Assembly: GCA_029882975.1 (NCBI GenBank) | Contig: JAOUJW010000015.1 | Span: 6,450 to 70,449, forward strand | Source: Gammaproteobacteria bacterium | Lineage (GTDB): Bacteria; Pseudomonadota; Gammaproteobacteria; SZUA-152 | Reading direction: 5' to 3' | Length of the DNA stretch: 64,000 nucleotides | In this document: piece by piece, positions 1 through 64,000 of the stretch | How positions within the stretch are numbered: the stretch's first letter is position 1 | Layout: every line of letters starts with the position of its first letter | Translations under genes and position numbers: made by a program | The notes under the pieces: model-generated | The model's database searches: none | What the model was told of the DNA's origin: nothing | What the model saw: only the letters and a program-made list of their open reading frames with translations

Positions 1-787
1 ACACCACATTGGCAGCTTCCACTGCCTGCAAAGCTTTAATAACGCTAAACTTCTCCAGTTTATCGTCGATTTTGGATTTACGCCGGACTCCGGCCGTATC
101 AATCAATGTGAATTTTTTTCCGTCCCGTTCAAAAGGAATAAAAATACTGTCGCGGGTGGTTCCCGGCATATCTAAGGCAAGAACACGATCTTCGCCCAAA
201 AGCCGATTGACAAGGGTCGATTTACCCACGTTGGGTTTGCCAACAATGGCAATGCGAATGCCCGCATCTTCATTCTCGCCCTCGAGATCGTCTTCATCGG
301 GAACATCTTGAAGGACGGCTTCGATCAAACTTGTTACGCCACCGCCATGAGACGCTGTAATACCGATGGGGTCTCCCAAGCCGAGTGCGTAGAATTCGGA
401 GACACTCACATCGGGATTCGTACCGTCAATTTTGTTTACCACCAATTGCACCCGTTTGTTAAAAGGGCGGAGTTGGGTGGCTATTTCATGATCCTGTGAA
501 CTCAATCCCTCCCGCGCGCTGACCAGAAACAGTACGGTGTCCGCTTCCTCTACTGCCTGCCAAACCTGGCCGGCCATTTTCACATCCAAATTCTGTTCGT
601 CGCCACTTAGACCGCCGGTATCAATCACAATGAACGGCTTGGAACCGAGGCGGCCTTCGCCGTATTTACGATCACGGGTCAAGCCAGGTTGATCCGCCAC
701 CAGGGCGTCTCGAGACCGGGTTAAGCAATTAAATAAAGTGGATTTGCCCACATTGGGGCGACCGACTAACGCAATGACGGGCTTCAT
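1..787 (-). CDS. der: GTPase Der (EngA), N-terminal part; gene continues beyond the window edge
   Basis: Minus-strand translation from 787 reads [20 protein letters not shown] (P-loop G1 motif). A second G-domain lies further down. Position next to bamB matches the conserved der-bamB synteny. Confidence 0.85.
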
Positions 788-803
788 GAGTATTCAAACC
801 GTC

Positions 804-2063
804 TCAGGGATTTGTCTTGGTGGATTTTTCGGGGTTTTTGGGTGCTTTAGGTGTTTCTGTCAAAGCCTTAACGGTGGGTTCGATAATTTCAAAGGCCGCC
901 AAAGAACCGACGTTATCACGCACCAATACACGAGTACCGGCCACAACGGGTGTAGCACTAATGGCATAGTCCCAGTCTTCAATAGGCTCGCCATCGCCCC
1001 AATCCACAAACGCGCTAAGATAAACATCCTGCATATGCAAACGCGCTAAAAAATCTCCGTCTTCTTGGGATAACCAATGAATATTACCGGTCACATCCCC
1101 AACCACGACTGTCTTACCCAAAACTACCGGGGTTCCGGGGTCCCGGTCAGCGAGGTTTTCCTGACGCCATACGGTGGCCCCTGTATTGGTATCCAATGCC
1201 CAAACAATTCCCTGTGAGTCGCTCAGATAGAGCTTATCTCCGTGAACCGTAATTCCGGAATAGGATGACATGTCTCGAGACCAAATCACATTGCCGTCCC
1301 GCGCTGAGATAGCAGCCACCCGCCCCTGGTAAGATACTGCGTAAATGGTGTTACCCGACGCGTACATGCGCGCATCCACATCCACCATACGCTCAGTATC
1401 GGTGCGCCCGTGGGGTACGGCTAACGCCAGTTCCCACAAGCTTTTACCGCGGCTCAGGTCGTAGGCGATCAACTTACCATTATCAAAACCGGCGACAATT
1501 TTTCCGTCCAGCACCAAGGGAGTGGCTCCGCCTCGCAGACTCAGGGCTGGTACTGTTTGTTTCTCCGTCCAGATACGATGACCATCGTGTAGATTCAAAG
1601 CGATCAAGTACCCGGCAATAGATTGCAATAATACTTTATCCTGAGCGATCACCGGCTGTATTACAATTTCCGTATCCGCTTTGTGACGCCATTTTTCCCG
1701 GCCTGATGCAATATCCAGAGCTACCACCGTGGAATCGTCCTGGACCAGCACTAATGTTTGTTGACCCAAGCCAGGACCGGCAATAATGCGATCACCGGAC
1801 AAACGTACCTGCCACTTGATTTTACCATTGAGCAATTGCAGAGCTGCCACGTAACCTGACTCATTGGCGACGTAGACGATGCCGTCAGCACTGACCATCG
1901 GCAATTGACGAAATTCTCGGTAATGCTTGTCTCCGCTTTGTGACACCCATTGCGTTGCCAGTTGAATTTTCGGCGTGACCGCCTGCAGTTCTTTGAGTTC
2001 TTTATAGGATGTTGAGCAGGCGCCAATCAACAACGGCAACACGGCAAATACCAGCTTTTTCAT
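804..2063 (-). CDS. bamB: Outer membrane protein assembly factor BamB (PQQ-repeat beta-propeller lipoprotein)
   Basis: 419 aa. Lipoprotein signal MKKLVFAVLPLLIGACS. Repeated 'G.VYA/LD..TG' PQQ-like blades. Sits between der and yfgM. Confidence 0.9.
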   Translation of the reverse strand: MKKLVFAVLPLLIGACSTSYKELKELQAVTPKIQLATQWVSQSGDKHYREFRQLPMVSADGIVYVANESGYVAALQLLNGKIKWQVRLSGDRIIAGPGLGQQTLVLVQDDSTVVALDIASGREKWRHKADTEIVIQPVIAQDKVLLQSIAGYLIALNLHDGHRIWTEKQTVPALSLRGGATPLVLDGKIVAGFDNGKLIAYDLSRGKSLWELALAVPHGRTDTERMVDVDARMYASGNTIYAVSYQGRVAAISARDGNVIWSRDMSSYSGITVHGDKLYLSDSQGIVWALDTNTGATVWRQENLADRDPGTPVVLGKTVVVGDVTGNIHWLSQEDGDFLARLHMQDVYLSAFVDWGDGEPIEDWDYAISATPVVAGTRVLVRDNVGSLAAFEIIEPTVKALTETPKAPKNPEKSTKTNP

Positions 2064-2065
2064 TA

Positions 2066-2722
2066 TCAGGACTCTTTCGCAACGGAGAGGTCTGCAGGCT
2101 TACCTAAATCATCCAGCTTCATTTCAATAAAGTTACGCGCGCGTGAGTCAGGTTCCAGTTTTTGCAAAGCCATGGCATAAGCGCTTCGTGCCTGATCGAT
2201 TTCACCTTTAGCAACATAAATGTCGCCTTTGACTTCTTCATAGGCTGCAGCAAAGCCACCTTTTTGTACGCTGTCCTGCAAGCTCAGAGCCTCATCGGCG
2301 TTACCTTCAGCCAGCAACACCCGCATTAAACGCAATCGCGCCACATGCTGGAGATCTACATCATCCGTATTGGAAATAGCCCAGTTCAAATGAGTTTTGG
2401 CTGCGACCAAATCCTGCTGTTCCACTTTGATTTTAGCCATTAGTAGAGCGGCAAAGGGGGCATAGGCCGTATCTGCATATTGCCCTAATAACGAGGCACC
2501 CAATTCTTCCGCTTTGGTAAAATTGGATTTTCCAACCTCTTGCGACATCAGTTCGTATTCAGCGGAAGCCACTTCTATATGGGAGTAGTGGGATTTGAGC
2601 CACGCCTGACCACCTAACAACACACCTATTCCCAACAGAACACCGCCAATAACGGATTTGCCGTTGTCCTTCCACCATTTTTTAAGGGCTTCGACCTGTT
2701 GCTCTTCTGTTTCGTAGTTCAT
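2066..2722 (-). CDS. yfgM: YfgM-like membrane-anchored TPR protein (UPF0070)
   Basis: N-terminus MNYETEEQQVEALKKWWKDNGK followed by one TM segment, like E. coli YfgM. The track ORF starts at 2755, but alignment to YfgM favours the ATG at 2722. Located between hisS and bamB. Confidence 0.75.
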   Translation of the reverse strand: MNYETEEQQVEALKKWWKDNGKSVIGGVLLGIGVLLGGQAWLKSHYSHIEVASAEYELMSQEVGKSNFTKAEELGASLLGQYADTAYAPFAALLMAKIKVEQQDLVAAKTHLNWAISNTDDVDLQHVARLRLMRVLLAEGNADEALSLQDSVQKGGFAAAYEEVKGDIYVAKGEIDQARSAYAMALQKLEPDSRARNFIEMKLDDLGKPADLSVAKES

Positions 2723-2791
2723 GATACCTGACCTGCGGTCTCCAATGGTTAACATTCAGTGGCGCCTAGCGCGCGCCAGCCCGACACTTTA

Positions 2792-4069
2792 CTAAACTCG
2801 GCCTGACTTGGACAGCACTTGGGCCAGAATTTCCTGTAACTTTTGCAGCGGAACCGTCTCTTGTTCCCGGTTATCCCGTAAGTACTTAATACTTATTGAA
2901 TTATTTTGCAACTCCGCTTCCCCCAGAATCAATGCCAGTGCAGCACCGGACTTGTCCGCTTTCTTGAACTGAGCTTTCATTCCACCGCCGCCACAATGAT
3001 TCACCAGACGCAGCTCGGGTAGCTCATCGCGTAAGCGCTCCGCCAATTGCATCGCCGCAATTTGTGCGTCCCCTAGCCCAATCAGGTAGACATGGGGTAA
3101 ATGCTGGGGTTGCAGGTGATCCTTGACCAACTCAAACAAACGCTCCATACCAATAGCAAAACCGGCAGCTGGGCTGGGCTTACCGCCCAACTGTTCCACC
3201 AAACCATCAAAGCGACCGCCTGCACAAACTGCGCTCTGGGCTCCCAGACGGTCAGTAATCCACTCAAAGACGGTTTTGGTATAGTAATCCAAGCCTCGCA
3301 CCAGGCAGGGATTGATAACATAATCCACACCAGCAGCATCCAACATGGCTTGCAATGCCTGAAAGTGCTCCCTGGATTCTGAGTCCAAATATTCCTCCAG
3401 TTTAGGTGCATCCTGCACCAGGGCATACAGGTCCGGATTTTTGCTATCCAGGATGCGCATCGGATTGCTGTGTAAGCGCCGCGTACTGTCTTCATCCAAC
3501 TGCTCTTTATGAGCACTAAAATATTCCACCAATTGTTCCCGGTATTGTACCCGGCACTGAGGCGTGCCTAAGGAATTGATTTGTAATTGCAGCCCCTGTA
3601 GACCCAGGGCTCGCCACAAGCGGGCGCTCAACAAAATCAATTCGGCATCCATATCCGGACCTTGGAACCCAAAGGTCTCAACGCCGATTTGGTGAAATTG
3701 ACGATAACGACCTTTCTGGGGTCGTTCATGACGAAACATAGGACCCATATACCACAAGCGTTGAGTCTGATTGTATAACAAGCCATTTTCGATCCCGGCA
3801 CGCACGCAACCGGCGGTGCCTTCCGGACGCAGGGTGAGCCAATCACCATTGCGGTCCTCGAAACTGTACATTTCTTTTTCGACAATATCGGTCACTTCAC
3901 CAATGGAGCGCTTAAACAGTTCAGTTTTCTCCACGATGGGCATGCGAATTTCGCTGTAACCGTATTGCGTCATCAAGCGCCTTGTTTGCGCTTCCAGAGC
4001 TTGCCAATAGGGTGTTTCATCCGGTGAAAAATCTTTCATTCCCCGAATGGCTTGAATTGATTTTGACAC
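2792..4069 (-). CDS. hisS: Histidine--tRNA ligase
   Basis: 425 aa. Class II aaRS motifs (..[16 protein letters not shown].., GGRFDGL). Conserved synteny. Confidence 0.95.
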
Positions 4070-4181
4070 GAAAAAATCCCCGATTTTTTATTATCGCGTG
4101 AAATGCTGTTGTATTGGACGGATAAGTGCCGGCTTGGTTCCAGCCCATATCTCGAAGCAGCTGTCCGCGATTCGCCTCTAA

Positions 4182-5315
4182 CTAGCCCACGTGGTTCAGG
4201 TTAACTTGCACAACCTCGTCGGTTCCCGCAGCGTTATCTTGCTGCTCCCGGATTTGCCGGCGAATGGCTTTTTCCAATTCGTCCACGAGTTGCTCATCCG
4301 TGACTTTATGGTGCGGTTTGCCGCCCATGTACAGCAGATTGGGCTCCCCCCCGGTTAAACCCACATGGGCTTCTTTCGCCTCTCCCGGTCCATTAACCAC
4401 GCAGCCGATCACGGCTACATCCAAGGGTACCAAAATATCTTCCAAACGTTCTTCCAATGCATTGACGGTAGCAATCACATCGAACTTTTGCCGCGAACAG
4501 GAAGGACAGGCAATGAGGTTAATCCCTTTTCGGCGAATGTGCAGGCTTTTCAAAATATCAAAGCCCACTTTGATTTCCTCAACCGGATCAGCTGCCAGCG
4601 AGACGCGAATGGTATCGCCAATACCCTCGGCCAGCAACATACCCAGACCAATGGCGGATTTTACCGCACCGGAGCGAATGCTGCCGGCTTCCGTAATACC
4701 CAGGTGCAAAGGTTGCTCGATTTGTGTCGCCAGCTCTCGGTAGGCCATTACGGTCATAAACACATCGGATGCTTTCAGGCTGATTTTAAAGTCTGGAAAA
4801 TCCAGCTTATCTAAAATATCAATATGTCTTTTCGCGGATTCTACCAGGGCTTGTGGCGTGGGTTCGCCGTATTTTTTCTGTAAATCCTTTTCCAAGGATC
4901 CCGCATTAACACCAATGCGAATGGGAATGTTGCCATCCCGTGCCGCCGACACCACGGCGCGCACCCGATCTTCGCGTCCAATGTTACCGGGATTGATACG
5001 CAAACAATCCACACCCAATTGAGCAACCCGCAAGGCAATTTTGTAATCAAAATGAATGTCTGCCACTAAGGGCACGGCTACCTGCCGGCGAATTTTTCCA
5101 AAGGCTTCCGCCGCATCCATACTGGGTACAGAGACTCGAACAATATCCGCTCCCACCTGTTCCAGGGCACGTATCTGTGCCACAGTGGCATCCACATCGC
5201 AAGTTTCCGTATTGGTCATACTCTGCACTGCGATAGGTGCTCCACCCCCTATGGGAACATTCCCCACCATTATGCGTCGAGAGGCTCGACGCTTAATCGT
5301 ATAACTAAGCTGCAT
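4182..5315 (-). CDS. ispG: 4-hydroxy-3-methylbut-2-en-1-yl diphosphate synthase (flavodoxin)
   Basis: 377 aa. N-terminus [34 protein letters not shown]-terminal Fe-S Cys (CPSCSR). Confidence 0.95.
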
Positions 5316-5360
5316 AAAACTCTAAGACCTTATGTATTAAATTCTTGTTTTGTCCAACGA

Positions 5361-6323
5361 CTATGGAGCCTTTAAAGTAAACCTGGCCACATCCTCTTTT
5401 CCCTGGTACTTGGAGAAATCATAGACTTCTCCGTTGTATTTTATTTCAACAGCGGGGCCGTTACCCAAAATCACATCAAACGGTGCTACGCCACTCAGCT
5501 CTTTGGTAGCCCCAGCTAACCCCAAGCTTTTCATTAAGGGCTTGCCGGTCGCATCCATGATTTGCACCCAGGAATTGGCACTGAATTTTAAGGACAGATT
5601 CGTCTTCAAATCTTCCGTAGTTTCCAAAGGCGCGATAAAACCGGTATCGGTACGCTCACGCTTTTCCAATGTCAAGGGTTTAGTCACTTGTTGGGGCTTT
5701 TCTTCAGAACCCTGTAACCGGGACAGTGTATCTGCATCGATAGGAGCAACATCGTTGCTCAACACTTCCAGATTCGTGGACTGAATATTTTTTTCCACTG
5801 CGTCATCCAGACGGGTCTGCAGCTCGGGTACCGGAACATCGTCTGAATAATACAGAGAAAACCAACTCATGGTCACCAATACCGCCAAAGCACCGGTGAT
5901 AGCCCCATAGCGCTTTAGCAGCGCTAAATTAGAATGGGCAAACAAGGTAAAACCTTTGGGCAAAGACTCGGTGACCTTTTGCAACCTGGAATGCACCGTT
6001 GCCTGTCGATAAATCGGCACTTCGGCTCCGCTGGTCTCATGCGACTGTAAATAATCCGAGGCAACAGAGTCCGGCGACAGCTCCACCAGCTTGGCGTAGG
6101 CACGCAAATATCCCACGGTGTACACCGGCTGAGGCAAAACATCCGCATCATCTTGCTCAATGGCAGCTATGGTTTTTACATCCAGCTTCAACCATCGGGC
6201 AATATCAGCCCGTTCAATATTGCGATCTTCTCGAGCTCGTTGCAGACGTGCCCCCACGGCGGGAGTGCGAGCGTAAACTTCAACCGTTTCTTCAACTTCA
6301 GCTTCAGCTGTTTCATCGCTCAT
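5361..6323 (-). CDS. rodZ: Cytoskeleton protein RodZ (HTH plus membrane anchor)
   Basis: 320 aa. N-terminal XRE-type HTH (ARLQRAREDRNIERADIARWLKLDVKTIAAIE), then a single TM. Sits between pilF and ispG as in Pseudomonas. Confidence 0.8.
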   Translation of the reverse strand: MSDETAEAEVEETVEVYARTPAVGARLQRAREDRNIERADIARWLKLDVKTIAAIEQDDADVLPQPVYTVGYLRAYAKLVELSPDSVASDYLQSHETSGAEVPIYRQATVHSRLQKVTESLPKGFTLFAHSNLALLKRYGAITGALAVLVTMSWFSLYYSDDVPVPELQTRLDDAVEKNIQSTNLEVLSNDVAPIDADTLSRLQGSEEKPQQVTKPLTLEKRERTDTGFIAPLETTEDLKTNLSLKFSANSWVQIMDATGKPLMKSLGLAGATKELSGVAPFDVILGNGPAVEIKYNGEVYDFSKYQGKEDVARFTLKAP

Positions 6324-7090
6324 GGCGTTGTATCTCCTTGCGATGTTTCATTTAACCATTGATTAAATTCTCGGGACTTTGGAAAGCCGGCACGCAATGA
6401 TGAGGCATAACGCTGTTCCGCCTTTGCATCTCCCAGTTTACGCTCCGCCTGAATTCCCAACAACAGACTTTGCGGATTGGGCTGCGATACCGCTTCAAAC
6501 CGTTGCAAATAAGCCCGAACTGACAAATACCGCTGTTTAGAAAACATGATATTCGCCATACCTAACAATGACTTAGGAAGCTCTGCGTTAATTTGCAAAG
6601 CTTTGCGAAAATACTCTTCCGCTTTTTTCAAATCCGGAACCTGAGCGGCGCATATTCCAGCATTTTCATACACTTGCTCACGAATATCATTTCTGCGGAA
6701 CTCCAATGCTTTTTTAAAATAATATTCCGCATCCTCGAAGTTTCCCTGTCGACACAAGAAGCCTCCGTAATTATTGTAGACGTCTACTTTTTCCGGTTGA
6801 AGTGATACGGCGGAAGTATAATGATCTTCCGCTTCGTCATATTTATACAGGCGGTCGTACACCACTGCTAAAACGGTGTGTACATCACCGTAGTCGCTTT
6901 TCGCCCGTAATGCCTTGAGCAAAACGCGCAAAGCATCATCCAGACGATTTTGCTCCAAATAACCCATGCCGAGTTTTAAATTGACATCGGCGATTTTAAA
7001 TTCTTTCGTTTCTTTAGGGTCCATCACTGAGCACGCAGCCAGCGTCAACACCAGAGAAAGCATAATAAGCCAGGCAAGAGGATTAACCAC
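6320..7090 (-). CDS. pilF: Type IV pilus biogenesis/stability TPR lipoprotein PilF (PilW)
   Basis: 256 aa. Lipobox LAACS. Multiple TPR repeats. Overlaps the rodZ start by 4 bp. Synteny rlmN-pilF-rodZ. Confidence 0.75.
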   Translation of the reverse strand: MVNPLAWLIMLSLVLTLAACSVMDPKETKEFKIADVNLKLGMGYLEQNRLDDALRVLLKALRAKSDYGDVHTVLAVVYDRLYKYDEAEDHYTSAVSLQPEKVDVYNNYGGFLCRQGNFEDAEYYFKKALEFRRNDIREQVYENAGICAAQVPDLKKAEEYFRKALQINAELPKSLLGMANIMFSKQRYLSVRAYLQRFEAVSQPNPQSLLLGIQAERKLGDAKAEQRYASSLRAGFPKSREFNQWLNETSQGDTTP

Positions 7091-8185
7091 CTAACCGGCC
7101 TCCCGTACCATCACCTCGTTGCGTGTGGTTCGTTTAGTCTTGTCCTCGACACGTCCCACTAACTGACCACAAGCGGCATCAATATCGTCACCTCGGGTTT
7201 TTCGCGTAACAGTATTCAACCCACCTTGCACCAGTTTTTCCTGAAACGCCCGAATTACCGCTGCGCTGGAACGTTCATAATGCGACTGGGGAAAGGGATT
7301 AAACGGTATCAAATTGACTTTCACCGGACGCCCGCGTAGTAAGCGAATCAACTCCTCAGCATGATGCATTTGATCATTTACACCTTTCAACATGACGTAT
7401 TCAATTGTAATTAAGCGGCTGCGCTCATAATTCACATAGTGTTCGCTGGCCTCCAGCACCTCGGCAATCGGGTACTTACGGTTCAGTGGCACCAGTTCGT
7501 TGCGCAACTCATCATTAGGGGCATGCAGGGACAGGGCCAAACTAATATCCGTCACTTTCGCCAAACGGTACAGCGCCGGTACTACACCGGCAGTACTCAA
7601 TGTGACCCGACGCTTGGACAACCCATAGGCGAAATCATCCATCATCAAGTCCGTGGCTTTGACCACATTGTCGAAATTGAGCAACGGTTCACCCATCCCC
7701 ATAAGCACTACATTGGAAATGACACGTTGATCCTTGGTATACCCCAGTGCTTTATTGGCTACCCAAAGTTGGCCAATAATCTCGTGAACACTGAGATTGC
7801 GATTAAAACCTTGCCGTGCGGTGGAACAAAAAGAACACTCCAACGCGCAACCGATTTGAGAGGACACGCACAGGGTTCCACGGCCACTTTCGGGAATGAA
7901 CACCATTTCCACGTGATTACCGCTGTCCATTTTCAGCACCCACTTGCGGCTGCCGTCTTCAGATTGGACATCCAAAACCACCTCAGGTGCCCTAACTTCG
8001 GCAATTTCCTGCAGTTGAGCTCGCAGCTTTTTACTGAGATTGCTCATAGCATCAAAATCGGACACACCCAATTGGTGTACCCATTTGAGGACCTGATTGG
8101 TCCGAAAGGTCTTTTCACCCAGCTGAGTGAAAAACTGGTCCAACTCCTTACGGGGAAAATCCAACAGATTAATTTTAGTGCTCAT
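7091..8185 (-). CDS. rlmN: 23S rRNA/tRNA (adenine2503-C2)-methyltransferase RlmN (radical SAM)
   Basis: CxxxCxxC radical-SAM motif ([15 protein letters not shown]). The start at 8185 (MSTKINLL..) was chosen by alignment to RlmN. An alternative ATG lies at 8203. Confidence 0.9.
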
Positions 8186-8204
8186 GTAGCAATTCCCCTG
8201 CAAA

Positions 8205-8636
8205 TCAGCGGGTGCGCTCGCACAATTCCTGAGGTGTAAACATAAACGCTATTTCAGCTTTGGCGGTATCCGGCCCGTCAGAACCGTGAACAGCGTTTTC
8301 ATCTATGGTACTGGCAAAATCAGCGCGAATGGTTCCCGCTGCCGCGTCGGCAGGATTGGTTGCACCCATGATTTCCCGATTCTTGCTGATGGCATTCTCC
8401 CCTTCCAGCACCTGAACCATTACTGGGCCGGAGGTCATAAACTCAACCAGATCCTTGAAAAAAGGGCGCTCTTTGTGAACAGCATAAAACCCCTCAGCCT
8501 GCTCTTTAGACATGTGAATCATCTTAGAGGCGACGATACGCAAACCCGCAGACTCAAAACGGTCGTAGATTTTGCCAATCACATTTTTAGCAACCGCATC
8601 AGGTTTGATTATAGAAAAGGTTCTTTCAATAGCCAT
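8205..8636 (-). CDS. ndk: Nucleoside diphosphate kinase
   Basis: 143 aa. [15 protein letters not shown]... Active-site NIIHGSD-like motif (AVHGSD). Confidence 0.95.
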
Positions 8637-8783
8637 TCAACAACTCCAACAATTTCAAAGGGTTCGCCGGCCTCATTCCGAGCCCGGAATCAAACCGTTT
8701 TATTCAGTGATTAACATTTAATTATACACTGAATTAATTGTTGGATGGGGAGGTTTTTTGCCCTTGCTGATGGACCTTAACGC

Positions 8784-9623
8784 TTAAATCATCAGGGCGT
8801 CGTGCACTTCTTGGATATTCTCTCCCTCAGACATATCAACCACACTAACGCTGGTATCCAAACCCAGCTTTGCAAAGGCCGGGACCGTCTCCCAGTCGAC
8901 CTTAGCCAATTCATGGTCTTTGTCCACATAGCTCTGTAGATTCGCAACAATTACCAAATCCAGAAAATCCGCAGCCCCATCATGCCGGCGTAGTACATTT
9001 TCATGGTGAGCTGCCACATCGACAAACATCTCCGGAAACTCCCATTTTTTCAGCATTGCCTCACCAATAGCGGTGTGGGTATTGCGAATAACCCTGTCCA
9101 GCAAGGCGTTATCATTGAGCAACTCGGGTACATCCTCGGCTCGTTTGATAATGGGCAACATACCAATATCATGCATCAACCCGGCAAGTAAGGCTTGATC
9201 CGGTTTCAGCTTGGCAAAGCCTGACAATGCATGGGAGATGGCCGCCACTTGAGCGCTATGATCCCAAAATTCGCGAAACTTGGTATCGGAAACCTCCGTG
9301 GTTGGCTGAAACATTTGCTGAACTATCAAGCTGTTAGCCAAATTAGTCACCATGGAATTGCCCATGCGGGTCACCGCCGATTCCACCGTTTCTATACGTG
9401 TGCTGCCGCGTATCAATGGGCTGTTGGCCACCTGAATCAACCGGGCAGTCAAACCGGCATCCGTTTGAATGACCTCGGCAATACGCTGGGTGCTCACATC
9501 CGGATCTTCCAGTACCTCTCTGATTTTCAAGGCCACTTCCGGAAGACTGGGCAGCACCATTTGATCTGAGTGCAACTCGTCCAACAATTCCTTTGTAATT
9601 TGCTCTTCCATGTTTGAGCTCAT
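8784..9623 (-). CDS. HDOD domain-containing signalling protein
   Basis: 279 aa. LPSLPEVALKI..L..P.....LA..I..D..L..R.L..ANS is a typical HDOD N-terminal region, followed by an HD-like LAGLMHDIG motif. Confidence 0.8.
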   Translation of the reverse strand: MSSNMEEQITKELLDELHSDQMVLPSLPEVALKIREVLEDPDVSTQRIAEVIQTDAGLTARLIQVANSPLIRGSTRIETVESAVTRMGNSMVTNLANSLIVQQMFQPTTEVSDTKFREFWDHSAQVAAISHALSGFAKLKPDQALLAGLMHDIGMLPIIKRAEDVPELLNDNALLDRVIRNTHTAIGEAMLKKWEFPEMFVDVAAHHENVLRRHDGAADFLDLVIVANLQSYVDKDHELAKVDWETVPAFAKLGLDTSVSVVDMSEGENIQEVHDALMI

Positions 9624-9754
9624 CGATCCACCTCTTATGTTCCCTGAGAAAAAACCACGGTTAATTCAAGCGAGGATCATGCCAAGGCGGGGACTTGTAT
9701 CGCAGACAGGTTTGCAATGCGGGCTGGGAAAAGACTAATGGTGGGTGATTTACT

Positions 9755-9955
9755 TCAATCCCGCTCTTCAATCCAATTCATTTGGATCGCCTCCAGGATT
9801 TTCTCGCCACAGTGTTCTGCGTCATCATTGAAATCGTCCAGTGCCAAAACCCAGGCCATAAGGTCGGTAAACCGAATATTGCGCGGGTCCACATCAGGAT
9901 GCGCTTCATCCAGGGCTATTGCGATTTCCAGGGAATCGGTCCATTTCAGTTCCAT
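9755..9955 (-). CDS. iscX: Fe-S cluster assembly protein IscX (YfhJ)
   Basis: 66 aa, acidic (MELKWTDSLEIAIALDEAHPDVDP...). Located immediately after fdx. Confidence 0.85.
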   Translation of the reverse strand: MELKWTDSLEIAIALDEAHPDVDPRNIRFTDLMAWVLALDDFNDDAEHCGEKILEAIQMNWIEERD

Positions 9956-9971
9956 TGTGTTTTCCCGAAGG

Positions 9972-10310
9972 CTAGTGGTTTTCAGAAACCATATTTATAG
10001 TGTATTTGGGAATCTCCACAATTAAATCCTGATCCCCAACCTTCGCTTGGCAACTCAAGCGCGACTCCGGCTCCAGTCCCCAAGCCTTATCCAAAAGATC
10101 TTCTTCTTCTTCCTCGGCCTCATCGAGACTACTAAAGCCTTCACGAATAATAACGTGACAGGTAGTACAAGCGCAGGATTTTTCACAGGCATGCTCAATC
10201 TCAATACCGTTTTTCTGTGCCGCATCGCAAATAGTGGTCCCGGGTTCGGCCTCTATAACAGCGCCGTCCGGACAAATTTCTTCATGGGGTAAAAATATTA
10301 TTTGGGTCAT
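9972..10310 (-). CDS. fdx: [2Fe-2S] ferredoxin of the isc operon
   Basis: 112 aa. Cys ligands C..C..C...C (CEKSCACTTCH). Confidence 0.9.
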   Translation of the reverse strand: MTQIIFLPHEEICPDGAVIEAEPGTTICDAAQKNGIEIEHACEKSCACTTCHVIIREGFSSLDEAEEEEEDLLDKAWGLEPESRLSCQAKVGDQDLIVEIPKYTINMVSENH

Positions 10311-10312
10311 GC

Positions 10313-12199
10313 CTATTCAAAATCTCCAACTTTATGCCCGGCCATGGCTTTCTTGATGCCGGCATCCATACGCCTGGCGGCAAATTCCACCGAATCGTTG
10401 TTTAATTGATCCACGGCCTGTTTGATCTCTCTATGATTTTCGCTACGGTTTAACAGCTGTTGTAAATTATCCATACCGTGTTGCAACTGTTCGATCTCCT
10501 GCGGCGACAACAGTTGCTCACCGTCTTCCTTTAAAGCTTGCACCAAAGCCTCCAACACTCGCTGTGCTTCAACCCTCTGTTCATTAAGATTGCGAGCGGC
10601 CACGTCTTCGCTGGCATGAGCCATGGCCTCACGCAGCATGGTTTCTATTTCCGTATCCGTTAAGCCGTATGAAGGTTTGACTTGTACGTTGGATTCAATC
10701 CCCTGGGTTTGTTCTCGGGCGCTGACAGATAACAAACCGTCCGCATCCACCTGGAATGTCACACGAATTCGGGCCGCACCGGCAACCATGGGAGGAATGC
10801 CTCTGAGCTCAAATTTTGCCAGAGAGCGACAATCACTCACCAACTCGCGCTCACCCTGTACCACATGAATGGACATGGCCGTCTGACCGTCTTTAAAAGT
10901 AGTAAAGTCCTGCGCCTTGGAAACAGGAATAGTGGTGTTTCTTTGAATCACTTTCTCCGTTAAACCACCCATGGTCTCTATACCCAAAGACAGAGGGATC
11001 ACATCCAGCAATAATAATTGATCATCCGGTTTGTTACCGGCCAAAATATCCGCCTGAATCGCTGCACCCAAGGCGACCACTTTGTCAGGATCAAGATCCA
11101 CCAGCGGTTCACACTCGAAAAACTCACCCACTTGGCTGCGAACATAGGGAACTCGCGTGGAGCCTCCCACCATCACCACATCCTGCACCTCGTGCACCTC
11201 AATACCCGCATCACGCAAAGCCCGGCGACAAGACAAGAGGGTACGCTTAACAACAGGGTCAATAAGGCGGTTAAACTCCTCCCGAGTTAGTCGCTCACTC
11301 CACTGGATACCGCCCGGTAGATTCAACTGGATGGGCACTTGCTCCGCCTGACTCAGCTGTTCCTTGACTCGGCAGGCTTCGTGGCGCAGGGCACGCTTAA
11401 AAGTGGCTGATTCTTGAGTACTTACATCGATCTGGACAGCGGCCCTGGACACCATCCAGTCCATAATCAGTTTGTCCATATCGTCACCGCCCAGCGCCGT
11501 ATCGCCGGCCGTGGACATAACCTCAAATACACCCCGATGCAGACGCAGGATAGATACATCAAAAGTTCCCCCGCCCAAATCGTAGATCACATGTACGCCT
11601 TCGGCCTGCTGATCCAACCCATAAGCCACTGCCGCTGCCGTGGGCTCATTTAATAGACGGAAAACATGCAAACCGGCCAGTGTAGCCGCATCTTTAGTTG
11701 CCTGGCGCTGAGCATCATCAAAATAAGCCGGCACAGTAATGACACAGCCGGTCAACTCACCGCCCAGAGCCTGCTCTGCACGCCCTCGCAAATGGGCAAG
11801 GATGTCAGCGGAAACCTCTACCGCGCTTTTGTCTCCGGCAGCGGTACGAATTTTGGGTACGGCGGATTCGGTTTTCACGTACTCGGCAATCTTCGCGGCA
11901 TCTGCCATGACATCATCATAACCACGCCCCATAATCCGCTTGACGGACAATATGGTGTTCTGTGGATCCTCAATCATAGCCGCGCGTGCCTCACTACCCA
12001 CATCACAACTGCCGTTATCTTTATAACGTACCACTGAAGGCAGCAGGTGCATTCCCTGGGCATCGGCGATGGTTTCCGCCAAACCGCTGCGTACAGTTGC
12101 CACCAGGGAATTAGTGGTTCCTAAATCGATACCCACCGCCAGCCGATGTTGATGTGGGGCAGTAGACTGCCCGGGTTCACTGATTTGTATTAAAGCCAT
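10313..12199 (-). CDS. hscA: Fe-S protein assembly chaperone HscA (Hsp70 family)
   Basis: 628 aa. Hsp70 signatures GIDLGTTNS and DLGGGTFD. Confidence 0.95.
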
Positions 12200-12266
12200 A
12201 ATCCGTATTATCTGGAACCTGGGGTAGGTTCTTGTCTATTTTAATCCAGCTGCCGGGAGAAGTAAG

Positions 12267-12815
12267 TTACAGCAATTGCTCTTCCAACTCCCGACTTTCC
12301 TGTTGTAATTTACTGATGAATTGCAGGCGTTTCACCAAATCCTTAGAGTGTTGTAACTGTTCCTGCAAGCTGCCCAAACTTTTCATCAATGGCCGCAATT
12401 GTTCTAAAACCTGCGTCAGCAATTGATCCAGTCCCTTGTTAAAATCCAACAATTCGCCCACAGGGTCTGCCGCACTGCTGATAGCGGCCAGAGATTCCCG
12501 CAATTCCATTTGCTGCATTAAAAAACCCTGATCCATTGATGTCGCCGTATCGTGCAACACATCACACCCTGCCAAACCTAACATATAGATTGCCCGGCTC
12601 AAGGGACCTCGCAACGTTTGATAGGCCTCATTAATCAGCGCGGATTGTTGCACGGACAAACGCCTTTCAGCATCGCCTTTATTGGCAAAGTTGTCAGGGT
12701 GTACGATGGATTGCAACCGGCGAAATCTTTCGCTTAAATCCTGGAGATTGACATCATAGGAAACCGGCAATTCAAACAGCTCAAAATAATTACTGGTGAG
12801 ATTCACCGTGGTCAT
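12267..12815 (-). CDS. hscB: Co-chaperone HscB (J-domain)
   Basis: 182 aa. J-domain with HPD (LQSIVHPDNF). Confidence 0.9.
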   Translation of the reverse strand: MTTVNLTSNYFELFELPVSYDVNLQDLSERFRRLQSIVHPDNFANKGDAERRLSVQQSALINEAYQTLRGPLSRAIYMLGLAGCDVLHDTATSMDQGFLMQQMELRESLAAISSAADPVGELLDFNKGLDQLLTQVLEQLRPLMKSLGSLQEQLQHSKDLVKRLQFISKLQQESRELEEQLL

Positions 12816-12845
12816 TGTGTTATTACTTGCGTTTGCGTCACTACT

Positions 12846-13169
12846 TTAAACAGTAAAACTTTCACCGCAACCGCAACGATCCTTCTCGTTTGGATTGTTA
12901 AACTGGAAACCTTCATTCAATCCTTCTTTACCATAATCCAACTCGGTACCATCCAGGTAAATCAAGCTTTTGGGGTCTACGATCAGAGTAACACCGTGAT
13001 GTTCAAACACAGTATCCTCTGCCTGAACCTCATCGGCAAATTCCATAATGTAGGCCATACCCGAGCAACCGGTGGTTTTTACACCCAAACGCAAGCCTAC
13101 GCCCTTGCCCCGGTTTTCCAGAAAAGATTTCACGCGATTTGCCGCGGACTCTGTTAATGTGATGCTCAT
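12846..13169 (-). CDS. iscA: Iron-sulfur cluster insertion protein IscA (A-type carrier)
   Basis: 107 aa. ...GCSGMAY...CGCGESF C-terminal motif. Confidence 0.9.
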
Positions 13170-13241
13170 AACTTAATATTCCAATTAATCCAACCAAACA
13201 ACCTAACTCAGCACTATCACCCGTTCCATGTGAGCGCGGGA

Positions 13242-14459
13242 TTAGTGCGCTGCCCATTTCACCGTGGATAAATCAACACCATCCTTATACATATCCCATA
13301 ATGGGGACAGTTCCCGCAATTTTCCAATCGCGTGGTTGATTTGCTCAATGGCAAAATCGATATCCGCCTCATTGGTAAACCGGCCAATACTGAAACGTAT
13401 GGAACTGTGGGCCAATTCGTCACTGCGACCTAAAGCCCGTAACACATAGGAGGGCTCCAGACTGGAGGAAGTGCAAGCTGAACCGGAAGACACCGCCAGA
13501 CCTTTTAAGGCCATGATCAATGACTCACCTTCCACGAAATTAAAACTGACATTAAGAATATTGGGCACACCATGATCCAAATCACCATTGATGTACACTT
13601 CTTCCAAACCCTTGAGACCTTCGTATAAACGGTTTCGCAATGCGGCTATTTTGTTACGATCGTCCGCCATGCGTTCTTTGGCAATCCTAAAAGCCTCGCC
13701 CATCCCCACGATTTGGTGAGTGGCCAGAGTACCGGAGCGCATACCGCGTTCATGACCGCCACCGTGCATTTGGGCTTCCAGTCGGACCCGAGGCTTACGT
13801 CGAACGTAAAGGGCACCGATACCCTTGGGACCGTAAACTTTGTGTCCGGAGAAGGACATCAAGTCCACTTTTAATTGCTCCAGATCAATATCCACCTTGC
13901 CCGCGCTTTGAGCTGCGTCTACATGAAAAATAATGCCTTTGGACCGGGTCATGTCGCCGATGGCGGCAATGTCCTGAATAATGCCAATTTCATTGTTTAC
14001 ATGCATGATGGAAACCAAAATGGTATCCGCTCGCATGGCAGCTTCCAGTTTTTGCAAATCAATTAAACCGTTGGGCTCCGGGTCCATATACGTGACTTCA
14101 AAACCTTCCCGTTCCAACTGGCGACAGGTATCCAAAACTGCTTTGTGCTCTGTTTTGGAAGTGATGATGTGCTTGCCTTTTTTGCTGTAAAAATGCGCCA
14201 CGCCTTTAATGGCCAGATTGTCGGACTCTGTGGCTCCTGAAGTCCAGACGATTTCCTTAGGGTTTGCGTTGACCAATGCGGCAACCTGGTTTCTGGCTTC
14301 TTCTACGGCAGTTTCTGCGTTCCAACCGAAAGCATGGGAACGCGATGCCGGATTACCGAATTCACCCTCCAGCGTTAAATACTGGGTCATTTTTTCTGCA
14401 ACGGCCGGGTCCATTGGAGTGGTGGCCGCATAATCCATATAAATGGGTTTATTCATCAA
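13242..14459 (-). CDS. iscS: Cysteine desulfurase IscS
   Basis: 405 aa. PLP-lysine [12 protein letters not shown]. Active-site SSGSACTS. C-terminal ...VKWAAH. Confidence 0.95.
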
Positions 14460-14696
14460 ATACTCCGTGAATCTCTGGTATTAACCGCATGCGTGGGAAC
14501 AGGTGTCTGGAAACTTCAACCTCGAACAGCGGGTTTACGAGCCCAAGTGTATAACAATCAATCGTTTCAATAAACGCTATAGTGCACGCGTGAAATGCAC
14601 CCGATCCACCGCCGACTTCAGACGACTGCGATCTCCCCCAAAATTTTATATCTAAAAACCAGGACTTATACCCGGTTTTGTGCCGGAAACTCGCCT

Positions 14697-14714
14697 CCCC
14701 CGTGAGCTCACGGG
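14697..14714 (-). promoter_or_regulatory. Perfect 18-bp palindrome (CCCCGTGAGCTCACGGGG) in the iscR-iscS spacer; possible hairpin, attenuator or operator
   Basis: Seen directly in the sequence. On the minus strand it is followed by a second short hairpin (CCGGcacaaaaCCGG) and a T-run. Confidence 0.4.
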
Positions 14715-14738
14715 GAAACACGAGAACCGACCAAACGC

Positions 14739-15248
14739 TTACATTGCCAGTATATTATCGTTGCGTTCAGTAGAGGCGTCATCTGCCGCAGCAGCGTTTT
14801 TGTTGCTGTTATGCAGTTGATCCTGACGTGCGGCCACATCTTTCACATGACGTTGTTCAACTAACTTGCCCAACGTGATGCCGTGCAGAAAGTCGTACAA
14901 CAAATCACTCAAGTCAGTCCACAGCTGATGCGTCAAGCAACGTTCGCCATTTTGGCACCCCTGCTCACCGGAACAACGAGTAGCATCTACTTTTTCATCC
15001 ACGGCGGCAATGATGTCCGCAACATTGATGTCATTGGAATCGCGACTCAGACGATAACCGCCACCCGGGCCTCGTGCACTGGAAACCAATTCCCGCTTCC
15101 GCAATTTTGCGAATAACTGCTCCAGATATGACAAAGAAATACCTTGTCGCTGGGAAATGTCGGCTAAAGTAATCGGCCCTTCAGTAGCGTGAACAGCCAA
15201 ATCCAACATAGCAGTAACCGCGTAGCGGCCTTTAGTTGTCAATCTCAT
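14739..15248 (-). CDS. iscR: Fe-S cluster-sensing transcriptional regulator IscR (Rrf2 family)
   Basis: 169 aa. [18 protein letters not shown]... Rrf2 HTH. Three Cys (C..C.....C) near residue 100. Confidence 0.9.
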
Positions 15249-15302
15249 AATAAATTTCCTTTGATTTTCAAAGCTTTTTTACTGAATTTTATAATGTTAT
15301 AC

Positions 15303-15350
15303 CCTGTCCGGTAGTACAGGGAATAAATTGAGTGTACTATTACACACTCG
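15303..15350 (-). promoter_or_regulatory. Two palindromic operator-like sites upstream of iscR; candidate IscR autoregulatory boxes
   Basis: First site: CCCTGT-N8-ACAGGG at 15303-15322. Second site: GAGTGT-N6-ACACTC at 15331-15350. They lie 55-100 bp upstream of the iscR start. E. coli iscR has two type-1 IscR sites in the same position. Confidence 0.35.
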
Positions 15351-15391
15351 CTGTAGTAATATTAATAATACCAGACCTATTTTGTCAAGTA

Positions 15392-16216
15392 TTATATCCC
15401 CCCCTTCTCCGAAGGGTTAGTCAGTTTATCGTCCGCAGCGCTTTTTGGATGAGCGTCTTGCATCCCGATTTCACAAGATTCCAGCTCTGGTAATTCAACA
15501 TCCTTAAATTCCGCATCCATGGCTTTCAGAGCAGCACACATGGCTTCGATTTTCTTATCTACAGCGTGGGTATGGTCTAATATACAATTAATGGCGTGAG
15601 CCACTGGATCCGGCGCATCCCGGGTAACGCCATAGGCATCAAATCCCATTTTTTTGGCCATATCATGCCGATGATCGTTTTCTGGAGAGGAAGTGTGGGT
15701 ACCTACCGCTCGTCCGGGCACACCCACAACCGTACAATTTTCAGCCACATCTTTGACCACCACGGCATTGGAACCAACACGCACTCCACTGGCCAAAGTG
15801 ATGGGCCCCAACACCTTGGCACCGGCACCCACCACCACGTCATTTTTAAGCGTCGGATGACGTTTGCCTTTTTCCCAACTGGTGCCGCCCAAGGTCACCC
15901 CATGGTATAGAGTGCAATCATCACCAATTTCCGCCGTTTCTCCAATCACCACCCCCATACCGTGATCGATGAAAAAGCGCCTTCCGATTTTGGCACCGGG
16001 ATGAATCTCAATTCCCGTAATCCAGCGGGCAAACCCGGCAATGGCTCGCGCTAACCAGAAAAAATCCCGTACCCACAAAGCGTGGCTGAGTCGGTGAATG
16101 ATCACCGCATGCACTCCGGGGTAAGTGGTAATAACTTCGAAGAAAGTGCGAGCGGCAGGGTCTCGGTCAAATACACAAGCCACATCTTCTTTTATTCGCT
16201 TGAAAAACTGTCTCAT
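15392..16216 (-). CDS. cysE: Serine O-acetyltransferase
   Basis: 274 aa. N-terminal SATase helical domain plus hexapeptide repeats ([38 protein letters not shown]). Confidence 0.9.
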
Positions 16217-16330
16217 GGGAACCTTTTTGGTTTAACAACGCATTGTTGCTGCGCGGTTGCGCTTTATCTTACTTAAATAGTGGCCTATGCAACAGATTAC
16301 AAGGCCGGGCAACCGCAGTGAAGTTTTGCA

Positions 16331-17050
16331 CTAGGGTTTTCTGTTTTTCTGCACTGTCGAGAGTATTCCACGCATAATGTTAAGCTCCACCACATCCAGT
16401 TGAGCTCGATTAAACAAACGCCTTAAGCGGCGCATCATTTTACGAGGATGGTCCTGACTGAGAAAGCCAATCTCGGAAATAACGTGAAATAAGTGCTCGT
16501 AAAACAATTCCATCTGCTCTGAACTCGCCGCCGCTGCTTCATTGTCCATCACTTGCGGTGGTTCCCGGGAAGCCATTTGCAGTTCATAGGCAATGACTTG
16601 AACCGCAGCCGCCAAGTTCAAGGAACTGTACTCGGGATTACTGGGGATATGTACAAGATAGTGGCACAATTCCAACTCTTCGTTGGTCAGCCCGGAATTT
16701 TCCCGACCAAACACGATTGCTACTGTTTCTCCGGCTCCGGCCCGTTGCAGAGACTCACTGGCGCATTGTCTCGGGTCAAGTTCCGGCCAAGCCAAACGAC
16801 GCAGTCTGGCACTGGCACCCAGCACCAAACTGCAGTCCTTTAGAGCATCCGCCAGAGTGGAGAATACCTGTACTTTTTGCAGCACATCATCCGCGCCGGA
16901 TGCCCTGGCCGTGGCTTGGGCATGGGGATACAAAACCGGATCTACCAGGCGTAAATTCTCCAGACACATGTTTTTCATGGCTCGAGCCACGCCGCCGATA
17001 TTTCCCGGATGGGACGTGTTTACCAATACAATTTGTATATTTTCCAGCAT
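16331..17050 (-). CDS. trmJ: tRNA (cytidine/uridine-2'-O)-methyltransferase TrmJ (SpoU class)
   Basis: MLENIQIVLVNTSHPGNIGGVARAMKNM. The start was trimmed to the ATG at 17050; the track ORF extends to 17107. Confidence 0.85.
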   Translation of the reverse strand: MLENIQIVLVNTSHPGNIGGVARAMKNMCLENLRLVDPVLYPHAQATARASGADDVLQKVQVFSTLADALKDCSLVLGASARLRRLAWPELDPRQCASESLQRAGAGETVAIVFGRENSGLTNEELELCHYLVHIPSNPEYSSLNLAAAVQVIAYELQMASREPPQVMDNEAAAASSEQMELFYEHLFHVISEIGFLSQDHPRKMMRRLRRLFNRAQLDVVELNIMRGILSTVQKNRKP

Positions 17051-17219
17051 AATTCCAGTTACCACAGCCCTGAGCACAAAAAACCCTATTGTAACTTTAA
17101 TTCGCACCTTAACGGGTATTTACTGACTGAAAAATGGCAATTTAGGTGTGAATTTGATACATTTGCCGCCCCAACGCTCTATGCGGAAACCCGAACTTTT
17201 ACTTAGCTGAATACATCCT

Positions 17220-18020
17220 ATGCATCCTACGCTTAATATCGCTGTTCGCGCCGCGCGCTCAGCAGGAAACATTATTGTTCGCTCCATGGACCGGATCGGA
17301 CAACTTAATATAACCACCAAATCCAGCAATGATTTTGTCTCTGAGGTTGACCAAAAAGCAGAGCAGGAAATCATATACACCTTGCGCAAGGCCTTTCCCA
17401 GTCACGGTATTCTGGCGGAGGAAAGCGGCTCGCAGAAGGGCGATGGCGACTACCTCTGGATCATTGATCCCCTGGACGGCACCACCAATTTTTTACACGG
17501 CTTCCCACAGTTTGCCGTATCCATCGCCTTACAGCATAAAGGCCGTTTGGAACACGCTGTGGTGTACGACCCCCTGAGTCAGGAGTTATTTACAGCTTCT
17601 CGAGGTAGCGGAGCACAGTTAAATGATCGCCGCATTCGAGTATCCAAACACTCTGACTTGAACGGTGCACTGCTGGGCACGGGTTTTCCATTTAAAATGC
17701 AGCAACACCTGGACGCGTATCTAGCCACGTTCAAGGCCCTGTTTCCCATGACGGCCGGCATACGTCGCGCCGGTTCGGCGGCTCTGGATCTCGCTTATGT
17801 TGCCGCCGGCCGTTTAGATGGTTTTTGGGAAATTGGCCTCAACCGCTGGGACATGGCCGCAGGTGCTCTCATCATTCAAGAGGCCGGTGGTTTAATCAGC
17901 GATTTCAGCGGCGGCCACCGCTATTTGGAAACCGGCAATGTCGTGGCCGGAAATCCCAAAATTTTTAAATCCATACTTCAATCCATCAATCCCCATTTGA
18001 CCGAAGAGTTGAAACAGTAG
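17220..18020 (+). CDS. suhB: Inositol-1-monophosphatase SuhB
   Basis: 266 aa. IMPase motifs DPLDGT and WDMAAG. Confidence 0.9.
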   Translation: MHPTLNIAVRAARSAGNIIVRSMDRIGQLNITTKSSNDFVSEVDQKAEQEIIYTLRKAFPSHGILAEESGSQKGDGDYLWIIDPLDGTTNFLHGFPQFAVSIALQHKGRLEHAVVYDPLSQELFTASRGSGAQLNDRRIRVSKHSDLNGALLGTGFPFKMQQHLDAYLATFKALFPMTAGIRRAGSAALDLAYVAAGRLDGFWEIGLNRWDMAAGALIIQEAGGLISDFSGGHRYLETGNVVAGNPKIFKSILQSINPHLTEELKQ

Positions 18021-18114
18021 TTTAAACCGCTAATTCTGTGAGGCGGAGCACAGTTTAACAATTGACCTTGACGCTGTCGTCAAGGAGCGACAGCCTTTCG
18101 CCGACAAAATAGGC

Positions 18115-18399
18115 ATGTCAGTCAAACCCTTCACAAAAGTCACTCCGCAAATGCTACGGGAAATCGGTATCCGGGATTGCCGCGACAATTTATTTGAGTT
18201 TACTCTATCTCTTTCACAACATGTTGATTTCGATACCTTTGATGTTTTATCGGTCACGCGCGTGGAAGAAGAGCCGGGCACAGAGCAAAACCCCGGCCAC
18301 ACCCAGTTTTTTCTGCACCCTAAAGTACCCCGGCAATATCCCCAAGGTAAAACCCAGGCACAAATTATTCCTTTGCGACCACGACCCCGTCGCGACTAA
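18115..18399 (+). CDS. Hypothetical 94-aa protein (weak call)
   Basis: ORF only. No recognisable motif. Weak RBS. May be non-coding. Confidence 0.2.
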   Translation: MSVKPFTKVTPQMLREIGIRDCRDNLFEFTLSLSQHVDFDTFDVLSVTRVEEEPGTEQNPGHTQFFLHPKVPRQYPQGKTQAQIIPLRPRPRRD

Positions 18400-18526
18400 A
18401 ACACAAGCCGTTCAAAGGTTCCCATAAGACATAAAATAATGTAATACTTACCGAGAAACTCTGAATGAGTCTGGCTGTGACTCAAATATCCGTTTATTTT
18501 TAGTGGAAAAATCAAAGACAGGGGCA

Positions 18527-19615
18527 ATGGATCTACTTTCCAAATTATTAAAAGATATGGTGGCCAACAAGGCTTCCGATCTGTTTTTAAGCACCGGCTC
18601 CACTCCGGCTTTACGAGTGCACGGCAAAATGCATGCTTATGATGGAACCCCATTAGGCCCCGGCCGAACCAAGCAAATGGCCGCGCTCATCATGAACGAA
18701 GAACAAATGCAGGCTTTCGAAGAAAACCGTGAAGCCAATATTGCCCATAGCGTTCCGGGTATCGGTCGATTCCGCTTCAACTTGTTTTTCCAGCGCAATG
18801 AAGTAGCCATGGTTATCCGCTCCATCCCTGACACCATTCCCAAATTTGAACAACTGGGCATCGCCAGCCCTTTGCAAGATATTATTATGATGAAGCGCGG
18901 CCTGGTATTGGTGGCCGGACCCTCCGGTGCCGGTAAATCCACCACCTTGGCAGCCATGATCGATTACCGCAATGAAACCGAATTAAGCCATATGGTTACT
19001 GTGGAGGATCCCATTGAATACGTCATCCAACACAAAAAATCCATCGTTAACCAGCGGGAAATCGGCTCTGATACCACCTCGTATCATAACGCTTTGATCA
19101 ACGTCCTGCGCCAATCTCCCGACGTGATTATGGTGGGGGAAATTCGCGAAAGACTGATCATGGAAGACGTACTGGAGTTTGCCGACACAGGGCATTTGTG
19201 CCTGGCGACAATTCACGCGAACAGCGCCAGCCAGGCCTTAGAGCGCATCCTGCACATGTTCCCCAAAGACATGCAGGACAAACTTTGCACCTCATTGGCC
19301 AATAACCTCAAAGCCGTGGTATCGCAAATTCTGGTACCCAGCGTCTTTGGCGACCGAGCGGTAGCCTTGGAGTTATTGTTAAACACCCCCCGTACCAGTG
19401 ACTTGATTCGTCGGGGACAATTTGACCATCTCACCGAAGTAATGGACAAGGACACCAACAGTGGCATGCGCACAATGGATCAGTCTTTGTTCCAACTGTA
19501 TTGTGACGATCGCATATCGGAAGAAACCGCATTGGCATACGCCACCTCAGTAAGTAATATGCGTCTGCAAATCCGTCTATCGGCCCCTTCCGCTCCCGAG
19601 CCGGTCACCACATAA
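18527..19615 (+). CDS. pilU: Type IV pilus retraction ATPase, PilT/PilU family (PilU-like)
   Basis: Walker A GPSGAGKST. PilT-family motifs (..EDPIEY.., GHLCLATIHAN). Start set at MDLLSKLL, ATG 18527; the track uses the upstream GTG at 18503. Confidence 0.85.
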   Translation: MDLLSKLLKDMVANKASDLFLSTGSTPALRVHGKMHAYDGTPLGPGRTKQMAALIMNEEQMQAFEENREANIAHSVPGIGRFRFNLFFQRNEVAMVIRSIPDTIPKFEQLGIASPLQDIIMMKRGLVLVAGPSGAGKSTTLAAMIDYRNETELSHMVTVEDPIEYVIQHKKSIVNQREIGSDTTSYHNALINVLRQSPDVIMVGEIRERLIMEDVLEFADTGHLCLATIHANSASQALERILHMFPKDMQDKLCTSLANNLKAVVSQILVPSVFGDRAVALELLLNTPRTSDLIRRGQFDHLTEVMDKDTNSGMRTMDQSLFQLYCDDRISEETALAYATSVSNMRLQIRLSAPSAPEPVTT

Positions 19616-19633
19616 GTTCCCTCTTCAGGGAAC
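19616..19633 (+). terminator. Hairpin GTTCCCT-cttc-AGGGAAC immediately after the pilU stop
   Basis: Perfect 7-bp stem seen in the sequence. The downstream T-run is weak. Confidence 0.4.
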
Positions 19634-19780
19634 TGACGCTTTGAACAGTATTTGGTAACAAAATCTTATGGCTTCGTTGAAAAACTTGGAAATGGCCCCC
19701 ATATACCTGTATTTTCAGCCTCGTCTGTTCATACTGGACTTCTGAGCTTAAATTAATTACCGAGAGGACCTCTTGTCACC

Positions 19781-20596
19781 ATGGCTACCGATATTCCGTT
19801 GCTTCTGGAAACCGATCAGCTGGAGCAAAACCTGGACAATGATGACGTTATCATCGTGGATCTTTGTAAAAATGAGCAATACCAAGCCGCCCATATCCCA
19901 GGGGCGATCCACATAGAATACCCACAAGTTATTAGCGCCCGGCCGCCGGTAATGGGCCTGTTACCCGAGGCGACGCAACTCAACGCGCTGGCTGCCAGTA
20001 TCGGTTTACAACAAAACAAGCAAGTTGTGGCTTATGACGATGAGGGTGGCGGTAAAGCGGCTCGCCTGTTGTGGACCTTGCATGCGATGGGACACTCACA
20101 CACCTCTTTGCTGAACGGCGGATTACATGCCTGGAGCGCGGAAAACCGTCCCATGGAAAACAAAAACAATACTGCCGCTGCGGGTTCATTTGACCTGGAT
20201 TTATCCACTCACGTGGTCGCCGACCGCGAATTCATTCTCAACAATTTAAACAGTGATGCAGTCAAACTGTTGGATGCTCGCTCCGCCCAGGAATTCAGTG
20301 GCGAGAAAAAGTTTGCTGAACGTGGCGGACATATTCCCGGAGCGGTGAACATTGATTGGTTACTCTTAATGGATCAAGCCAACAATCTCAGACTCAAAAC
20401 TGACGTCGACCTGCACAGCCTGTTGCAGCACTACAACATCCATTCGGAACACGAAGTGGTGGTATATTGCCAAACCCACCATCGCTCTGCACTCAGCTAT
20501 ATCGCCTTGAAACATTTGGGCTTCAACCATGTTCGCGGTTATCCGGGCTCCTGGTCTGACTGGGGCAACAGCGCTGACACCCCTGTTGAATCCTGA
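19781..20596 (+). CDS. Thiosulfate/3-mercaptopyruvate sulfurtransferase (tandem rhodanese domains)
   Basis: 271 aa, two rhodanese modules. Catalytic Cys in the loop YCQTHHRS. Confidence 0.8.
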   Translation: MATDIPLLLETDQLEQNLDNDDVIIVDLCKNEQYQAAHIPGAIHIEYPQVISARPPVMGLLPEATQLNALAASIGLQQNKQVVAYDDEGGGKAARLLWTLHAMGHSHTSLLNGGLHAWSAENRPMENKNNTAAAGSFDLDLSTHVVADREFILNNLNSDAVKLLDARSAQEFSGEKKFAERGGHIPGAVNIDWLLLMDQANNLRLKTDVDLHSLLQHYNIHSEHEVVVYCQTHHRSALSYIALKHLGFNHVRGYPGSWSDWGNSADTPVES

Positions 20597-20637
20597 GTTC
20601 AAACCAACGCAATCCAACAAGCAACGAAAGCATTCTC

Positions 20638-21330
20638 ATGACATTAAGCAGCGCTAAAATCACCGCTATTCAAGCCTTATCACCTACGGTTAAGCTATTA
20701 GAGTTATCCTGCGAACCGCCCCTGTCCTTTATACCCGGCCAATGGGTATTAGTCGAAGCGAACCGAGACGGCAAAACCGAGGCTGCTGCTTATTCCATCA
20801 GTTCCATACCCAATAGCAACAACAGCATTGAGATTGCGGTAAAACATGTAACGCAAATTCCAATCAGCGGGTATTTACATCAGTTAAAAACGGGTGAACC
20901 TTTGCAGATCAGTGCAGCGCAAGGCGATACTGTGTTACCTCAAAACCCGACCGGTCCTATGGTCTTCATCGCCGGCGGCACCGGCATTGCGCCTCTATTG
21001 TGCATGGCGAAGTCCCTTTTGCAAAATCAATACACTTACCCCATCCGCTTCCTTATCAGCTGCACCACCCTGGACGAATGTATATTCCATGAGGAACTGC
21101 AACAACTGCGCAAAACCGCAGACTTTGACTTTAGCATTACCACGACCAAGGAACAAAATCCCAAAGCAACCTACCACGGTCGCATCAATGACGCCATGCT
21201 GAATCCTTTACTGCTGGACCAGGCGCAATTCTACCTTTGTGGCCCACCGAATATGGTGGATCATGTCAATGAACGTTTGATCCAGTGCGGCGTGGCAGCG
21301 GAACGGGTCTATTTTGATAAATGGTGGTAA
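20638..21330 (+). CDS. FNR-family FAD/NAD(P)-binding oxidoreductase
   Basis: 230 aa. AAYSISS (RxYS-like FAD motif). GGTGIAP NAD-binding motif. C-terminal LCGPP. Confidence 0.75.
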   Translation: MTLSSAKITAIQALSPTVKLLELSCEPPLSFIPGQWVLVEANRDGKTEAAAYSISSIPNSNNSIEIAVKHVTQIPISGYLHQLKTGEPLQISAAQGDTVLPQNPTGPMVFIAGGTGIAPLLCMAKSLLQNQYTYPIRFLISCTTLDECIFHEELQQLRKTADFDFSITTTKEQNPKATYHGRINDAMLNPLLLDQAQFYLCGPPNMVDHVNERLIQCGVAAERVYFDKWW

Positions 21331-23507
21331 CCCAAAAAAGCGGTTCTATCTGTTGTAAGCCGCAGATAGGCCTGATATCGATCACGAATGGAGCGCACAT
21401 AGTTCACAGGCTCCTGCCCCCGCACATAACCGTGCGCCGCTTGTTGAGCATATTTTCGTTTGGACAATAACAGCATGGCCTTTTCTACATGACCGAACCA
21501 GCGGTTGGACTTCCAACCTTTCTTACGTGCCAGGCGCCGGGCGTCATTCACATGCCCCAAGCCCGCATTGTACGCTGCCAAAGCAAACCACATACGATCT
21601 TTAACCGGTAATTCATGCTCAAAACGATCCATGAGCCAGTTCATGTATTTGACTCCTGCTTTGATACCATTTTCCGGCACTTCCAGTTGACTGATACCCA
21701 GTTCCCTTGCCGTGCGTGGCATCACCTGCATTAACCCCTTTGCCCCCACCCAGGACTTGGCGTTGGGATCAAAGCGGCTTTCTTGGTACATTTGCGACAC
21801 TAACAAACGCCAATCCAACTGGTATTGTTTGGCATATTTTTGCATTAACTCATCATAGGGCGATAAGGCCGCACCATTACCACCATCCACACGCTGTTGT
21901 AAACGTTTGGCAATAGCATGGGGCTTTTTAAAGTACTTATTGCGGGTCATATTATAGAACACACCGCGGTATTCTTTCTTGATAAAACGGTTGATTTCCT
22001 CCAGCAGCAGTTGGTCTTCGCTGCGCACCACCCAGGCATGGTCCACCGGTTGCCCCAAGGTAAAAGCTCCTTTGATATCCTCACGCCAAGTGAGCTCAAT
22101 ATCAAGAATGTGACTGTCGGCTACAGTGAGGTCATACTCACCTTGCGCTACCTTTGCAATAATCTCCTCGGTTTCCAGGGTTTCAGGTGCTTTTTTAAGC
22201 TTGAATTTCAGCCCCTGTTGTTGCAGTTGTTGTTGTAATTTCTGTAACGTTTTCCAGTAGGAACTGCTGCCTCTTACTACCACAGTACGACCGTGCAAGC
22301 CCTTCACTTGACCCAAGGGATCATCGCTTCGACTCACCAACATTTCACTGACTTGATTGATTTTCCGGCTTGCACTCACGCCTTGCGCAGCCCACGCAGG
22401 ATCAATGGTCAGAGAAGCGCTGATCAAATCGCCCTTACCCTGCTTTAGCCACGGTAACAATAGCTCTCGTGATGGCGGCACGACCACCTCCAATCGCAAT
22501 CCATGTTGTTGTGCAAACCTCTGCACCAGTTCATAGTCGAACCCCACCAGTTCACCTCGCCACAAAAAATAAGTGGCGGCACTATTGCGCGTCAAAACCC
22601 GCAGTACTTTACGATTTTTGATTTCGGTAAAATCCGCCGTATAAACCGACTGGGTCTTTTGTGTGAGTTTCTCCTGTGACAAAAACTGATCCAGCTTTTG
22701 TTTTAAGGTTGCAGCCTGGGGCCGCACCGCCCAGGCAATAGCCCGTTCACCGCTCACATCAAAAGCAATCGCCAGATCGTCGCGATAGCTAAGCACATGA
22801 GCCGCAATGTTGCTGTCCAATATGGTGTAGCGATTCTTGCTTTGCGCGATATCATCCAAAATGGAGTCCGTCTGCGCCCCCGTCTCAATTTCCTCTATAG
22901 AGACTTTGGAATTCGCCCTTTTAAGTGCTTGTGCTGTATCCCAAAAACTACTGGTTTTTTTCACAGCTACTTGCTTGCCGGTCAACTCGCTGGGTTTGCT
23001 GATGCGCGCGCCGCTGGATCCGATAAGTTGTTCTTTCACAATGGCAACCGGCACCGTGAATAACCACTGTTTTTTTCGCTCCGGTGTCACTGTCATATTG
23101 GCAGCTATAATGTCTGCTTTGCCTTGCAGCAACGCTTGGCCGGTCAATTCAAAACTATCCACGAATACCCAAACCACATTGAGCTTTTCGCGTTCAGCAA
23201 AGCGGTGCAGAAGTTCTATATCTACATTTAAAGGACTGCCCTGACGCGGCAAAAAACCGTCCTGGTTGCCAAAGCGTGGCATCACCACTCGAATTTGTCC
23301 CCGTTGTTGCAGCGTATCGAAATCGCCTTTTTCAATGTAATTGTCGTCGGAATCCAAATCCAAGACCCGGATGTTTTCTGCTGCATCAGATGCAGAAGGC
23401 TGCTGTGAGGGATCACCACAAGACAATAAGCTTAAAAACACTAAGCTTAAAAACACCAATAGCGCCAATAATTGCCAGGGAACTTTAACCATTCGATTCA
23501 TAGCCAC
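21309..23507 (-). CDS. mltF: Membrane-bound lytic murein transglycosylase F, long form with two solute-binding-like domains
   Basis: 732 aa. Lipoprotein signal ..LLSCG. Two SBP_bac_3-like modules. C-terminal SLT domain with catalytic YQESRFDPNAKSWVGAKGLMQVMP. Confidence 0.8.
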   Translation of the reverse strand: MAMNRMVKVPWQLLALLVFLSLVFLSLLSCGDPSQQPSASDAAENIRVLDLDSDDNYIEKGDFDTLQQRGQIRVVMPRFGNQDGFLPRQGSPLNVDIELLHRFAEREKLNVVWVFVDSFELTGQALLQGKADIIAANMTVTPERKKQWLFTVPVAIVKEQLIGSSGARISKPSELTGKQVAVKKTSSFWDTAQALKRANSKVSIEEIETGAQTDSILDDIAQSKNRYTILDSNIAAHVLSYRDDLAIAFDVSGERAIAWAVRPQAATLKQKLDQFLSQEKLTQKTQSVYTADFTEIKNRKVLRVLTRNSAATYFLWRGELVGFDYELVQRFAQQHGLRLEVVVPPSRELLLPWLKQGKGDLISASLTIDPAWAAQGVSASRKINQVSEMLVSRSDDPLGQVKGLHGRTVVVRGSSSYWKTLQKLQQQLQQQGLKFKLKKAPETLETEEIIAKVAQGEYDLTVADSHILDIELTWREDIKGAFTLGQPVDHAWVVRSEDQLLLEEINRFIKKEYRGVFYNMTRNKYFKKPHAIAKRLQQRVDGGNGAALSPYDELMQKYAKQYQLDWRLLVSQMYQESRFDPNAKSWVGAKGLMQVMPRTARELGISQLEVPENGIKAGVKYMNWLMDRFEHELPVKDRMWFALAAYNAGLGHVNDARRLARKKGWKSNRWFGHVEKAMLLLSKRKYAQQAAHGYVRGQEPVNYVRSIRDRYQAYLRLTTDRTAFLGYHHLSK

Positions 23508-23575
23508 GTGCGGGTGAATTCGTTGAGAAAAAATTGTACCGAATTATGAAAGATTTACCAGTGATTTGGGTAGTT

Positions 23576-26500
23576 TCAAATATCAGTACAATCTGAATAC
23601 GGTGGTGAGTCGGTAGAAACGCCGGACAATAACTGGGTATTACCGCCAATGGCTGCAGTATTTACTGTTAATACCCGCTCTGTTGCAAACGCATATAGAT
23701 AGTGTGGTCCACCGGCCTTAGGACCGGTACCGGACAAAGCTTCACCGCCAAAGGGTTGTACCCCGACAGTTGCGCCAATCATATTGCGATTGACATAGAG
23801 ATTCCCGACCCGCGCTTGCAGCCGCACTTTATCCATCGCGGACTCCAAACGGCTGTGCAGCCCCATGGTCAAACCATAACCACTGGCGTTTATGCTTTGC
23901 AGTAGATTTGCTAATTGATTTTGCTTAAATCGCAAAATGTGAAGCACAGGACCAAAAATCTCCTGTTGCAAATCTTCAAATTTCTGAATTTCTATGACAG
24001 CAGGAGCAATAAAATAACCGGTATCGCAACCAGGCGGTAACTCCAATTGAAACACGATATAGCCTTTGTCTCGCATGGCCTGAATATGTGCCAGAACTCG
24101 TTTCCGGGACTGAACATCGATGACCGGCCCCACATCCACACTCAAATCCCAGGGAAAACCTATTTTCAACTCCTGCATCGCACCACGTAGAAGCTGTAGA
24201 ACCGGCTCGGCAATATCGTCCTGTAAACACAGTAGACGCAATGCCGAACACCGCTGTCCTGCACTATTGAATGCGGACAACAAAACATCCTTCACCACTT
24301 GTTGCGGTAAAGCCGAACTATCCACAATCATGGTATTAATGCCACCTGTTTCAGCCACTAGTGGTATAAGAGGACCATCGCCTTTTGCCAACTCACGGTA
24401 GATAATCCTGGCCGTTTGTGTGGAGCCGGTAAAAGCCACCCCCGCCAACTGTGACCGATTCAATACCCGGCGCTGTACCTGCTCACCCGAAACCGCTAAT
24501 AAGTGCAATACCGATTGCGGTACACCCGCTTCGTGAAATAAACGCACCGTTTCACGTGCAATCAAGAAAGTCGCCAACGAAGGTTTGGCCAATACCGTAT
24601 TACCCGCCGCCAGCGCCGCAGCAACTTGACCGGTAAAAATAGCTAAAGGAAAATTCCAGGGACTGATACACAGAAACACACCACGCCCATGCAGGCTAAG
24701 CTCATTACGCTCCCCGGTCACGCCATCTGGTAATACGCTCACAAATTGCTGCCGCAACTGCACGGCATAGTAGCGACAAAAATCCACAGCTTCACGAACT
24801 TCAGCCACTCCATCCTTGATACACTTGCCCGCTTCCAGGGCTAATAACGCCACCAGTTCCAAACGGTGTTGCTGCAGCAATTCCGCCATCCGCTCCAGGC
24901 ATTGCGCTCGCTGTTCTATGGACTTCCTACTCCAATCGGCAAAAGCTTCGTGGGATTGAACCAGAGCCTTATCCAGCTCTCCATCTGTTAACACACGGCT
25001 GTGGCCAACCTGATGTTGGGTATCAGCCGGGCTAAACATGGGGGTTCCGAAGTCCTCCCCCCAATGTTTTTGCAAGAAAAACTGCATTTTTTGTTTAAAC
25101 TCATGCCTCACCAGAGGGTCTGCCAATAGCATCCCTGCGGAGTTAAGACGATCGCGATACAATTGAGGTGGCAATACAACACCATTAACAGCAACACACT
25201 CGTCTGCACTGGCTTTCTCCCTGGCCTGCACTAATGCCACCGGGTGATGGATAAGCGATTCCATCGGTACCGCAGGGTCGCTGATGCGGTTAATAAACGA
25301 AGTATTGGCACCGTTTTCCAATAAGCGCCTTACCAAATAAGGTAATAAATCTTCATGAGCCCCCACCGGCGCGTATACACGACAGGGTCGGGCATCTGCT
25401 TTTTGGGCGTAAGCTGCGTACAGGTCTTCGCCCATGCCGTGTAGGCGCTGCAACTCATAGTGAGTATTATCCGCAGATTTCGCCATTACCGTAATACAAG
25501 CCAGAGTATGGGCATTGTGCGTGGCAAACTGAGGGTAAAACCAGGTGGACTGCAACAAAATCTGAGCACAAAGCAAATAGGATACATCGGTGTGTTCTTT
25601 ACGGGTAAATACCGGATACGTCGTTAATCCCTGTTCTTGGGCCCATTTAATCTCCGAATCCCAATAGGCCCCTTTGACCAAACGCACCGGGATCTGACAC
25701 TGATTTTCCTGGGCCAAAGCCTCCAACCACTGCAGTACGGCCGGAGCTCGTTTTTGATACGCTTGTACCGCCAGCCCCAGACCACCCCATCCCTGCAACT
25801 GCTCGTGACACAACAGTTGCTCAAATAAGTCCAGCATAAGTTCCAGGCGATCGGCTTCTTCAGCGTCCAGCGTAATTCCCACTTGGTGTTGTCGTGCCAA
25901 CACAGCCAAGCTCAGTAATTCAGGAAACAGTTCCTGTATAACCCTTTGAGACTGGGAATATTCGTATCGCGGATGCAAGGCGGAGAGTTTCACTGAAATA
26001 CTCACACAATGCTGCGGCAACTGATCACCCAGTTCCTGACCACCTGGATTACGATCACGTAAGGCTGCGGCTATTATGGCCTGGGTATAGTCCTTAATAT
26101 AGCGCCGGGTATCTGCCTGGCAAATGGCAGCCTCACCTAACATATCGAAGGAAAACAAATTAGCCTTGAATTCGTCACCTTTACTGCGCCGTATGGCTGC
26201 TTCTATGGTGTCGGCCATAACATACTGTTGACTGACATTTTTCATCGCTTCTTTCATGGCCGTCCGGACCACCGGCTCACTTAACCGCGCCACCAACGCT
26301 CCAAAAAAACTACCAGGATCCGATAACTGATTCGCATCGAGCTGCACCATGCGTCCAGTCAACATCAAACCCCAAGTCCCCGCATTAACAAACAAGGACT
26401 GGCTCTTATTCATATGGCCCAGCCAATCGGCTTGGGACAACTTATCCTTAATCAGTTGGTCTGCAGTTTTGGAATCGGGAATACGCAACAAAGACTCAGC

Positions 26501-26749
26501 CAAACACAATAGCAACACACCCTCCTTAGAGGACAAATCATACTCGCGCAAAAAAGCATCAATGCCACCGCTATCCGCGTTTTTGTCCCTTACCGCCACT
26601 ACCCAACGACGCGCCAGATCCCTCACGACCTCGCTGTCCGTGCTGTTGTGCTGGAACTGACTCAATAATTGCTGTAGACAAACCGCCTCATCCGCCAAAT
26701 ATGCGGCACGGATTTTTTCTCGTAGGAAGTGCTTGTCCTGGAAACGCAT
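23576..26749 (-). CDS. putA: Bifunctional proline dehydrogenase / 1-pyrroline-5-carboxylate dehydrogenase PutA (no N-terminal DNA-binding domain)
   Basis: 1057 aa. PRODH TIM-barrel region followed by an ALDH domain. Shorter than E. coli PutA, consistent with the non-regulatory form. Confidence 0.95.
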   Translation of the reverse strand: MRFQDKHFLREKIRAAYLADEAVCLQQLLSQFQHNSTDSEVVRDLARRWVVAVRDKNADSGGIDAFLREYDLSSKEGVLLLCLAESLLRIPDSKTADQLIKDKLSQADWLGHMNKSQSLFVNAGTWGLMLTGRMVQLDANQLSDPGSFFGALVARLSEPVVRTAMKEAMKNVSQQYVMADTIEAAIRRSKGDEFKANLFSFDMLGEAAICQADTRRYIKDYTQAIIAAALRDRNPGGQELGDQLPQHCVSISVKLSALHPRYEYSQSQRVIQELFPELLSLAVLARQHQVGITLDAEEADRLELMLDLFEQLLCHEQLQGWGGLGLAVQAYQKRAPAVLQWLEALAQENQCQIPVRLVKGAYWDSEIKWAQEQGLTTYPVFTRKEHTDVSYLLCAQILLQSTWFYPQFATHNAHTLACITVMAKSADNTHYELQRLHGMGEDLYAAYAQKADARPCRVYAPVGAHEDLLPYLVRRLLENGANTSFINRISDPAVPMESLIHHPVALVQAREKASADECVAVNGVVLPPQLYRDRLNSAGMLLADPLVRHEFKQKMQFFLQKHWGEDFGTPMFSPADTQHQVGHSRVLTDGELDKALVQSHEAFADWSRKSIEQRAQCLERMAELLQQHRLELVALLALEAGKCIKDGVAEVREAVDFCRYYAVQLRQQFVSVLPDGVTGERNELSLHGRGVFLCISPWNFPLAIFTGQVAAALAAGNTVLAKPSLATFLIARETVRLFHEAGVPQSVLHLLAVSGEQVQRRVLNRSQLAGVAFTGSTQTARIIYRELAKGDGPLIPLVAETGGINTMIVDSSALPQQVVKDVLLSAFNSAGQRCSALRLLCLQDDIAEPVLQLLRGAMQELKIGFPWDLSVDVGPVIDVQSRKRVLAHIQAMRDKGYIVFQLELPPGCDTGYFIAPAVIEIQKFEDLQQEIFGPVLHILRFKQNQLANLLQSINASGYGLTMGLHSRLESAMDKVRLQARVGNLYVNRNMIGATVGVQPFGGEALSGTGPKAGGPHYLYAFATERVLTVNTAAIGGNTQLLSGVSTDSPPYSDCTDI

Positions 26750-26879
26750 TAGACCACCGGCTTGAAAATTGCTTGTTAACCCTTACATAGACTTACATTG
26801 ATACTATAGTTTTACCTGTGGATTTATTCATTAAGCGCGCCAGTTTTACTTTGGAATAACCAGAAAATACAGAGAGTTA

Positions 26880-27731
26880 TTGATGTTTCATTTTGACGTC
26901 GACAGCAGCAACTTTCAGGAAAAGGTCCTTGAAGCTTCGCATAGCACCCCGGTTCTGGTGGATTTCTGGGCGCCCTGGTGTGGCCCTTGCCGTTCGCTCA
27001 AACCTCTCCTGGAAAAACTGGCGGATGAATATGGTGGAAAATTTCTCCTGGCCAAAGTGAACTCTGACGAACAATCCACATTGGCGGCGCAGTTTGGCGT
27101 TCGAGGCATCCCCGATGTGCGCGCCGTGGTTAATGGTGCTGTCGTTGACGGTTTTTCCGGTGCTCTACCCGAGTCGGCCCTACGCCAATTTTTGGCAAAA
27201 ATCATTCCCAGCCCGGCGGAAGAGTTACGCCAACAAGCCCTGAATGCGCGAGCTGAAGGACGTCTCGATGAGGCTCAGCAGTTGTTGCAACAAGCGGCGA
27301 ACCTGGACAGCGACAATCACAAAATTAATTTAGATCAAGCCGCTTTGCTTCTGCAACAAAAGAAAATCGATGAGGCCAAAGCCATTATTGAACATTTACC
27401 CGTGAATGTCCGCCAAGAGGAAGATGTGGTCAAACTAACTGCGGAAATAGAGTTACAGGAAAACCTCCGACATCTTCCCGATCTGAACACTTTACAACAA
27501 AACATCGCAACAAATCCCGGAGACCTGCAATCACGCTTGGACCTGGCCAATCACTACATCGGCTCGCAGGATTATGAGGCAGCATTCGAACAACTGTTCG
27601 AAATCATCAAAACCGACCGCGGTTTTAAAGATGACATAGGACGACACACCGCCGTCTCCATTTTCACTCTGCTGGGTAATAATGATTTGGTACGCCAATA
27701 CCGTAAACGATTGGCGACTTTGTTGAATTAG
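26880..27731 (+). CDS. Thioredoxin-domain plus TPR chaperedoxin (YbbN/CnoX-like)
   Basis: 283 aa. N-terminal Trx fold with WAPWCGPC. C-terminal TPR-like helical repeats. Confidence 0.75.
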   Translation: MMFHFDVDSSNFQEKVLEASHSTPVLVDFWAPWCGPCRSLKPLLEKLADEYGGKFLLAKVNSDEQSTLAAQFGVRGIPDVRAVVNGAVVDGFSGALPESALRQFLAKIIPSPAEELRQQALNARAEGRLDEAQQLLQQAANLDSDNHKINLDQAALLLQQKKIDEAKAIIEHLPVNVRQEEDVVKLTAEIELQENLRHLPDLNTLQQNIATNPGDLQSRLDLANHYIGSQDYEAAFEQLFEIIKTDRGFKDDIGRHTAVSIFTLLGNNDLVRQYRKRLATLLN

Positions 27732-27761
27732 TTATTTTGTATTTTGTGAATATGCGTTTCG

Positions 27762-28457
27762 CTAAATCTCACTAGCCGGCGGCAAGTCAGCGTAAATGCT
27801 ATTAGCCATCCAGGCCGTAATATCTCGAATCAACATGGGATTACCCACGATGGTCATATCGCCTTCTCGTTGGGCCTGTTTGTAGCTACGATCCCCCATC
27901 CAGATATCCGCCAGGGTTCGTACGGTTGAAGTGAAATACACATCCACCTCTTTTCCCGGGTCGTTGGTACACACATCCAATTCGCTGCCCTGCGCCACCA
28001 ACCACCAGCTTGGGTATTCCTTGATATCCGTGAATTGGAAACGAACAACGGTTTCCTTACCAATCAGTTTTTCCGGAATAATACTCCGCTGCAGGTACAA
28101 CATCAGCAGCTCCACATCGTAGTCTTTCTCTGACAATTTAGACCTTGCCCAACGCATCCCCCATTCTCCCAATTTGAATACGATAGGGGTTAACTCCCGG
28201 CAGGACTCTGTTGCAAAGTATTCATGGCCTTTCTGCCCCGGGATTTTCTTTTTAAGCACAAGTCCGTAGTGTTCTAAAGTATCAAGGCGTTTGGACAGTA
28301 ATGTGGGTGATATCTGAGTCAGACCCCGCTGTAACTCATTGAATCGGGTCGCTCCCAACAGCAGTTCCCGTACAATGAGAATAGTCCACTTTTCTCCCAG
28401 GATTTCTGTCGCTTTCGCCACCGGACAAAACTGACCATACTCCATGTAGCACTCCAA
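27762..28457 (-). CDS. HxlR-family winged-helix transcriptional regulator with an extra C-terminal domain
   Basis: 231 aa. CPVAKATEILGEKWTILIVREL is the hallmark HxlR N-terminus. About 120 extra residues follow. Confidence 0.7.
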   Translation of the reverse strand: MECYMEYGQFCPVAKATEILGEKWTILIVRELLLGATRFNELQRGLTQISPTLLSKRLDTLEHYGLVLKKKIPGQKGHEYFATESCRELTPIVFKLGEWGMRWARSKLSEKDYDVELLMLYLQRSIIPEKLIGKETVVRFQFTDIKEYPSWWLVAQGSELDVCTNDPGKEVDVYFTSTVRTLADIWMGDRSYKQAQREGDMTIVGNPMLIRDITAWMANSIYADLPPASEI

Positions 28458-28604
28458 TTTCTTTAGGGATTTATAAAACAGATTCTGTAGTTCGTTACTC
28501 CATTTTCTGTAGTTAGATACTACACAAATGCGAGTATTTTAAAAACAGTGATCTACCTAAACTTTCTCCCCATCAAGCACAACTCAATTATCAGGAGAAA
28601 GACT

Positions 28605-28835
28605 ATGCAGACACACACCGATGTTATGATCCACATCCCCAAACTCACGGAGGATCAGCAGTTTAGCGAGATTGCTGAACAGATTCGCGCTCTCGCAGGC
28701 GTGTTTCACTTCGAACGTATGCAAGTACGCCCCAGCATTGTCTTGCTGGTCTACGATGCCACAAAAATACGCGCTTTGAACATTCTGGATCGAATCCACA
28801 AAAAGGGGTTCAGCGCATCCTTGATCGGGATGTAA
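28605..28835 (+). CDS. Hypothetical 76-aa protein, divergent from the HxlR regulator
   Basis: Good RBS (AGGAGA 8 nt upstream of the ATG at 28605). Predicted small alpha/beta protein. No motif recognised. Confidence 0.4.
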   Translation: MQTHTDVMIHIPKLTEDQQFSEIAEQIRALAGVFHFERMQVRPSIVLLVYDATKIRALNILDRIHKKGFSASLIGM

Positions 28836-28936
28836 GCGTACCATGGCGACCCAATCAGAAATTATGTCCTTGCTATGGAAGTTTTTCGAAATCATGAGCC
28901 ACCGGGCTTATAGTACTTACTAACAGGAGAACCAAT

Positions 28937-29674
28937 ATGAAACCACTGAAAAAATCCCTGACTTTATTATATGGAGTTTTTGCCTACCTTGCCTTTTTGC
29001 TGGTATTTACTTATGCCATTTTGTTTATCGGCAACCTGTGGGTAACACCTTCTTTAGATACGGTTGCACAAACAGATACTATTCATGCTTTGCTGGTTGA
29101 CTTGGGACTACTTGGTGCATTTGCTCTGCAACACAGCATTATGGCACGCCCAGGTTTTAAACGCTTATGGACTAAGATAGTCCCGGAGCCAATGGAACGC
29201 AGTACTTACGTGCTGGCCTCCACCGTGCTGCTGGCGGCAATCGTTTATTTCTGGGAACCCCTGGGCGGAGCTATCTGGCATGTTACCCACCCCGTTGCGG
29301 TCACAGCAATTTATGCTGCCTTCACGATGGGCTGGGCGATACTGTTTGCGGCTACCATTCAAATAAACCACTTTGATTTGTTCGGTTTAAGACAGGTATG
29401 GTTGAATTTTCGCAACCAGCCGTATACTCAGGTTAAATTTAAAACGCCTTTTTTATATCGGCATATGCGTCACCCACTCTATGTAGGAATGATGATTGGC
29501 ATGTGGGCCACCCCCACCATGACGATTGCCCACCTGGTTTTTGCAATCATGTGCACCGCCTACATCTTTATTGGTGTTCGCTTAGAAGAAAACGACCTGA
29601 AAAAGGTTTTGCCTGAATACGAGCAATACAAAAAAGATGTTCCTATGTTTTTACCGTCGCTAAGCTCACGCTAA
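28937..29674 (+). CDS. Integral-membrane methyltransferase of the ICMT/PEMT/NnrU (isoprenylcysteine carboxyl methyltransferase) superfamily; possibly MddA-like
   Basis: 245 aa with multiple TM helices. C-terminal RHPLY...EE motif (YRHMRHPLYVG ... RLEENDL) typical of this SAM-dependent membrane methyltransferase family. RBS AGGAGA. Confidence 0.65.
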   Translation: MKPLKKSLTLLYGVFAYLAFLLVFTYAILFIGNLWVTPSLDTVAQTDTIHALLVDLGLLGAFALQHSIMARPGFKRLWTKIVPEPMERSTYVLASTVLLAAIVYFWEPLGGAIWHVTHPVAVTAIYAAFTMGWAILFAATIQINHFDLFGLRQVWLNFRNQPYTQVKFKTPFLYRHMRHPLYVGMMIGMWATPTMTIAHLVFAIMCTAYIFIGVRLEENDLKKVLPEYEQYKKDVPMFLPSLSSR

Positions 29675-29757
29675 ATCCCCATTGCGGCTTAGACGGTAAT
29701 GTAACCAGTTGCGTGGGCATGAAGTTTGTGCCCGCGCTACTCATTTGGATTAATAAT

Positions 29758-30078
29758 TCAGTCTTGCATTACCCCCCATGAATCGCATACCCCGCCATAA
29801 GGTGCCATAAGTCTGGAAACAATATCCTGTATCTCAATAACCAAGGGATAATTCAGTTTTTTTACAATAGACAACTGAACATAGCCGTTGTAGTCGTCAC
29901 CGGGTTCAATGACCCGAATATTTCCGTAGCGATCCCTTAACACCCCCAACGCCTCCATTTGCGGCGGCCAAGTTTCAAATTCAACATTAAAATCGATTTC
30001 ATATTCTCTGGAAAAATCAAATTTATTTAATTCCAGTCTTCTAAAAACATCACCATCCTCATCATCGGGCCACCCCAT
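29758..30078 (-). CDS. Small acidic protein, RraB (YjgD)-like / DUF695-like
   Basis: 106 aa, very acidic (MGWPDDEDGDVF..). The family assignment is by eye and tentative. Confidence 0.45.
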   Translation of the reverse strand: MGWPDDEDGDVFRRLELNKFDFSREYEIDFNVEFETWPPQMEALGVLRDRYGNIRVIEPGDDYNGYVQLSIVKKLNYPLVIEIQDIVSRLMAPYGGVCDSWGVMQD

Positions 30079-30714
30079 ATAATTTCCTTTGCAATTGAAA
30101 AACTAACTAAATATCAGAATAACAACGATTCCAACAAAGCTTACCGGCCAAAACCATAGCGTATACCTTGTATAGGAAGCCGCAATATATACACCCTACG
30201 CCACAACAAATGCCCAGACACCGTAAAAAGGCAACGATGCAGTGATCCCCAATGTGGCAAACTTTATTAAAAAAGCGCCAACGGCCCATGCCGTCGCCGC
30301 CATCCGTTCATTATTGTCCGGCTTCCACATCCATATGAAAGTAATAAAAAAAGGGAGTTTAAAAGATAGTATCACCATGTTTACTACATAAGTCTAAATG
30401 GTATAACTTCAATAAATTTTCCCTCCCCTTAGTATATTTGATAACGCTAACAACGCAATTCATAGACTCTAATTACTCCGAGAGTCCGATTACTCAACCC
30501 GATCTGTTCTTCCGGACGTAAACAGGAGTACCCCGTTTCTCATAAGCCAGTCCATATCAAAACCTAAAACCCTACACACTGGACCTGACTCCAGGAAAGT
30601 GCTCGGGCAGGCGTTAATGATCGAAAAATCTCAATTTTTTGAATTCAATATTTGGTGGCGATAATTTAGTCTTTATGGAACAATATCGGCATCAAACGAC
30701 GAAAACGGACCGAA

Positions 30715-31056
30715 ATGCAATTGCATAAATCATTAACATCCTGGGGTTCATCAGGTTTTGATCAAACGTTTAGGCAGGAAGTCCAAGAACTGAACTCCGC
30801 CGCGCTACCACTGCAGCAAGGACTTAGTTACTGCAGCCAGGTCAGCGAATCCGCGATAAATGTGGTGATTCTGGCCTCAGCAGAACTAGAACATTCCATT
30901 CAAGTAAAAACGGGAATTTTCTATACCGGCATCATCGCCGGAAGCTGTTGCTCGGATGACCCCACACCGGTTGACGAACAAAGCGAATATTGTGAACTGC
31001 TGTTTATCATAGACAAGTTCTCCGCAGAGACTCAGGTTTCCCTTTTAGAAAGCTGA
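30715..31056 (+). CDS. Hypothetical Cys-containing 113-aa protein
   Basis: ORF with contiguous Cys (GSCCSDD). Forms a likely operon with the downstream ABM monooxygenase (23-bp gap). Confidence 0.5.
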   Translation: MQLHKSLTSWGSSGFDQTFRQEVQELNSAALPLQQGLSYCSQVSESAINVVILASAELEHSIQVKTGIFYTGIIAGSCCSDDPTPVDEQSEYCELLFIIDKFSAETQVSLLES

Positions 31057-31079
31057 TATCGAATCCAAAAGGAAGAGAC

Positions 31080-31385
31080 ATGCTGACCATCATGATTCAT
31101 GCAACCATCAAGCAGGACAAATTGGACGACTATATTGAGCTTATTAGAATGCTCTCCCAAAAGGCCGGCAAGAAAGGCTGCTTATTTTATCGTTTTAATC
31201 AAAACCGGGAAGATCCGTTCAATTTCGTGTTGTATGAACAATGGGAAAGTCAGGAGGCCTTGGACGTTCACATGCAAGAGTTATTTGCCCTATTGGGACC
31301 GTGCCGCCCGGGAAGCCCCATACCGGATAAGTTAATGGATATGTATGAGTCCGTAACTCCGGTTTTTTATGACGTTATAGAGTAA
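31080..31385 (+). CDS. Antibiotic-biosynthesis-monooxygenase (ABM) domain protein (YgiN/quinol monooxygenase-like)
   Basis: 101 aa. ABM-like ferredoxin fold pattern (..YRFNQNREDPFNFVLYEQWESQEALDVH..). RBS AGGAAG. Confidence 0.7.
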   Translation: MLTIMIHATIKQDKLDDYIELIRMLSQKAGKKGCLFYRFNQNREDPFNFVLYEQWESQEALDVHMQELFALLGPCRPGSPIPDKLMDMYESVTPVFYDVIE

Positions 31386-31488
31386 GCCCGAGTGGGCACA
31401 ACTCTTATTCCCAAATAATTTCGCCCACCCCAGGAATGTAGCTTGGGTTAGCGGTATCAATTAGGAAGTTCAGCGATCGAGTCGGAAT

Positions 31489-33918
31489 CTAAAACTGCGC
31501 TTCTAAACCAAAATACGGTAGAAACGGCAGTTGGCAACTTTCCTCCTTGCTTTTGTAATCCGGGTTATAGCTGTAACCGGCCACATTGCATCGATTATAC
31601 AGATTAACCACTTCAAAATAGGTGTTGAATTTCCATCGGTTAAATACAAAATCCCGATCCGCGCGGACATCCAAGCGGTGGTACGGCGGCAATCGTTCGG
31701 AATTAATGTCTCCATACTCCGGAACGTAGATAGTACCCGCCGATGTGTTGACTTCCTGGCTGTCAACAATGGGGGTATAACGCGCACCGGTGTGATAGCG
31801 CCATTTCAAGCCAAAATGCCAATTGGCAGAGGCTCGATAATTGGCCACCCAGGTTGCAATGACCGGTTGATCGTAATCAAAGGGGAAACGGTCACCAGTG
31901 CTATCGATGGTGCGCTCAGACCGCGACAGCGTTAAGGACAACCAGCCATTCAGAGGCGCTTCGGAGTTACGTTTTATAAATAACTCTAATCCGTAGGATT
32001 TACCGCCGGCTCCGTTGGCGTAACGCGTAACCGGATCCGCCACGACAAAATTGCTAAAGGTTTTGTAGTACAACTCCGACTTTATTTCCCACAACCTATC
32101 CAATTTGTGACTAAAGCCGATAAGACTGTGTTCAGCTTCTATACTGTCCAGTTGCGGATTACCCACACCTCGTAAAATGTATCGCCCTTCCGGCATCTGA
32201 TGGTATTTACCCCACCCCAGAGTAAACAATGAGTCTTTACCTATGCCCCACTCCAAGCCGAGTTTGGGTTCGGTAAACGAGTTGCGTAAATAGTCTTCCG
32301 AACTGTGACGCAACCCCATAAGCAACACTAAATCGGGGACCAGATTCCAACGGTCCTTGATAAAACCATCCCAGCTGCGGACATCAAAACTCGTATCCAA
32401 TGAAACCCGTTCCGCCGTGCTCAGCGTACAGTTGTCCAAATTGAATTCAGTACACAAGGGATTGACGCCATCGGCCTTGATTTTGAAAGTGGATTTGGAG
32501 TAGTCCAGGCCCAGTTGCAATTTGTGCTGTTGCGAAACCTGATAATCCAGACTTTCTTGAATATAGTAACGCTCATTGTACGTGGTAACATCATACGCGG
32601 CACCAATACGACTTCGTTGCCGGGTCTTACGATGACCACTCATCAGTTTATATTTCATTGTACCGGATAGCTGTGACTCCCAAATCAATGACTGGTTATC
32701 ATAGGCCACATCAATTTCCGATTGGCCCGCCAACACCGGTTCTTTCTTAGCCGAATCCGCCGAATCCGGTACCGTAAATTCAATCCCATCACTGGCACCG
32801 TTCATATATATTTTAATACGATCCCGCTCGGTGACATCCCAGGTATATTTACCCAGATAGTCGTAATACGATGGAAACTGAAAACTAACCCCGTCATCCC
32901 CTGTCTGTTTACCCAAGAGAATATCCCAATAACTTCTTCGAGCGGAAAACAGTACGGACTGCTTCTCCGTAAGCGGGGTTTCCACTAAAAAATCCGAACT
33001 CACCAAACTCAAGTTTACATTCGCGCTCAAGCGATCCTGGCGCGGGTTGCGCAGCGCCACGTCAAACACGGCACCGGTGGCGTCTCCATAGGCCGGACCG
33101 AACGATGATGCAAATATATTAAAATCGCTGACCAGGCCGGCAGGAAAAACACTGACAAAGCCACCCATATGAAATATATAGGATAAAGGGATACCGTCTA
33201 CATAATATAGGTTATCGCCGGGGCGAGAACCGCGCATGGCCGGAGCACCACTACCGTCATGATGACTGGTGGCTCCTGGTAAAGACTGAACAGCCTTTAA
33301 AGGATCCCCTCCTGACCCTGCGACTTGTTCCAATTCCTTTCCGGATATCACAGTTTTACCTACTTTGTCCTCATTGCGATTCTCCCAGACTTGCACAACC
33401 GGCATCTGTACTGTGGGCAATACATATAAATCAAGCTGTTGCTGCGAACGGCCCGGTAATAGTGCTAATTTATGCGGTTTGGGTTTATCAAAACCCAACA
33501 CCACCGCACCAATGTGGTATTCCTGGGACGAACTCAATCGCAACTCATAACTACCGTCCGCTTTAGTCGTCGAAAACACCGTGTCTTGTTCCACCACATA
33601 AACGGTGGCGTTAGCCAGCGGTCGGCGGGTTCCTTTCTCCAGGACTCTTCCAAAAACTCGCCATTGACCCGTTAATTCGGTCGAACCATTACCATTCGTT
33701 GAGGCAGAATGCTCTGTTTGGGATTTATCGTGATGCTCAGTGTAGACCGGTTGAGGGAGTTCAATAATCTTACCTTTTGTATCACTGCCCATGCGCCCCA
33801 TGGCTTCCTCAGCCCGTACCTGGGTGCAGGTCGAGTAAAAAAAGCAAAATACCGCTAATACACACAGCCTACTCTTGGCCGGCCTGTAATTTTCACTTTC
33901 CACCATATTCCCTTCCAT
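31489..33918 (-). CDS. TonB-dependent outer-membrane receptor with an N-terminal carboxypeptidase-regulatory-like extension
   Basis: 809 aa. Signal peptide. CarbopepD_reg-like segment (GRVLEKGTRRPLANATVYVVEQDTVFSTTKADGSYELRL). Plug domain. C-terminal aromatic residue (..GLEAQF). Confidence 0.85.
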   Translation of the reverse strand: MEGNMVESENYRPAKSRLCVLAVFCFFYSTCTQVRAEEAMGRMGSDTKGKIIELPQPVYTEHHDKSQTEHSASTNGNGSTELTGQWRVFGRVLEKGTRRPLANATVYVVEQDTVFSTTKADGSYELRLSSSQEYHIGAVVLGFDKPKPHKLALLPGRSQQQLDLYVLPTVQMPVVQVWENRNEDKVGKTVISGKELEQVAGSGGDPLKAVQSLPGATSHHDGSGAPAMRGSRPGDNLYYVDGIPLSYIFHMGGFVSVFPAGLVSDFNIFASSFGPAYGDATGAVFDVALRNPRQDRLSANVNLSLVSSDFLVETPLTEKQSVLFSARRSYWDILLGKQTGDDGVSFQFPSYYDYLGKYTWDVTERDRIKIYMNGASDGIEFTVPDSADSAKKEPVLAGQSEIDVAYDNQSLIWESQLSGTMKYKLMSGHRKTRQRSRIGAAYDVTTYNERYYIQESLDYQVSQQHKLQLGLDYSKSTFKIKADGVNPLCTEFNLDNCTLSTAERVSLDTSFDVRSWDGFIKDRWNLVPDLVLLMGLRHSSEDYLRNSFTEPKLGLEWGIGKDSLFTLGWGKYHQMPEGRYILRGVGNPQLDSIEAEHSLIGFSHKLDRLWEIKSELYYKTFSNFVVADPVTRYANGAGGKSYGLELFIKRNSEAPLNGWLSLTLSRSERTIDSTGDRFPFDYDQPVIATWVANYRASANWHFGLKWRYHTGARYTPIVDSQEVNTSAGTIYVPEYGDINSERLPPYHRLDVRADRDFVFNRWKFNTYFEVVNLYNRCNVAGYSYNPDYKSKEESCQLPFLPYFGLEAQF

Positions 33919-33959
33919 TGCAACTTAACACCTTATATAAGCGGCCTGACAGTATCCCT

Positions 33960-34664
33960 CTATTTCAAGCGAAATTCAATAATACGTGTGACCGACACCG
34001 CCACCGGTTCATCTTCGATATAGCCCGGTGTAAAACTGGTTTCCTGCAATGCTGCAATCACCGCATTGTCAAACAAAGAACCTCCGCTGCGGATAATTTG
34101 AATATCCTCGGCACGACCGTTTGGCGTGACAATAAAAGTGACTTCCACATTCAATTCCCGCCCCAGGGATCGTTCCATTTCCGGGTATACGGGCTCAACA
34201 ATATCTAAGCTGGGAATACGGGTTAAGCGATGTAACGGCGCGGGTTCATGACGTACCGGTAAAGGCGCTGTGGTAATTTCAGGCTCAGGCTCAAGCTTGT
34301 CTATCTGAGACTCCGGCTCTAGGTGAGGCTCAGGCAGAGGCTCCGGGGTGGGTATTGGTATTTGTTTGGTTTGCTGCAGCGGTTTCTTTTTGGGCTTTGT
34401 TTTTTGCTTTGGTTTTTGCTTTGGTTTTTGTTTTGTTTTTTGCTTTGGTTTTTGTTTTGGTTTTTGCTTTGGCTTCGTCTGTGTCACCGGCTTAGGCTGC
34501 ACCTGGGCAATGATCTGCACGTGCAAAGCCGGTAATTTTTCCGCACGCGGTTGAAATAAACCCGGCACAAACATCGATGCATGCAACAGTACGGACAAAC
34601 TTCCCACCAGCCGCCAATGCTGTATCGCTTGCCTCCAGTCTGGGCGGGGAATTCCTGTGTACAA
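33960..34664 (-). CDS. tonB: Energy transducer TonB
   Basis: 234 aa. TTG start with GAAGGA RBS. N-terminal TM. Central (KPKQ)n spacer. C-terminal TonB domain. Confidence 0.8.
   Translation of the reverse strand: MYTGIPRPDWRQAIQHWRLVGSLSVLLHASMFVPGLFQPRAEKLPALHVQIIAQVQPKPVTQTKPKQKPKQKPKQKTKQKPKQKPKQKTKPKKKPLQQTKQIPIPTPEPLPEPHLEPESQIDKLEPEPEITTAPLPVRHEPAPLHRLTRIPSLDIVEPVYPEMERSLGRELNVEVTFIVTPNGRAEDIQIIRSGGSLFDNAVIAALQETSFTPGYIEDEPVAVSVTRIIEFRLK
34390..34480. repeat. Perfect tandem 12-bp repeat (TTTGGTTTTTGC on the plus strand) encoding the KPKQ spacer of TonB
   Basis: About 7 consecutive units seen directly in the sequence. Confidence 0.8.
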
Positions 34665-34860
34665 TCGTTATCCTTCGTATTTTTCTTGCTAACGCGAAAA
34701 TGTTGAGAGTGCTGATTATTCCACAGTTAAGACCACAAAATAGGCAAAAAAATCGATTTTGATACAAACTTTTCGCCTTTTAGCCCATTTGGGCTATGTT
34801 TTGCTTCTGGCGCAGGAATATTGAATAATGGTGTTTGAAATACTTTCCGGGTAAATTCCT

Positions 34861-35760
34861 ATGCACGTGACACTGCGTCAACTAACCGTTTTAGAGGCAG
34901 TTGCCAGAAACTTGAGCTATACCAAAGCAGCCGACGAGTTACATCTCACCCAACCGGCGGTTTCCATGCAAATCAAACAGATAGAAGAAAGCGTGGGTAT
35001 TCCACTGTTTGAGCAAATCGGTAAAAAGATATTTTTAACCCAAGCAGGGAAAGAAATGTATAACTACGCCCGCTCCATTCAACAATTAATAAGTGAAGCG
35101 GAGACGGTAATTGAGGACATTAAGGGTATCAAACACGGAACCTTGACCATTGCTGTGGCCAGCACGGCCAATTACTTTGCCCCGCAAATTCTTGCCGCTT
35201 TTAAAGAACGCTACGGTGGCATCAATTTCAGCCTGGATGTGACCAATCGGGAAGGCCTGCTGCAACACTTGGAAAATAATGATACGGATATGGTCATCAT
35301 GGGACAGCCACCACGGCACATGGATTTGGAATCAGAGTTTTTTATGGAAAACCCATTGGTTGCCATTGCCCCGCCCGATCACCCCATGGTGGGTCGGCGT
35401 AATATTCCTATGGATGATTTCTTACAGCACACATTTATTGTGCGCGAACAAGGCTCTGGCACTCGCACCGCTATTGAGCGGTTTTTCAGTGATCGGGGTA
35501 AAGAAATGACAACATCCATGAGCATGAGCAGCAATGAAGCAATCAAACAGGCGGTACAAGCCGGCCTGGGTTTAGGCGTGGTATCCATTCATACCCTGGA
35601 TATGGAACTGGAGTTGAAACGCCTTGCAGTTTTAGAAGTTGAGTCTTTCCCCATACTGCGTAATTGGTATATTGTACACCGTAAGGGTAAGCGCTTGTCA
35701 CCGGCCGCTATTTCCTTAAAGAAATTTATCACTCACAACGCGAAAAACATCATTCACTGA
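34861..35760 (+). CDS. LysR-family transcriptional regulator (CbbR-like N-terminus)
   Basis: 299 aa. MHVTLRQLTVLEAVARNLSYTKAADELHLTQPAVSMQIKQIE HTH, plus a LysR substrate-binding domain. Confidence 0.85.
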   Translation: MHVTLRQLTVLEAVARNLSYTKAADELHLTQPAVSMQIKQIEESVGIPLFEQIGKKIFLTQAGKEMYNYARSIQQLISEAETVIEDIKGIKHGTLTIAVASTANYFAPQILAAFKERYGGINFSLDVTNREGLLQHLENNDTDMVIMGQPPRHMDLESEFFMENPLVAIAPPDHPMVGRRNIPMDDFLQHTFIVREQGSGTRTAIERFFSDRGKEMTTSMSMSSNEAIKQAVQAGLGLGVVSIHTLDMELELKRLAVLEVESFPILRNWYIVHRKGKRLSPAAISLKKFITHNAKNIIH

Positions 35761-35762
35761 CC

Positions 35763-35957
35763 ATGACACTAGAAAAAGCCCGAGAACTGTTAACCGTACA
35801 AATTAATTTTGGCGGCGGATATAACCGCAACGCCAGTCGCCTAATATTGGCTGAAATTCAAAAATTCCACGGCCAGGAGGCGGTAGACCAACTAATTCGA
35901 GAACTTTCCCTGGAACAAACCTTTGGTTTCAAACCTGGAACAATCTTTAAGATTTAA
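35763..35957 (+). CDS. Hypothetical 64-aa protein, possibly translationally coupled to the LysR gene
   Basis: ATG lies 3 bp after the LysR stop. No recognisable motif. Confidence 0.3.
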   Translation: MTLEKARELLTVQINFGGGYNRNASRLILAEIQKFHGQEAVDQLIRELSLEQTFGFKPGTIFKI

Positions 35958-36667
35958 ACGACACCGAAATTCAACATCCACTGCTCCCAGTCTAACAGGA
36001 TAAAACCGGCCAACAGTAACAGCGGGAAAATCCACTGAACCGGAGGTGGAGAGTTCCTGTCAGGTGTCTCCAGCGTTTGTCCGGGCATAGCCATGGCTTT
36101 ATCCAGGACTGTTTGAAACAGGGTGGCGATGTTATCACTGATATTATTGATTCGTTGCCATAAACCGGCATTTGAAGGGATATCTTGCGATTTAAGCGCC
36201 AAACGATTCAATAAAGCGACTTGTTCCACTAACTCCAGAGTCAAGCCGATTCGAACCGCCAGTTTCTCGTGGTCGACCAGCTTTCTGATTGGATACAACA
36301 ACCATAGCACGGCCCCTACCAAGTCTTGACGTGACAAACCGTGCAGCAGAATCTGCAAGGCCATTACGATTAAAATGAGCGCAGCCACGCGCATAATAGC
36401 CAATTGCGTCCCCAATACAGACGGAGACCAATCCCAGGCCGGAATTAGAGGTAACCCGGGCGTAAAACCTAAATAAACGATGAAAATGGACAAAAACAAC
36501 CAACGCATACGCACAATGATTATACGGCTGCGGACAATTAATTGTGGTTCAAACAGAAAAAACAGCAGCAACAACCCCGCTTGAGCAACTAACTGGACCA
36601 ACTGACCGTAGGCGGCAAACGCTGTAAATATGAAAAACGAAACAACCCTGATAACGGGATGCAGCAT
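35954..36667 (-). CDS. Polytopic inner-membrane protein (possibly CbiQ/EcfT-like)
   Basis: 237 aa, about 5 predicted TM helices. Family assignment uncertain. Confidence 0.55.
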   Translation of the reverse strand: MLHPVIRVVSFFIFTAFAAYGQLVQLVAQAGLLLLFFLFEPQLIVRSRIIIVRMRWLFLSIFIVYLGFTPGLPLIPAWDWSPSVLGTQLAIMRVAALILIVMALQILLHGLSRQDLVGAVLWLLYPIRKLVDHEKLAVRIGLTLELVEQVALLNRLALKSQDIPSNAGLWQRINNISDNIATLFQTVLDKAMAMPGQTLETPDRNSPPPVQWIFPLLLLAGFILLDWEQWMLNFGVV

Positions 36668-36726
36668 AATGAATCTGTCTTTTGAGGGTGGTATTAAGGT
36701 CCCACCAGGTGCCTGGAAAGGCGGAG

Positions 36727-39471
36727 TTACCCCATTTGCTGTAGTAGCTGTTCTGCCTGTTGTTTTTGCGAATCGTCCCCTTCCTCCAGCACCTCATCAA
36801 GAATACTGCGAGCACCATCGCTATCACCCATGTCCACATAGGCCTTGGCCAAGTCAAGCTTGGTTCCGATTTCATCCACATCCCCAAAAATGTCATCACC
36901 CAGATCTTCGTCACTGGAAAAAGCATCCTCGAAATCGGACAAATCATCAGAATCCAGACCTAAATCTGAGGTATCGGATAGATCCAAACTCATATCCAAA
37001 TCGTCTGAGAGCGGTTCGCCATGGATGGTATCGCTTTCAGTGTCTTCCAAGAGATCACTTTCTTCCATATCCATCGCCAGAGACAAACCACTGTCTCCCT
37101 GCGCATCGGAGGAAAAGTCATCCATGGACAAATTCAGCTCGGTGGGCTCATTGAGTTCTTCCACTGCCTCATTATAACCGGAGCCGGAATCCCCCATATC
37201 AAAATCCAGGGAATAGTCATCTTCGCTGGATTTGGCTTCCACGGCTGGGGCAGATGTTGGTGCGGGTGAGCTGTCTTCCAAACCAAAATCCAGTGCATCC
37301 ACATCAAAATCCAAAGAATTGTCTTCTGCGGGTGCCGCTGCCGCAGTTGCGCCGCCGCCGCCCAAGTCATCCAACATGTCTTCATTAAACTCGAAATCGA
37401 GTAAATCGTTCTCGTCAGTGGTAACTCCAACGGTGTCATCCGCACCGAGCCCCATATCCATGTCCATTCCCATGTCCATATCCAGGCCGTCAGAAGGCAT
37501 CATCGTGCCACCAAACAGGGGATGTTCAGGACAAATCTCGGCGCCGTAGCCCACAATTCGGCTCCAGTATTCATTAGACTCGTCGCCACCAATTAACTGA
37601 TGGAATTGCTCAGCATGTGCCGCAAACCCGTCTTTGTTGCTGGCTGCATGATAGACTTCCAAGAGTTTGGAGTGTAGATCTTGCCGCTCTGGATTCGTCT
37701 CCAGAGCCTGCTTCAGGATATCCTCTGCTTGTTGATGGCGCCCATAAGCCAAATAAACATCTGCTTCAGATATGGGATCCACATCGGCGGAATCCGATTG
37801 GATGCCCCCCATATCACTCATGGAGAAATCACTTACCAGAGCACTTTCTGCTTGACCACTACTCAAACCCGAAGCCGGAAAACCGGAAGCATCAAATTCG
37901 TTACCGCCCACATTCAAGATGCTTTCTTCAAACCCATCGTGCATTTTGCGACGCCGCATGTACAACCAAACCAGGAGCAGCAGGATCACGACGCCGCCCA
38001 CCAGCAGCATATCGGAACTCAGCCCCAATGCACTCAGGTCGAACGCATATTCGTCTTCCGTTTGAGCTTGCGCGGTAGCGGCAACCGGTGGTTTGCCGGC
38101 TTCCGGTTTCTTGACGGCTTCTGCCGGTTGTTCTGCTTGTTTTTGAGCTAATTGGCCCTGCAGCGCTTGCAGTTCTTCGTCCTTGAGCATAATCAAACGC
38201 TGAATATTATCCAGTTGCTCCTTTAGCTCTTTGGACTGCTTATCCAGTTCTCCACCTTCGGCCGTGGTGGCGTCCAATTGCTCGGTAGCCAGTAATAGGT
38301 CCTGGCGCAGCTGCTTCACTTTGGCGTCGTCCTTACCGGAACCTGAACCTTGACTATCTTTGCCAGGTTGCACCAGTTGCAACTTCGCTTGCTCTTTTGC
38401 GGTTTTCGCCGCTGACGCAGGTTTGTCCTTGGGCTGCCGCTGAATCGGTGCCACCTGACTACCGGTAGAACCGGAGCCGGCGCCGGCCACTTGTTTAACC
38501 AGGCGACCTTTACTGCGAGCCCGCCATGCGGTCATTTGTTTTCTGAAAGTACGTACCGCTTCTGCCTGGGAGATTTCTTCCAACATGGCAGGATCATCAA
38601 TTCGCAGTACAAAGCCTGCCTTCACCAAGTTAATGTTGCCATCAATAAAGGCGTCGGGATTCGACTTAAGTAAGGCCATCATCAGCTGATGGACACTGGC
38701 ACCACTACCGGAACTTTCTTTTAAGTCCTCTGCAATTTGCCACAAGGTATCTTTACGTTTGACTACACCGTAATTCAAAGAGCCCGGTGCAGCCGCAGTC
38801 ACTTCCGGTTGCGGAGCGGGTTTGAAAATGTTTTTCGGTGCTGTCGGTTTGACGTCATCGTCAATTGCCGGTTCAGGCTTGGGCTTAACCGGTTCAGGCT
38901 TGGGCCGTACTCGCTTGGGACGTTCGGTTTGGGTTTCAGCCCGTGTTGACGCCGGACTGGGACGCGTTTGTCGAGGTTCAGATTGGACCGGCGCAGGAGT
39001 AAAAGTCTCAACGGGTTCGCGTACTGCCGCTTGACTGACCGGTGGTGCCTTGTCTTCCGCCAGTACGGGCGGATCAACCAATACGGTGTATTCTTTTAAA
39101 GCACGGCCACGAGGCCATTTTGCTTCAATCAGAAAATCCAGATAGGGCTCCGTTACCGGTTGAGTTGAGGTGATGCGAATGTAAGCGCCGCCCTTTTTGC
39201 GATAGGCAACTTTAAATTTTAATTGGTACAGAAAGGGATGGGGCTCAACTCGGATACGGGCAAAATCCTCGTCAGAGGCCAGTTTAACGCTTAAACCCTT
39301 CAGGTCGCCGGGCTGCACCGAATGCACATCGATTTCAGCCAACAGAGGCTGATTCAACGCGGACCGCATGGTAATAGGACCCAATCCCAGTGCAAAACTC
39401 ACCGTGGGCACTAAAAATAAGAGTGTAGCTAATGTAAGGGTTAGTCTCCTGCACTTACCCATGCTGAACAT
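36727..39471 (-). CDS. fimV: Type IV pilus assembly / peptidoglycan-binding protein FimV
   Basis: 914 aa. Signal peptide. LysM motif (YGVVKRKDTLWQIA). Long coiled-coil and acidic low-complexity region (DMDMGMDMDMG...). C-terminal TPR motif ..LDLAKAYVDMGDSDGARSILDEVL.. Synteny fimV-asd-leuB as in Pseudomonas. Confidence 0.8.
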   Translation of the reverse strand: MFSMGKCRRLTLTLATLLFLVPTVSFALGLGPITMRSALNQPLLAEIDVHSVQPGDLKGLSVKLASDEDFARIRVEPHPFLYQLKFKVAYRKKGGAYIRITSTQPVTEPYLDFLIEAKWPRGRALKEYTVLVDPPVLAEDKAPPVSQAAVREPVETFTPAPVQSEPRQTRPSPASTRAETQTERPKRVRPKPEPVKPKPEPAIDDDVKPTAPKNIFKPAPQPEVTAAAPGSLNYGVVKRKDTLWQIAEDLKESSGSGASVHQLMMALLKSNPDAFIDGNINLVKAGFVLRIDDPAMLEEISQAEAVRTFRKQMTAWRARSKGRLVKQVAGAGSGSTGSQVAPIQRQPKDKPASAAKTAKEQAKLQLVQPGKDSQGSGSGKDDAKVKQLRQDLLLATEQLDATTAEGGELDKQSKELKEQLDNIQRLIMLKDEELQALQGQLAQKQAEQPAEAVKKPEAGKPPVAATAQAQTEDEYAFDLSALGLSSDMLLVGGVVILLLLVWLYMRRRKMHDGFEESILNVGGNEFDASGFPASGLSSGQAESALVSDFSMSDMGGIQSDSADVDPISEADVYLAYGRHQQAEDILKQALETNPERQDLHSKLLEVYHAASNKDGFAAHAEQFHQLIGGDESNEYWSRIVGYGAEICPEHPLFGGTMMPSDGLDMDMGMDMDMGLGADDTVGVTTDENDLLDFEFNEDMLDDLGGGGATAAAAPAEDNSLDFDVDALDFGLEDSSPAPTSAPAVEAKSSEDDYSLDFDMGDSGSGYNEAVEELNEPTELNLSMDDFSSDAQGDSGLSLAMDMEESDLLEDTESDTIHGEPLSDDLDMSLDLSDTSDLGLDSDDLSDFEDAFSSDEDLGDDIFGDVDEIGTKLDLAKAYVDMGDSDGARSILDEVLEEGDDSQKQQAEQLLQQMG

Positions 39472-39600
39472 ACTCCCGATTTACGAAATCCTTATATCAC
39501 GTATCCCGTCTGTCTCGTGACCGCCGGGGCTTTGGCTACCAAGATCTAAAATCAATAAATTTTAAGCAATTACAAGGCCAGTTCTAGAACTTACTATAGC

Positions 39601-40623
39601 TTACAAATGCTTATTTACCAATATTTCTGCAATTTGTACACTGTTTAAGGCTGCTCCTTTGCGTACATTATCTGCAACCACCCACATATTCAAGCCTCGA
39701 GGGTGAGATATATCTTCCCGAATACGACCCACATACACCGGATCAGTTCCGGCTGCCTCTGTAACTGCAGTTGGGTAGCCTCCGGGTTCGTGTTCATCCA
39801 GAACAACGACACCGGGTGCTTTCTTCAGTAATTCCCTTGCAGCTTTTGCTGATATTTTTTCACGTGTTTCTATGTGTACCGCCTCGGAATGGCCAAAAAA
39901 CACAGGCACACGCACAGCTGTCGGGTTCACCAATATAGCGGCATCGTCAAATATTTTTTGAGTTTCCCACACCATTTTCATTTCTTCCTTGGTGTAGCCA
40001 TTTTCCTTGAATACATCGATATGCGGTAAGACATTGAATGCTATCTGTTTTGGATAAACTTCGGCCTTGATTTCCTTGGCATTCAGTAGCGCCGCTGTTT
40101 GCCCCGCCAGCTCTTCGATAGCCTCTTTACCGGTGCCGGAAACAGCCTGATAGGTACAAACATTGATGCGCTCTATACCTACCGCATCATAGATAGGCTT
40201 TAAGGCCACCAGCATTTGTATGGTGGAACAATTGGGATTGGCAATAATGTTGCGGTTTGTATAAGCAGCAATGGCATCGGGATTCACCTCCGGAACCACC
40301 AGAGGGATATCATCCTCATAACGGAAATGCGCCGTATTATCCACTACAACACAGCCGGCTGCCGCAGCTTTGGGAGCATAATCTGCAGAAATTGCCCCCC
40401 CGGCGGAAAAAAGACCAATTTGCGCCTGACTGAAATCAAATTCAGCCAAATCCTGCACAGTGATATATCCGCCCCGAAACTGTACCTTGCTACCGGCCGA
40501 GCGACTGCTGGCCAACAAAAATAAGTTTCGCACCGGAAACTGGCGTTGTTCCAATATAGATACCATAGCTTCACCCACGGCTCCGGTTGCGCCCACCACT
40601 GCTACATCAACTTCTTTTGCCAT
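39601..40623 (-). CDS. asd: Aspartate-semialdehyde dehydrogenase
   Basis: 340 aa. N-terminal VAVVGATGAVG Rossmann motif. Catalytic Cys region (NPNCSTI). Confidence 0.95.
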   Translation of the reverse strand: MAKEVDVAVVGATGAVGEAMVSILEQRQFPVRNLFLLASSRSAGSKVQFRGGYITVQDLAEFDFSQAQIGLFSAGGAISADYAPKAAAAGCVVVDNTAHFRYEDDIPLVVPEVNPDAIAAYTNRNIIANPNCSTIQMLVALKPIYDAVGIERINVCTYQAVSGTGKEAIEELAGQTAALLNAKEIKAEVYPKQIAFNVLPHIDVFKENGYTKEEMKMVWETQKIFDDAAILVNPTAVRVPVFFGHSEAVHIETREKISAKAARELLKKAPGVVVLDEHEPGGYPTAVTEAAGTDPVYVGRIREDISHPRGLNMWVVADNVRKGAALNSVQIAEILVNKHL

Positions 40624-40715
40624 TACCTGTTCACCTTGGAAAAAATCTATTCACGCAAAAAAACAATATTCTAAACACGAACCGATATGAATACGAGTTT
40701 TTTCTGCTGCTTTCC

Positions 40716-41798
40716 TTAAACCGCAGACAAAGCGGCTACAACCGCGTCGCCCATCTGCGCGGTATTCACTAACTGATCTCCCTCCTGGTGTATATCGGCC
40801 GTACGCAACCCCTGTTCCAAGACCGAAACCACGGCCTGCTCCACCCGCTGTGCCAGTTCAGCTTCTCCCAGAGAATAGCGCAACATCATAGCGACAGATA
40901 AAATAGTGGCCAAGGGATTTGCTACGCCCTGACCTGCAATATCCGGTGCGGAACCGTGTATGGGCTCGTACATACCTTTTCCGGCAGCGTCCAGCGAAGC
41001 CGACGGCAACATACCGATGGAACCGGTCAACATAGCGGCTGCATCGGACAAAATATCACCAAACATGTTAGTGGTCACAATGACATCAAATTGCTTGGGC
41101 GCTCGTACCAACTGCATGGCGGCATTGTCCACATACATGTGGGATACACTTACTTCAGGATAATCCTGTGCCACTTTGCTCACCACTTCACGCCATAGCT
41201 CGGTACATTCCAACACATTGGCTTTATCCACAGAACAGACCCGTTTGTCCCGCTTCATAGCAATGTCAAAGGCGGAGCGGGCAATACGCTCTATTTCCGA
41301 TTCCTTATAAACCAAGGTGTTAAATCCTTGACGCTCACCGTTATCCAAGGTGCGCACGCCACGCGGTTGACCGAAATAAATGCCTCCGGTCAATTCTCTG
41401 ACAATCATCAAATCCAGTCCGGCGACCACCTCAGGCTTGAGAGTGGAAGCATTGGCCAACTGTGGATACAAAATGGCCGGGCGCAAATTGGAAAACAGAC
41501 CCAACTCCGAACGCAATCCCAGTAAACCTTTTTCCGGCCGCACGGAAATATCCAACGCTTCATACTGGGGCGCCCCGACAGCCCCAAGTAATATGGCATC
41601 TGCTTCTAATGCCTGCTGCAGGGTTTGATCGGGTAGCGGTTTACCATGTGCATCGTAAGCCGCCCCCCCCACCAGGCCATGCAGCAGCTCGATATCCAGC
41701 CCGGCGTGTGCGCTCAGATGCTGCAAACATTTAACGGCCTCGGCCACGATTTCAGGCCCAATACCATCACCGGGCAAAATCAATATTTTCTTAGTCAT
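40716..41798 (-). CDS. leuB: 3-isopropylmalate dehydrogenase
   Basis: 360 aa. [14 protein letters not shown]-terminus. IMDH motif NLFGDILSD. Confidence 0.95.
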
Positions 41799-41804
41799 TT
41801 AGTA

Positions 41805-41905
41805 CTCCCAAACATTAGTACTTGCAACGGTACTATCAACTTCACTTTCAACTTCGCACTCAACAACACTCTCGACAGCACGACATAAGTACTCGCAAGT
41901 ATCTC
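41805..41905. repeat. Degenerate tandem repeats of about 12 bp (consensus approx. TCAACTTCRCTC, punctuated by AGTACT) in the leuD-leuB spacer
   Basis: Seen in the sequence: ..agtactcccaaacattagtacttgcaacggtactatcaacttcactttcaacttcgcactcaacaacactctcgacagcacgacataagtactcgcaag.. Confidence 0.5.
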
Positions 41906-41932
41906 AAAACCAAACCTGTCGCCCAACAACGG

Positions 41933-42586
41933 TTATTGCTGCCCCGACCCATCGCGAAACAACCAGGGAGCCTCTGCGGAACGACGCTGCTCATAAGCGC
42001 GAATTTGCTCTACGTGCTCCAAGGTAAGGGCGATATCATCCAGACCGTTTAAGAGGCAGTGTTTTCGAAACGGATCCACTTCAAAAGCAAAACTTTCACC
42101 TGCGGGAGTCGTCACGCTTTGCTGCGGCAAATCCACTGTCAAACGGTAACCCATCTTCGCCACTTGTTGAAACAGACGCCCCACTATGTCCGGCGCCAAC
42201 ACCAAGGGCAATATACCGTTCTTAAAACAGTTATTGTAAAAAATATCCGCAAAACTGGGCGCAATGATGACTCGAAACCCATAATCCAGCAAGGCCCAAG
42301 GAGCGTGCTCTCGAGAGGAACCGCATCCAAAATTCTCTCTAGTCAATAAGATCTGAGCACCCTGGTAGCGTGACTGATTCAACACAAAATCCGGATTCAA
42401 GGGACGTCCGGTATTATCCATGCCCGGCTCGCCGCTATCCAGATAACGCCAGTCATCAAACAAATTCGGACCAAAACCGCTGCGTTTAATGGATTTTAAA
42501 AACTGCTTGGGAATTATGGCATCGGTATCCACATTAGCCCGATCCAAAGGCGCCACCAACGCCGTTAATGATGTAAATTTTTCCAC
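41933..42586 (-). CDS. leuD: 3-isopropylmalate dehydratase small subunit
   Basis: Start reassigned to GTG at 42586 (AGGAGA RBS 6 nt upstream), giving [30 protein letters not shown], which aligns with the LeuD N-terminus. The track ORF begins at an upstream in-frame ATG (42643). Confidence 0.9.
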
Positions 42587-42611
42587 ATTTATTCTCCTGC
42601 GTATCCTGAAA

Positions 42612-44024
42612 TCAGCCTTGCTTGATTTCGTTGACATCGACAAAATGCCCTGCTATCGCTGCAGCTGCGGCCATTGGCGGACTCACCAAGTGGGTACGTC
42701 CACCTTGGCCCTGGCGTCCTTCAAAATTTCGATTGGATGTAGATGCACAACGTTCCTGTGGCTCCAAACGATCGGCATTCATCGCCAAACACATGGAACA
42801 ACCCGGCTCGCGCCACTCAAAGCCTGCATCCAAGAAAATCTGATGCAGCCCCTCCGCTTCGGCTTGCTGCTTCACCAACCCTGACCCGGGAACCACCATG
42901 GCAGTTTTAATATTTGCCGCCACTTTATTACCCTTGGCCACGGCCGCCGCCGCACGCAAATCTTCAATACGCGAGTTGGTGCAGGATCCGATAAACACTT
43001 TATCCACTCGAATTTCACGGATGGGCATATTGGCATCCAAACCCATGTACGCCAAAGCCGCTCGCATCCCCTCTCGTCGTGTGGCGTTGGACTCCTGTTC
43101 CGGGTCGGGAACTCGACCATCAACACCTACCACCATTTCCGGCGAAGTACCCCAGGTCACCTGCGGTTTAATGGCAGCTCCATCCAACTCAACCACACGA
43201 TCAAAATGCGCCTCCGCATCACTGTGGTATTGACTCCAAGCGGCCACAGCCTGGTCCCACATATTCACCGTGGGCGCATAAGGTCGACCTTTGACATACT
43301 CCATGGTTTTTTCATCCACTGCCACCATACCTGCGCGTGCTCCAGCCTCAATGGCCATATTACACACAGTCATGCGCCCTTCCACCGACATGTCCTGCAT
43401 CACGGCCCCACCAAACTCGATGGCGTAGCCGGTACCACCGGCCGTACCAATTTGGCCGATAACGGCCAAGACCACATCCTTGGCAGTCACACCCGGCTGT
43501 AAACTCCCGTTGATTTGCACCAGCATATTTTTGGACTTTTTCTGTATCAAGCACTGAGTGGCCAACACATGCTCCACTTCTGAGGTGCCAATACCAAAAG
43601 CCAATGCACCTAAAGCACCATGGGTGGAAGTATGGGAGTCCCCACAAACCACGGTCATCCCCGGTAACGTTGCCCCCTGCTCCGGACCAATCACATGAAC
43701 AATGCCCTGACGTACGTCATCCATACCAAACTGTGTTATACCGAAATCACGACAATTTTGATCCAGAGTTTCCACTTGCAAACGAGACACCGGATCGGTA
43801 ATACCCTTGTCCCGTTCTGTAGTTGGCACATTGTGATCCGGCACGGCAAGATTGGCATTGACGCGCCAGGTATTGCGTCCGGTCAGCCGCAGTCCTTCAA
43901 ACGCCTGTGGCGAAGTGACTTCATGTACCAATTGGCGATCGATATAGAGCAAAGCGGTACCATCTTCTTGTACACGCACCACATGATCGTCCCACAATTT
44001 GTCGTAAAGGGTTTTTGCGCCCAT
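42612..44024 (-). CDS. leuC: 3-isopropylmalate dehydratase large subunit
   Basis: 470 aa. Aconitase-family Fe-S ligands (..[11 protein letters not shown].., ..CSMCLAMN..). Confidence 0.95.
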
Positions 44025-44120
44025 GGTTTGAACTCCTGCTTTTAACGGTTGTTACTCATTACTGTCATTGCATCCTAACCAGAATTGATCTATAAAACAA
44101 ATTCATATTATTTATATTTC

Positions 44121-44139
44121 CTATAACTATTTGGAATAG
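44121..44139. promoter_or_regulatory. LysR-type T-N11-A box (CTAT-N11-ATAG) in the leuC/LysR divergent promoter region
   Basis: ctatAACTATTTGGAatag seen about 30 bp upstream of the LysR gene start. Confidence 0.35.
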
Positions 44140-44169
44140 ATAAAACAGCTGCGGAATACCAATACCATT

Positions 44170-45045
44170 ATGGATTACAATGATTTGCAAACATTTTTAC
44201 GAGTCGCTAACTCCGGCTCTTTTTCCGAAGCGGCGCAAAGTTTGTTCCTGACCCAACCGGCAGTGAGTAAACGCATTGCCGCTTTGGAACAACAGTTACA
44301 AACCCGTTTGTTTGATCGCCTGGGACGGCAACTACTCTTAACTGAAGCAGGACAACTGCTGCTCCATCGAGCCGAGAACATTGTCCGTGACATCCAGGAC
44401 TGTCGCCGGGAAATTTCCAATCTGTCCGGGCAAGTGGGTGGACCCTTGAAGTTTGCCACCAGCCATCACATCGGTTTGCACCGACTGCCGCCGGTGCTGC
44501 GATATTTTAACAGCCACTATCCCCAGGTAAAATTGAATCTGAACTTCATGGACTCAGAACAGGCTTGCCGCCATGTTGAAAATGCCAATATGGAACTGGC
44601 CATAATCACGCTGCCGATTCAGATTCCAGCCAAACTCCACGCCCAAATCCTTTGGAACGATGAATTACAACTGGTCGTAGGCAAATCACACCCCTTGGCC
44701 CAATCCGTACCCGGTGGCTACAGCCTGGAACAGATCAGCGCGTACCCGGGAATTTTGCCATTGGCCGGCACCACCACACGGGCCTTGATCGAAGCAGTGT
44801 TTGTGTCGTCACAGCTCCCGCTCACCACACACATGGATACCAATTTTCTGGAAACTATCAAAATGTTGGTGAGTGTCGGACTGGGTTGGTCTGTGTTACC
44901 CCGTACCCTCTTGGACCAGGACTTGATCACACCGGACACGCCTGAACTGATTTTAAAACGACCGTTGGGAGTGGTGTGGCAGCAGGACAGAACCTTGAGC
45001 AACGCTGCCAATGCCATGTTGCAATTCTTGTCTCAGGCGGCTTGA
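44170..45045 (+). CDS. LysR-family transcriptional regulator, divergent from leuC
   Basis: 291 aa. N-terminal HTH (LQTFLRVANSGSFSEAAQSLFLTQPAVSKRIAALEQQL). Confidence 0.8.
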   Translation: MDYNDLQTFLRVANSGSFSEAAQSLFLTQPAVSKRIAALEQQLQTRLFDRLGRQLLLTEAGQLLLHRAENIVRDIQDCRREISNLSGQVGGPLKFATSHHIGLHRLPPVLRYFNSHYPQVKLNLNFMDSEQACRHVENANMELAIITLPIQIPAKLHAQILWNDELQLVVGKSHPLAQSVPGGYSLEQISAYPGILPLAGTTTRALIEAVFVSSQLPLTTHMDTNFLETIKMLVSVGLGWSVLPRTLLDQDLITPDTPELILKRPLGVVWQQDRTLSNAANAMLQFLSQAA

Positions 45046-45071
45046 ACAATGATGCCCCCCTTGGCTACCAT

Positions 45072-45485
45072 ATGCTCATGAGCACAAAACTTAAACCGCT
45101 GATCAAACCCAAGACCATCGCTCAGTTCAATAAAAAAGTCAAAGACAGCACCGGCTTTTTAATATTCGGCAGCCTCTTACCCGGCGTCAGCGCACAGGTG
45201 CAGTTCTTGGGCAAGTTACAGCGAGAGGAAGTGCTGTGGGAGGCACAAATTCAAACTCTCGCATCTTACCATGCGCAATACTTGAATGATAAAAGTGAAA
45301 AAGAGCGTGCCCGTGAAGTATATTCTTTTTTCGAAATTTCTGAACCTGAGAAATCCGTCGCCCGTTTACATGTAGTGTTAGCCGTACCGTTAATCGATGA
45401 AGCCACGATTAAAAAAACCATGGTTATGATCCGCTGCTACAAACGCCTGAATGTTGGCAAGCATGTGTTTGGTAAGAATCTTTAA
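45072..45485 (+). CDS. Hypothetical protein of about 137 aa
   Basis: The track ORF runs 44976-45485 and overlaps the LysR gene. The first plausible in-frame ATG after the LysR stop is 45072 (MLMSTKLKPL..). No motif recognised. Confidence 0.4.
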   Translation: MLMSTKLKPLIKPKTIAQFNKKVKDSTGFLIFGSLLPGVSAQVQFLGKLQREEVLWEAQIQTLASYHAQYLNDKSEKERAREVYSFFEISEPEKSVARLHVVLAVPLIDEATIKKTMVMIRCYKRLNVGKHVFGKNL

Positions 45486-45503
45486 AACAGACTGCACCAA
45501 GCA

Positions 45504-46001
45504 CTATATTTTTTCCGCTGCCGGTTCAGCATAACCCCATTTTTTAAAGCGCCGATCCCATTGTTTAAAGCGTTTACGGCAATAGGTATCCAGGGCTTCA
45601 AAACCATCAAAAAACAGCTCATAATCGTCTTCGGCCGGTCCGTCAAACTCACAACACTCATTAGAGTGGTCACGACAAATTTGCGGCCGCTGGTGATAAA
45701 TAGCACAACGGCCATCAGGTAGAATATGATTGCAACGACTGATCACAGATAAAAACCAACCGTCATCATCCTTAAACAACTTCACATCGCGGTGAGACAC
45801 CTGCCAGATTAAATAATCAAATTCTTCCAAAGACCGTGGCGTATCGATTTGGTGGGTAATGTAGGTACAACACTTTGCTGTGCAGAGGCCGCATTTATCC
45901 TCCAGTTTCACTTCAATACCACCAATGGTTTGCGTTGGTTCCATTGGGTTTTTCGCCGCTTGTGTGTTTTTTCTTGCCACCTGACATTCTACTCCCATCA
46001 T
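45504..46001 (-). CDS. YkgJ-family putative zinc/iron-chelating CxxCxxCC protein (UPF0153)
   Basis: 165 aa. Cys-rich (CGLCTAKCC ... C.....C). N-terminal extent uncertain. Confidence 0.65.
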   Translation of the reverse strand: MMGVECQVARKNTQAAKNPMEPTQTIGGIEVKLEDKCGLCTAKCCTYITHQIDTPRSLEEFDYLIWQVSHRDVKLFKDDDGWFLSVISRCNHILPDGRCAIYHQRPQICRDHSNECCEFDGPAEDDYELFFDGFEALDTYCRKRFKQWDRRFKKWGYAEPAAEKI

Positions 46002-46289
46002 GAAATTCTGCTTTGACTTATCAGCGACACAACCTTAGCTGCTGATGTCAGTGATTTCAAGCATAGTCACTGCAACCTTGCTTTGAACAAACCTGGCCGT
46101 ATGGTGTGCGTGGAGGTTAGCAGTCCGGCGATACAGACAACCCATCTTTAACACGCTAATGGCTACTGTAAGCCTTACCAACTCTCGCGGACGAAACCGA
46201 CGGGTGGCAGTCACCATCGCGCCCTCGCGCACGGACCGAACAAAACCATACATCTGCCCACCTCCCCCCGTTTGTGATACAGTTTTAAT

Positions 46290-47780
46290 ATGAGTGATGA
46301 CAACAACATTTATGCGGCCATTGATCTGGGCTCTAACAGTTTTCACATGATCGTTGCCCGTTACCAGGACGGGCAACTGCACATCGTGGATCGTCTTAGG
46401 GAAATGGTCAGATTGTCGGCAGGCATGGACGACAGCAGGAACATTACAGTCGAAGCCCAACAGCGGGCACTGAATTGTCTGTCTAAATTCGGACAAAGAA
46501 TCAAAGACCTGAACCAGGATAGCGTACGCATAGTTGGAACCAACACACTGCGCAGTGCCCGCAATGCGAAAGACTTTATTGCACAGGCAGAACAGGTATT
46601 AGGGACATCCATCGATATAATCTCCGGCATGGAAGAGGCTCGTCTGATTTATTTGGGTGTGGCACACAATACCGGAGAAAACGAAAAACAGCGCCTGGTT
46701 ATCGATATTGGAGGTGGCAGCACCGAGTTAATCATTGGTAAAGGCGCTGAAGCCATCACCATGGAAAGCCTGTATATGGGCTGCGTCAGTTTCACCCAGC
46801 GGTTTTTCCAGAATGGGTTAATCAACACCGAGGCACAAAAACATGCCAAAATCGCTGCCCGGGTGGAACTGATTCCAATCATGAACAAATATCGTCAAAT
46901 GGGTTGGGATGTGGCCATCGGTACATCGGGAACAGTGCGAGCAGTCCATAGTGTTGCCATGGCAGAAGGTTGGGTTAAAGAGGGTATTACGCAACAGGCC
47001 TTAAAAAAAATTCAACAACACCTGCTTCAAGCCGGACACAGTGATAATATCAAGTTAAAAGGATTGAGCGATGAACGCAAACCCGTTTTCGCCGGAGGCG
47101 TCGCTGTATTGTGCGGTATTTTTCAAGCTTTGGAATTGAAAAAAATCCAAGTTTCCGACGGTGCCCTACGTGAGGGCTTGTTGCATCATATGGTAGGCAG
47201 TCAGCATGAGGATGTACGCATGCAAAGCATAAATCATCTGGCACGGCGATTTTTGGTGGATCCGGCACAGGCAGAAAGGGTACAGGAAACCGCTCTGGTG
47301 TGCCTGCACCAATTGAGTCCGGCCTGGAACCTACCCTATGCTGCCAATAAAAACTGGCTACGATGGGCGGCACAACTGCATGAACTGGGATTGGGAGTAG
47401 CTCACAGTCATTATCACAAACACGGCGCCTATATTGTGGAAAATGCCGATGTAGCCGGATTCACTCAGCAGGAACAAGGTTTGTTGGCACTGCTGGTGAG
47501 ATGTCACCGCCGTAAAATAAACCACCCGGACTTTAAAACGTTACCCAAAAACTGGGCTGGACGTTTGCAAAAACTGGCCATCATACTGCGCCTCAGTGTC
47601 TTGCTGCACCGTAGTCGAAGCGAAGAACCATTGCCGCTATTTGAAATTACTGCTGACGAGTCGCGCTTGCAGTTAAAATTCCCCGCCGGCTGGTTAAAAC
47701 AACACCAACTCACCAAGGCCGATTTGGGACAAGAAGCGCAATACCTGCGCACTGTGAATATCGCTTTAAGCGTCAAGTAA
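46290..47780 (+). CDS. ppx: Exopolyphosphatase (Ppx/GppA family)
   Basis: 496 aa. N-terminal AAIDLGSNSFHMIV actin-like ATPase fold. Confidence 0.9.
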   Translation: MSDDNNIYAAIDLGSNSFHMIVARYQDGQLHIVDRLREMVRLSAGMDDSRNITVEAQQRALNCLSKFGQRIKDLNQDSVRIVGTNTLRSARNAKDFIAQAEQVLGTSIDIISGMEEARLIYLGVAHNTGENEKQRLVIDIGGGSTELIIGKGAEAITMESLYMGCVSFTQRFFQNGLINTEAQKHAKIAARVELIPIMNKYRQMGWDVAIGTSGTVRAVHSVAMAEGWVKEGITQQALKKIQQHLLQAGHSDNIKLKGLSDERKPVFAGGVAVLCGIFQALELKKIQVSDGALREGLLHHMVGSQHEDVRMQSINHLARRFLVDPAQAERVQETALVCLHQLSPAWNLPYAANKNWLRWAAQLHELGLGVAHSHYHKHGAYIVENADVAGFTQQEQGLLALLVRCHRRKINHPDFKTLPKNWAGRLQKLAIILRLSVLLHRSRSEEPLPLFEITADESRLQLKFPAGWLKQHQLTKADLGQEAQYLRTVNIALSVK

Positions 47781-47785
47781 AAATT

Positions 47786-49924
47786 TTAGTACTGCGTCAC
47801 TGCTTGTATCAACTCAGCCTGCGCCGACAACCCGGTTTTCTCCTCAACCTTGGCTTTGCCATTGCGCTTTTTCTTCCTCACGACCGCATCCTTGTCCTTT
47901 TCCACACGAACATAGGTTCCGTCCTTTTGCAGTGACCAGGTATTACAATTGTCACTCAGATACAAATTCAGATCACCGATAACACGCTCTTTTAGTTGTT
48001 TGGTGTCGATTGGGAAACACACTTCCACACGTTGAAACATATTTCTGTCCATCCAATCCGCACTGGCACAATACACCTTAGGGTCACCATTGTTCTCAAA
48101 ATAGTATACCCGTGTATGTTCCAGAAAACGCCCCACCACGGAACGCACTTGAATATTGTCCGACACCCCCGGCAAGCCGGGCCTTAAACAACACAATCCT
48201 CGCACCAGCAATATCACTTCCACACCAATAGACGATGCCTTGTACAGCGCCCGAATCAACCTTGGCTCAGTTAAGGAGTTCACCTTAATGATAATGCGCC
48301 CGGGTAAACCCTGTTCAATAAAGCTTATCTCTTGTTCGATTAAGTCGAGCAAGGACTGATGCAAAGAAAAAGGTGCTTGTAGAATTTTTTGCATACTGGG
48401 AACTTTACCCAAACTGGTGAGTTGCAAAAATACACTGTGTACATCCTTACCCAGTTTATTATTGCTACTGAGCAGGCTGTAATCCGTGTACAACCGAGCG
48501 GTACTGGAATGGTAATTACCGGTTCCTAAATGCACATATTGCTTTAACTGCTTGCCTTGGCGCCGCACGATGTGCAACATTTTTGCATGGGTCTTGTAAC
48601 CCACAACACCGTACACCACGTGCACGCCGGCCTCCTGCAAACGGTTAGCCAGGCCAATATTGGCTTCTTCATCAAAGCGCGCTCGCAACTCCACCACGAC
48701 AGTCACTTCCTTCCCGGCCCTGGCGGCAGCCACCAACGCCTCAACAAACACCGATTCAGCACCGGACCGATACAAGGTTTGTTTGATACTTAACACATCC
48801 GCATCTACTGCGGCGTGCTTAAGCAAATCCACCACCGGAGCAAAGGACTCATAAGGGTGATGCAGCAAGATATCCTGCGCATCCAACACGGTAAACATGT
48901 CCACACCGCCGACTAACGGTTTCGGCAGGTGGGGTGTGAACGGTGGATACGTGAGTGCTGAGTTATCAATAATATCGATTATGGCTGTAACCCGGTTCAA
49001 ATTCACCGGCCCATTGACCAAATACAACTCCCTGGCGGTGATACCAAAACGCTCCAGCAGGAAACTCACGGTCTCATCCGGACATTGATCATCCACTTCC
49101 AATCGTACAGCATCGCCATAACGTCGGGACGCCAGCTCCCCTTGCACCGCTCGGAGCAAATCATCCACCGCCTCTTCGTCAACAAACAAATCACTGTTGC
49201 GGGTGACTCGAAACTGATAACAGCCTTTGATTTTCATACCGGGAAACAATTCTTCAACGAAGGCATGTATCACCGAGGATAAAAACACAAAATCATGCGG
49301 CCCACACTCCACATCGCCTTGTGGTAATTGAATAACCCGGGGCAAAGCCCGAGGCGCTTGTACAATCGCATGGGAGCGATGCCGACCAAATGCGTCCTTG
49401 CCCCGCAAGGAAATTATGAAATTAAGACTTTTATTGAGGATTCGGGGAAATGGATGAGCCGGGTCCAAACCCAGAGGCGTTATGATGGGTAACAATTGTT
49501 CATGAAATACCTGATGCAACCACTGTTCCTGTGAGGAATTCCAATCAGAACGACGAATAAAACGAATATTGTGTTGTTCAAGTAGAGGAAAAATCGTGTC
49601 GTTCAAAACCGTGTATTGTTCATCTACAAACTGGTGTAGACGAGTACTGATAGCACTCAACACTTCCAGGGGTAACATTTCGTCTGGTCCGGCCTGAATT
49701 GAACACAATTCCGCCATTTGCAGCAAACCCGCCACCCTGACCTCGAAGAACTCATCCAGGTTGGTACTGGAAATACTCAAAAAGCGCAGACGTTCCAATA
49801 CCGGCACGGAATCATCCTTAGCCTGCTCAAGAACGCGCTGGTTAAATTCTATAAAACTCAGTTCGCGATTAATGTAAAGATTGGCGGAGTTCAAATCCGC
49901 ATGATCAAGACTAACTTCATTCAT
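47786..49924 (-). CDS. ppk: Polyphosphate kinase 1
   Basis: 712 aa. N-terminal NRELSFIEFNQRVLEQA. PLD-like HxK motifs (YKTHAKM). Confidence 0.95.
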   Translation of the reverse strand: MNEVSLDHADLNSANLYINRELSFIEFNQRVLEQAKDDSVPVLERLRFLSISSTNLDEFFEVRVAGLLQMAELCSIQAGPDEMLPLEVLSAISTRLHQFVDEQYTVLNDTIFPLLEQHNIRFIRRSDWNSSQEQWLHQVFHEQLLPIITPLGLDPAHPFPRILNKSLNFIISLRGKDAFGRHRSHAIVQAPRALPRVIQLPQGDVECGPHDFVFLSSVIHAFVEELFPGMKIKGCYQFRVTRNSDLFVDEEAVDDLLRAVQGELASRRYGDAVRLEVDDQCPDETVSFLLERFGITARELYLVNGPVNLNRVTAIIDIIDNSALTYPPFTPHLPKPLVGGVDMFTVLDAQDILLHHPYESFAPVVDLLKHAAVDADVLSIKQTLYRSGAESVFVEALVAAARAGKEVTVVVELRARFDEEANIGLANRLQEAGVHVVYGVVGYKTHAKMLHIVRRQGKQLKQYVHLGTGNYHSSTARLYTDYSLLSSNNKLGKDVHSVFLQLTSLGKVPSMQKILQAPFSLHQSLLDLIEQEISFIEQGLPGRIIIKVNSLTEPRLIRALYKASSIGVEVILLVRGLCCLRPGLPGVSDNIQVRSVVGRFLEHTRVYYFENNGDPKVYCASADWMDRNMFQRVEVCFPIDTKQLKERVIGDLNLYLSDNCNTWSLQKDGTYVRVEKDKDAVVRKKKRNGKAKVEEKTGLSAQAELIQAVTQY

Positions 49925-49974
49925 AACCTTAGTTTAGCAAAGCATAGCTGGCCTGGCTTTTGCTACGCTATAAA

Positions 49975-51220
49975 TATGGATCAACTAATTAGTTTGGGGA
50001 TTGCCTTGGCTCTGGGCCTGCTGGTGGGGCTGGAACGCGGCTGGCAGGAACGTGAGGCCGCCGAAGGCAGCCGCATTGCCGGCATTAGAACATTTGGTTT
50101 AATCGGATTATTGGGTGGTTTGTGGGCCTTACTGGCCGGCAACTCCCAATATTCGGATATTACTCTAGGGTTTGCCTTTGTAGGCCTGGCAATTATTCTT
50201 ATCGTAGCCCACACCGTCGATCGGGGCTCACAACGCAACTACGGTGTCACCACGATTATCGCCGCGCTCATCACTTTTGTACTGGGCATTCTCACGGTAT
50301 TGGGAGAAAAAAATGTTGCTGTTGCAGCGGCTGTGGCCACCACGGTTTTACTAAGTCTAAAACCCGTGCTACACCAATGGATTCAAAAAATCGAAATCCT
50401 GGAACTGACCGCCGCCCTAAAGCTGTTATTAATATCCGTGGTATTGCTTCCGGTATTACCGGACAAAGGCTTTGGTCCCTGGGAAGCACTAAACCCATAT
50501 GAGATCTGGTGGATGGTGGTACTCATTGCCAGTATCTCCTTCATCAGCTACGTCAGCATGAAACTGTTTGGCGCTCATCACGGTCTCTTGCTCACAGGCT
50601 TTCTGGGAGGAATCGCTTCTTCCACCGCAGTTACTTTGAATTACTCCCATATGGCTCGCACCCTTAACATTCACCGGGTTTTAGCGGCGGGGATACTCAT
50701 TGCCTCTGCCACCATGTTTCCCCGGGTGTTATTGGAAATCGCGGTTATCAACCATGAAATGATCCCCTTAACGGCAACACCTTTGCTGGCCATGACCACT
50801 GTCAATGTTTTGGGTGCGTTTTGGTTATGGCGCCATCAGCCGGATACCTTGAGCCCACAAGAGCTGGCTCGATCCAAACCCTTTGAACTACTCCCGGCAC
50901 TGCGCTTCGGTTTACTGTTGGTCATCATTATGTTGCTGGCTCAGGCTTTTAAGCACTGGCTGGGTGATACGGGGATTTATGTACTCGCCGCTTTCTCCGG
51001 AATAGCTGATGTCGATGCCATCACACTCTCTTTGGCCCGTATGGCACGCAATGGCCTGGCTGATGAGATCGCGGCCAATGCCATTATCATCGCCACTATT
51101 GTTAACAGCGCAGTAAAAACCGCGCTGGTGTATTTCATTGGCGGCATGCCTCTATTCCGTTACGTAATTTGGGTATTTCTATTGATATTGGCAGTTGGCA
51201 CCGGACTGGCCGTAATGTAG
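49975..51220 (+). CDS. MgtC/SapB-family membrane protein with a DUF4010-type C-terminal domain
   Basis: About 414 aa. MDQLISLGIALALGLLVGLERGWQ... The GLERE/G motif is typical of MgtC N-termini. Many TM helices. The track ORF begins at 49718, but that extension overlaps the ppk start, so the start was set to ATG 49975. Confidence 0.7.
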
Positions 51221-51484
51221 GCCACACGACTGCAGTAATCCTTAAACCCATCACTATTGTTTCAAAATGTTCATATTTGAACATGGCGAAACAACTCACA
51301 CATATTCCTACACAGCCACAACTCCCGCAGCCTTGTTTCAATACTCTACAAGCGTAGTTTCATAATTCTGTGAACTTGGGATGACAAGCATTAACTAAAA
51401 TCAGAGCCATATGAAATAGTGTCTTTTGAATTCATTCAGCTCAAAAACAATCAAAAGGCGACATTTAACCGGAGAACACTAATC

Positions 51485-51610
51485 ATGAAAAAAATATTAC
51501 TTGCTTTGCCATTATCCTTCGCGTTCATCGGTGTTGCCGTGGCAGCGCAAACAGACTTTTACAAACAAAATATTGAACTGGATGGCATCTGGGGTGATAC
51601 GGATTGTTAA
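51485..51610 (+). CDS. Small secreted peptide precursor, paralog 1 (41 aa: MKKILLALPLSFAFIGVAVAAQTDFYKQNIELDGIWGDTDC)
   Basis: GGAGA RBS 10 nt upstream. Sec-type signal peptide with AxA cleavage site (VAA|Q). Mature peptide of about 20 aa ending in Cys. Near-identical paralog at 52982. Hairpin plus T-run follows. Confidence 0.55.
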   Translation: MKKILLALPLSFAFIGVAVAAQTDFYKQNIELDGIWGDTDC

Positions 51611-51620
51611 TGGTTATAGG

Positions 51621-51647
51621 AGGCCGACGACGTCGCCCCCCCATTTT
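51621..51647 (+). terminator. Weak GC hairpin plus T-run after peptide gene 1; could act bidirectionally (convergent with the 51666 gene)
   Basis: GGCCGACGACGTCGCC followed by CCCCCATTTTT. Confidence 0.3.
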
Positions 51648-51665
51648 TGTATTCACTTAAGACAA

Positions 51666-52037
51666 CTAAAACCAATCGTGTATAGTCGCACTGCGTTCGT
51701 ATAAAAACTCGCCATCACTGGCGGCCACGCAGATTTTGATGAATATCTTGTCTTCACCGACCGCTTCATCCAATATCTCACAAGGCATAGCAAAACTACG
51801 TTTCACCGGCATCACCGCATCCCGTTCCACAACATGAGTATCGTACGGCGGTGAACCCAGGGGTTTATCGCGGAGCAAATCATCACCAAATAAAATCACG
51901 CAAACGGAAAATGAAACGCCGGCCTGATATTTTTCCTTGTCGATACGCAATGCATAGGAATAATCGATGCTGCAAATATGACCGGAAACAAAAGACGTTC
52001 GGGTAATGCTGAAATCAACCGAATCCACTGATATCAT
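51666..52037 (-). CDS. Hypothetical cytoplasmic 123-aa protein
   Basis: ORF without signal peptide or recognisable motif. Convergent with peptide gene 1. In the same orientation as the lipoprotein gene upstream of it. Confidence 0.45.
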   Translation of the reverse strand: MISVDSVDFSITRTSFVSGHICSIDYSYALRIDKEKYQAGVSFSVCVILFGDDLLRDKPLGSPPYDTHVVERDAVMPVKRSFAMPCEILDEAVGEDKIFIKICVAASDGEFLYERSATIHDWF

Positions 52038-52093
52038 AATGGGCCTTTATGTTGATACCGCTTCTTACATGCATGCCTTATACAAGCATAAAT

Positions 52094-52109
52094 AAACCCA
52101 AGTGGGTTT
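52094..52109 (-). terminator. Palindrome AAACCCAagTGGGTTT downstream of the lipoprotein gene
   Basis: 7-bp perfect inverted repeat followed by an A/T-rich stretch on the minus strand. Confidence 0.35.
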
Positions 52110-52214
52110 GCCACATTGCAACCAAATTTAATTGATTTATCTCAAAATAAAAGTCACTTTGGAGTGTGGGCACCAATCCGTACCCACTGGAATCATTTCC
52201 ACATGAACCTGGAC

Positions 52215-52757
52215 TCAGCGTTCGCCCAGGCGACTGTCCAGCTCAGGGCGCCGCAGCCATCGGGCTACATCTTTGCCCAGAGCTTTAACCGTCCGGCCTA
52301 ACACGGAGCAGGAACCCTTGAACCCGGCGAAGGCGCCACCGCCGGAAGAACGAGCAGCGACAAAGGAACCGATTTTTTTACCGTTTTCATACAATTCACC
52401 GGAAATTTCCGTAAATTTATTGTGGTGTCCGCCGCCAAAACCGCCCCATGCATGCCCCTGGCTCAGGGCGTCAGTGATACGAACCTTCAAAACCTTACCA
52501 GGATCATTACTGGATACCGAAGCTTTTTGCACAAAATTGATGCGGTATTTTTTCCCAAATATCACCAAAAACTCAGACAGTTTTTCCGGCAGGCGGCACT
52601 CCTGTTTGATATTACCCGCAATTTTATTGTTATCTGCATACGGGATTAAGGCATCGATACTGACAGAATCCATGGGACCGGAAGGCGTTTCTTCCTCCGG
52701 CATGGTTTGGCAGGCGACGAGCGATAAACCCATGAGTAAAACCATTAATTTCTTCAT
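52215..52757 (-). CDS. Predicted lipoprotein, 180 aa, function unknown
   Basis: Signal peptide with lipobox (LSLVAC). Gly-rich segments (GHAWGGFGGGHH; SSGGGAFAGFKG). Confidence 0.6.
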   Translation of the reverse strand: MKKLMVLLMGLSLVACQTMPEEETPSGPMDSVSIDALIPYADNNKIAGNIKQECRLPEKLSEFLVIFGKKYRINFVQKASVSSNDPGKVLKVRITDALSQGHAWGGFGGGHHNKFTEISGELYENGKKIGSFVAARSSGGGAFAGFKGSCSVLGRTVKALGKDVARWLRRPELDSRLGER

Positions 52758-52845
52758 TCTCCATCCCTTCCATCGTTAAATTGATAGTTTGTCCGCCTCA
52801 CAATTCATACCAGCTTGGGCGACACTTGCTCATTTTTTTAGAATT

Positions 52846-52861
52846 CTGTGAACTGCGTCAC
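52846..52861. promoter_or_regulatory. Perfect CRP-consensus-like palindrome TGTGA-N6-TCACA about 120 bp upstream of peptide gene 2
   Basis: TGTGAactgcgTCACA seen in the sequence. It overlaps the duplicated AATTCTGTGAACT motif. Confidence 0.3.
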
Positions 52862-52981
52862 AAACCACGGTTGAACGGTATCAAATAAATGTCAATTTGT
52901 ACGTAACAAACAATGCTCGCTTGAACACTGCGGCAAAACAATAATCCGAAACGACGCGACATCTATAGGAGTACTCCAAGT

Positions 52982-53110
52982 ATGAAAAAAATTGCACTCG
53001 CTCTACTGTTGACCTTTGCTTTCACCGGTTTAGCAATGGCGGCTGATGATAGTTTTTATACCCAGCAAAACATCGAACTGGATGGCAATTGGGGGGACTC
53101 CGACTGCTAA
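52982..53110 (+). CDS. Small secreted peptide precursor, paralog 2 (42 aa: MKKIALALLLTFAFTGLAMAADDSFYTQQNIELDGNWGDSDC)
   Basis: AGGAG RBS. Signal peptide (AMA|AD). Conserved C-terminal FY.Q.NIELDG.WGD.DC shared with paralog 1. Followed by a strong rho-independent terminator. Below the 60-aa cutoff of the ORF track; found by eye. Confidence 0.55.
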   Translation: MKKIALALLLTFAFTGLAMAADDSFYTQQNIELDGNWGDSDC

Positions 53111-53156
53111 GCCAAACCGCCTCTTGTCGAATGACCGGAGGACATGCGAATTACGA

Positions 53157-53186
53157 CGGGAGTCCATGGCGGCTCCCGTTTTTTTT
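53157..53186 (+). terminator. Rho-independent terminator after peptide gene 2 (CGGGAG-loop-CTCCCG then T8)
   Basis: Seen in the sequence: acgacgggagtccatggcggctcccgtttttttt. Confidence 0.5.
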
Positions 53187-53419
53187 GCCCGAATAGAACT
53201 ATTTCACACCATTTCGCGGTTATTTAATATCCCCCAAAGTTCTTATCCCCAACATCCTACCAAGCTTTACCAGGCGGCGCAAAATAGCTCTGGTGGTCAT
53301 GGTTTTTGGTAGGATTCTTGTATGCAATATGTGTGTCATCTGTATTTTTTTTACATTCTATGACCTATAATTCTTCAACAATTGGTTATTTTTAACTCTT
53401 TAATGGACGTATATAGGGA

Positions 53420-54331
53420 ATGGCCAAAGCACATTTACTTCAGCAACTAAGAGAGGAAATTCGTCTTCGTCACCTCAATGTGAAGACCGAAAACGCCTAC
53501 ATCAGCTGGATCAAACGATTTATTCTGTTTCACGATAGAAAACACCCCAGGGATTTGGGCCGAAATGAAATACGTGCGTTCATCTCCCACATAACTCAAG
53601 AGAAAAAGGCACCGCCTGACTCTCACAATCAGGCATTGGCCGCTTTGGTGTTTCTCTACAAACATGTCGTCCCATTTAGACACATTCAAACTGAACCGGT
53701 TCACGAAACCAAGCCGCCAACTGTTTTTTCGCACGAAGAGGCAATGGCTGTATTGGAGAAACTCCACGGTGCGTTTTGGCTGATTGCTTATTTGATGTAC
53801 GGATCAGGCTTGCGTGTACAGGAATGTCTATCACTGCGCGTCAAAGACCTGAATTTTGACACTCGCCAAATTAAAGTCAGAGGCCATGGCTCCTGCAAAG
53901 AACGCGTGGCAGTATTCCCCTCCATACTCAGCGAACCTTTGCACTTGCAGTTGTACGCGGTAAAAACCTGGTTTGATCGAGACATGAAAGCCGGTCGCTA
54001 TAAAAACGACCCCCGGTGCGCCAATGATCCGTATTGGGAGGAACAGTACGAATGGCAGGATCAATACGTATTCCCCAGCTTTACCCCTGTTTCCGAAGAA
54101 ATCGATAGCTTTATTCTACGCAGCCACATAGATGCACAACGGTTACAGCGTATTGTAAAACAAGCGATTCAGGACGCCGGCATAAGTAGAAACGCCAGCA
54201 TCCACACATTCCGACATTCCTTTGCTTGTGAAATGCTTAAAAGAGGTAATGATATGCGTTTCCTGCAACGAATTTTAGGCCACAATCGTATCTCTACGAC
54301 TATGATCTATTCCCGAGTGGAAAGCATTTAA
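53420..54331 (+). CDS. intI: Integron-integrase-like tyrosine recombinase (IntI family)
   Basis: 303 aa. Strong resemblance to IntI1 along the whole length. N-terminal ..[21 protein letters not shown]... matches IntI1 [47 protein letters not shown] matches [65 protein letters not shown] matches [39 protein letters not shown], including the catalytic Y. It also has the extra segment between patches II and III that is characteristic of IntI. Confidence 0.75.
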   Translation: [303 protein letters not shown]

Positions 54332-54377
54332 TTCTTGAAACACTTTATTGCGTTTTTTTTGCAGCAGCGACACCCAT

Positions 54378-54397
54378 CTGAGCGGTAACCCGCTCAG
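54378..54397. terminator. Bidirectional terminator hairpin CTGAGCGG-taac-CCGCTCAG between the convergent intI and arsC genes (overlaps the arsC stop)
   Basis: 8-bp perfect stem, preceded by a T8 run. Confidence 0.45.
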
Positions 54398-54813
54398 ATC
54401 ACTGACTCCAGGGAAATCACGAATTCACGAATCTGATCCCGCACCAGACGATAACAGTCCAGGGCCGCTTGGGCATCGGCTGCCGCTTGGGCTAGTTTGG
54501 GTGGATCATCAAAACCCACATGAATTTTCTTCACGGGCGGGTCCACACGTGGGCAGGTTTCATCGGCATGTGCACACACGGTAAAAATCACATCAAACTG
54601 CACGTGCGACAATTCAGTCAATGTTTTGGAATAGTGCCCCGACATATCCACACCGACTTCCTGCATGACGGCCACCGCGTTGGGGTTCATACCGTGAGTC
54701 TCTATTCCTGCCGAATAGAAGTGATAGTCACTATCTTTGTAGTAATGCCGGGCCCAAGCCTCAGCCATTTGGCTACGACAAGAATTACCCGTACATAGAA
54801 ACAGCAGATTCAT
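54394..54813 (-). CDS. arsC: Thioredoxin-coupled arsenate reductase ArsC (LMW-PTP fold)
   Basis: 139 aa. LCTGNSCRSQMAE P-loop. Two downstream Cys (VCAHADETCP), matching B. subtilis/S. aureus-type ArsC. Confidence 0.7.
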   Translation of the reverse strand: MNLLFLCTGNSCRSQMAEAWARHYYKDSDYHFYSAGIETHGMNPNAVAVMQEVGVDMSGHYSKTLTELSHVQFDVIFTVCAHADETCPRVDPPVKKIHVGFDDPPKLAQAAADAQAALDCYRLVRDQIREFVISLESVI

Positions 54814-54850
54814 CAGTCAAGAACCCATTAGCTAAACGGCCGGCTATGCC

Positions 54851-55567
54851 CTAGTCCCCCTTGGCCTCTTCTTCCATCTTTTCAAAGCTGGTATGGCGCA
54901 CATCTTTACCTTTAACCAGATAAATAATGTATTCACAGATATTTCTGGCGTGATCCCCAATACGTTCCAAAGCTCTGGCAGACCACATCACATCCAAAGT
55001 TCTTTTTACATTGCGTGGATCTTCCATCATATGAGTGATCATTTGGCGCATAATGCCATCATATTCACGATCCACTTTGAGATCTTCTTTGGCCACATTG
55101 ACCGCATCTTCAGCATCCATCCGTGCAAAAGCATCCAAGGCCGCATGCAGAATATTACGCACTTGATCTCCCAAATGCTGTAGTTCACTGTACTGATTCT
55201 TGGGCCGCTCCATTTCGGAAAGATGAATAGCCATGCGAGCTACGCGTTCGGCTTGATCACCTATACGCTCAAGGTCAGTAATGGTTTTTATCACGGCGAT
55301 GACCAGACGCAAGTCGAATGCCGTTGGCTGACGTCGTGCCAGTATTTGAGTACATTCTTCGTCAATGGCCACTTCCAATGCATTAACTTGGTAGTCATGG
55401 GTAATTACGGATTCGGCCAGCTCCACATCGTTGTTGGCCAAGGCTGTAATCGCATGATTAATTTGCTCCTCCACCAAACCACCCATGGCCAGAACTTTAT
55501 TCCTGACATCTTCCAACTCTTCGTTGAATTGTCTGGAAATGTGATGGCGAATTCTATTGTTTTCCAT
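54851..55567 (-). CDS. phoU: Phosphate signalling complex protein PhoU
   Basis: Start set at MENNRIRHHISRQFNEELE (aligns with the E. coli PhoU N-terminus). The track ORF extends to 55585. Confidence 0.9.
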   Translation of the reverse strand: MENNRIRHHISRQFNEELEDVRNKVLAMGGLVEEQINHAITALANNDVELAESVITHDYQVNALEVAIDEECTQILARRQPTAFDLRLVIAVIKTITDLERIGDQAERVARMAIHLSEMERPKNQYSELQHLGDQVRNILHAALDAFARMDAEDAVNVAKEDLKVDREYDGIMRQMITHMMEDPRNVKRTLDVMWSARALERIGDHARNICEYIIYLVKGKDVRHTSFEKMEEEAKGD

Positions 55568-55615
55568 GCTTAACCTCGGTTTCAATTATGTTCGAAAAAA
55601 CCACCCCAGCCCTAA

Positions 55616-56452
55616 TTAACCATAACGCCCGGTAATATAATCTTCCGTTTGCTTTTTGGATGGATTGGTAAACAACGCATTGGTATCCCCGAATTCGATT
55701 AACTCGCCCATGTACATAAATGCGGTATAGTCGGATACCCTGGCGGCCTGTTGCATGTTGTGGGTAACAATGACAATAGTATACTTGTTTTTCAGCTCAT
55801 AGATCAGTTCTTCAATTTTCAGCGTGGAAATGGGGTCCAGTGCTGATGCCGGCTCATCCAGCAATAAAACTTCCGGTTCGATGGCGATGGCCCGGGCGAT
55901 CACCAGGCGTTGTTGTTGCCCCCCCGACAGCCCCAAAGCGTTGTCGTTCAAGCGATCTTTCACTTCATCCCAAAGAGCCGCACCCTTGATAGCTTTTTCC
56001 ACCACTTCATCCAAAGTACGACGATCATTAACCCCTTGAATGCGCAAACCGTAAGCAACGTTCTCATAGATGGATTTGGGAAAAGGATTGGGTTTTTGAA
56101 ATACCATTCCTACCCGTCGACGCAGGTCCGCCACATCCACCGATTTTTGGAAAATATTGTTGCCATCCAGGAGTATTTCGCCCTCTATACGAACCCCATC
56201 CACCAAATCATTCATCCGATTGATGCTGCGCAGTAAGGTGCTTTTGCCGCAACCGCTGGGACCGATATAAGCGGTCACTCGTTGCTTGGGTATGACCATA
56301 CTGACACCGTGCAAAGCCTGTTTTTCCCCGTAGAAAAGATTCAGGTCCTTCACCTCGATGATCTTTTCCTCGTCTTCCGGGTTTTTTCGCACACTACCAC
56401 GTGTCAGAGCGCTCATATCGATGGCATGTGTTTTAGTTTCCTGGTTCATCAT
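55616..56452 (-). CDS. pstB: Phosphate ABC transporter ATP-binding protein PstB
   Basis: 278 aa. Walker [10 protein letters not shown]. Signature LSGGQQQR. C-terminus ..[12 protein letters not shown] identical to E. coli PstB. Confidence 0.95.
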
Positions 56453-56534
56453 TCAACTCTTCGGTGGATCACTTTGTCATTAAGTTGTTAGCTTTCAAGA
56501 ACTTCAGCGCATATACTTGAGCCCATAAGCGCTT

Positions 56535-58205
56535 TCAGCCCTCTAAAGCCCGATACTTTTCCCGCAATTGATTTCGTACCGCAACTGCGGCCATATTCAG
56601 AACCACAATAACGACTACCAGCAGCAATGCCGTAGCATACACCAATGGTCTGGCTGCCTCTACGTTAGGGCTCTGAAAACCCACGTCGTATATATGGAAA
56701 CCCAAATGCATAAACTTACGATCCAAGTGCAAAAACGGCGCATTAGCGTCCAGAGCCAATGATGGTGCCAGCTTGACGACGCCCACCAACATCAAGGGTG
56801 CTACCTCGCCGGCGGCGCGGGCCACAGCCAGGATTAAACCGGTCATCATTGCCGGGCTGGCCATCGGTAATACCGTGCGCCACAAGGTTTCTGCTTTTGT
56901 TGCTCCTAATGCCAGACTGCCCTCGCGAATGGATTTGGGAATGCGTGACAGCCCTTCCTCCGTCGCAACAATCACTACGGGTAGAGTCAGCAAGGCTAAT
57001 GTCAGGGAGGCCCACATAATTCCCGGTGTACCGAAAGTGGGCGCCGGCAAGGCTTCCGGGAAAAACAGCCGATCCAAATTGCCACCGAGAAAGTATACGA
57101 AAAAACCCAATCCAAACACGCCGTATACAATGGAAGGAACGCCGGCGAGGTTGTTAACAGCAATCCGAATCAGACGCGTTAAAAATCCCTGAGTGGCATA
57201 TTCCCGCAAATACACCGCAGCGATTACACCAAAAGGGGTAACGATGATAGACATAATGATGACCATTAATACAGTGCCAAATATCGCCGGGAAAATGCCC
57301 CCTTCGGTATTGGCTTCTCGGGGATCATCGGTTAGAAACTCCCACACCTTGTGTATATAAAAACCAATTTTCGAGAGCACAGACATTTCATTGGCTTTAT
57401 AAACATTCACCACTTTGGCCAGGGGAATGTCCACGGCTTGGCCGCTCGCAGTTTCCATGGTAATGCTATCTCGATTGATATCGCTATACAGTTTGTTAAG
57501 AGCCTTCTGCAGGTGGCCATATTCCGCTTCAGCCTGCTGTTTTTCCTGCGCTAATTCCTGCTGATTTTGCGTGTTCCAATCCCCCTGCAGTTCCAGCTTT
57601 TTTTGACGCAGACGCAGACGTTCCAACTGATAGTTGATGGTACCAATATCGTCTTTTTCGATTTTTCGAATTTGGGAGTGTAGCTCGGCGGCTCGATCCA
57701 GTTGCTGCTCCAGTTCCGCCCACAGCGCCTCTTTCGCATCAATGACTTTACCATCCGCTTTAACAGATTTCAGATAGCCGTAAAAATTTCCCCATTCGTA
57801 ACGCTCTACAGTGACCAACGCTTCCGGTGTGGATTGTTTATCAATATTGGGAACCAACAACCATTGAAAATCCAAACCCAGAACATCTCGATTACCGGTT
57901 TTGACCAACAACCGCTGTACACGTTGGGCGCTTGCATCCAACCGGCCTTCAGCCAGGGTGATACCCGCATCCTGCAATCGTCTTAACGGAACCGTCTCCT
58001 CGTCGGTAACCTCACCAATAATCCGGACCTGTTGGTTGTTTTTGTCCACATAGGAAAATTCAGTCACATCGGCAGGCCAAAAATGCCCCAGACCTCTGAT
58101 GGCAATCAACAGCAACAGGCCGCACACCAACACTATGCTGGTACTGACCGCTGCCGCGTTCAACCATACCCAAGGCGCTCCACTTTTTATCCAACGATTC
58201 ATCAT
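56535..58205 (-). CDS. pstA: Phosphate ABC transporter permease PstA (long form)
   Basis: 556 aa. Long N-terminal periplasmic extension as in Pseudomonas. C-terminal permease core. Confidence 0.9.
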   Translation of the reverse strand: MMNRWIKSGAPWVWLNAAAVSTSIVLVCGLLLLIAIRGLGHFWPADVTEFSYVDKNNQQVRIIGEVTDEETVPLRRLQDAGITLAEGRLDASAQRVQRLLVKTGNRDVLGLDFQWLLVPNIDKQSTPEALVTVERYEWGNFYGYLKSVKADGKVIDAKEALWAELEQQLDRAAELHSQIRKIEKDDIGTINYQLERLRLRQKKLELQGDWNTQNQQELAQEKQQAEAEYGHLQKALNKLYSDINRDSITMETASGQAVDIPLAKVVNVYKANEMSVLSKIGFYIHKVWEFLTDDPREANTEGGIFPAIFGTVLMVIIMSIIVTPFGVIAAVYLREYATQGFLTRLIRIAVNNLAGVPSIVYGVFGLGFFVYFLGGNLDRLFFPEALPAPTFGTPGIMWASLTLALLTLPVVIVATEEGLSRIPKSIREGSLALGATKAETLWRTVLPMASPAMMTGLILAVARAAGEVAPLMLVGVVKLAPSLALDANAPFLHLDRKFMHLGFHIYDVGFQSPNVEAARPLVYATALLLVVVIVVLNMAAVAVRNQLREKYRALEG

Positions 58206-60484
58206 AGCGAACTGTATTTCTCCCGCAAACGCTGCCGTACCAACTCAGCGACGGTATTGAAAATGAATGTGAACATAAATAAAACCAGGGCCGCCAGAAA
58301 CAACACTCGGTAGTGGGTACTATCCACTTCCGATTCCGGCATTTCCACGGCGATATTAGCCGAAAGGGTTCGCATCCCTTGAAAAATACTCAAATCCATA
58401 ACAGGCGTGTTTCCTGTTGCCATCAACACAATCATGGTTTCCCCTACAGCCCTTCCGAAACCGATCATGACCGCAGAGAAAATACCGGGACTTGCTGTTA
58501 ACAGTACCACCCGCACCATGGTCTGCCATGGTGTGGCACCCAGAGCCAAAGAACCATAGGTCAAGTGTTTAGGCACACTGAAAATCGCATCTTCGGCAAT
58601 GGAAAAAATGGTCGGAATCACGGCAAAGCCCATAGCAATACCAACCACCAATGAGTTGCGTTGATCAAAATCAATCCCGGCATCTTTCAGCCATACGCGC
58701 ATATCACCGCTGAAAAGCAAATTCTCTATGGGCTGACTCATGGCGAAACTCAACCATCCCACGACGATAATCACGGGAATCAATAACGCCGCGTCCCAAC
58801 CCTCAGGAATGGCATGACGATACTTTTCCGGCACGTGCTGCCAAGAATAAGCAAACGCCAGAATAGCCATGGGCATGACCAACAATAACGTAAATATACC
58901 CGACAAATGCGTCTCCACCAGCGGTGCCAACCACAAACCGGCGAGAAACCCCAATATGACTGTTGGTAAAGCCTCCATAATTTCAATACCAGGCTTCACC
59001 ATACGACGCATACGCGGCGCCATAAAGTACGCGGTATAAATCGCCCCCATAATTGCCAGTGGAATGGCGATGAGCATGGCGTAAAACGCAGCTTTTAAGG
59101 TGCCAAAAACCAAGGGTGTTAAACTAAACTTGGGCTCAAAATCATTGCTGGCAGAGGAAGATTGCCAAATGTATTGTTCTTCGGGGTAGTTTTCATACCA
59201 GACTTTACCCCATAAAGAGGACCAGGACACTTCCGGGTGCTCATTAACCAGTGCAAAAAAATTCAGCTTCTCACTACCCTCTTCACCGCCTTCAACCAGC
59301 AGGGCGTTTGCCCTGGGCGCCAAAGATACGGCCCGCGGCTTAGACGTCACCGGCTCCAACAACAAAACCCGCTCTGCCGTAGAATGATAAACCCCCAAGT
59401 AGCCGTTTTCATCCAAAACAACAAATCCTTTGCGACTGTATTCCGACACCACACTATGGACAGCGGCTTCCCTCTCGTGAAAGCTGCGAAACTTGCGTAG
59501 CTCCGGTTTATTACTCGCATTACGAACGGGGGACCATTGGCTTATGTAACCCGCCGAATCACCGGCTAATAGAGAAATGTCTCCGGTTAAAAATTCCAAG
59601 CGGGTTAAAAGCTGTCCTTTACCTAAAATATTGGTGTGTTGCAATAAAGTCGGAAATTCCTTATCGCTAATATCATAAGCACTGAGCTCGCCTTTGGCGT
59701 TAGCCAAATAGACAGTACGCTGCTCTTTGTCCAATAAAAGAAACTCGATGTTTTCCACCTTCAACTCAATCACTGCCTGAGTTTTAGTGGAATCCGATTC
59801 CTCTGCTTCGAATAAATTTTCTTCTTTGGCAAAGCTGGTAATAATCAATCGGTCGTCCACGGTGAGAGCCACGATGGTGGAAGACTCTTCACCCAGTTTG
59901 ACAGCAATTTGGCTTATCTCACGCTCCTGCTCATCCACCAGCAAGGGATCCGGCCCCAAAGGAAATATCAATTCCGGGTCGATACGACGGACATTATTGG
60001 GATAACTGACCTTGTACTTATGCTGAGCCACGATGACATGACCGGAGGAAGTACCGTATGCAACCGTCCCCTTTGTAGGATCTCCCTGAGTGAAACTGGT
60101 CAACACGGCGTCTTTGGGCGTCTCAATACGATCCGTTCTGATACTCGAACCTTTGCGGGCATCGAAAAAGATGGCGTAACCCTGATTGGTAAATCGTACT
60201 CCAATTTCATTTTGCTCTTCCATGGCCAGCAGCACACTGGCACCTTTGTCTCCACCCGGCACGCTGTATTCAGCTTCTTTTTGCAGAGATGCCGGTAAAA
60301 ACAAAGGGAAAACAACATAGAGCAAATAGAAAAAAATCAGAACAATAGCGATGATGACGCTTATACCACCGATACCGACACTGTAGCGGGCGATAATATC
60401 TTTGATATAGCGCCAGCGTCTTAGCTTCTCAGCTCGACCCAATTGCAGGCTGCTGGAATGACTCGTAGGGGAATCACTATTCAT
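58202..60484 (-). CDS. pstC: Phosphate ABC transporter permease PstC (long form)
   Basis: 760 aa. Large N-terminal domain plus C-terminal permease. Overlaps pstA by 4 bp. Confidence 0.9.
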   Translation of the reverse strand: MNSDSPTSHSSSLQLGRAEKLRRWRYIKDIIARYSVGIGGISVIIAIVLIFFYLLYVVFPLFLPASLQKEAEYSVPGGDKGASVLLAMEEQNEIGVRFTNQGYAIFFDARKGSSIRTDRIETPKDAVLTSFTQGDPTKGTVAYGTSSGHVIVAQHKYKVSYPNNVRRIDPELIFPLGPDPLLVDEQEREISQIAVKLGEESSTIVALTVDDRLIITSFAKEENLFEAEESDSTKTQAVIELKVENIEFLLLDKEQRTVYLANAKGELSAYDISDKEFPTLLQHTNILGKGQLLTRLEFLTGDISLLAGDSAGYISQWSPVRNASNKPELRKFRSFHEREAAVHSVVSEYSRKGFVVLDENGYLGVYHSTAERVLLLEPVTSKPRAVSLAPRANALLVEGGEEGSEKLNFFALVNEHPEVSWSSLWGKVWYENYPEEQYIWQSSSASNDFEPKFSLTPLVFGTLKAAFYAMLIAIPLAIMGAIYTAYFMAPRMRRMVKPGIEIMEALPTVILGFLAGLWLAPLVETHLSGIFTLLLVMPMAILAFAYSWQHVPEKYRHAIPEGWDAALLIPVIIVVGWLSFAMSQPIENLLFSGDMRVWLKDAGIDFDQRNSLVVGIAMGFAVIPTIFSIAEDAIFSVPKHLTYGSLALGATPWQTMVRVVLLTASPGIFSAVMIGFGRAVGETMIVLMATGNTPVMDLSIFQGMRTLSANIAVEMPESEVDSTHYRVLFLAALVLFMFTFIFNTVAELVRQRLREKYSSL

Positions 60485-60526
60485 AACAGAGGATCATAAC
60501 GGACAATTGTTACAGTAATATGACAG

Positions 60527-60562
60527 CCCCCAAAACCCAAACGCCGTCGGCAAGGACGGCGC
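60527..60562 (-). terminator. Intra-operon hairpin plus U-run between pstS and pstC; putative partial terminator or attenuator
   Basis: Minus strand: GCGCCGTCcttgccGACGGCG followed by TTTGGGTTTTGGGGG. Confidence 0.45.
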
Positions 60563-60587
60563 TTCAATCCTGAATTCACAGCAAACA

Positions 60588-61553
60588 CTACAGGTTTGAC
60601 AGAACCTTACTAACCACTTTGCTGGATAAGGGGACATAACCATCCTTGATCACGACTTGTTGCCCGGTTTGAGACAACACCATCTTAATAAACTCTTTTT
60701 CCAATGGCGGCAAAGGCTTATTGGGGTGTTTATTGACATAGACAAACAAAAACCGCGACAAAGGGTATTTACCGCTGGCTGCGTTTTTCTTAGTTGCGTC
60801 AAAGTACTTTGCACCGTTTTTCTTTGCAATTGGAACGGCTTTAACCCCTGATGTCTTATAGCCTATACCGGAATACCCTATCCCATTGATTGAGGAAGTA
60901 ATGGATTGCACAACAGATGCAGATCCAGGTTGCTCATTGACATTATTCTTAAAATCACCTTTGCAAAGGGCTTTTTTCTTAAAAAATCCGTAGGTTCCGG
61001 ATACTGAATTTCTTCCGTAAAGCTGAATTCCACGATTTTTCCAACCACCACTCAAACCCAGGTCTCCCCAGGATTGTATGTCTTTATCGTGCCGACATTT
61101 GCGTGTAGAAGAGAAAACCGCATCGACTTGAGCGATAGTCAATCCGGAGATGGGGTTGTCTTTATGCACATACACCGCTAACGCGTCGATTGCAACCGGT
61201 ATTGCCAGGGGTTTATAACCATAACGCTTTTCAAATGCCGCCGTCTCCTTGTCCTTCATTTTGCGGCTCATGGGCCCCAGGTTGGCTGTAGCTTCGGTCA
61301 ACGCCGGAGGTGCGGTGGAAGATCCGGCCGCCTGTATTTGTACATTTACATTGGGATATAAACGTTTGAATTCTTCTGCCCACAGGGTCATAAGATTGGC
61401 TAAAGTATCCGAGCCCACACTGGACAAATTGCCGGAAACGCCACTGGATTTTTTATACTGGGGCAATTTAGGGTCCACATCCTGAGCCTGCGCCGGAACC
61501 AAATAAATCAAACTCAAGGCCGTTACGGTGGTAAACACCTGTTTAAATTTCAT
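60588..61553 (-). CDS. pstS: Phosphate ABC transporter substrate-binding protein PstS
   Basis: 321 aa. Signal peptide. PBP fold. Pho box upstream. Confidence 0.9.
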
Positions 61554-61597
61554 TATCTATTTTCTCCATTAACTTTGAGTGTCCTATTATTCAAACT

Positions 61598-61641
61598 CCA
61601 AATGACATGCAGATGAAACTTTTATGACATTTATATTACAG
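61598..61641 (-). promoter_or_regulatory. Pho box: four 7-bp CTGTCAT-like direct repeats at 11-bp periodicity upstream of pstS
   Basis: Minus strand: CTGTAATataaATGTCATaaaaGTTTCATctgcATGTCAT, located 45-90 bp upstream of the pstS start. Confidence 0.55.
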
Positions 61642-61713
61642 TACGCTGAAGTAGCGCCGACACAGAGTGCCGGCTTTGACAGCGCAAACAACTCCGGGGA
61701 ACACGAAGAGCAC

Positions 61714-63039
61714 TCACGAAACCCGTTTTTTCAGGTCGTACTCCTTAATCAACACTCGTTTGGCTGGAAACCGAATTTGGAACACACTGCCCTTACCGGG
61801 CACGCTATTGATGGATAACTGGGCTTCATGGCGTTGCAACACATGTTTAACGATTGCCAGCCCCAGCCCGGTCCCTCCCTGCTCACGAGAGCGTCCAGGA
61901 TCCACCCGGTAAAAACGTTCAGTCAGACGGGAGATATGTGCCGCCGGGATTCCCATACCATCATCCTTAACTTCAAAAAAAGCCATTCCATCCTCGGAAT
62001 ACCAGCGAATTTCAATACACCCTCCTTTTCCGGTATATTTCACTGCATTGGACACGATATTGGAAAAAGCACTGTGCAACTCTTTTTCGCTCCCCATGAT
62101 TTGCAAAAAGGGTTCGTTCTCCAGCGTTATAGTGCGCTCATCCTTAGCAAGCAGCTGTGCATCCTGTTTGATGGAATTTAACAACAGCGCAACTGGAACC
62201 GGCTCCGGTCGCAGAACATCATCCGATTCCAACTTGGACAACATCAACAAATCTTCCACTATCTGACTCATGCGAGCGGTTTGCTGTACCATTTGTTGTA
62301 ATGCTTTTTTCGATGCCGGAGACCACTGCTGGTCTTTATCATCATCCAGAAAATTTTCCAGATAACCAAACATGACCGTTAAGGGGGTTTTCAATTCGTG
62401 AGAAATATTAGCAACGAAATCACGACGCACCTGCTCCAGATGATGTAACCGAGTAATGTCCCGTACCACCATGAGCATTTGATTTTTCGCATAAGGAACC
62501 ATGCGTATCGAGAGAATTCGCTGTTCGTCCACAGGAGACGAAATTACCACCGGATCTTCCGATTCTTCACTGCTAACCAACAGCTTAACAAAAGCAGGAT
62601 TACGAATGAGATTGTCAATACGCTGCCCCACATCTTTTTTCTTTTTTAAACCCAAGTACAATTTAGCGGCTTTATTGAACCACTCAATTTCACCGTATTC
62701 GTTCAAGACGACGGTAGCATCAGGCATGGCAGAAGTGGACTTTTGAAACCGATTCAGCATATTAGCCAACTTACGCTTACTTTCCCGGTTACGCTGTTTT
62801 AAGCGGTATATGTGGTAGAACACATCACCCCATATACCCATTCCATCAGGAGGATCCTGGCGCTGCCCCTTGCGGAACCAACGCTCCAACTTATACAAAT
62901 TCCTTAGATGCCAACCAAAATAAACACCCAACCAGATACCCATTACAGTGGACACGCGCCCAACTACTGAGCCAATGACGAGCGCCAATAAACTCAGCAT
63001 TAGCAATCGCCAGAATTCTCGTAACCAGGGGTTAGCCAA
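61714..63039 (-). CDS. phoR: Phosphate regulon sensor histidine kinase PhoR
   Basis: 441 aa. TM, PAS and HisKA (..ANISHELKTPLT..) plus HATPase_c. Immediately downstream of phoB. Confidence 0.9.
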   Translation of the reverse strand: MANPWLREFWRLLMLSLLALVIGSVVGRVSTVMGIWLGVYFGWHLRNLYKLERWFRKGQRQDPPDGMGIWGDVFYHIYRLKQRNRESKRKLANMLNRFQKSTSAMPDATVVLNEYGEIEWFNKAAKLYLGLKKKKDVGQRIDNLIRNPAFVKLLVSSEESEDPVVISSPVDEQRILSIRMVPYAKNQMLMVVRDITRLHHLEQVRRDFVANISHELKTPLTVMFGYLENFLDDDKDQQWSPASKKALQQMVQQTARMSQIVEDLLMLSKLESDDVLRPEPVPVALLLNSIKQDAQLLAKDERTITLENEPFLQIMGSEKELHSAFSNIVSNAVKYTGKGGCIEIRWYSEDGMAFFEVKDDGMGIPAAHISRLTERFYRVDPGRSREQGGTGLGLAIVKHVLQRHEAQLSINSVPGKGSVFQIRFPAKRVLIKEYDLKKRVS

Positions 63040-63041
63040 AA

Positions 63042-63734
63042 TTACTCCCTTATGGAAAAACGATAACCGGCGCCACGAACCGTTTGAATCTTCTGGTCAT
63101 AACCGCCAATACATAGAGCTTTTCGCAGGCGACGAATATGTACGTCCACTGTTCGGTCTTCTATATACACATTGCTCCCCCACACATGGTCAAGCAATTG
63201 CCCACGGCTGTGGACCCGTTCCGGGTGCTGCATGAGAAAACGCAACAACTTAAATTCAGTGGGACCCATGTCTATAGCTGCATCGCAAATTGTTACTCTG
63301 TGGCCTGCCATATCCAGTTTCAAATCATCAACTTCCAAAATCTCTCCCAGAGCTTGTTTTGGTGTGGAACGACGTAAAACCGCATTTATTCTGGCGACCA
63401 GTTGCTTAGGAGAAAACGGCTTGCTGACATAATCGTCCACTCCTACATCAAAGCCTTTTAAGGTGTCCTCTTCGCTATTTTTTGCGGTCAGCATAATGAT
63501 AGGAAGTTGATTATGGATGGCATCTTTGCGTAACCGTCTGGCAAAATCAATACCACTCATACCCGGAAGCATCCAATCCAATAAGATCAGATCCGGTGAG
63601 GTTTGACGAATGACCTCCATGGCCTTACCTGCATCGGCAACGGCATTCCACTGAAACCCGGCCTTTTCCACCGTGTAACCAATCATATCACTGATTGCGA
63701 TTTCGTCTTCAATTACCAATATATACTGGGACAT
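63042..63734 (-). CDS. phoB: Phosphate regulon response regulator PhoB (OmpR family)
   Basis: 230 aa. Receiver with D-D-K. Winged-helix C-terminus ..VRGAGYRF. Confidence 0.95.
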   Translation of the reverse strand: MSQYILVIEDEIAISDMIGYTVEKAGFQWNAVADAGKAMEVIRQTSPDLILLDWMLPGMSGIDFARRLRKDAIHNQLPIIMLTAKNSEEDTLKGFDVGVDDYVSKPFSPKQLVARINAVLRRSTPKQALGEILEVDDLKLDMAGHRVTICDAAIDMGPTEFKLLRFLMQHPERVHSRGQLLDHVWGSNVYIEDRTVDVHIRRLRKALCIGGYDQKIQTVRGAGYRFSIRE

Positions 63735-63835
63735 AACTTAACAGTTTACTCTTAAAGACACCCAGTTTAAAACAACAACGTGACAGTTTGATAAAAAGCG
63801 TAAATCACTGTAATTAAAGAACAACTACATCACTA

Positions 63836-64000
63836 CTCAGCAATAGTATAGACAATGCGTACCTTACTGTTGCCTTGCACAGATTTGAGAGACACATAGC
63901 CAATCGCGCTCTCATTGCGTGACACGAAAGAAGCCACCAGACGGTCTTTCTTGGTTTTATGGATATTGCGCATTTGGTTAGTTATTTTCCGATTGGATGC
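63836..64000 (-). CDS. C-terminal end of an unidentified protein (partial; ends ...GYVSLKSVQGNSKVRIVYTIAE)
   Basis: Open frame running off the right edge of the window with a stop at 63836. Identity not established. Confidence 0.3.

Follow-up and report, generated by a model that had tools for sequence, protein, structure and literature searches.

A clade-wide isc operon without iscU in uncultured sediment gammaproteobacteria

The ISC pathway centres on IscU, whose gene in textbook operons is co-transcribed with iscS and the chaperone genes. In the stretch of DNA analysed here, 64,000 nucleotides of contig JAOUJW010000015.1 that we call the window, iscS is followed directly by iscA across 72 bp. 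The operon belongs to an uncultured member of the SG8_11/SG8_15 group of sediment gammaproteobacteria, represented by a metagenome-assembled genome (MAG). The locus raises the question of whether the gene is truly missing, how it was lost, and where an IscU-type scaffold might be encoded. A preliminary description made from the sequence alone had read it as a canonical isc operon minus iscU and offered relocation of the gene, a deletion or an assembly artefact as explanations; the description itself stands, but the artefact has to be struck from its explanations.

The ORF listing and the raw sequence place the whole locus on the minus strand in the order cysE-iscR-(282 bp)-iscS-(72 bp, 13170–13241)-iscA-hscB-hscA-fdx-iscX. 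All seven ISC proteins score above their NCBIfam equivalog cut-offs, and Pfam agrees. They are encoded by iscR (14739–15248; 169 aa, an Rrf2-family Fe–S regulator; TIGR02010, 215.3 against a cut-off of 207.55), iscS (13242–14456; 404 aa, an IscS-type cysteine desulfurase; TIGR02006, 745 against 643), iscA (12846–13169; 107 aa, an A-type carrier; TIGR02011, 181.4 against 150.6), hscB (12267–12815; 182 aa, a J-type co-chaperone; TIGR00714, 92.7 against 46.75), hscA (10313–12199; 628 aa, an Hsp70-type chaperone; TIGR01991, 871.7 against 708.55), fdx (9972–10310; 112 aa, the ISC [2Fe-2S] ferredoxin; TIGR02007, 192 against 132) and iscX (9755–9955; 66 aa; TIGR03412, 114 against 40.4). The gene order of the preliminary description is therefore correct, with exact coordinates and family identities now attached, as is its full-length IscA of 107 aa. 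Its IscS is likewise full-length, but the 405 aa given there were counted from a TTG one codon upstream; the ATG at 14456, most likely the true start, gives the 404-aa form recorded in public collections. The cluster-ligand cysteines of IscR are kept in the window protein, as judged from the alignment.

The flanks of the operon are also familiar. A cysE-like serine acetyltransferase gene (15392–16216, minus strand; Pfam Hexapep) lies upstream in the order suhB-trmJ-cysE-iscR and occupies an equal position in loci L001, L086–L093, L177, L184 and L185. Between cysE and iscR, a consensus scan picked up a sigma-70-like promoter match (15359–15388, minus strand; TTGACA-18-TAATAT, 10/12), a candidate by pattern match alone. 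Downstream of iscX there is an HDOD gene, followed by ndk-rlmN-pilW-rodZ-ispG-hisS. This HDOD/HD-domain gene (8784–9623, minus strand) occurs in the window lineage only, and in the iscU-bearing sister loci L177, L184 and L185 its place after iscX is taken by a 2OG-Fe(II) oxygenase gene. The rest of the window is ordinary chromosome, including leuBCD, asd, fimV, ppk/ppx, pst-phoU, putA and mltF, and 30 ORFs annotated by Pfam between 26.9 and 58.2 kb comprise housekeeping genes only. On the minus strand at 45504–46001, ~30 kb from the isc operon, lies a gene for a protein of 165 aa whose CxxCxxCC domain (PF03692) putatively chelates zinc or iron. An Rfam scan of the window found no known RNAs.

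Compared with the canonical iscRSUA-hscBA-fdx-iscX operon of E. coli, Azotobacter and most Gammaproteobacteria, the window is alike in gene content, order and strand, iscU excepted, and it shares the flanking suhB-trmJ upstream and ndk-rlmN-rodZ-ispG-hisS downstream; its IscS is 76% identical to the enterobacterial protein. It differs in having 72 bp in place of iscU, a 282-bp iscR-iscS gap with stable hairpins, and cysE inserted upstream of iscR. Judged by its sequence, the locus belongs to the ISC system by every feature tested save the defining one, the scaffold gene within the cluster.

The iscR-iscS intergenic region (14457–14738, minus strand) is unusually long. Folding predicted two stable hairpins directly after the iscR stop codon (~14655–14731; ΔG −41.9 kcal/mol, z −4.4), the second of which is followed by a U-run, and the pair resembles a terminator or attenuator placed between iscR and iscS. 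A gap of 240–366 bp is kept throughout the clade, iscU-bearing sisters included, while its sequence is not conserved. A 90-aa ORF that fills the gap was considered as a novel substitute gene and rejected, being conserved in no relative.

The preliminary description had also reported no IscU-like ORF in the spacer or the rest of the window, and three kinds of search agree. When the 64-kb window was searched by tblastn with IscU, SufU and Nfu-type queries, only noise was returned (all E ≥ 1); the single match of SufA and of the A-type N-terminal part of NfuA was iscA itself. An IscU HMM built from 74 IscU sequences, run with filters off against all six-frame stop-to-stop segments of the window, gave a best E of 3.3 and nothing IscU-like, and the LPP[VI]K motif was not found in any frame. 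These searches rule out that the spacer or any other part of the window conceals an iscU, even a degenerate one. In the 72-bp spacer itself there is neither an ORF nor an IscU remnant, nor any significant structure, and the spacers of the window clade show no similarity to those on either side of iscU (iscS-iscU and iscU-iscA) in its sisters. As for a SUF or NIF substitute near the locus, SufU and an Nfu domain were not found in the window by tblastn with IscU, SufU, SufA and NfuA as queries, and the NifU N-terminal domain, which is also detectable with the IscU profile, was not found in its six frames. The usual spacing is far larger than 72 bp: in the 115 iscU-carrying loci among those listed, a median of 465 bp (range 403–962) separates the iscS end from the iscA start.

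As MAGs may hold mis-assemblies and the missing gene measures only ~390 bp, the junction could in principle be an assembly, binning or recent-deletion artefact of one MAG. IscS and IscA proteins 100% identical to those of the window are, however, joined by the same 72-bp junction on a 525-kb megahit contig from ENA and on a Logan contig of another run, i.e. in independent assemblies from different pipelines. Identical IscS and IscA proteins occur in seven index blocks, five contigs of which were read, and they are also annotated in two NCBI MAGs (both 'Gammaproteobacteria bacterium'); the NCBI accessions for hscA, hscB, iscA, iscS and iscR run consecutively from MDH5326227 to MDH5326231. Furthermore, the same gene order is found in a related group of different species from more than 10 metagenome samples, with spacers that have diverged in sequence and in length (33, 72 and 85 bp). 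These observations leave the artefact with practically no chance, and we regard it as effectively refuted.

That related group is SG8_11, which we reached via a shared 90% IscR cluster and which consists of GCA_001303045.1 and many JGI and ENA contigs (represented by L086–L093). Its IscS, HscA and HscB are 83%, 70% and 51% identical to those of the window, and its operons read iscR-iscS-iscA-hscB-hscA-fdx-iscX, again without iscU, with iscS-iscA spacers of 33 or 85 bp. The iscU-less isc operon is a real clade-wide gene-order variant. In contrast, four loci of sister lineages, L097 (SG8_15), L177 (GCA_036507695.1), L184 and L185, keep an iscU of 125–129 aa between iscS and iscA, exactly at the site of the spacer; the IscU of L097 is identical to that of SG8_15. 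These sister operons share ~20 kb of synteny and the long iscR-iscS gap with the window, and their IscS, IscA and Fdx are 84%, 80% and 85% identical to the window proteins. The window gene order from the pilT-like (T2SSE) gene via suhB-trmJ-cysE-iscR to rodZ is common to L177, L184 and L185, beginning at mltF in L177 and extending down to hisS in L177 and L184. The IscU matches nearest the sister lineage (P0160, P0190 and P0166) also lie in canonical operons, all three of them. Because sisters with identical synteny carry iscU at this very site, the gene is most simply taken as ancestral there.

A distance-based neighbor-joining tree of the seven concatenated proteins (1613 columns, 500 bootstraps) grouped the window with L088 and L093 at 84% (82% in an earlier version) and L177 with L097 at 100%, and joined the two groups at 100%; in a smaller tree of three proteins the branching order within the window clade was unresolved. 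At 84% bootstrap in a distance tree, the loss of iscU is most simply read as a single ancient event in the ancestor that the window lineage shares with SG8_11. The comparison with the closest relatives proposed in the preliminary description has thus separated an iscU-less SG8_11 group from syntenic sisters that carry the gene, and of the deletion suggested there, an ancient and fixed evolutionary event is upheld, but a deletion in any other sense is not.

The loss is not confined to this clade. Outside it, iscU is missing between iscS and iscA in 5 of 120 listed loci: L006, L012 (Thiohalobacter sp.), L024 and L079 among the 75 listed loci of GTDB species representatives that have both iscS and iscA, and L101 among the 45 listed metagenome loci. 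In all five, iscA directly follows iscS at a distance of about 10–89 bp, the spacers are not conserved, and hscB, hscA and the IscU-contact residues are intact, as in the window. The three-protein tree paired L101 with L079 and L006 with L012 (100% each), joined the two pairs at 67% far from the window clade, and left L024 alone. Since these five loci fall elsewhere in the ISC-protein tree, their losses are independent of that in the window clade; on the tree there are at least three independent iscU-loss events overall, and at least two other gammaproteobacterial lineages are concerned, one of them including a Thiohalobacter MAG. A literature search for an iscRS-A-hscBA-fdx-iscX operon without iscU found no description.

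Other departures from the canonical order were seen among the listed loci. Unlike the window, L012 and L024 have an extra gene between iscR and iscS for a NifS-like cysteine desulfurase of 380–382 aa that lacks the C-terminal tail of IscS (6812–7960 in L012, 4012–5154 in L024), and an iscR-iscS gap of a size matching this gene is present in L005, L014, L023, L083, L102, L103 and L112. In L029 (342–1967) and L062 (7965–9614), iscR-iscS-iscU are followed by unrelated genes, and iscA-hscBA are absent. In L108 (1786–2639), iscA-hscB are preceded by a sigma-54-type response regulator gene instead of iscS-iscU.

The rest of the machinery has the appearance of one made to work with IscU. Binding of IscU by HscB depends chiefly on L92, L96 and F153 and to a smaller extent on R99 and E100 (E. 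coli numbering; PMC3040723). All seven iscU-less loci, the window included, have L at position 92, M at 96, F at 153, R at 99 and E at 100, and most iscU-bearing operons likewise have M at 96. IscS contacts IscU through helix 309–316 (α8), E347 and the C-terminal helix 379–391, and deletion of residues 376–404 abolishes IscU binding (PMC2854127). The invariant positions within these three elements are all kept in the seven iscU-less loci, and the C-terminal tail is intact in the window. More broadly, 90–100% of the family-conserved positions are kept in each ISC protein of the iscU-less sequences (97% for window HscA), figures that fall inside the span observed for operons with iscU; none of the few deviations touches an IscU interface. 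The dN/dS values are 0.047 for hscB and 0.057 for hscA in the iscU-less SG8_11 group, compared to 0.035 and 0.054 in an iscU-bearing sister pair, all of them rough because dS, at ~1–3, is near saturation. By these rough estimates, hscB and hscA appear to be under strong purifying selection. Together, the intact contact residues and this selection make supply in trans the likeliest source of an IscU-type scaffold.

Stand-alone iscU genes do exist. Two-gene rrf2-iscU units encode the IscU proteins P0198 (L181 and L182), P0196 (L183) and P0335 (L188), the pair spanning 5513–6402 in L181, 5500–6399 in L183 and 9506–10396 in L188. The surrounding locus is conserved, with mazG, rsd and a tRNA_edit/HDOD gene before the pair and ribD_C, nudix and pilZ after it, onward to typA, and no iscS, iscA or hscBA was seen near the units in any of these loci. 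The stand-alone IscU scores 230 with TIGR01999 against a cut-off of 192 and keeps C37, D39, C63, H105, C106 and the LPPVK motif. It ends in a C-terminal [D/E]EVA tail, which none of 17 operon-encoded IscUs inspected carries. The subfamily with this tail comprises more than 120 database clusters, some labelled Thiogranum sp.; all three of its members whose context was examined are stand-alone, and all three other IscU matches checked are in operons. In the accompanying Rrf2 protein the three cluster cysteines of IscR are missing, and its score with the IscR model is only 142.8 (cut-off 207.55). The module thus encodes a bona fide IscU apart from iscS, iscA and hscBA, and iscU can sit apart from the isc operon in gammaproteobacteria, as seen in three lineages other than that of the window genome.

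The GC content of the rrf2-iscU loci, at 59–63% compared to 48% for the window, indicates that they do not come from the window lineage. Of the flanking genes, only IscR/Rrf2 and PutA match the window, and no similarity was detected between the tRNA_edit and HDOD gene before rrf2-iscU and the HDOD gene of the window. By GC and tetranucleotide composition the rrf2-iscU loci resemble one another most; L101 ranks with the closest of the isc loci, but unrelated loci of matched GC are about equally close. Their composition is therefore compatible with, but no proof of, an origin in the GC-rich iscU-less lineage of L101. The module is known from these other, GC-rich lineages, with no iscU-less operon linked to it in the same genome.

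To locate the organism's own iscU, databases were queried with an IscU from Thiohalomonadales, with that of the sister SG8_15 and with a stand-alone-type profile. Among the best 120 matches of each search there was none named SG8_11 and none with an accession from the series of this MAG (MDH532.../MDH580...), and none of 20 NCBI-sourced IscU matches checked by accession came from this MAG. Given the 84% and 85% identity of IscS and Fdx to the sister lineage, the sought IscU should be ~84–90% identical to the query. The lists of 120 end at about that identity (~84–90%), so their negative outcome counts, though with little weight. In genome and metagenome contig scans, the window's own species was not among the matches listed. 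One IscU-search protein, P0339, has a source pattern like that of the window proteins (NCBI, JGI, Logan and ENA, not nr) and an equal contig count. Five IscU proteins (P0147, P0148, P0151, P0158 and P0175) are 91–98% identical to SG8_15 IscU and are labelled in NCBI as 'Kaarinaea lacus', a Nostocales cyanobacterium; they likely derive from gammaproteobacterial companion contigs in non-axenic cyanobacterial assemblies. Two further IscU-like proteins, P0140 (187 aa) and P0260 (183 aa), outscore genuine IscU in the searches. They contain an internal tandem duplication of ~residues 57–113 on contigs of 734 and 2371 bp and are probably assembly artefacts.

Of the three explanations in the preliminary description, relocation is the most likely for this genome: a canonical iscU elsewhere on the chromosome, whose existence and position we infer, would quite probably supply the scaffold in trans. 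The spacer is best explained as the place where iscU was long ago cleanly cut out of an isc operon that is canonical and functional in all else, an event that most simply took place once, in the ancestor of the window and SG8_11 lineages, and has been stably inherited since. The rest of the machinery would work as in E. coli: IscS would mobilise sulfur, Fdx would supply electrons, HscB and HscA would release the cluster from a U-type scaffold, IscA would carry it, and IscX and IscR would modulate the process. The gene acting in trans could be the relocated native iscU or a second copy that made the operon copy dispensable. By analogy, the rrf2-iscU modules, iscRSU standing alone in L029 and L062, and iscA-hscB standing alone in L108 offer precedents for such dispersal.

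Two other explanations must be weighed against relocation. One is replacement of the housekeeping IscU by a NifU-type or otherwise divergent U-type scaffold, e.g. in a nif cluster. It would account for the lack of an IscU of this MAG with high identity to the sister IscU among the best matches, and the repeated independent loss of the operon gene in related lineages suggests that a redundant copy existed beforehand. No nif-related or NifU-like sequence was found in the window, however, and NifU N-terminal domains are not known to carry the LPPVK motif needed by HscA, while the HscBA interface is conserved here; we consider such a replacement distinctly improbable. Alternatively, IscU might be absent from the genome, with IscS kept for other sulfur transfer and IscA, HscBA, Fdx and IscX serving another scaffold or client; SufBCD, an Nfu-type protein or IscA itself could then be the scaffold. 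No IscU is encoded in the 64-kb window and none among the best matches is attributable to this MAG or to SG8_11, as this explanation would have it, but we know of no hscBA-containing genome described without IscU. E. coli genetics show that IscA is able to work with the SUF system, yet A-type proteins are regarded as carriers and judged unlikely scaffolds (PMC2682760). The only HscA substrate described in the sources consulted is IscU, which HscA recognises via LPPVK (PMC6506825), a motif present in no window protein. Moreover, the HscB and IscS contact residues are unchanged, and selection on hscBA equals that in the iscU-bearing sisters after long divergence. It is thus unlikely that the genome is without IscU, and quite unlikely that a whole free-living clade has no IscU at all and that HscBA and IscS build or hand over clusters on an unrecognised scaffold.

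With relocation as the favored explanation, the iscU-less operon is best filed as a gene-order variant of the ISC system, fixed in its clade and recurrent elsewhere, and as a known ISC system otherwise. As the clade has run the operon without iscU over a divergence that leaves HscB only 51% identical, and other lineages have lost the gene as well, stoichiometric co-expression of IscS and IscU from one transcript is dispensable. Scaffold supply would thus be separable from the rest of the machinery genetically and presumably also in regulation, and the rrf2-iscU modules suggest one route, in which the scaffold gene is placed under its own regulator without Fe–S cluster ligands. For annotation pipelines, calls of the ISC system as present or absent that are based on the gene cluster would misjudge such lineages. 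If the genome should truly have no IscU, it would be a naturally occurring system in which to test whether HscBA has a role independent of IscU.

Follow-up and report, generated by a model that had tools for sequence, protein, structure and literature searches.

A rare family of predicted exported peptides ending in a single cysteine, represented by two paralogous genes next to an integron-type integrase

Two short genes and their upstream elements

The window (the whole 64-kb stretch of DNA analysed) contains two short plus-strand ORFs, pep1 (copy 1; 51485-51610) and pep2 (copy 2; 52982-53110), whose translations are a 41-aa precursor, MKKILLALPLSFAFIGVAVAAQTDFYKQNIELDGIWGDTDC, and a 42-aa precursor, MKKIALALLLTFAFTGLAMAADDSFYTQQNIELDGNWGDSDC. 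Both are preceded by a ribosome-binding site of the GGAG type about 10 nt 5' of the ATG (GGAG at 51471-51474 for pep1, AGGAG at 52967-52971 for pep2). Both also encode a Sec-type signal peptide, as the initial annotation had proposed, and this has an AxA site; the predicted mature products are peptides of about 20 residues that end in cysteine: (A)QTDFYKQNIELDGIWGDTDC for copy 1 and ADDSFYTQQNIELDGNWGDSDC for copy 2. The further proposal that each gene has its own terminator holds clearly only for pep2, which is followed by an intrinsic terminator on the same strand (53155-53188), made up of a 10-bp GC-rich stem (53155-53180) and then a T-run (-31.5 kcal/mol, z = -2.9). Equivalent hairpins lie 3' of the stop codon in the related loci L001, L032 and L033. 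The plus-strand hairpin and T-run behind pep1 (51619-51649) are weak and only terminator-like, with a fold on par with shuffled sequence (z = -0.6), and sit in a 55-nt gap that pep1 has in common with a convergent gene for a 123-aa protein. The annotation had also remarked that pep2 is absent from an ORF track cut off at 60 aa. This is indeed so, because its longest ORF is 42 aa; pep1 is visible at this cut-off as a 63-aa ORF with a GTG start.

The two genes bracket two others, considered here for context only. These encode a 180-aa lipoprotein (52215-52757, minus strand; lipobox LVAC, LptE/PelC/CsgG/PqiC-like fold) and the 123-aa protein (51666-52037, minus strand), which has no signal peptide and an Ig-like beta-sandwich fold. 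The bracketing and the strand are as first described, but the two are not convergent with each other; the lipoprotein gene lies upstream of the 123-aa gene, so that pep1 is convergent with the latter and pep2 divergent from the former. An integron-type integrase gene follows on the plus strand (53420-54331). The peptide region as a whole is flanked by ppk, ppx, phoU and pst genes.

The upstream sequences are duplicated as well. An identical 13-mer, AATTCTGTGAACT, lies on the plus strand 5' of both genes, at 51364-51376 (where it carries a TGTGA half-site) and 52842-52854. These exact matches are the only two in the window when one mismatch is allowed (0.08 expected), and the element is the same in both paralogues although their synonymous sites are saturated. 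A GCGACAT box can likewise be read and aligned on the plus strand directly 5' of each ribosome-binding site (51458-51464 and 52956-52962), and that of copy 2 is also kept in L001. Both of these repeats had been noticed in the initial annotation.

Between the divergent lipoprotein and pep2 genes lies a perfect palindrome of the CRP/FNR-family type, TGTGA-N6-TCACA (52847-52862; no strand applies), which is the single perfect match in the window. At the orthologous position the site is perfect in L032 and has 2 mismatches in L001; in loci that lack the peptide the best match has at least 3 mismatches. Since no such site is present 5' of copy 1 or of the L033 member, it is not a family-wide feature. 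A regulator of the CRP/FNR family acting on this conserved site probably controls copy 2 and its orthologues. Control through a Pho box was considered and rejected: pstS has four TGTCAT repeats with 11-bp phasing, and there are none such 5' of the peptide genes. An Rfam search of 49-56 kb returned nothing relevant.

Selection, paralogy and family membership

In comparisons among copy 1, copy 2 and the members at L001 and L032, the mature core gave pS values of 0.78-1.13 against pN values of 0.05-0.15; for copy 2 versus L001 the figures were pN = 0.05 and pS = 1.03. The signal region is more variable (pN 0.21-0.26), and the tail is the most conserved part of the precursor. Since synonymous sites are saturated and yet the core has barely changed, both ORFs must be translated genes. 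Judged by these substitution patterns, they are real, conserved genes under clear purifying selection. Strain polymorphism between L004 and the window comprised 19 differences, and is uninformative because all of them are clustered C-to-T or G-to-A changes.

Sequence comparison bears out the view that the two genes are paralogous copies (copy 1 versus copy 2, pN = 0.18 and pS = 0.88). The common motif originally written as FY.Q.NIELDG.WGD.DC is found in both, but with a one-residue indel at its start (FYKQN in pep1, FYTQQN in pep2). Orthologues of copy 2 occupy the same position in L001 and L032; the position of copy 1 is unoccupied in the relatives L028 and L005. The relatives also show that the genes are not fragments of a larger gene: they measure 41-47 aa, apart from one whose call begins further upstream and gives 56 aa, and all end at the same cysteine.

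Copy 2 has the same sequence as the database entry P0001, 'hypothetical protein OEZ68_08765', and a word-indexed homology search with it retrieved, besides itself, a single relative. When 1.84 billion proteins were searched exhaustively with HMMER, 12 full-length peptides matched, among them copy 1 (P0146; 76.7 bits with the family HMM). Together with P0002, from the earlier word-indexed search, these make up 13 distinct sequences. The mature part has the core consensus QQNIE[LM]DGxWG, in which N and D, like the terminal C, are invariant across the 13 sequences. Every member has exactly one mature cysteine, which is the last residue, and a net charge of -3 to -6; the predicted mature length is 20-26 residues. 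The number of copies at a locus ranges from one to three, and the neighbourhoods vary; on the P0148 contig, small genes for products of 46, 45 and 44 aa stand in tandem, and two of these three are confirmed members.

Pfam and NCBIfam gave no match above threshold, in agreement with the initial annotation, which had not recognised the peptides as any known family. An artificial signal peptide was the only PDB sequence matched at E <= 0.1. When GTDB genomes and JGI metagenomes were scanned with the back-translated peptide alignment, the generic MKKI[AL]LAL segment swamped the results and no member was confirmed, and a scan for the NIELDGxWG pattern in DNA found only chance matches inside unrelated larger ORFs. 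No member of the family turned up in plasmid, phage or viral collections, and a literature search on the motif found nothing relevant. Taken together, these sequence searches show a rare and previously unnamed family of small peptides with the features of exported proteins.

Relationship to the neighbouring genes

The initial annotation regarded the two peptide genes, the lipoprotein gene and the 123-aa gene as one module and suggested that their co-occurrence be checked. We compared four distinct genomic neighbourhoods and found no consistent linkage. L005 and L028, which have the nearest relatives of the 123-aa and MgtC genes, keep the lipoprotein, 123-aa and MgtC genes, and the peptide is absent wherever the sequence could be checked; conversely, L033 and the P0148 contig have the peptide with neither the lipoprotein nor the 123-aa gene. 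The order lipoprotein, 123-aa protein, MgtC is syntenic across diverged genomes. The lipoprotein family gave 338 matches, and the peptide was absent in every context fetched outside this lineage. For the 123-aa protein there are 23 homologues, almost all of 123 aa, and an AF2 model with a pLDDT of 81; fold searches gave only generic answers for both proteins (a beta-sandwich and an LptE/PelC-type fold, respectively). In L006 the lipoprotein gene is followed by a 144-aa gene, which proved to be unrelated to the 123-aa protein. The module therefore falls: gene content across these loci shows that no functional unit joins the peptide genes to the lipoprotein, the 123-aa protein or the integrase. 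They are stand-alone units, with a clear terminator for copy 2 and a weak one for copy 1.

These comparisons also bear on the earlier idea of a peptide that serves the adjacent outer-membrane lipoprotein as partner or substrate. A divergent lipoprotein-peptide pair is indeed found in three loci (the window, L001 and L032). However, these have one chromosomal neighbourhood in common, in which the lipoprotein gene is followed by the peptide gene and then by intI, and common descent could be enough to explain the arrangement. The peptide is missing both from L005, where the lipoprotein gene, the 123-aa gene and intI are all retained, and from L006 to L010, which have the lipoprotein; L033 and the P0148 contig have the peptide but no lipoprotein. 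The lipoprotein fold is a generic one of the LptE/PelC type. We therefore consider such a role very unlikely.

The integrase is genuine, as the annotation had it: it scores 272 bits against TIGR02249 (cut-off 265) and aligns over its full length to VchIntIA (PDB 2A3V; E = 1.4e-49). The peptide genes lie immediately 5' of it and their presence differs between related genomes, as would be expected if they were cassettes captured by the adjacent IntI. In contrast to cassettes, they are accompanied by no attC-like RYYYAAC...GTTRRRY structure on either strand of the window (a custom scan with crude criteria), from which it follows that they are not integron cassettes, and the integrase has no detectable cassette array. 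Both are on the intI strand, and copy 2 is read towards intI, where a cassette would point away from it. Furthermore, the surrounding lipoprotein, 123-aa and MgtC genes are syntenic chromosomal genes in diverged genomes, and all these genes also occur away from any intI. An origin as a cassette array is thus highly improbable.

Export and possible modes of action

On a heuristic reading of the sequences, all 13 members have the features of a Sec/signal peptidase I precursor: an n-region with K/R, a hydrophobic core, and small residues at -3 and -1 (AMA, AVA, AAA, ALA, AHA, AYA, AFA, ASA, VYA, SSA or VAA). A lipoprotein processed by signal peptidase II was rejected, as no member has a cysteine after the signal peptide and the only mature cysteine is the last residue. 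Sec would thus export the precursor, signal peptidase I would cut it behind the small-x-small (AxA-type) site, and cleavage would free an acidic peptide of 20-26 residues into the periplasm and possibly beyond.

An uncleaved signal would instead leave a small inner-membrane protein with a single membrane pass and an acidic periplasmic tail of about 20 residues, acting as an anchored regulator or in the manner of a type I toxin. Families of small membrane proteins and of such toxins (Hok, Ldr, Ibs, MgrB-like) are of similar size, and resemble the peptide genes in being very short ORFs with a hydrophobic N-terminus, in occurring as multiple intergenic copies with conserved upstream elements, and in being easily missed by annotation. 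In contrast to these families, the peptides keep the signal-peptidase site in 13 of 13 sequences, the hydrophobic region is short and signal-peptide-like, and constraint is strongest in the acidic tail and weaker in the hydrophobic segment. Moreover, neither an antisense RNA nor a conserved or structured 5'-UTR fold was detected for the peptide genes. We think retention in the membrane unlikely.

The initial annotation had suggested calcium binding by the ELDG.WGD segment. Read as a loop, the 13 sequences have N at position 1 (13/13), E at 3 (11/13), D at 5 (13/13), G at 6 (12/13), a hydrophobic residue at 8 (13/13) and D/E at 12 (11/13; the remaining two have neither), with conserved hydrophobics at positions 2 and 4. 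This recalls EF-hand and DxDxDG loops, including the extracellular Excalibur loop (DxDxDGxxCE), in its 12-residue register, its oxygen ligands at 1, 3 and 5, Gly at 6, the hydrophobic residue at 8 and the acidic residue at 12, as well as in its extracytoplasmic setting and nearby cysteine. Unlike an EF-hand, it has Asn at 1, Glu rather than Asp at 3, and the hydrophobics at 2 and 4, which are equally compatible with a beta-hairpin around the D-G turn. Positions 1, 3, 4, 8 and 13 break the canonical PROSITE-type EF-hand pattern, and since the peptide ends at position 13 it has no exiting helix. Pfam EF-hand profiles gave no match to ten mature peptides at E <= 10, and hhalign against the EF-hands of calmodulin and parvalbumin returned a probability of 0.8% over 3 aligned columns, a score equalled by 13 of 100 shuffled controls. 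EF-hand homology is thus not supported; the residue pattern in itself would permit calcium binding.

We speculate that the peptide works through its C-terminal thiol and the acidic N-x-E-x-D-G loop. In the oxidising periplasm the lone thiol would presumably form a disulfide-linked homodimer, a heterodimer of copy 1 and copy 2, or a mixed disulfide with a partner, and the carboxylate-rich loop could then bind a divalent cation. The explanation as a whole, in which a stand-alone peptide is exported, cleaved by signal peptidase I and acts by its terminal thiol and acidic loop, with copy 2 under CRP/FNR-family control, is one that we favour only tentatively. A wider generalisation, to a class of Gram-negative exported, thiol-ended acidic peptides of about 2.3 kDa, present as 1-3 paralogues under a cAMP-CRP-type switch and perhaps acting, periplasmically or extracellularly, as a chelator of metal or calcium or as a redox-active, disulfide-forming signal, seems to us a long shot; to our knowledge no such thiol-ended exported peptide system has been described in Proteobacteria.

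Small secreted peptides of Gram-negative bacteria are badly under-annotated and few have known roles. The present family is sharply defined by its Sec signal, QQNIE[LM]DGxWG core, single terminal cysteine and strong negative charge, and this, with the purifying selection, makes it a well-founded candidate for a new periplasmic peptide function, in thiol or metal chemistry or in signalling. Its general importance is probably limited, since about 15 billion proteins include 13 sequences of this very rare family, all of them from uncultured bacteria, and no partner gene accompanies it consistently. Its function lies beyond inference by computation alone, and the mature peptide is short enough for direct synthesis and testing.

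Another conceivable role is that of a signal, diffusible or periplasmic, which a membrane sensor would detect, as with Sec-exported pheromone precursors or small proteins that modulate histidine kinases. The architecture is precursor-like, with a short and conserved C-terminal product behind a Sec signal peptide; the L033 gene lies directly 3' of a HAMP-PAS histidine kinase operon, the three tandem genes of the P0148 contig (two of them confirmed members) are divergent from a LysR regulator, and the CRP-type site suggests conditional expression. Nevertheless, there is no consistent receptor neighbour, and no kinase adjoins the gene in the window, L001 or L032. A possible link between the sensor kinases of L033 and L006 was dismissed, as they have only the generic kinase core in common. 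A highly acidic peptide of 2.3 kDa would also not cross general porins, and there is no exporter gene nearby. The Phr peptides of Bacillus are a close parallel in form: their precursors, of about 40 aa, likewise join a Sec signal peptide to a short C-terminal product and are encoded by stand-alone genes that often have several paralogues. There is, however, no sequence relationship: the NCBIfam PhrK model (NF038040) gave 12 bits against a cut-off of 35, over residues 1-21 only, that is, in the signal peptide. No Rap or other receptor gene is adjacent (no Rap-like neighbour at the window locus or L033), the whole tail of 20-26 residues is conserved here and not just a pentapeptide, and, because the host is Gram-negative, Sec export would end in the periplasm, unlike that of Phr. 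Overall, a signalling role of this kind, which the initial annotation had also raised, appears improbable.

Still less probable is a bacteriocin-like peptide, another of the initial suggestions, or a toxic one. Small size, secretion, multiple copies and a patchy distribution would all suit one, but most membrane-active bacteriocins are cationic, in contrast to the strong negative charge (-3 to -6) of these peptides; genes for immunity, an ABC exporter or lysis were absent from the contexts examined, and the family is absent from the plasmid, phage and viral collections. A RiPP precursor, with a core modified enzymatically, for example at the C-terminal cysteine, has barely any likelihood. A conserved core and a C-terminal cysteine are typical of some RiPP precursors and fit the peptides; against this, there is no gene for a radical-SAM, YcaO, LanD/HFCD, peptidase or transporter protein near the peptide gene in any of the four neighbourhoods (none within 10 kb on either side at the window locus and L033, and none on the P0148 contig), and with a Sec signal peptide in place of a leader the product would be exported before any cytoplasmic modification. 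The heat-stable enterotoxin STa has a pre-pro organisation and six cysteines that form three internal disulfides, and is plasmid- or transposon-borne. The present family differs in having one cysteine, in being acidic and chromosomal, and in its absence from the plasmid collection; it resembles STa as a small, Sec-exported periplasmic peptide of Gram-negative bacteria whose cysteine chemistry is expected to need periplasmic oxidation.

Two short genes and their setting

Both short genes of the initial annotation were found in the sequence with a ribosome-binding site and a Sec-type signal. The first, pep1 (51485-51610, plus strand), specifies MKKILLALPLSFAFIGVAVAAQTDFYKQNIELDGIWGDTDC and the second, pep2 (52982-53110, plus strand), MKKIALALLLTFAFTGLAMAADDSFYTQQNIELDGNWGDSDC; in each, a GGAG-type RBS lies about 10 nt 5' of the ATG. 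Each gene had been credited with its own terminator; that of pep2 is strong and intrinsic, whereas the hairpin of pep1 is on par with shuffled sequence (z = -0.6). The shared motif is present, but with a one-residue indel (FYKQN in pep1, FYTQQN in pep2).

The gene order is MgtC/DUF4010(+), pep1(+), a gene for a 123-aa protein (51666-52037, minus strand), a 180-aa lipoprotein gene with lipobox LVAC (52215-52757, minus strand), pep2(+), the integron-type integrase gene intI (53420-54331, plus strand), an LMW phosphatase/ArsC-like gene(-) and phoU-pstBACS-phoRB(-), with ppk and ppx on the other side of the locus, opposite the phoU-pst genes. The bracketed genes, previously described as convergent with each other, are instead co-directional on the minus strand. 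Together, ppx, ppk, MgtC/DUF4010, phoU, pstBACS and phoRB make up a phosphate/polyphosphate cluster that is broken up by the genes for the integrase, the lipoprotein, the 123-aa protein and the peptides; the rest of the window is ordinary core chromosome (BamB, HisS, isc operon, PutA, PilT, FimV, Asd). A 17-nt inverted repeat with a 4-nt loop (TTGTTTCAAAATGTTCA / TGAACATGGCGAAACAA, 51257-51294) lies about 40 nt 3' of the MgtC/DUF4010 stop codon and 5' of the pep1 promoter region, and may be an MgtC terminator or an operator.

Coding status was examined with the Nei-Gojobori method, which was applied to pep1, pep2 and the pep2 orthologues in two loci from other samples, L001 and L032. Over the whole gene, synonymous sites were saturated (pS 0.71-0.91) and replacements few; in the mature core, pS was 0.78-1.13 against a pN of 0.05-0.15. 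In the FYTQQNIELDGNWG stretch, all 8 of the 8 codons that differ between pep2 and L001 carry synonymous changes. The signal-peptide part was under weaker constraint (pN 0.21-0.26), as is expected of a signal peptide. Neither a non-coding element nor an opposite-strand ORF would give saturated pS with low pN, and pep1 and pep2 are thus real genes under selection. They are independently placed and encode precursors with a Sec-type signal.

A rare peptide family ending in cysteine

The peptides had been thought to lie outside known families, and indeed no significant match was found in Pfam, NCBIfam or PDB sequences. A word-indexed search returned only the query itself, annotated as a hypothetical protein, and one relative, P0002. 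When 1.84 billion representative proteins were searched exhaustively with an HMMER profile, 12 proteins matched at E <= 1e-3, all of 41-56 aa and nearly all aligned end to end, which together with P0002 make 13 distinct sequences. No further members turned up at the DNA level in GTDB species representatives, JGI metagenomes, IMG/VR, plasmids or phages. The HMMER search found the motif in no longer protein, which disposes of the possibility, raised at the outset, that the genes are pieces of a larger, disrupted one. The family, though real, is very rare and has neither a name nor a match in the libraries searched.

All 13 members have a K/R-containing n-region, a hydrophobic core and a small-x-small cleavage motif (AMA, AVA, AHA, AYA and similar); that they are instead uncleaved, membrane-anchored small proteins we consider unlikely. 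The predicted mature peptide has 20-26 residues and a net charge of -3 to -6 in every case, and shares the core Q-N-I-E-[LM]-D-G-x-[WFML]-G. Its single cysteine is always the last residue, usually preceded by D or E, and Asn, Asp and this Cys are invariant. A signalling role for such a peptide is about equally doubtful, a bacteriocin is a good deal less probable, and a RiPP precursor is very improbable.

Function presumably hinges on the invariant terminal Cys. After the predicted cleavage by signal peptidase I, the released peptide would be acidic, about 2.3 kDa in mass and equipped with a single thiol at its C-terminus. Under the oxidising conditions of the periplasm, such a solitary Cys would be expected either to enter an intermolecular disulfide, be it in a homodimer, in a heterodimer of pep1 and pep2 or with some other partner, or to serve as a metal ligand. 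The calcium binding suggested earlier agrees with the core in so far as this can be set in register with a calcium loop of 12 residues: N1, E3, D5 and G6 line up, position 8 is hydrophobic, 11 of 13 sequences have D/E at position 12, and the Cys comes directly after it. EF-hand homology, however, failed both tests: Pfam EF-hand profiles did not match the peptides, and in hhalign against EF-hands 13 of 100 shuffled controls scored as well. Since, in addition, the conserved hydrophobics at positions 2 and 4 are also compatible with a beta-hairpin around the D-G turn, we propose only tentatively a thiol-terminated periplasmic peptide that is cation-binding or disulfide-forming. The family is of moderate interest, being rare, well defined and directly testable with a synthetic peptide, within the limits set by its narrow distribution and a function that is not computable.

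Conserved elements upstream of the peptide genes

The upstream elements are duplicated, as first reported: the 13-mer AATTCTGTGAACT precedes both genes, as does GCGACAT 5' of the RBS. The 13-mer occurs exactly twice in the 64-kb window, each time 5' of a peptide gene (0.08 expected). It is perfectly conserved although pep1-pep2 synonymous sites are saturated, and is thus probably functional. Footprinting of the upstream regions of the window, L001 and L032 revealed three conserved blocks, namely a CRP/FNR-family-type palindrome, a TATCAAA block and a ATTGTACGWAACA block. In both the window (52847-52862, where no other site in the 64 kb matches perfectly) and L032, the TGTGA-N6-TCACA palindrome is perfect; L001 shows 2 mismatches to it. 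It was not found (at least 3 mismatches) 5' of lipoprotein genes in peptide-less loci, and so tracks the peptide gene; pep1 has the left half-site only, within the shared 13-mer, and L033, a peptide locus with other neighbours, lacks the palindrome entirely. Neither an Rfam family nor a conserved 5'-UTR fold was found for the peptide genes. No Pho-box array was seen 5' of them; four TGTCAT-like Pho-box repeats with 11-bp phasing precede pstS (61600-61660, minus strand). All three orthologous loci also conserve another CRP/FNR-like site that is weaker (..GA-N6-TCAAA, 2-3 mismatches), 22-23 bp 3' of the palindrome and overlapping the TATCAAA block (window 52870-52885; L001 919-934; L032 702-717).

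Neighbouring genes and the integrase

The peptide pair, the lipoprotein gene and the 123-aa gene had been taken as one module. L001 and L032 have lipoprotein(-), peptide(+) and intI(+) arranged as in the window (lipoprotein about 58-59% and IntI 69-74% identity). In L005, MgtC, the 123-aa gene, lipoprotein, intI and PhoU follow the window's order, with no peptide in the 570 nt that separate lipoprotein from intI or in the 93 nt that separate the 123-aa gene from MgtC. In L028, to which the window is most closely related on the MgtC side (86% identity), MgtC and the 123-aa gene are only about 28 nt apart, so that pep1 is an addition specific to the window's lineage. The lipoprotein family (338 matches, including Xanthomonadales and Nitrospirales) has members in L006-L010 with no peptide nearby, and the 123-aa family (23 matches) occurs without the lipoprotein in L029-L031. 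Conversely, in L033/L034 the peptide gene follows a histidine-kinase operon and has an unrelated 163-aa gene as its neighbour, the lipoprotein gene, the 123-aa gene and intI all being absent, and the P0148 contig carries tandem genes for 46, 45 and 44 aa beside a LysR gene; of these three, the products of 45 and 44 aa belong to the family. The four genes are therefore distributed independently of one another, and the proposed module is not supported. The peptide gene stands on its own, with a tendency to occur in several copies; that its product is a partner of the adjacent lipoprotein is quite improbable.

The integron-type nature of the neighbouring integrase was borne out: its product scores 272 bits with TIGR02249 (cut-off 265) and aligns full-length with VchIntIA (PDB 2A3V, E = 1.4e-49), including the IntI-specific insertion. 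Four lineages that have diverged from one another (window, L001, L005 and L032) keep the gene at this position beside the pho regulon. Peptide genes carried as integron cassettes are nevertheless very unlikely: a scan of the whole window for RYYYAAC...GTTRRRY with paired inner arms, by crude criteria, gave no attC candidate, the peptide genes point towards intI, and synteny is seen in the genes on either side. It looks like intI is a chromosomal integrase without a cassette array.

Several further features were noted. A block of about 60-100 nt just 5' of intI (window 53330-53419; TTTTTTTT.CA..CTATGACCTATA.TTCTTCAACATTGGTTATTTTAACTC) is strongly conserved across loci, and may represent either the promoter of intI or an attI site. 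The 123-aa Ig-like protein lacks a signal peptide and is near-invariant in length (22 of 23 members have 123 aa). In L029 its gene again adjoins phoU, close to CHAD, PPK2, PPK1 and PPX genes, a context suggesting that it is linked to phosphate/polyphosphate metabolism rather than to the peptide. L029 (GCA_975852575.1) and P0059 are deposited as the cyanobacterium Kaarinaea lacus; the PhoU, PPK, 123-aa and lipoprotein homologues look gammaproteobacterial, and these contigs are probably from a heterotroph in a non-axenic culture. Finally, L004, a contig near-identical to the window, differs over 50871-53712 at 19 positions, all clustered (for example 50879-50956, 51757-51761 and 52501-52502), 17 C-to-T and 2 G-to-A, a pattern that resembles damage by cytosine deamination, or an artefact of assembly, more than it does normal polymorphism.

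Follow-up and report, generated by a model that had tools for sequence, protein, structure and literature searches.

What is an integron integrase-like gene doing at a chromosomal locus where no cassette recombination site can be recognized? We explored this question for a gene of a gammaproteobacterium, using the 64-kb stretch of DNA in which it lies (hereafter the window). A first-pass annotation had offered several options, namely a cassette-less element resembling an In0, a decayed chromosomal integron, an IntI-family recombinase doing something else, or an integrase with atypical cassettes as its neighbors. The gene is as follows.

53420-54331, plus strand: intI, 303 aa, IntI-family tyrosine recombinase of a divergent orphan clade.

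This region encodes a full-length IntI-family tyrosine recombinase. Its product passed the TIGR02249 "integron integrase" model marginally, with 272.2 bits against a cutoff of 265. The four members of its clade scored 272–303 bits (277–303 for the orthologues), the sister sequence P0264 scored 378 and a typical IntI 488. The Pfam domains PF00589 (catalytic, 98 bits) and PF13495 (SAM-like N-terminal, 85 bits) were both found. VchIntIA (PDB 2A3V) aligned to residues 6–300 with an E value of 1.4e-49, the IntI-specific inserted segment included. This additional domain (~36 aa near patch III) showed no large gap relative to VchIntIA residues ~190–240, and its QYVFPS motif is retained. The protein thus resembles VchIntIA and IntI1 in its full-length homology, its SAM-like and catalytic domains and the position of the inserted segment, in agreement with the first-pass annotation. 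The identical protein is deposited at NCBI as "MAG: integron integrase [Gammaproteobacteria bacterium]". In a phylogeny inferred by neighbor joining only (numpy distances, 100 bootstraps), the clade was supported at 100% and had P0264 as its sister (95%); it branches from within the IntIs by a long stem, far from XerC/D. The clade is isolated: among 1.84 billion cluster representatives its members scored 664 bits and the next match 322 bits, and a search of 5.8 billion clusters yielded only four sequences, all of them from metagenome assemblies. A profile search of genome contigs with the clade alignment returned no further members, a metagenome search returned only a 26%-identical recombinase, and a search of viral sequences gave no matches, so the clade stays at four sequences.

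The presence of attC sites was examined by three methods with positive controls, which were drawn from Methylomagnum (L085), Tenderia (L086) and class-1 plasmids (L090–L093). Three of five contigs around ordinary IntIs (L087, L088 and L089) end near intI without cassette-side sequence and were therefore not used as controls. A heuristic combining motif and L-box recognized 14 attC sites in the Methylomagnum array, and gave zero in the 3.1-kb module that the first-pass annotation had delimited around intI and zero in three loci of relatives (L001–L003). Since this heuristic overlooked several class-1 attCs, a DNA hairpin scan and a covariance model were added. The hairpin scan, constrained to AAC...GTT, recovered the class-1 attCs of aadA2, lnuF, ereA2, arr-3 and aac(6')-Ib at −0.20 to −0.32 kcal/nt; its best match within 51100–54500 was −7.2 kcal (−0.078/nt), weaker than the shuffled mean best of −9.7. 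The home-built covariance model scored real attCs at 31–75 bits, including nine outside its training set, and its sensitivity is below 100% because it failed on three expected attCs of the class-1 array L090 (arr, aac(3)-IIg and ntf2). With filters off it gave at most 4.6 bits in 47000–58500 and at most 8.4 bits in orthologous loci. All three methods agree that there is no attC in the module, the window or the orthologous loci, which upholds the earlier search by eye. An Rfam search returned nothing above noise. The two isolated core-like strings noticed earlier are indeed present, GTTAAAT at ~52781 and GTTGAAC at 52870–52876. Sequences of attI are class-specific. IntegronFinder defines an In0 as an intI with no attC within 4 kb (PMC4889954, Cury et al. 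2016), and none was found within that distance on either side of intI, so the term In0-like fits the locus in this operational sense.

Whether the adjacent genes could nevertheless be cassettes was judged from their own families and from their order in relatives. The features around intI are listed below.

51485-51610, plus strand: pepA, a paralogue of pepB.
51666-52037, minus strand: p123, an all-beta protein of a small family.
52215-52757, minus strand: p180, a lipoprotein of a widespread uncharacterized family with an LptE/PelC-like fold.
52847-52862, no strand: perfect CRP-type palindrome TGTGA-N6-TCACA in the divergent p180/pepB promoter region.
52982-53110, plus strand: pepB, a small secreted-peptide gene of 42 aa, with a signal peptide and a ~20-aa mature part ending in Cys.
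54394-54813, minus strand: arsC-type low-molecular-weight phosphatase gene, convergent with intI.

The locus is flanked, as had been noted, by ppk and MgtC/DUF4010 and by LMWPc (arsC-type), phoU, pstB, pstA and pstC. In relatives where p180, p123 and intI are syntenic, IntI is 72–75% identical. The gene orders are MgtC-p123-p190-IntI-PhoU in L001, p180-pep-IntI-arsC in L002, IntI-arsC-PhoU in L003 and p180-p123-MgtC in L100. The order and orientation of p180 and p123 are conserved in L001, L002 and L100, with no variable cassette content. The p180 family has 338 homologues in ordinary, non-integron chromosomal contexts; its predicted structure (pLDDT 87) matched PDB 5tse, LptE and PelC at E values of 1e-6 to 1e-3. 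The p123 family comprises 23 proteins, 22 of which are exactly 123 aa long, and in L099 p123 occurs without IntI in the order phoU-TfoX-p123-...-PPK2-PPK1-Ppx. p123 is thus ancestral to the Pho/polyphosphate neighborhood. Neither p180 nor p123 was connected to DNA transactions by structure searches. pepB, which has a terminator at 53155–53180 and is present in L002 and absent from L001, is not a cassette. The CRP-type palindrome matched once in the window against 0.11 expected and is also found in L002. pepA and pepB lie exactly 1500 bp apart and share 78% identity over their 3' 45 nt. Because L001 and L100 lack the 445-bp segment that carries pepA, with gaps of 92 and 28 bp, respectively, in its place, pepA is a lineage-specific duplication. 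The arsC gene is a variable neighbor, found in L002 and L003 but not in L001. A PhoU-anchored scan of 80 loci from related species detected no homologues of IntI, p180, p123 or the peptides and no clean "empty site"; L027 has phoU beside MgtC in a different orientation.

The module itself had been described as bounded by inverted repeats. The repeat exists, with arms at 51258–51267 (TGTTTCAAAA) and 54333–54342 (TGTTTCAAGA, minus strand), but a repeat of this kind matches 8 times in the window where 9.9 are expected, which is chance level, and its left arm falls inside the 445-bp segment missing from L001 and L100. Nor is the 3.1 kb one inserted unit. GC skew is monotonic across the window, so the window is not at the terminus.

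The catalytic hexad of IntI is R146-K171-H277-R280-H303-Y312. The intI product keeps R132, H262-x-x-R265, H288 and Y297, and E121, F233 and G302 (IntI1 numbering) are also kept in the clade. The catalytic RHRY-region motifs reported earlier therefore stand for R, HxxR, H and Y, but the sixth residue, the beta-hairpin Lys K171 (IntI1 numbering), is not at its canonical position. It is replaced by G, G, D and G in the four members, where the hairpin GKGxKDR has become GHGSCKER (GSDSCKER also occurs). The second hairpin lysine, K160 in CKER, is conserved in the clade; it could stand in for K171, and the enzyme might then be fully active. Loss of the lysine at the K171 column is not unique to the clade, as it is also missing from ~11% of IntI-like representatives. 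The orthologue P0004 has Tyr where the His of HxxR (H277 position) is expected.

The losses extend to the residues that contact attC. K219 is replaced by P/A, W229 by D, P242 by E/S/K, H250 by S/R/T and ALER (ALER215) by (C/S)AND. Among the markers of the additional domain and attC contact (ALER215, K219, W229, F233, P242 and H250/H251), only F233, Y220 and H251 are kept. YTHV has become YSRV/L, T285 and T296 are missing, and so is the conserved C-terminal tail with its G..V.SP.D motif, which in related tyrosine recombinases packs onto the neighboring subunit. The lost residues sit at columns that are 85–100% conserved among ~120–150 other IntIs and match IntI markers described as always conserved (PMC9229058). 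Canonical IntIs hold the two extrahelical bases of folded attC with eight residues, of which four are replaced here, and the published list of such contacts (PMC3053210) includes those lost here. The alpha-I2 segment has a net charge of −3 to −6 in the clade versus +0.9 ± 1.8 in 150 other IntIs. The replaced segment of 20 residues is invariant within the clade. Unlike typical IntIs, which score about 490 bits where the present protein scores 272, the clade thus combines an acidic alpha-I2 with the loss of K171, ALER, K219, W229, P242, H250, T285, T296, the H of YTHV and the C-terminal tail.

Despite these replacements, the gene is under selection. dS was saturated for every gene compared, phoU included, which precludes dN/dS ratios and allows a qualitative conclusion only. 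dN was 0.15–0.18 for IntI, close to that of MgtC (0.09–0.14) and p123 (0.10–0.16) and lower than that of arsC (0.24) or p180 (0.35). The dN of intI together with saturated dS indicates purifying selection, and the ORF is intact and co-linear in four independent assemblies of diverged lineages.

Conservation extends to the non-coding DNA ahead of the gene.

53300-53419, no strand: conserved non-coding block just upstream of intI, in the alignment of the window with L001, L002 and L003.

From ~53330 to 53419 (~90 bp) the block is nearly invariant across the four loci despite saturated synonymous sites. It contains TATAAT at 53366–53371 and CTTCAAC-N5-GTTATTT at 53373–53391, the spacer being N4 in the relatives and the shared pattern CTTCAAC-N4/5-GTTRTTT. 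Since this element lies downstream of the only TATAAT, an insertion there would part intI from its putative promoter. No LexA box was detected within 53200–53420, where a CTGT-N9-ACAT string is not conserved in relatives; no consensus sigma-70 promoter was called, and the promoter scan gave no more than chance. The block is unique in the window, which leaves inversion or deletion without a local partner site. The block is a candidate promoter/operator or recombinase binding site, and it could simply be the promoter/operator for another regulator.

These observations bear on four alternative explanations. That the protein is a XerC/XerD-type paralogue misnamed as an integron integrase would fit its secondary matches to XerA/XerC/XerD models and its status as a single, vertically inherited chromosomal gene. 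However, the Xer models scored only 115–145 bits against cutoffs of 220–335, the IntI-specific insertion is present and alignable, and the tree places the clade within IntIs; we consider this reading refuted at this level and hardly credible. It is very improbable that the locus is an ordinary small integron with p180 and p123 as cassettes bearing atypical or undetected attC sites. The two genes do have the classical orientation, reading away from intI on its 5' side, but they recur in the same order in relatives, and this conserved synteny refutes the reading. The unrelated contexts of the p180 homologues, p123 beside phoU/ppk without IntI, the lack of attC by all three methods, a plus-strand gene with its own terminator between intI and p180, and the mere 92 bp of AT-rich DNA after p123 in L001 argue in the same direction. 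A decaying relic, in which a chromosomal integron has shed its cassettes and its integrase is eroding into a pseudogene, could account for the long stem branch, the marginal family score and the loss of functionally important residues and the C-terminal tail. The intact, co-linear ORFs, a constraint like that of neighboring core genes, the invariant replaced segment and the conserved upstream DNA speak against decay, and this explanation is largely refuted and improbable.

The alternative that deserves the most weight is a canonical In0, in which a normal active integrase with an empty attI awaits cassettes or serves attC arrays elsewhere in the genome. The protein passed TIGR02249 and kept R, HxxR, H and Y, and In0 elements are common, accounting for 51 of 215 intI genes in complete genomes (PMC4889954) and 63 of 121 integrons in Shewanella (PMC9229058). 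Moreover, the attC search covered 64 kb of the genome, and the protein could act in trans on arrays elsewhere (CALINs). On the other hand, K171, K219 and W229 are conserved in 182 of 182 Shewanella IntIs, In0s included (PMC9229058), whereas the present clade lacks each of them and also P242, H250, ALER and the C-terminal tail. Unlike the Shewanella In0s, the present enzyme is divergent and fixed at one site among conserved core genes; in our judgment, an active capture platform would not be expected to stay empty in four lineages whose dS is saturated. With zero attC in 64 kb and no LexA box upstream, we regard a canonical In0 as unlikely, though by no means negligible.

We favor the explanation that the protein is probably a recombinase of IntI descent that has been kept for something other than canonical cassette recombination, with a new substrate. 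This is the option of the first-pass annotation best matched by the residue losses and by conservation in place under purifying selection. The small clade passes vertically through a lineage of uncultured Gammaproteobacteria as a lone gene whose chromosomal site is always the one separating phoU(-arsC) from a lipoprotein gene. No integron is running at the locus, where attC sites are lacking and the "cassette position" is filled by conserved core genes. The protein would be an exapted IntI that probably remains a tyrosine recombinase able to cleave or bind DNA, with a substrate other than the canonical attC hairpin. The best candidate for its cognate site would be the near-invariant ~90-bp block over its own promoter/5' region, where it might autoregulate or recombine. 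The fuller scenario is possible but tentative: a domesticated IntI that abandoned cassette recombination, with its attC pocket, beta-hairpin and C-terminal tail remodelled, and that became a host gene under purifying selection with a new target or regulatory role, maybe at the upstream block. A limited literature search found no description of such an exapted IntI.

Nitrosomonas europaea reportedly has an orphan chromosomal intI with no adjacent cassette array, whose enzyme is active on attC sites. The present gene is likewise chromosomal and without adjacent cassettes; its clade lacks the canonical residues. XerC and XerD belong to the same superfamily, and the clade protein may resemble them as a single-copy, vertically inherited host gene acting on a fixed site. 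It is phylogenetically distinct from them, however; they lack the IntI insertion, and no dif-like site was identified at this locus away from the terminus.

In0 elements tend to be regarded either as integrons that are empty but functional or as annotation noise. Should the present locus be a normal In0, the finding would be ordinary. If the favored explanation is true, members of the IntI family can take on other tasks, and active platforms would be overestimated by genome surveys in which each TIGR02249 or IntegronFinder match counts as an integron. The clade would also offer a natural variant with which to separate the residues for folded-attC recognition from those for general catalysis.

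Judged by its sequence, the recombinase belongs to the IntI family as an aberrant member. In a domain search it matched both PF13495 and PF00589, and it narrowly passed the NCBIfam integron-integrase model TIGR02249 (272.2 bits; cutoff, 265). VchIntIA (PDB 2A3V) aligned to its residues 6-300 with an E value of 1.4e-49, IntI-specific insertion included, and an identical protein in NCBI is already named 'MAG: integron integrase [Gammaproteobacteria bacterium]'. A search of 5.8 billion protein clusters returned only three close homologues, at 72-75% identity, and the matches after these were ordinary IntIs at 37-45% identity. When 1.84 billion cluster representatives were searched with a profile, the clade that the recombinase forms with these three homologues scored 664 bits, compared to 322 bits for the next match. 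A neighbor-joining tree (53 sequences, 100 bootstraps) recovered the clade with full support (100%) at the end of a long stem. Its sister was the sequence P0264 (95%), and it lay inside the IntIs, well away from XerC/D. This phylogeny, which the first-pass annotation had proposed, effectively refutes a Xer paralogue.

The window annotation and the domain and family matches agree with the earlier description of the recombinase and its flanking genes, which are arranged as follows.

Gene order around the recombinase (window positions)
47786-49924, minus strand, ppk
49976-51220, plus strand, MgtC/DUF4010
51485-51610, plus strand, pepA, gene for a 41-aa secreted peptide
51666-52037, minus strand, p123, 123-aa protein
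52215-52757, minus strand, p180, 180-aa lipoprotein
52982-53110, plus strand, pepB, second peptide gene, with a terminator at 53155-53180
53420-54331, plus strand, recombinase, 303 aa
54394-54813, minus strand, arsC-type LMWPc
from 54851, minus strand, phoU-pstB-pstA-pstC

PstA (556 aa) and PstC (760 aa), at 56535-60484 on the minus strand, are unusually long, with large N-terminal extensions ahead of the permease domain.

The contigs of the close homologues showed the same arrangement as the window. L001 carries MgtC, p123 (minus), p190 (minus), IntI (plus) and PhoU (minus); L002 carries p180 (minus), a 42-aa peptide (plus), IntI (plus) and arsC (minus); L003 carries IntI, arsC and PhoU; and L100, a further related locus, carries p180, p123 and MgtC. 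The recombinase, p180, p123 and the peptides were found in none of 80 PhoU-anchored loci of related species, all from uncultured Gammaproteobacteria and at best 80% identical. The p180 family comprises 338 uncharacterised lipoproteins by homologue search, in ordinary contexts with recombinase-free surroundings. Its predicted structure (pLDDT 87) resembles LptE, PelC and 'minor lipoprotein' folds. This family is widespread (Xanthomonadales, Nitrospirales and others) and almost without Pfam annotation, one member matching PF21827; the LptE/PelC-like fold is confidently predicted, and the motifs EC, H..K and G(A/S)F..FKGSC.VLGRT.KALG.D...WL are invariant.

The p123 family has 23 members with a beta-sandwich fold, 22 of them exactly 123 aa long. 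On contig L099, p123 (2069-2440) lies in the run phoU-TfoX-p123-ParA-CHAD-PPK2-PPK1-Ppx, from which IntI and p180 are both missing; p123 has therefore long belonged to the Pho/polyphosphate neighbourhood. Genes of the phoU/ppk type repeatedly adjoin p123 in distant relatives, and p123 may be connected in an unrecognised way with the metabolism of phosphate or polyphosphate. L099 (CDLCYU010000379.1, GCA_975852575.1) carries the label of a Nostocales cyanobacterium, Kaarinaea lacus, but includes genes of proteobacterial type. Since its ppk is 69% identical to that of the window (p123, 57%), it is probably a contaminant contig from a heterotroph in a cyanobacterial assembly.

The 3.1-kb module is not one unit of insertion, as comparison with the relatives indicated: arsC is missing from L001, and pepA lies within a 445-bp segment absent from L001 (92-bp gap) and L100 (28-bp gap). 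The inverted repeats previously noted at its flanks are present, yet at chance level (8 matches compared to 9.9 expected), and their left arm sits inside this lineage-specific segment. That arm is enclosed by a hairpin at 51257-51294, directly after the MgtC stop codon, with 17-bp arms TTGTTTCAAAATGTTCA and TGAACATGGCGAAACAA (82% complementary) and without a T-run. The paralogous pepA and pepB, exactly 1500 bp apart on either side of p123-p180, encode 41/42-aa secreted peptides with a signal peptide and a mature part of about 20 aa (...F(Y/T)xQNIE(L/M)DGxWGxxDC) that match nothing in Pfam or NCBIfam. L002 has one copy (810-938) and L001 none. The divergent p180/pepB promoter region holds the only perfect CRP-type palindrome of the window, TGTGA-N6-TCACA at 52847-52862, which is conserved in L002 (~680-700). 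It is surrounded by the motif AATTCTGTGAAC, and a weaker copy precedes pepA (51364-51376).

The reported absence of attC at the module was borne out by three proxies, each with positive controls, over the 64-kb window. In the positive controls the heuristic (RYYYAAC...GTTRRRY plus L-box) detected 14 attC sites for the Methylomagnum ishizawai array (L085) and another 2 for Tenderia (L086); the module and the orthologous loci gave none. With relaxed criteria the heuristic gave 4 matches compared to 2.9 expected from shuffles. Its single strict match in the window, ATCCAAC...GTTTGAT (8689-8746, 58 nt), is isolated and was not picked up by the covariance model; about 2 chance matches are expected per 64 kb. 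The hairpin scan, which folds with DNA parameters under an enforced AAC...GTT pairing, gave values between -0.20 and -0.32 kcal/nt for class-1 attCs (aadA2, lnuF, ereA2, arr-3, aac(6')-Ib). Its top candidate in 51100-54500 was weaker, at -7.2 kcal (-0.078/nt), than the average top candidate of shuffled sequence (-9.7), and the full 64 kb gave just four borderline hairpins, scattered and unclustered. A covariance model built from 14 attCs of three origins, with R and L helices 82% paired and covarying, scored real attCs at 31-75 bits, including nine L085 sites outside the training set. It found nothing at E <= 10 in the window, L001-L003 or L100; with filters off, it did not exceed 4.6 bits in 47000-58500 or 8.4 bits in the relatives. 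Its sensitivity is incomplete, because it failed to match three attCs expected in L090 behind the cassettes arr, aac(3)-IIg and ntf2. With no attC found in the window, and with neighbours that are syntenic in relatives and occur elsewhere without a recombinase, the suggestion that these genes are atypical cassettes is effectively refuted.

We compared the clade with about 120 and about 150 other IntIs, VchIntIA and IntI1 (a reference 100% identical to real IntI1). The nucleophile set R132, H262-x-x-R265, H288 and Y297 was kept, as were E121, F233 and G302 (IntI1 numbering), and the canonical attC-handling residues were systematically replaced.

Clade residues at columns 85-100% conserved in other IntIs (IntI1 numbering)
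K171 (Vch K160), motif GKGxKDR: G/G/D/G, motif GHGSCKER or GSDSCKER
P213: P/D/D/D
L216: A
K219 (Vch K209): P/P/P/A
W229 (Vch W219): D
P242 (Vch P232): E/S/K/K
H250 (Vch H240): S/R/T/S
T285: C/C/K/S
T296: F
YTHV: YSRV/L
C-terminal G..V.SP.D motif: absent

Extrahelical T12'' is held by P232, H240 and H241, and G20'' by Q145, W157, K209, Y210 and W219 (Larouche & Roy 2011, PMC3053210); the clade has lost four of the eight. K171, K219 and W229 are conserved in 182/182 Shewanella IntIs, a set in which more than half of the integrons are In0 (PMC9229058). The alpha-I2 segment carries a net charge of -3 to -6 in the clade, compared to +0.9 +/- 1.8 in 150 IntIs, and this acidic segment is invariant within the clade. 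P0264, the nearest relative outside it (322 bits), retains K171, whereas P213D, W229N and H250D are already present in it, and its sequence may represent an intermediate step on the way to losing the attC-binding pocket.

Sequence comparison also indicates that the gene is under strong purifying selection. Synonymous sites were saturated for all genes between the four loci, including phoU at 95% amino-acid identity, and dN was 0.15-0.18 for IntI, 0.09-0.14 for MgtC, 0.10-0.16 for p123, 0.24 for arsC and 0.35 for p180. The IntI ORF is intact in all four loci, which together with its low dN effectively refutes decay. The ~90 bp 5' of the start codon (~53330-53419) are almost invariant across these loci despite their divergence. 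This block holds TATAAT (53366-53371) and CTTCAAC-N5-GTTATTT (53373-53391), and has no second copy within the window, no LexA box and no Rfam match.

The locus is a known kind of thing in the operational sense of In0, a state found for 51/215 intI in complete genomes (PMC4889954), and the In0-like label of the first-pass annotation holds in that sense; so does its suggestion of an IntI doing something else, while its cassettes and flanking repeats do not. What sets the locus apart is the combination of a fixed position across deep divergence, strong purifying selection and systematic replacement of attC-handling residues alongside an unchanged nucleophile set. The main rival, a canonical In0 serving arrays elsewhere in the genome, is unlikely in our judgment; it retains some weight because the attC searches covered 64 kb of the genome and because K160 of the window protein, the second Lys of the hairpin motif (in CKER), might replace K171. 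The conserved position, the selection and the replaced attC residues instead favor an IntI-derived recombinase that has probably abandoned canonical cassette recombination and been retained for another role. Its own upstream block is the only candidate target that can be named.
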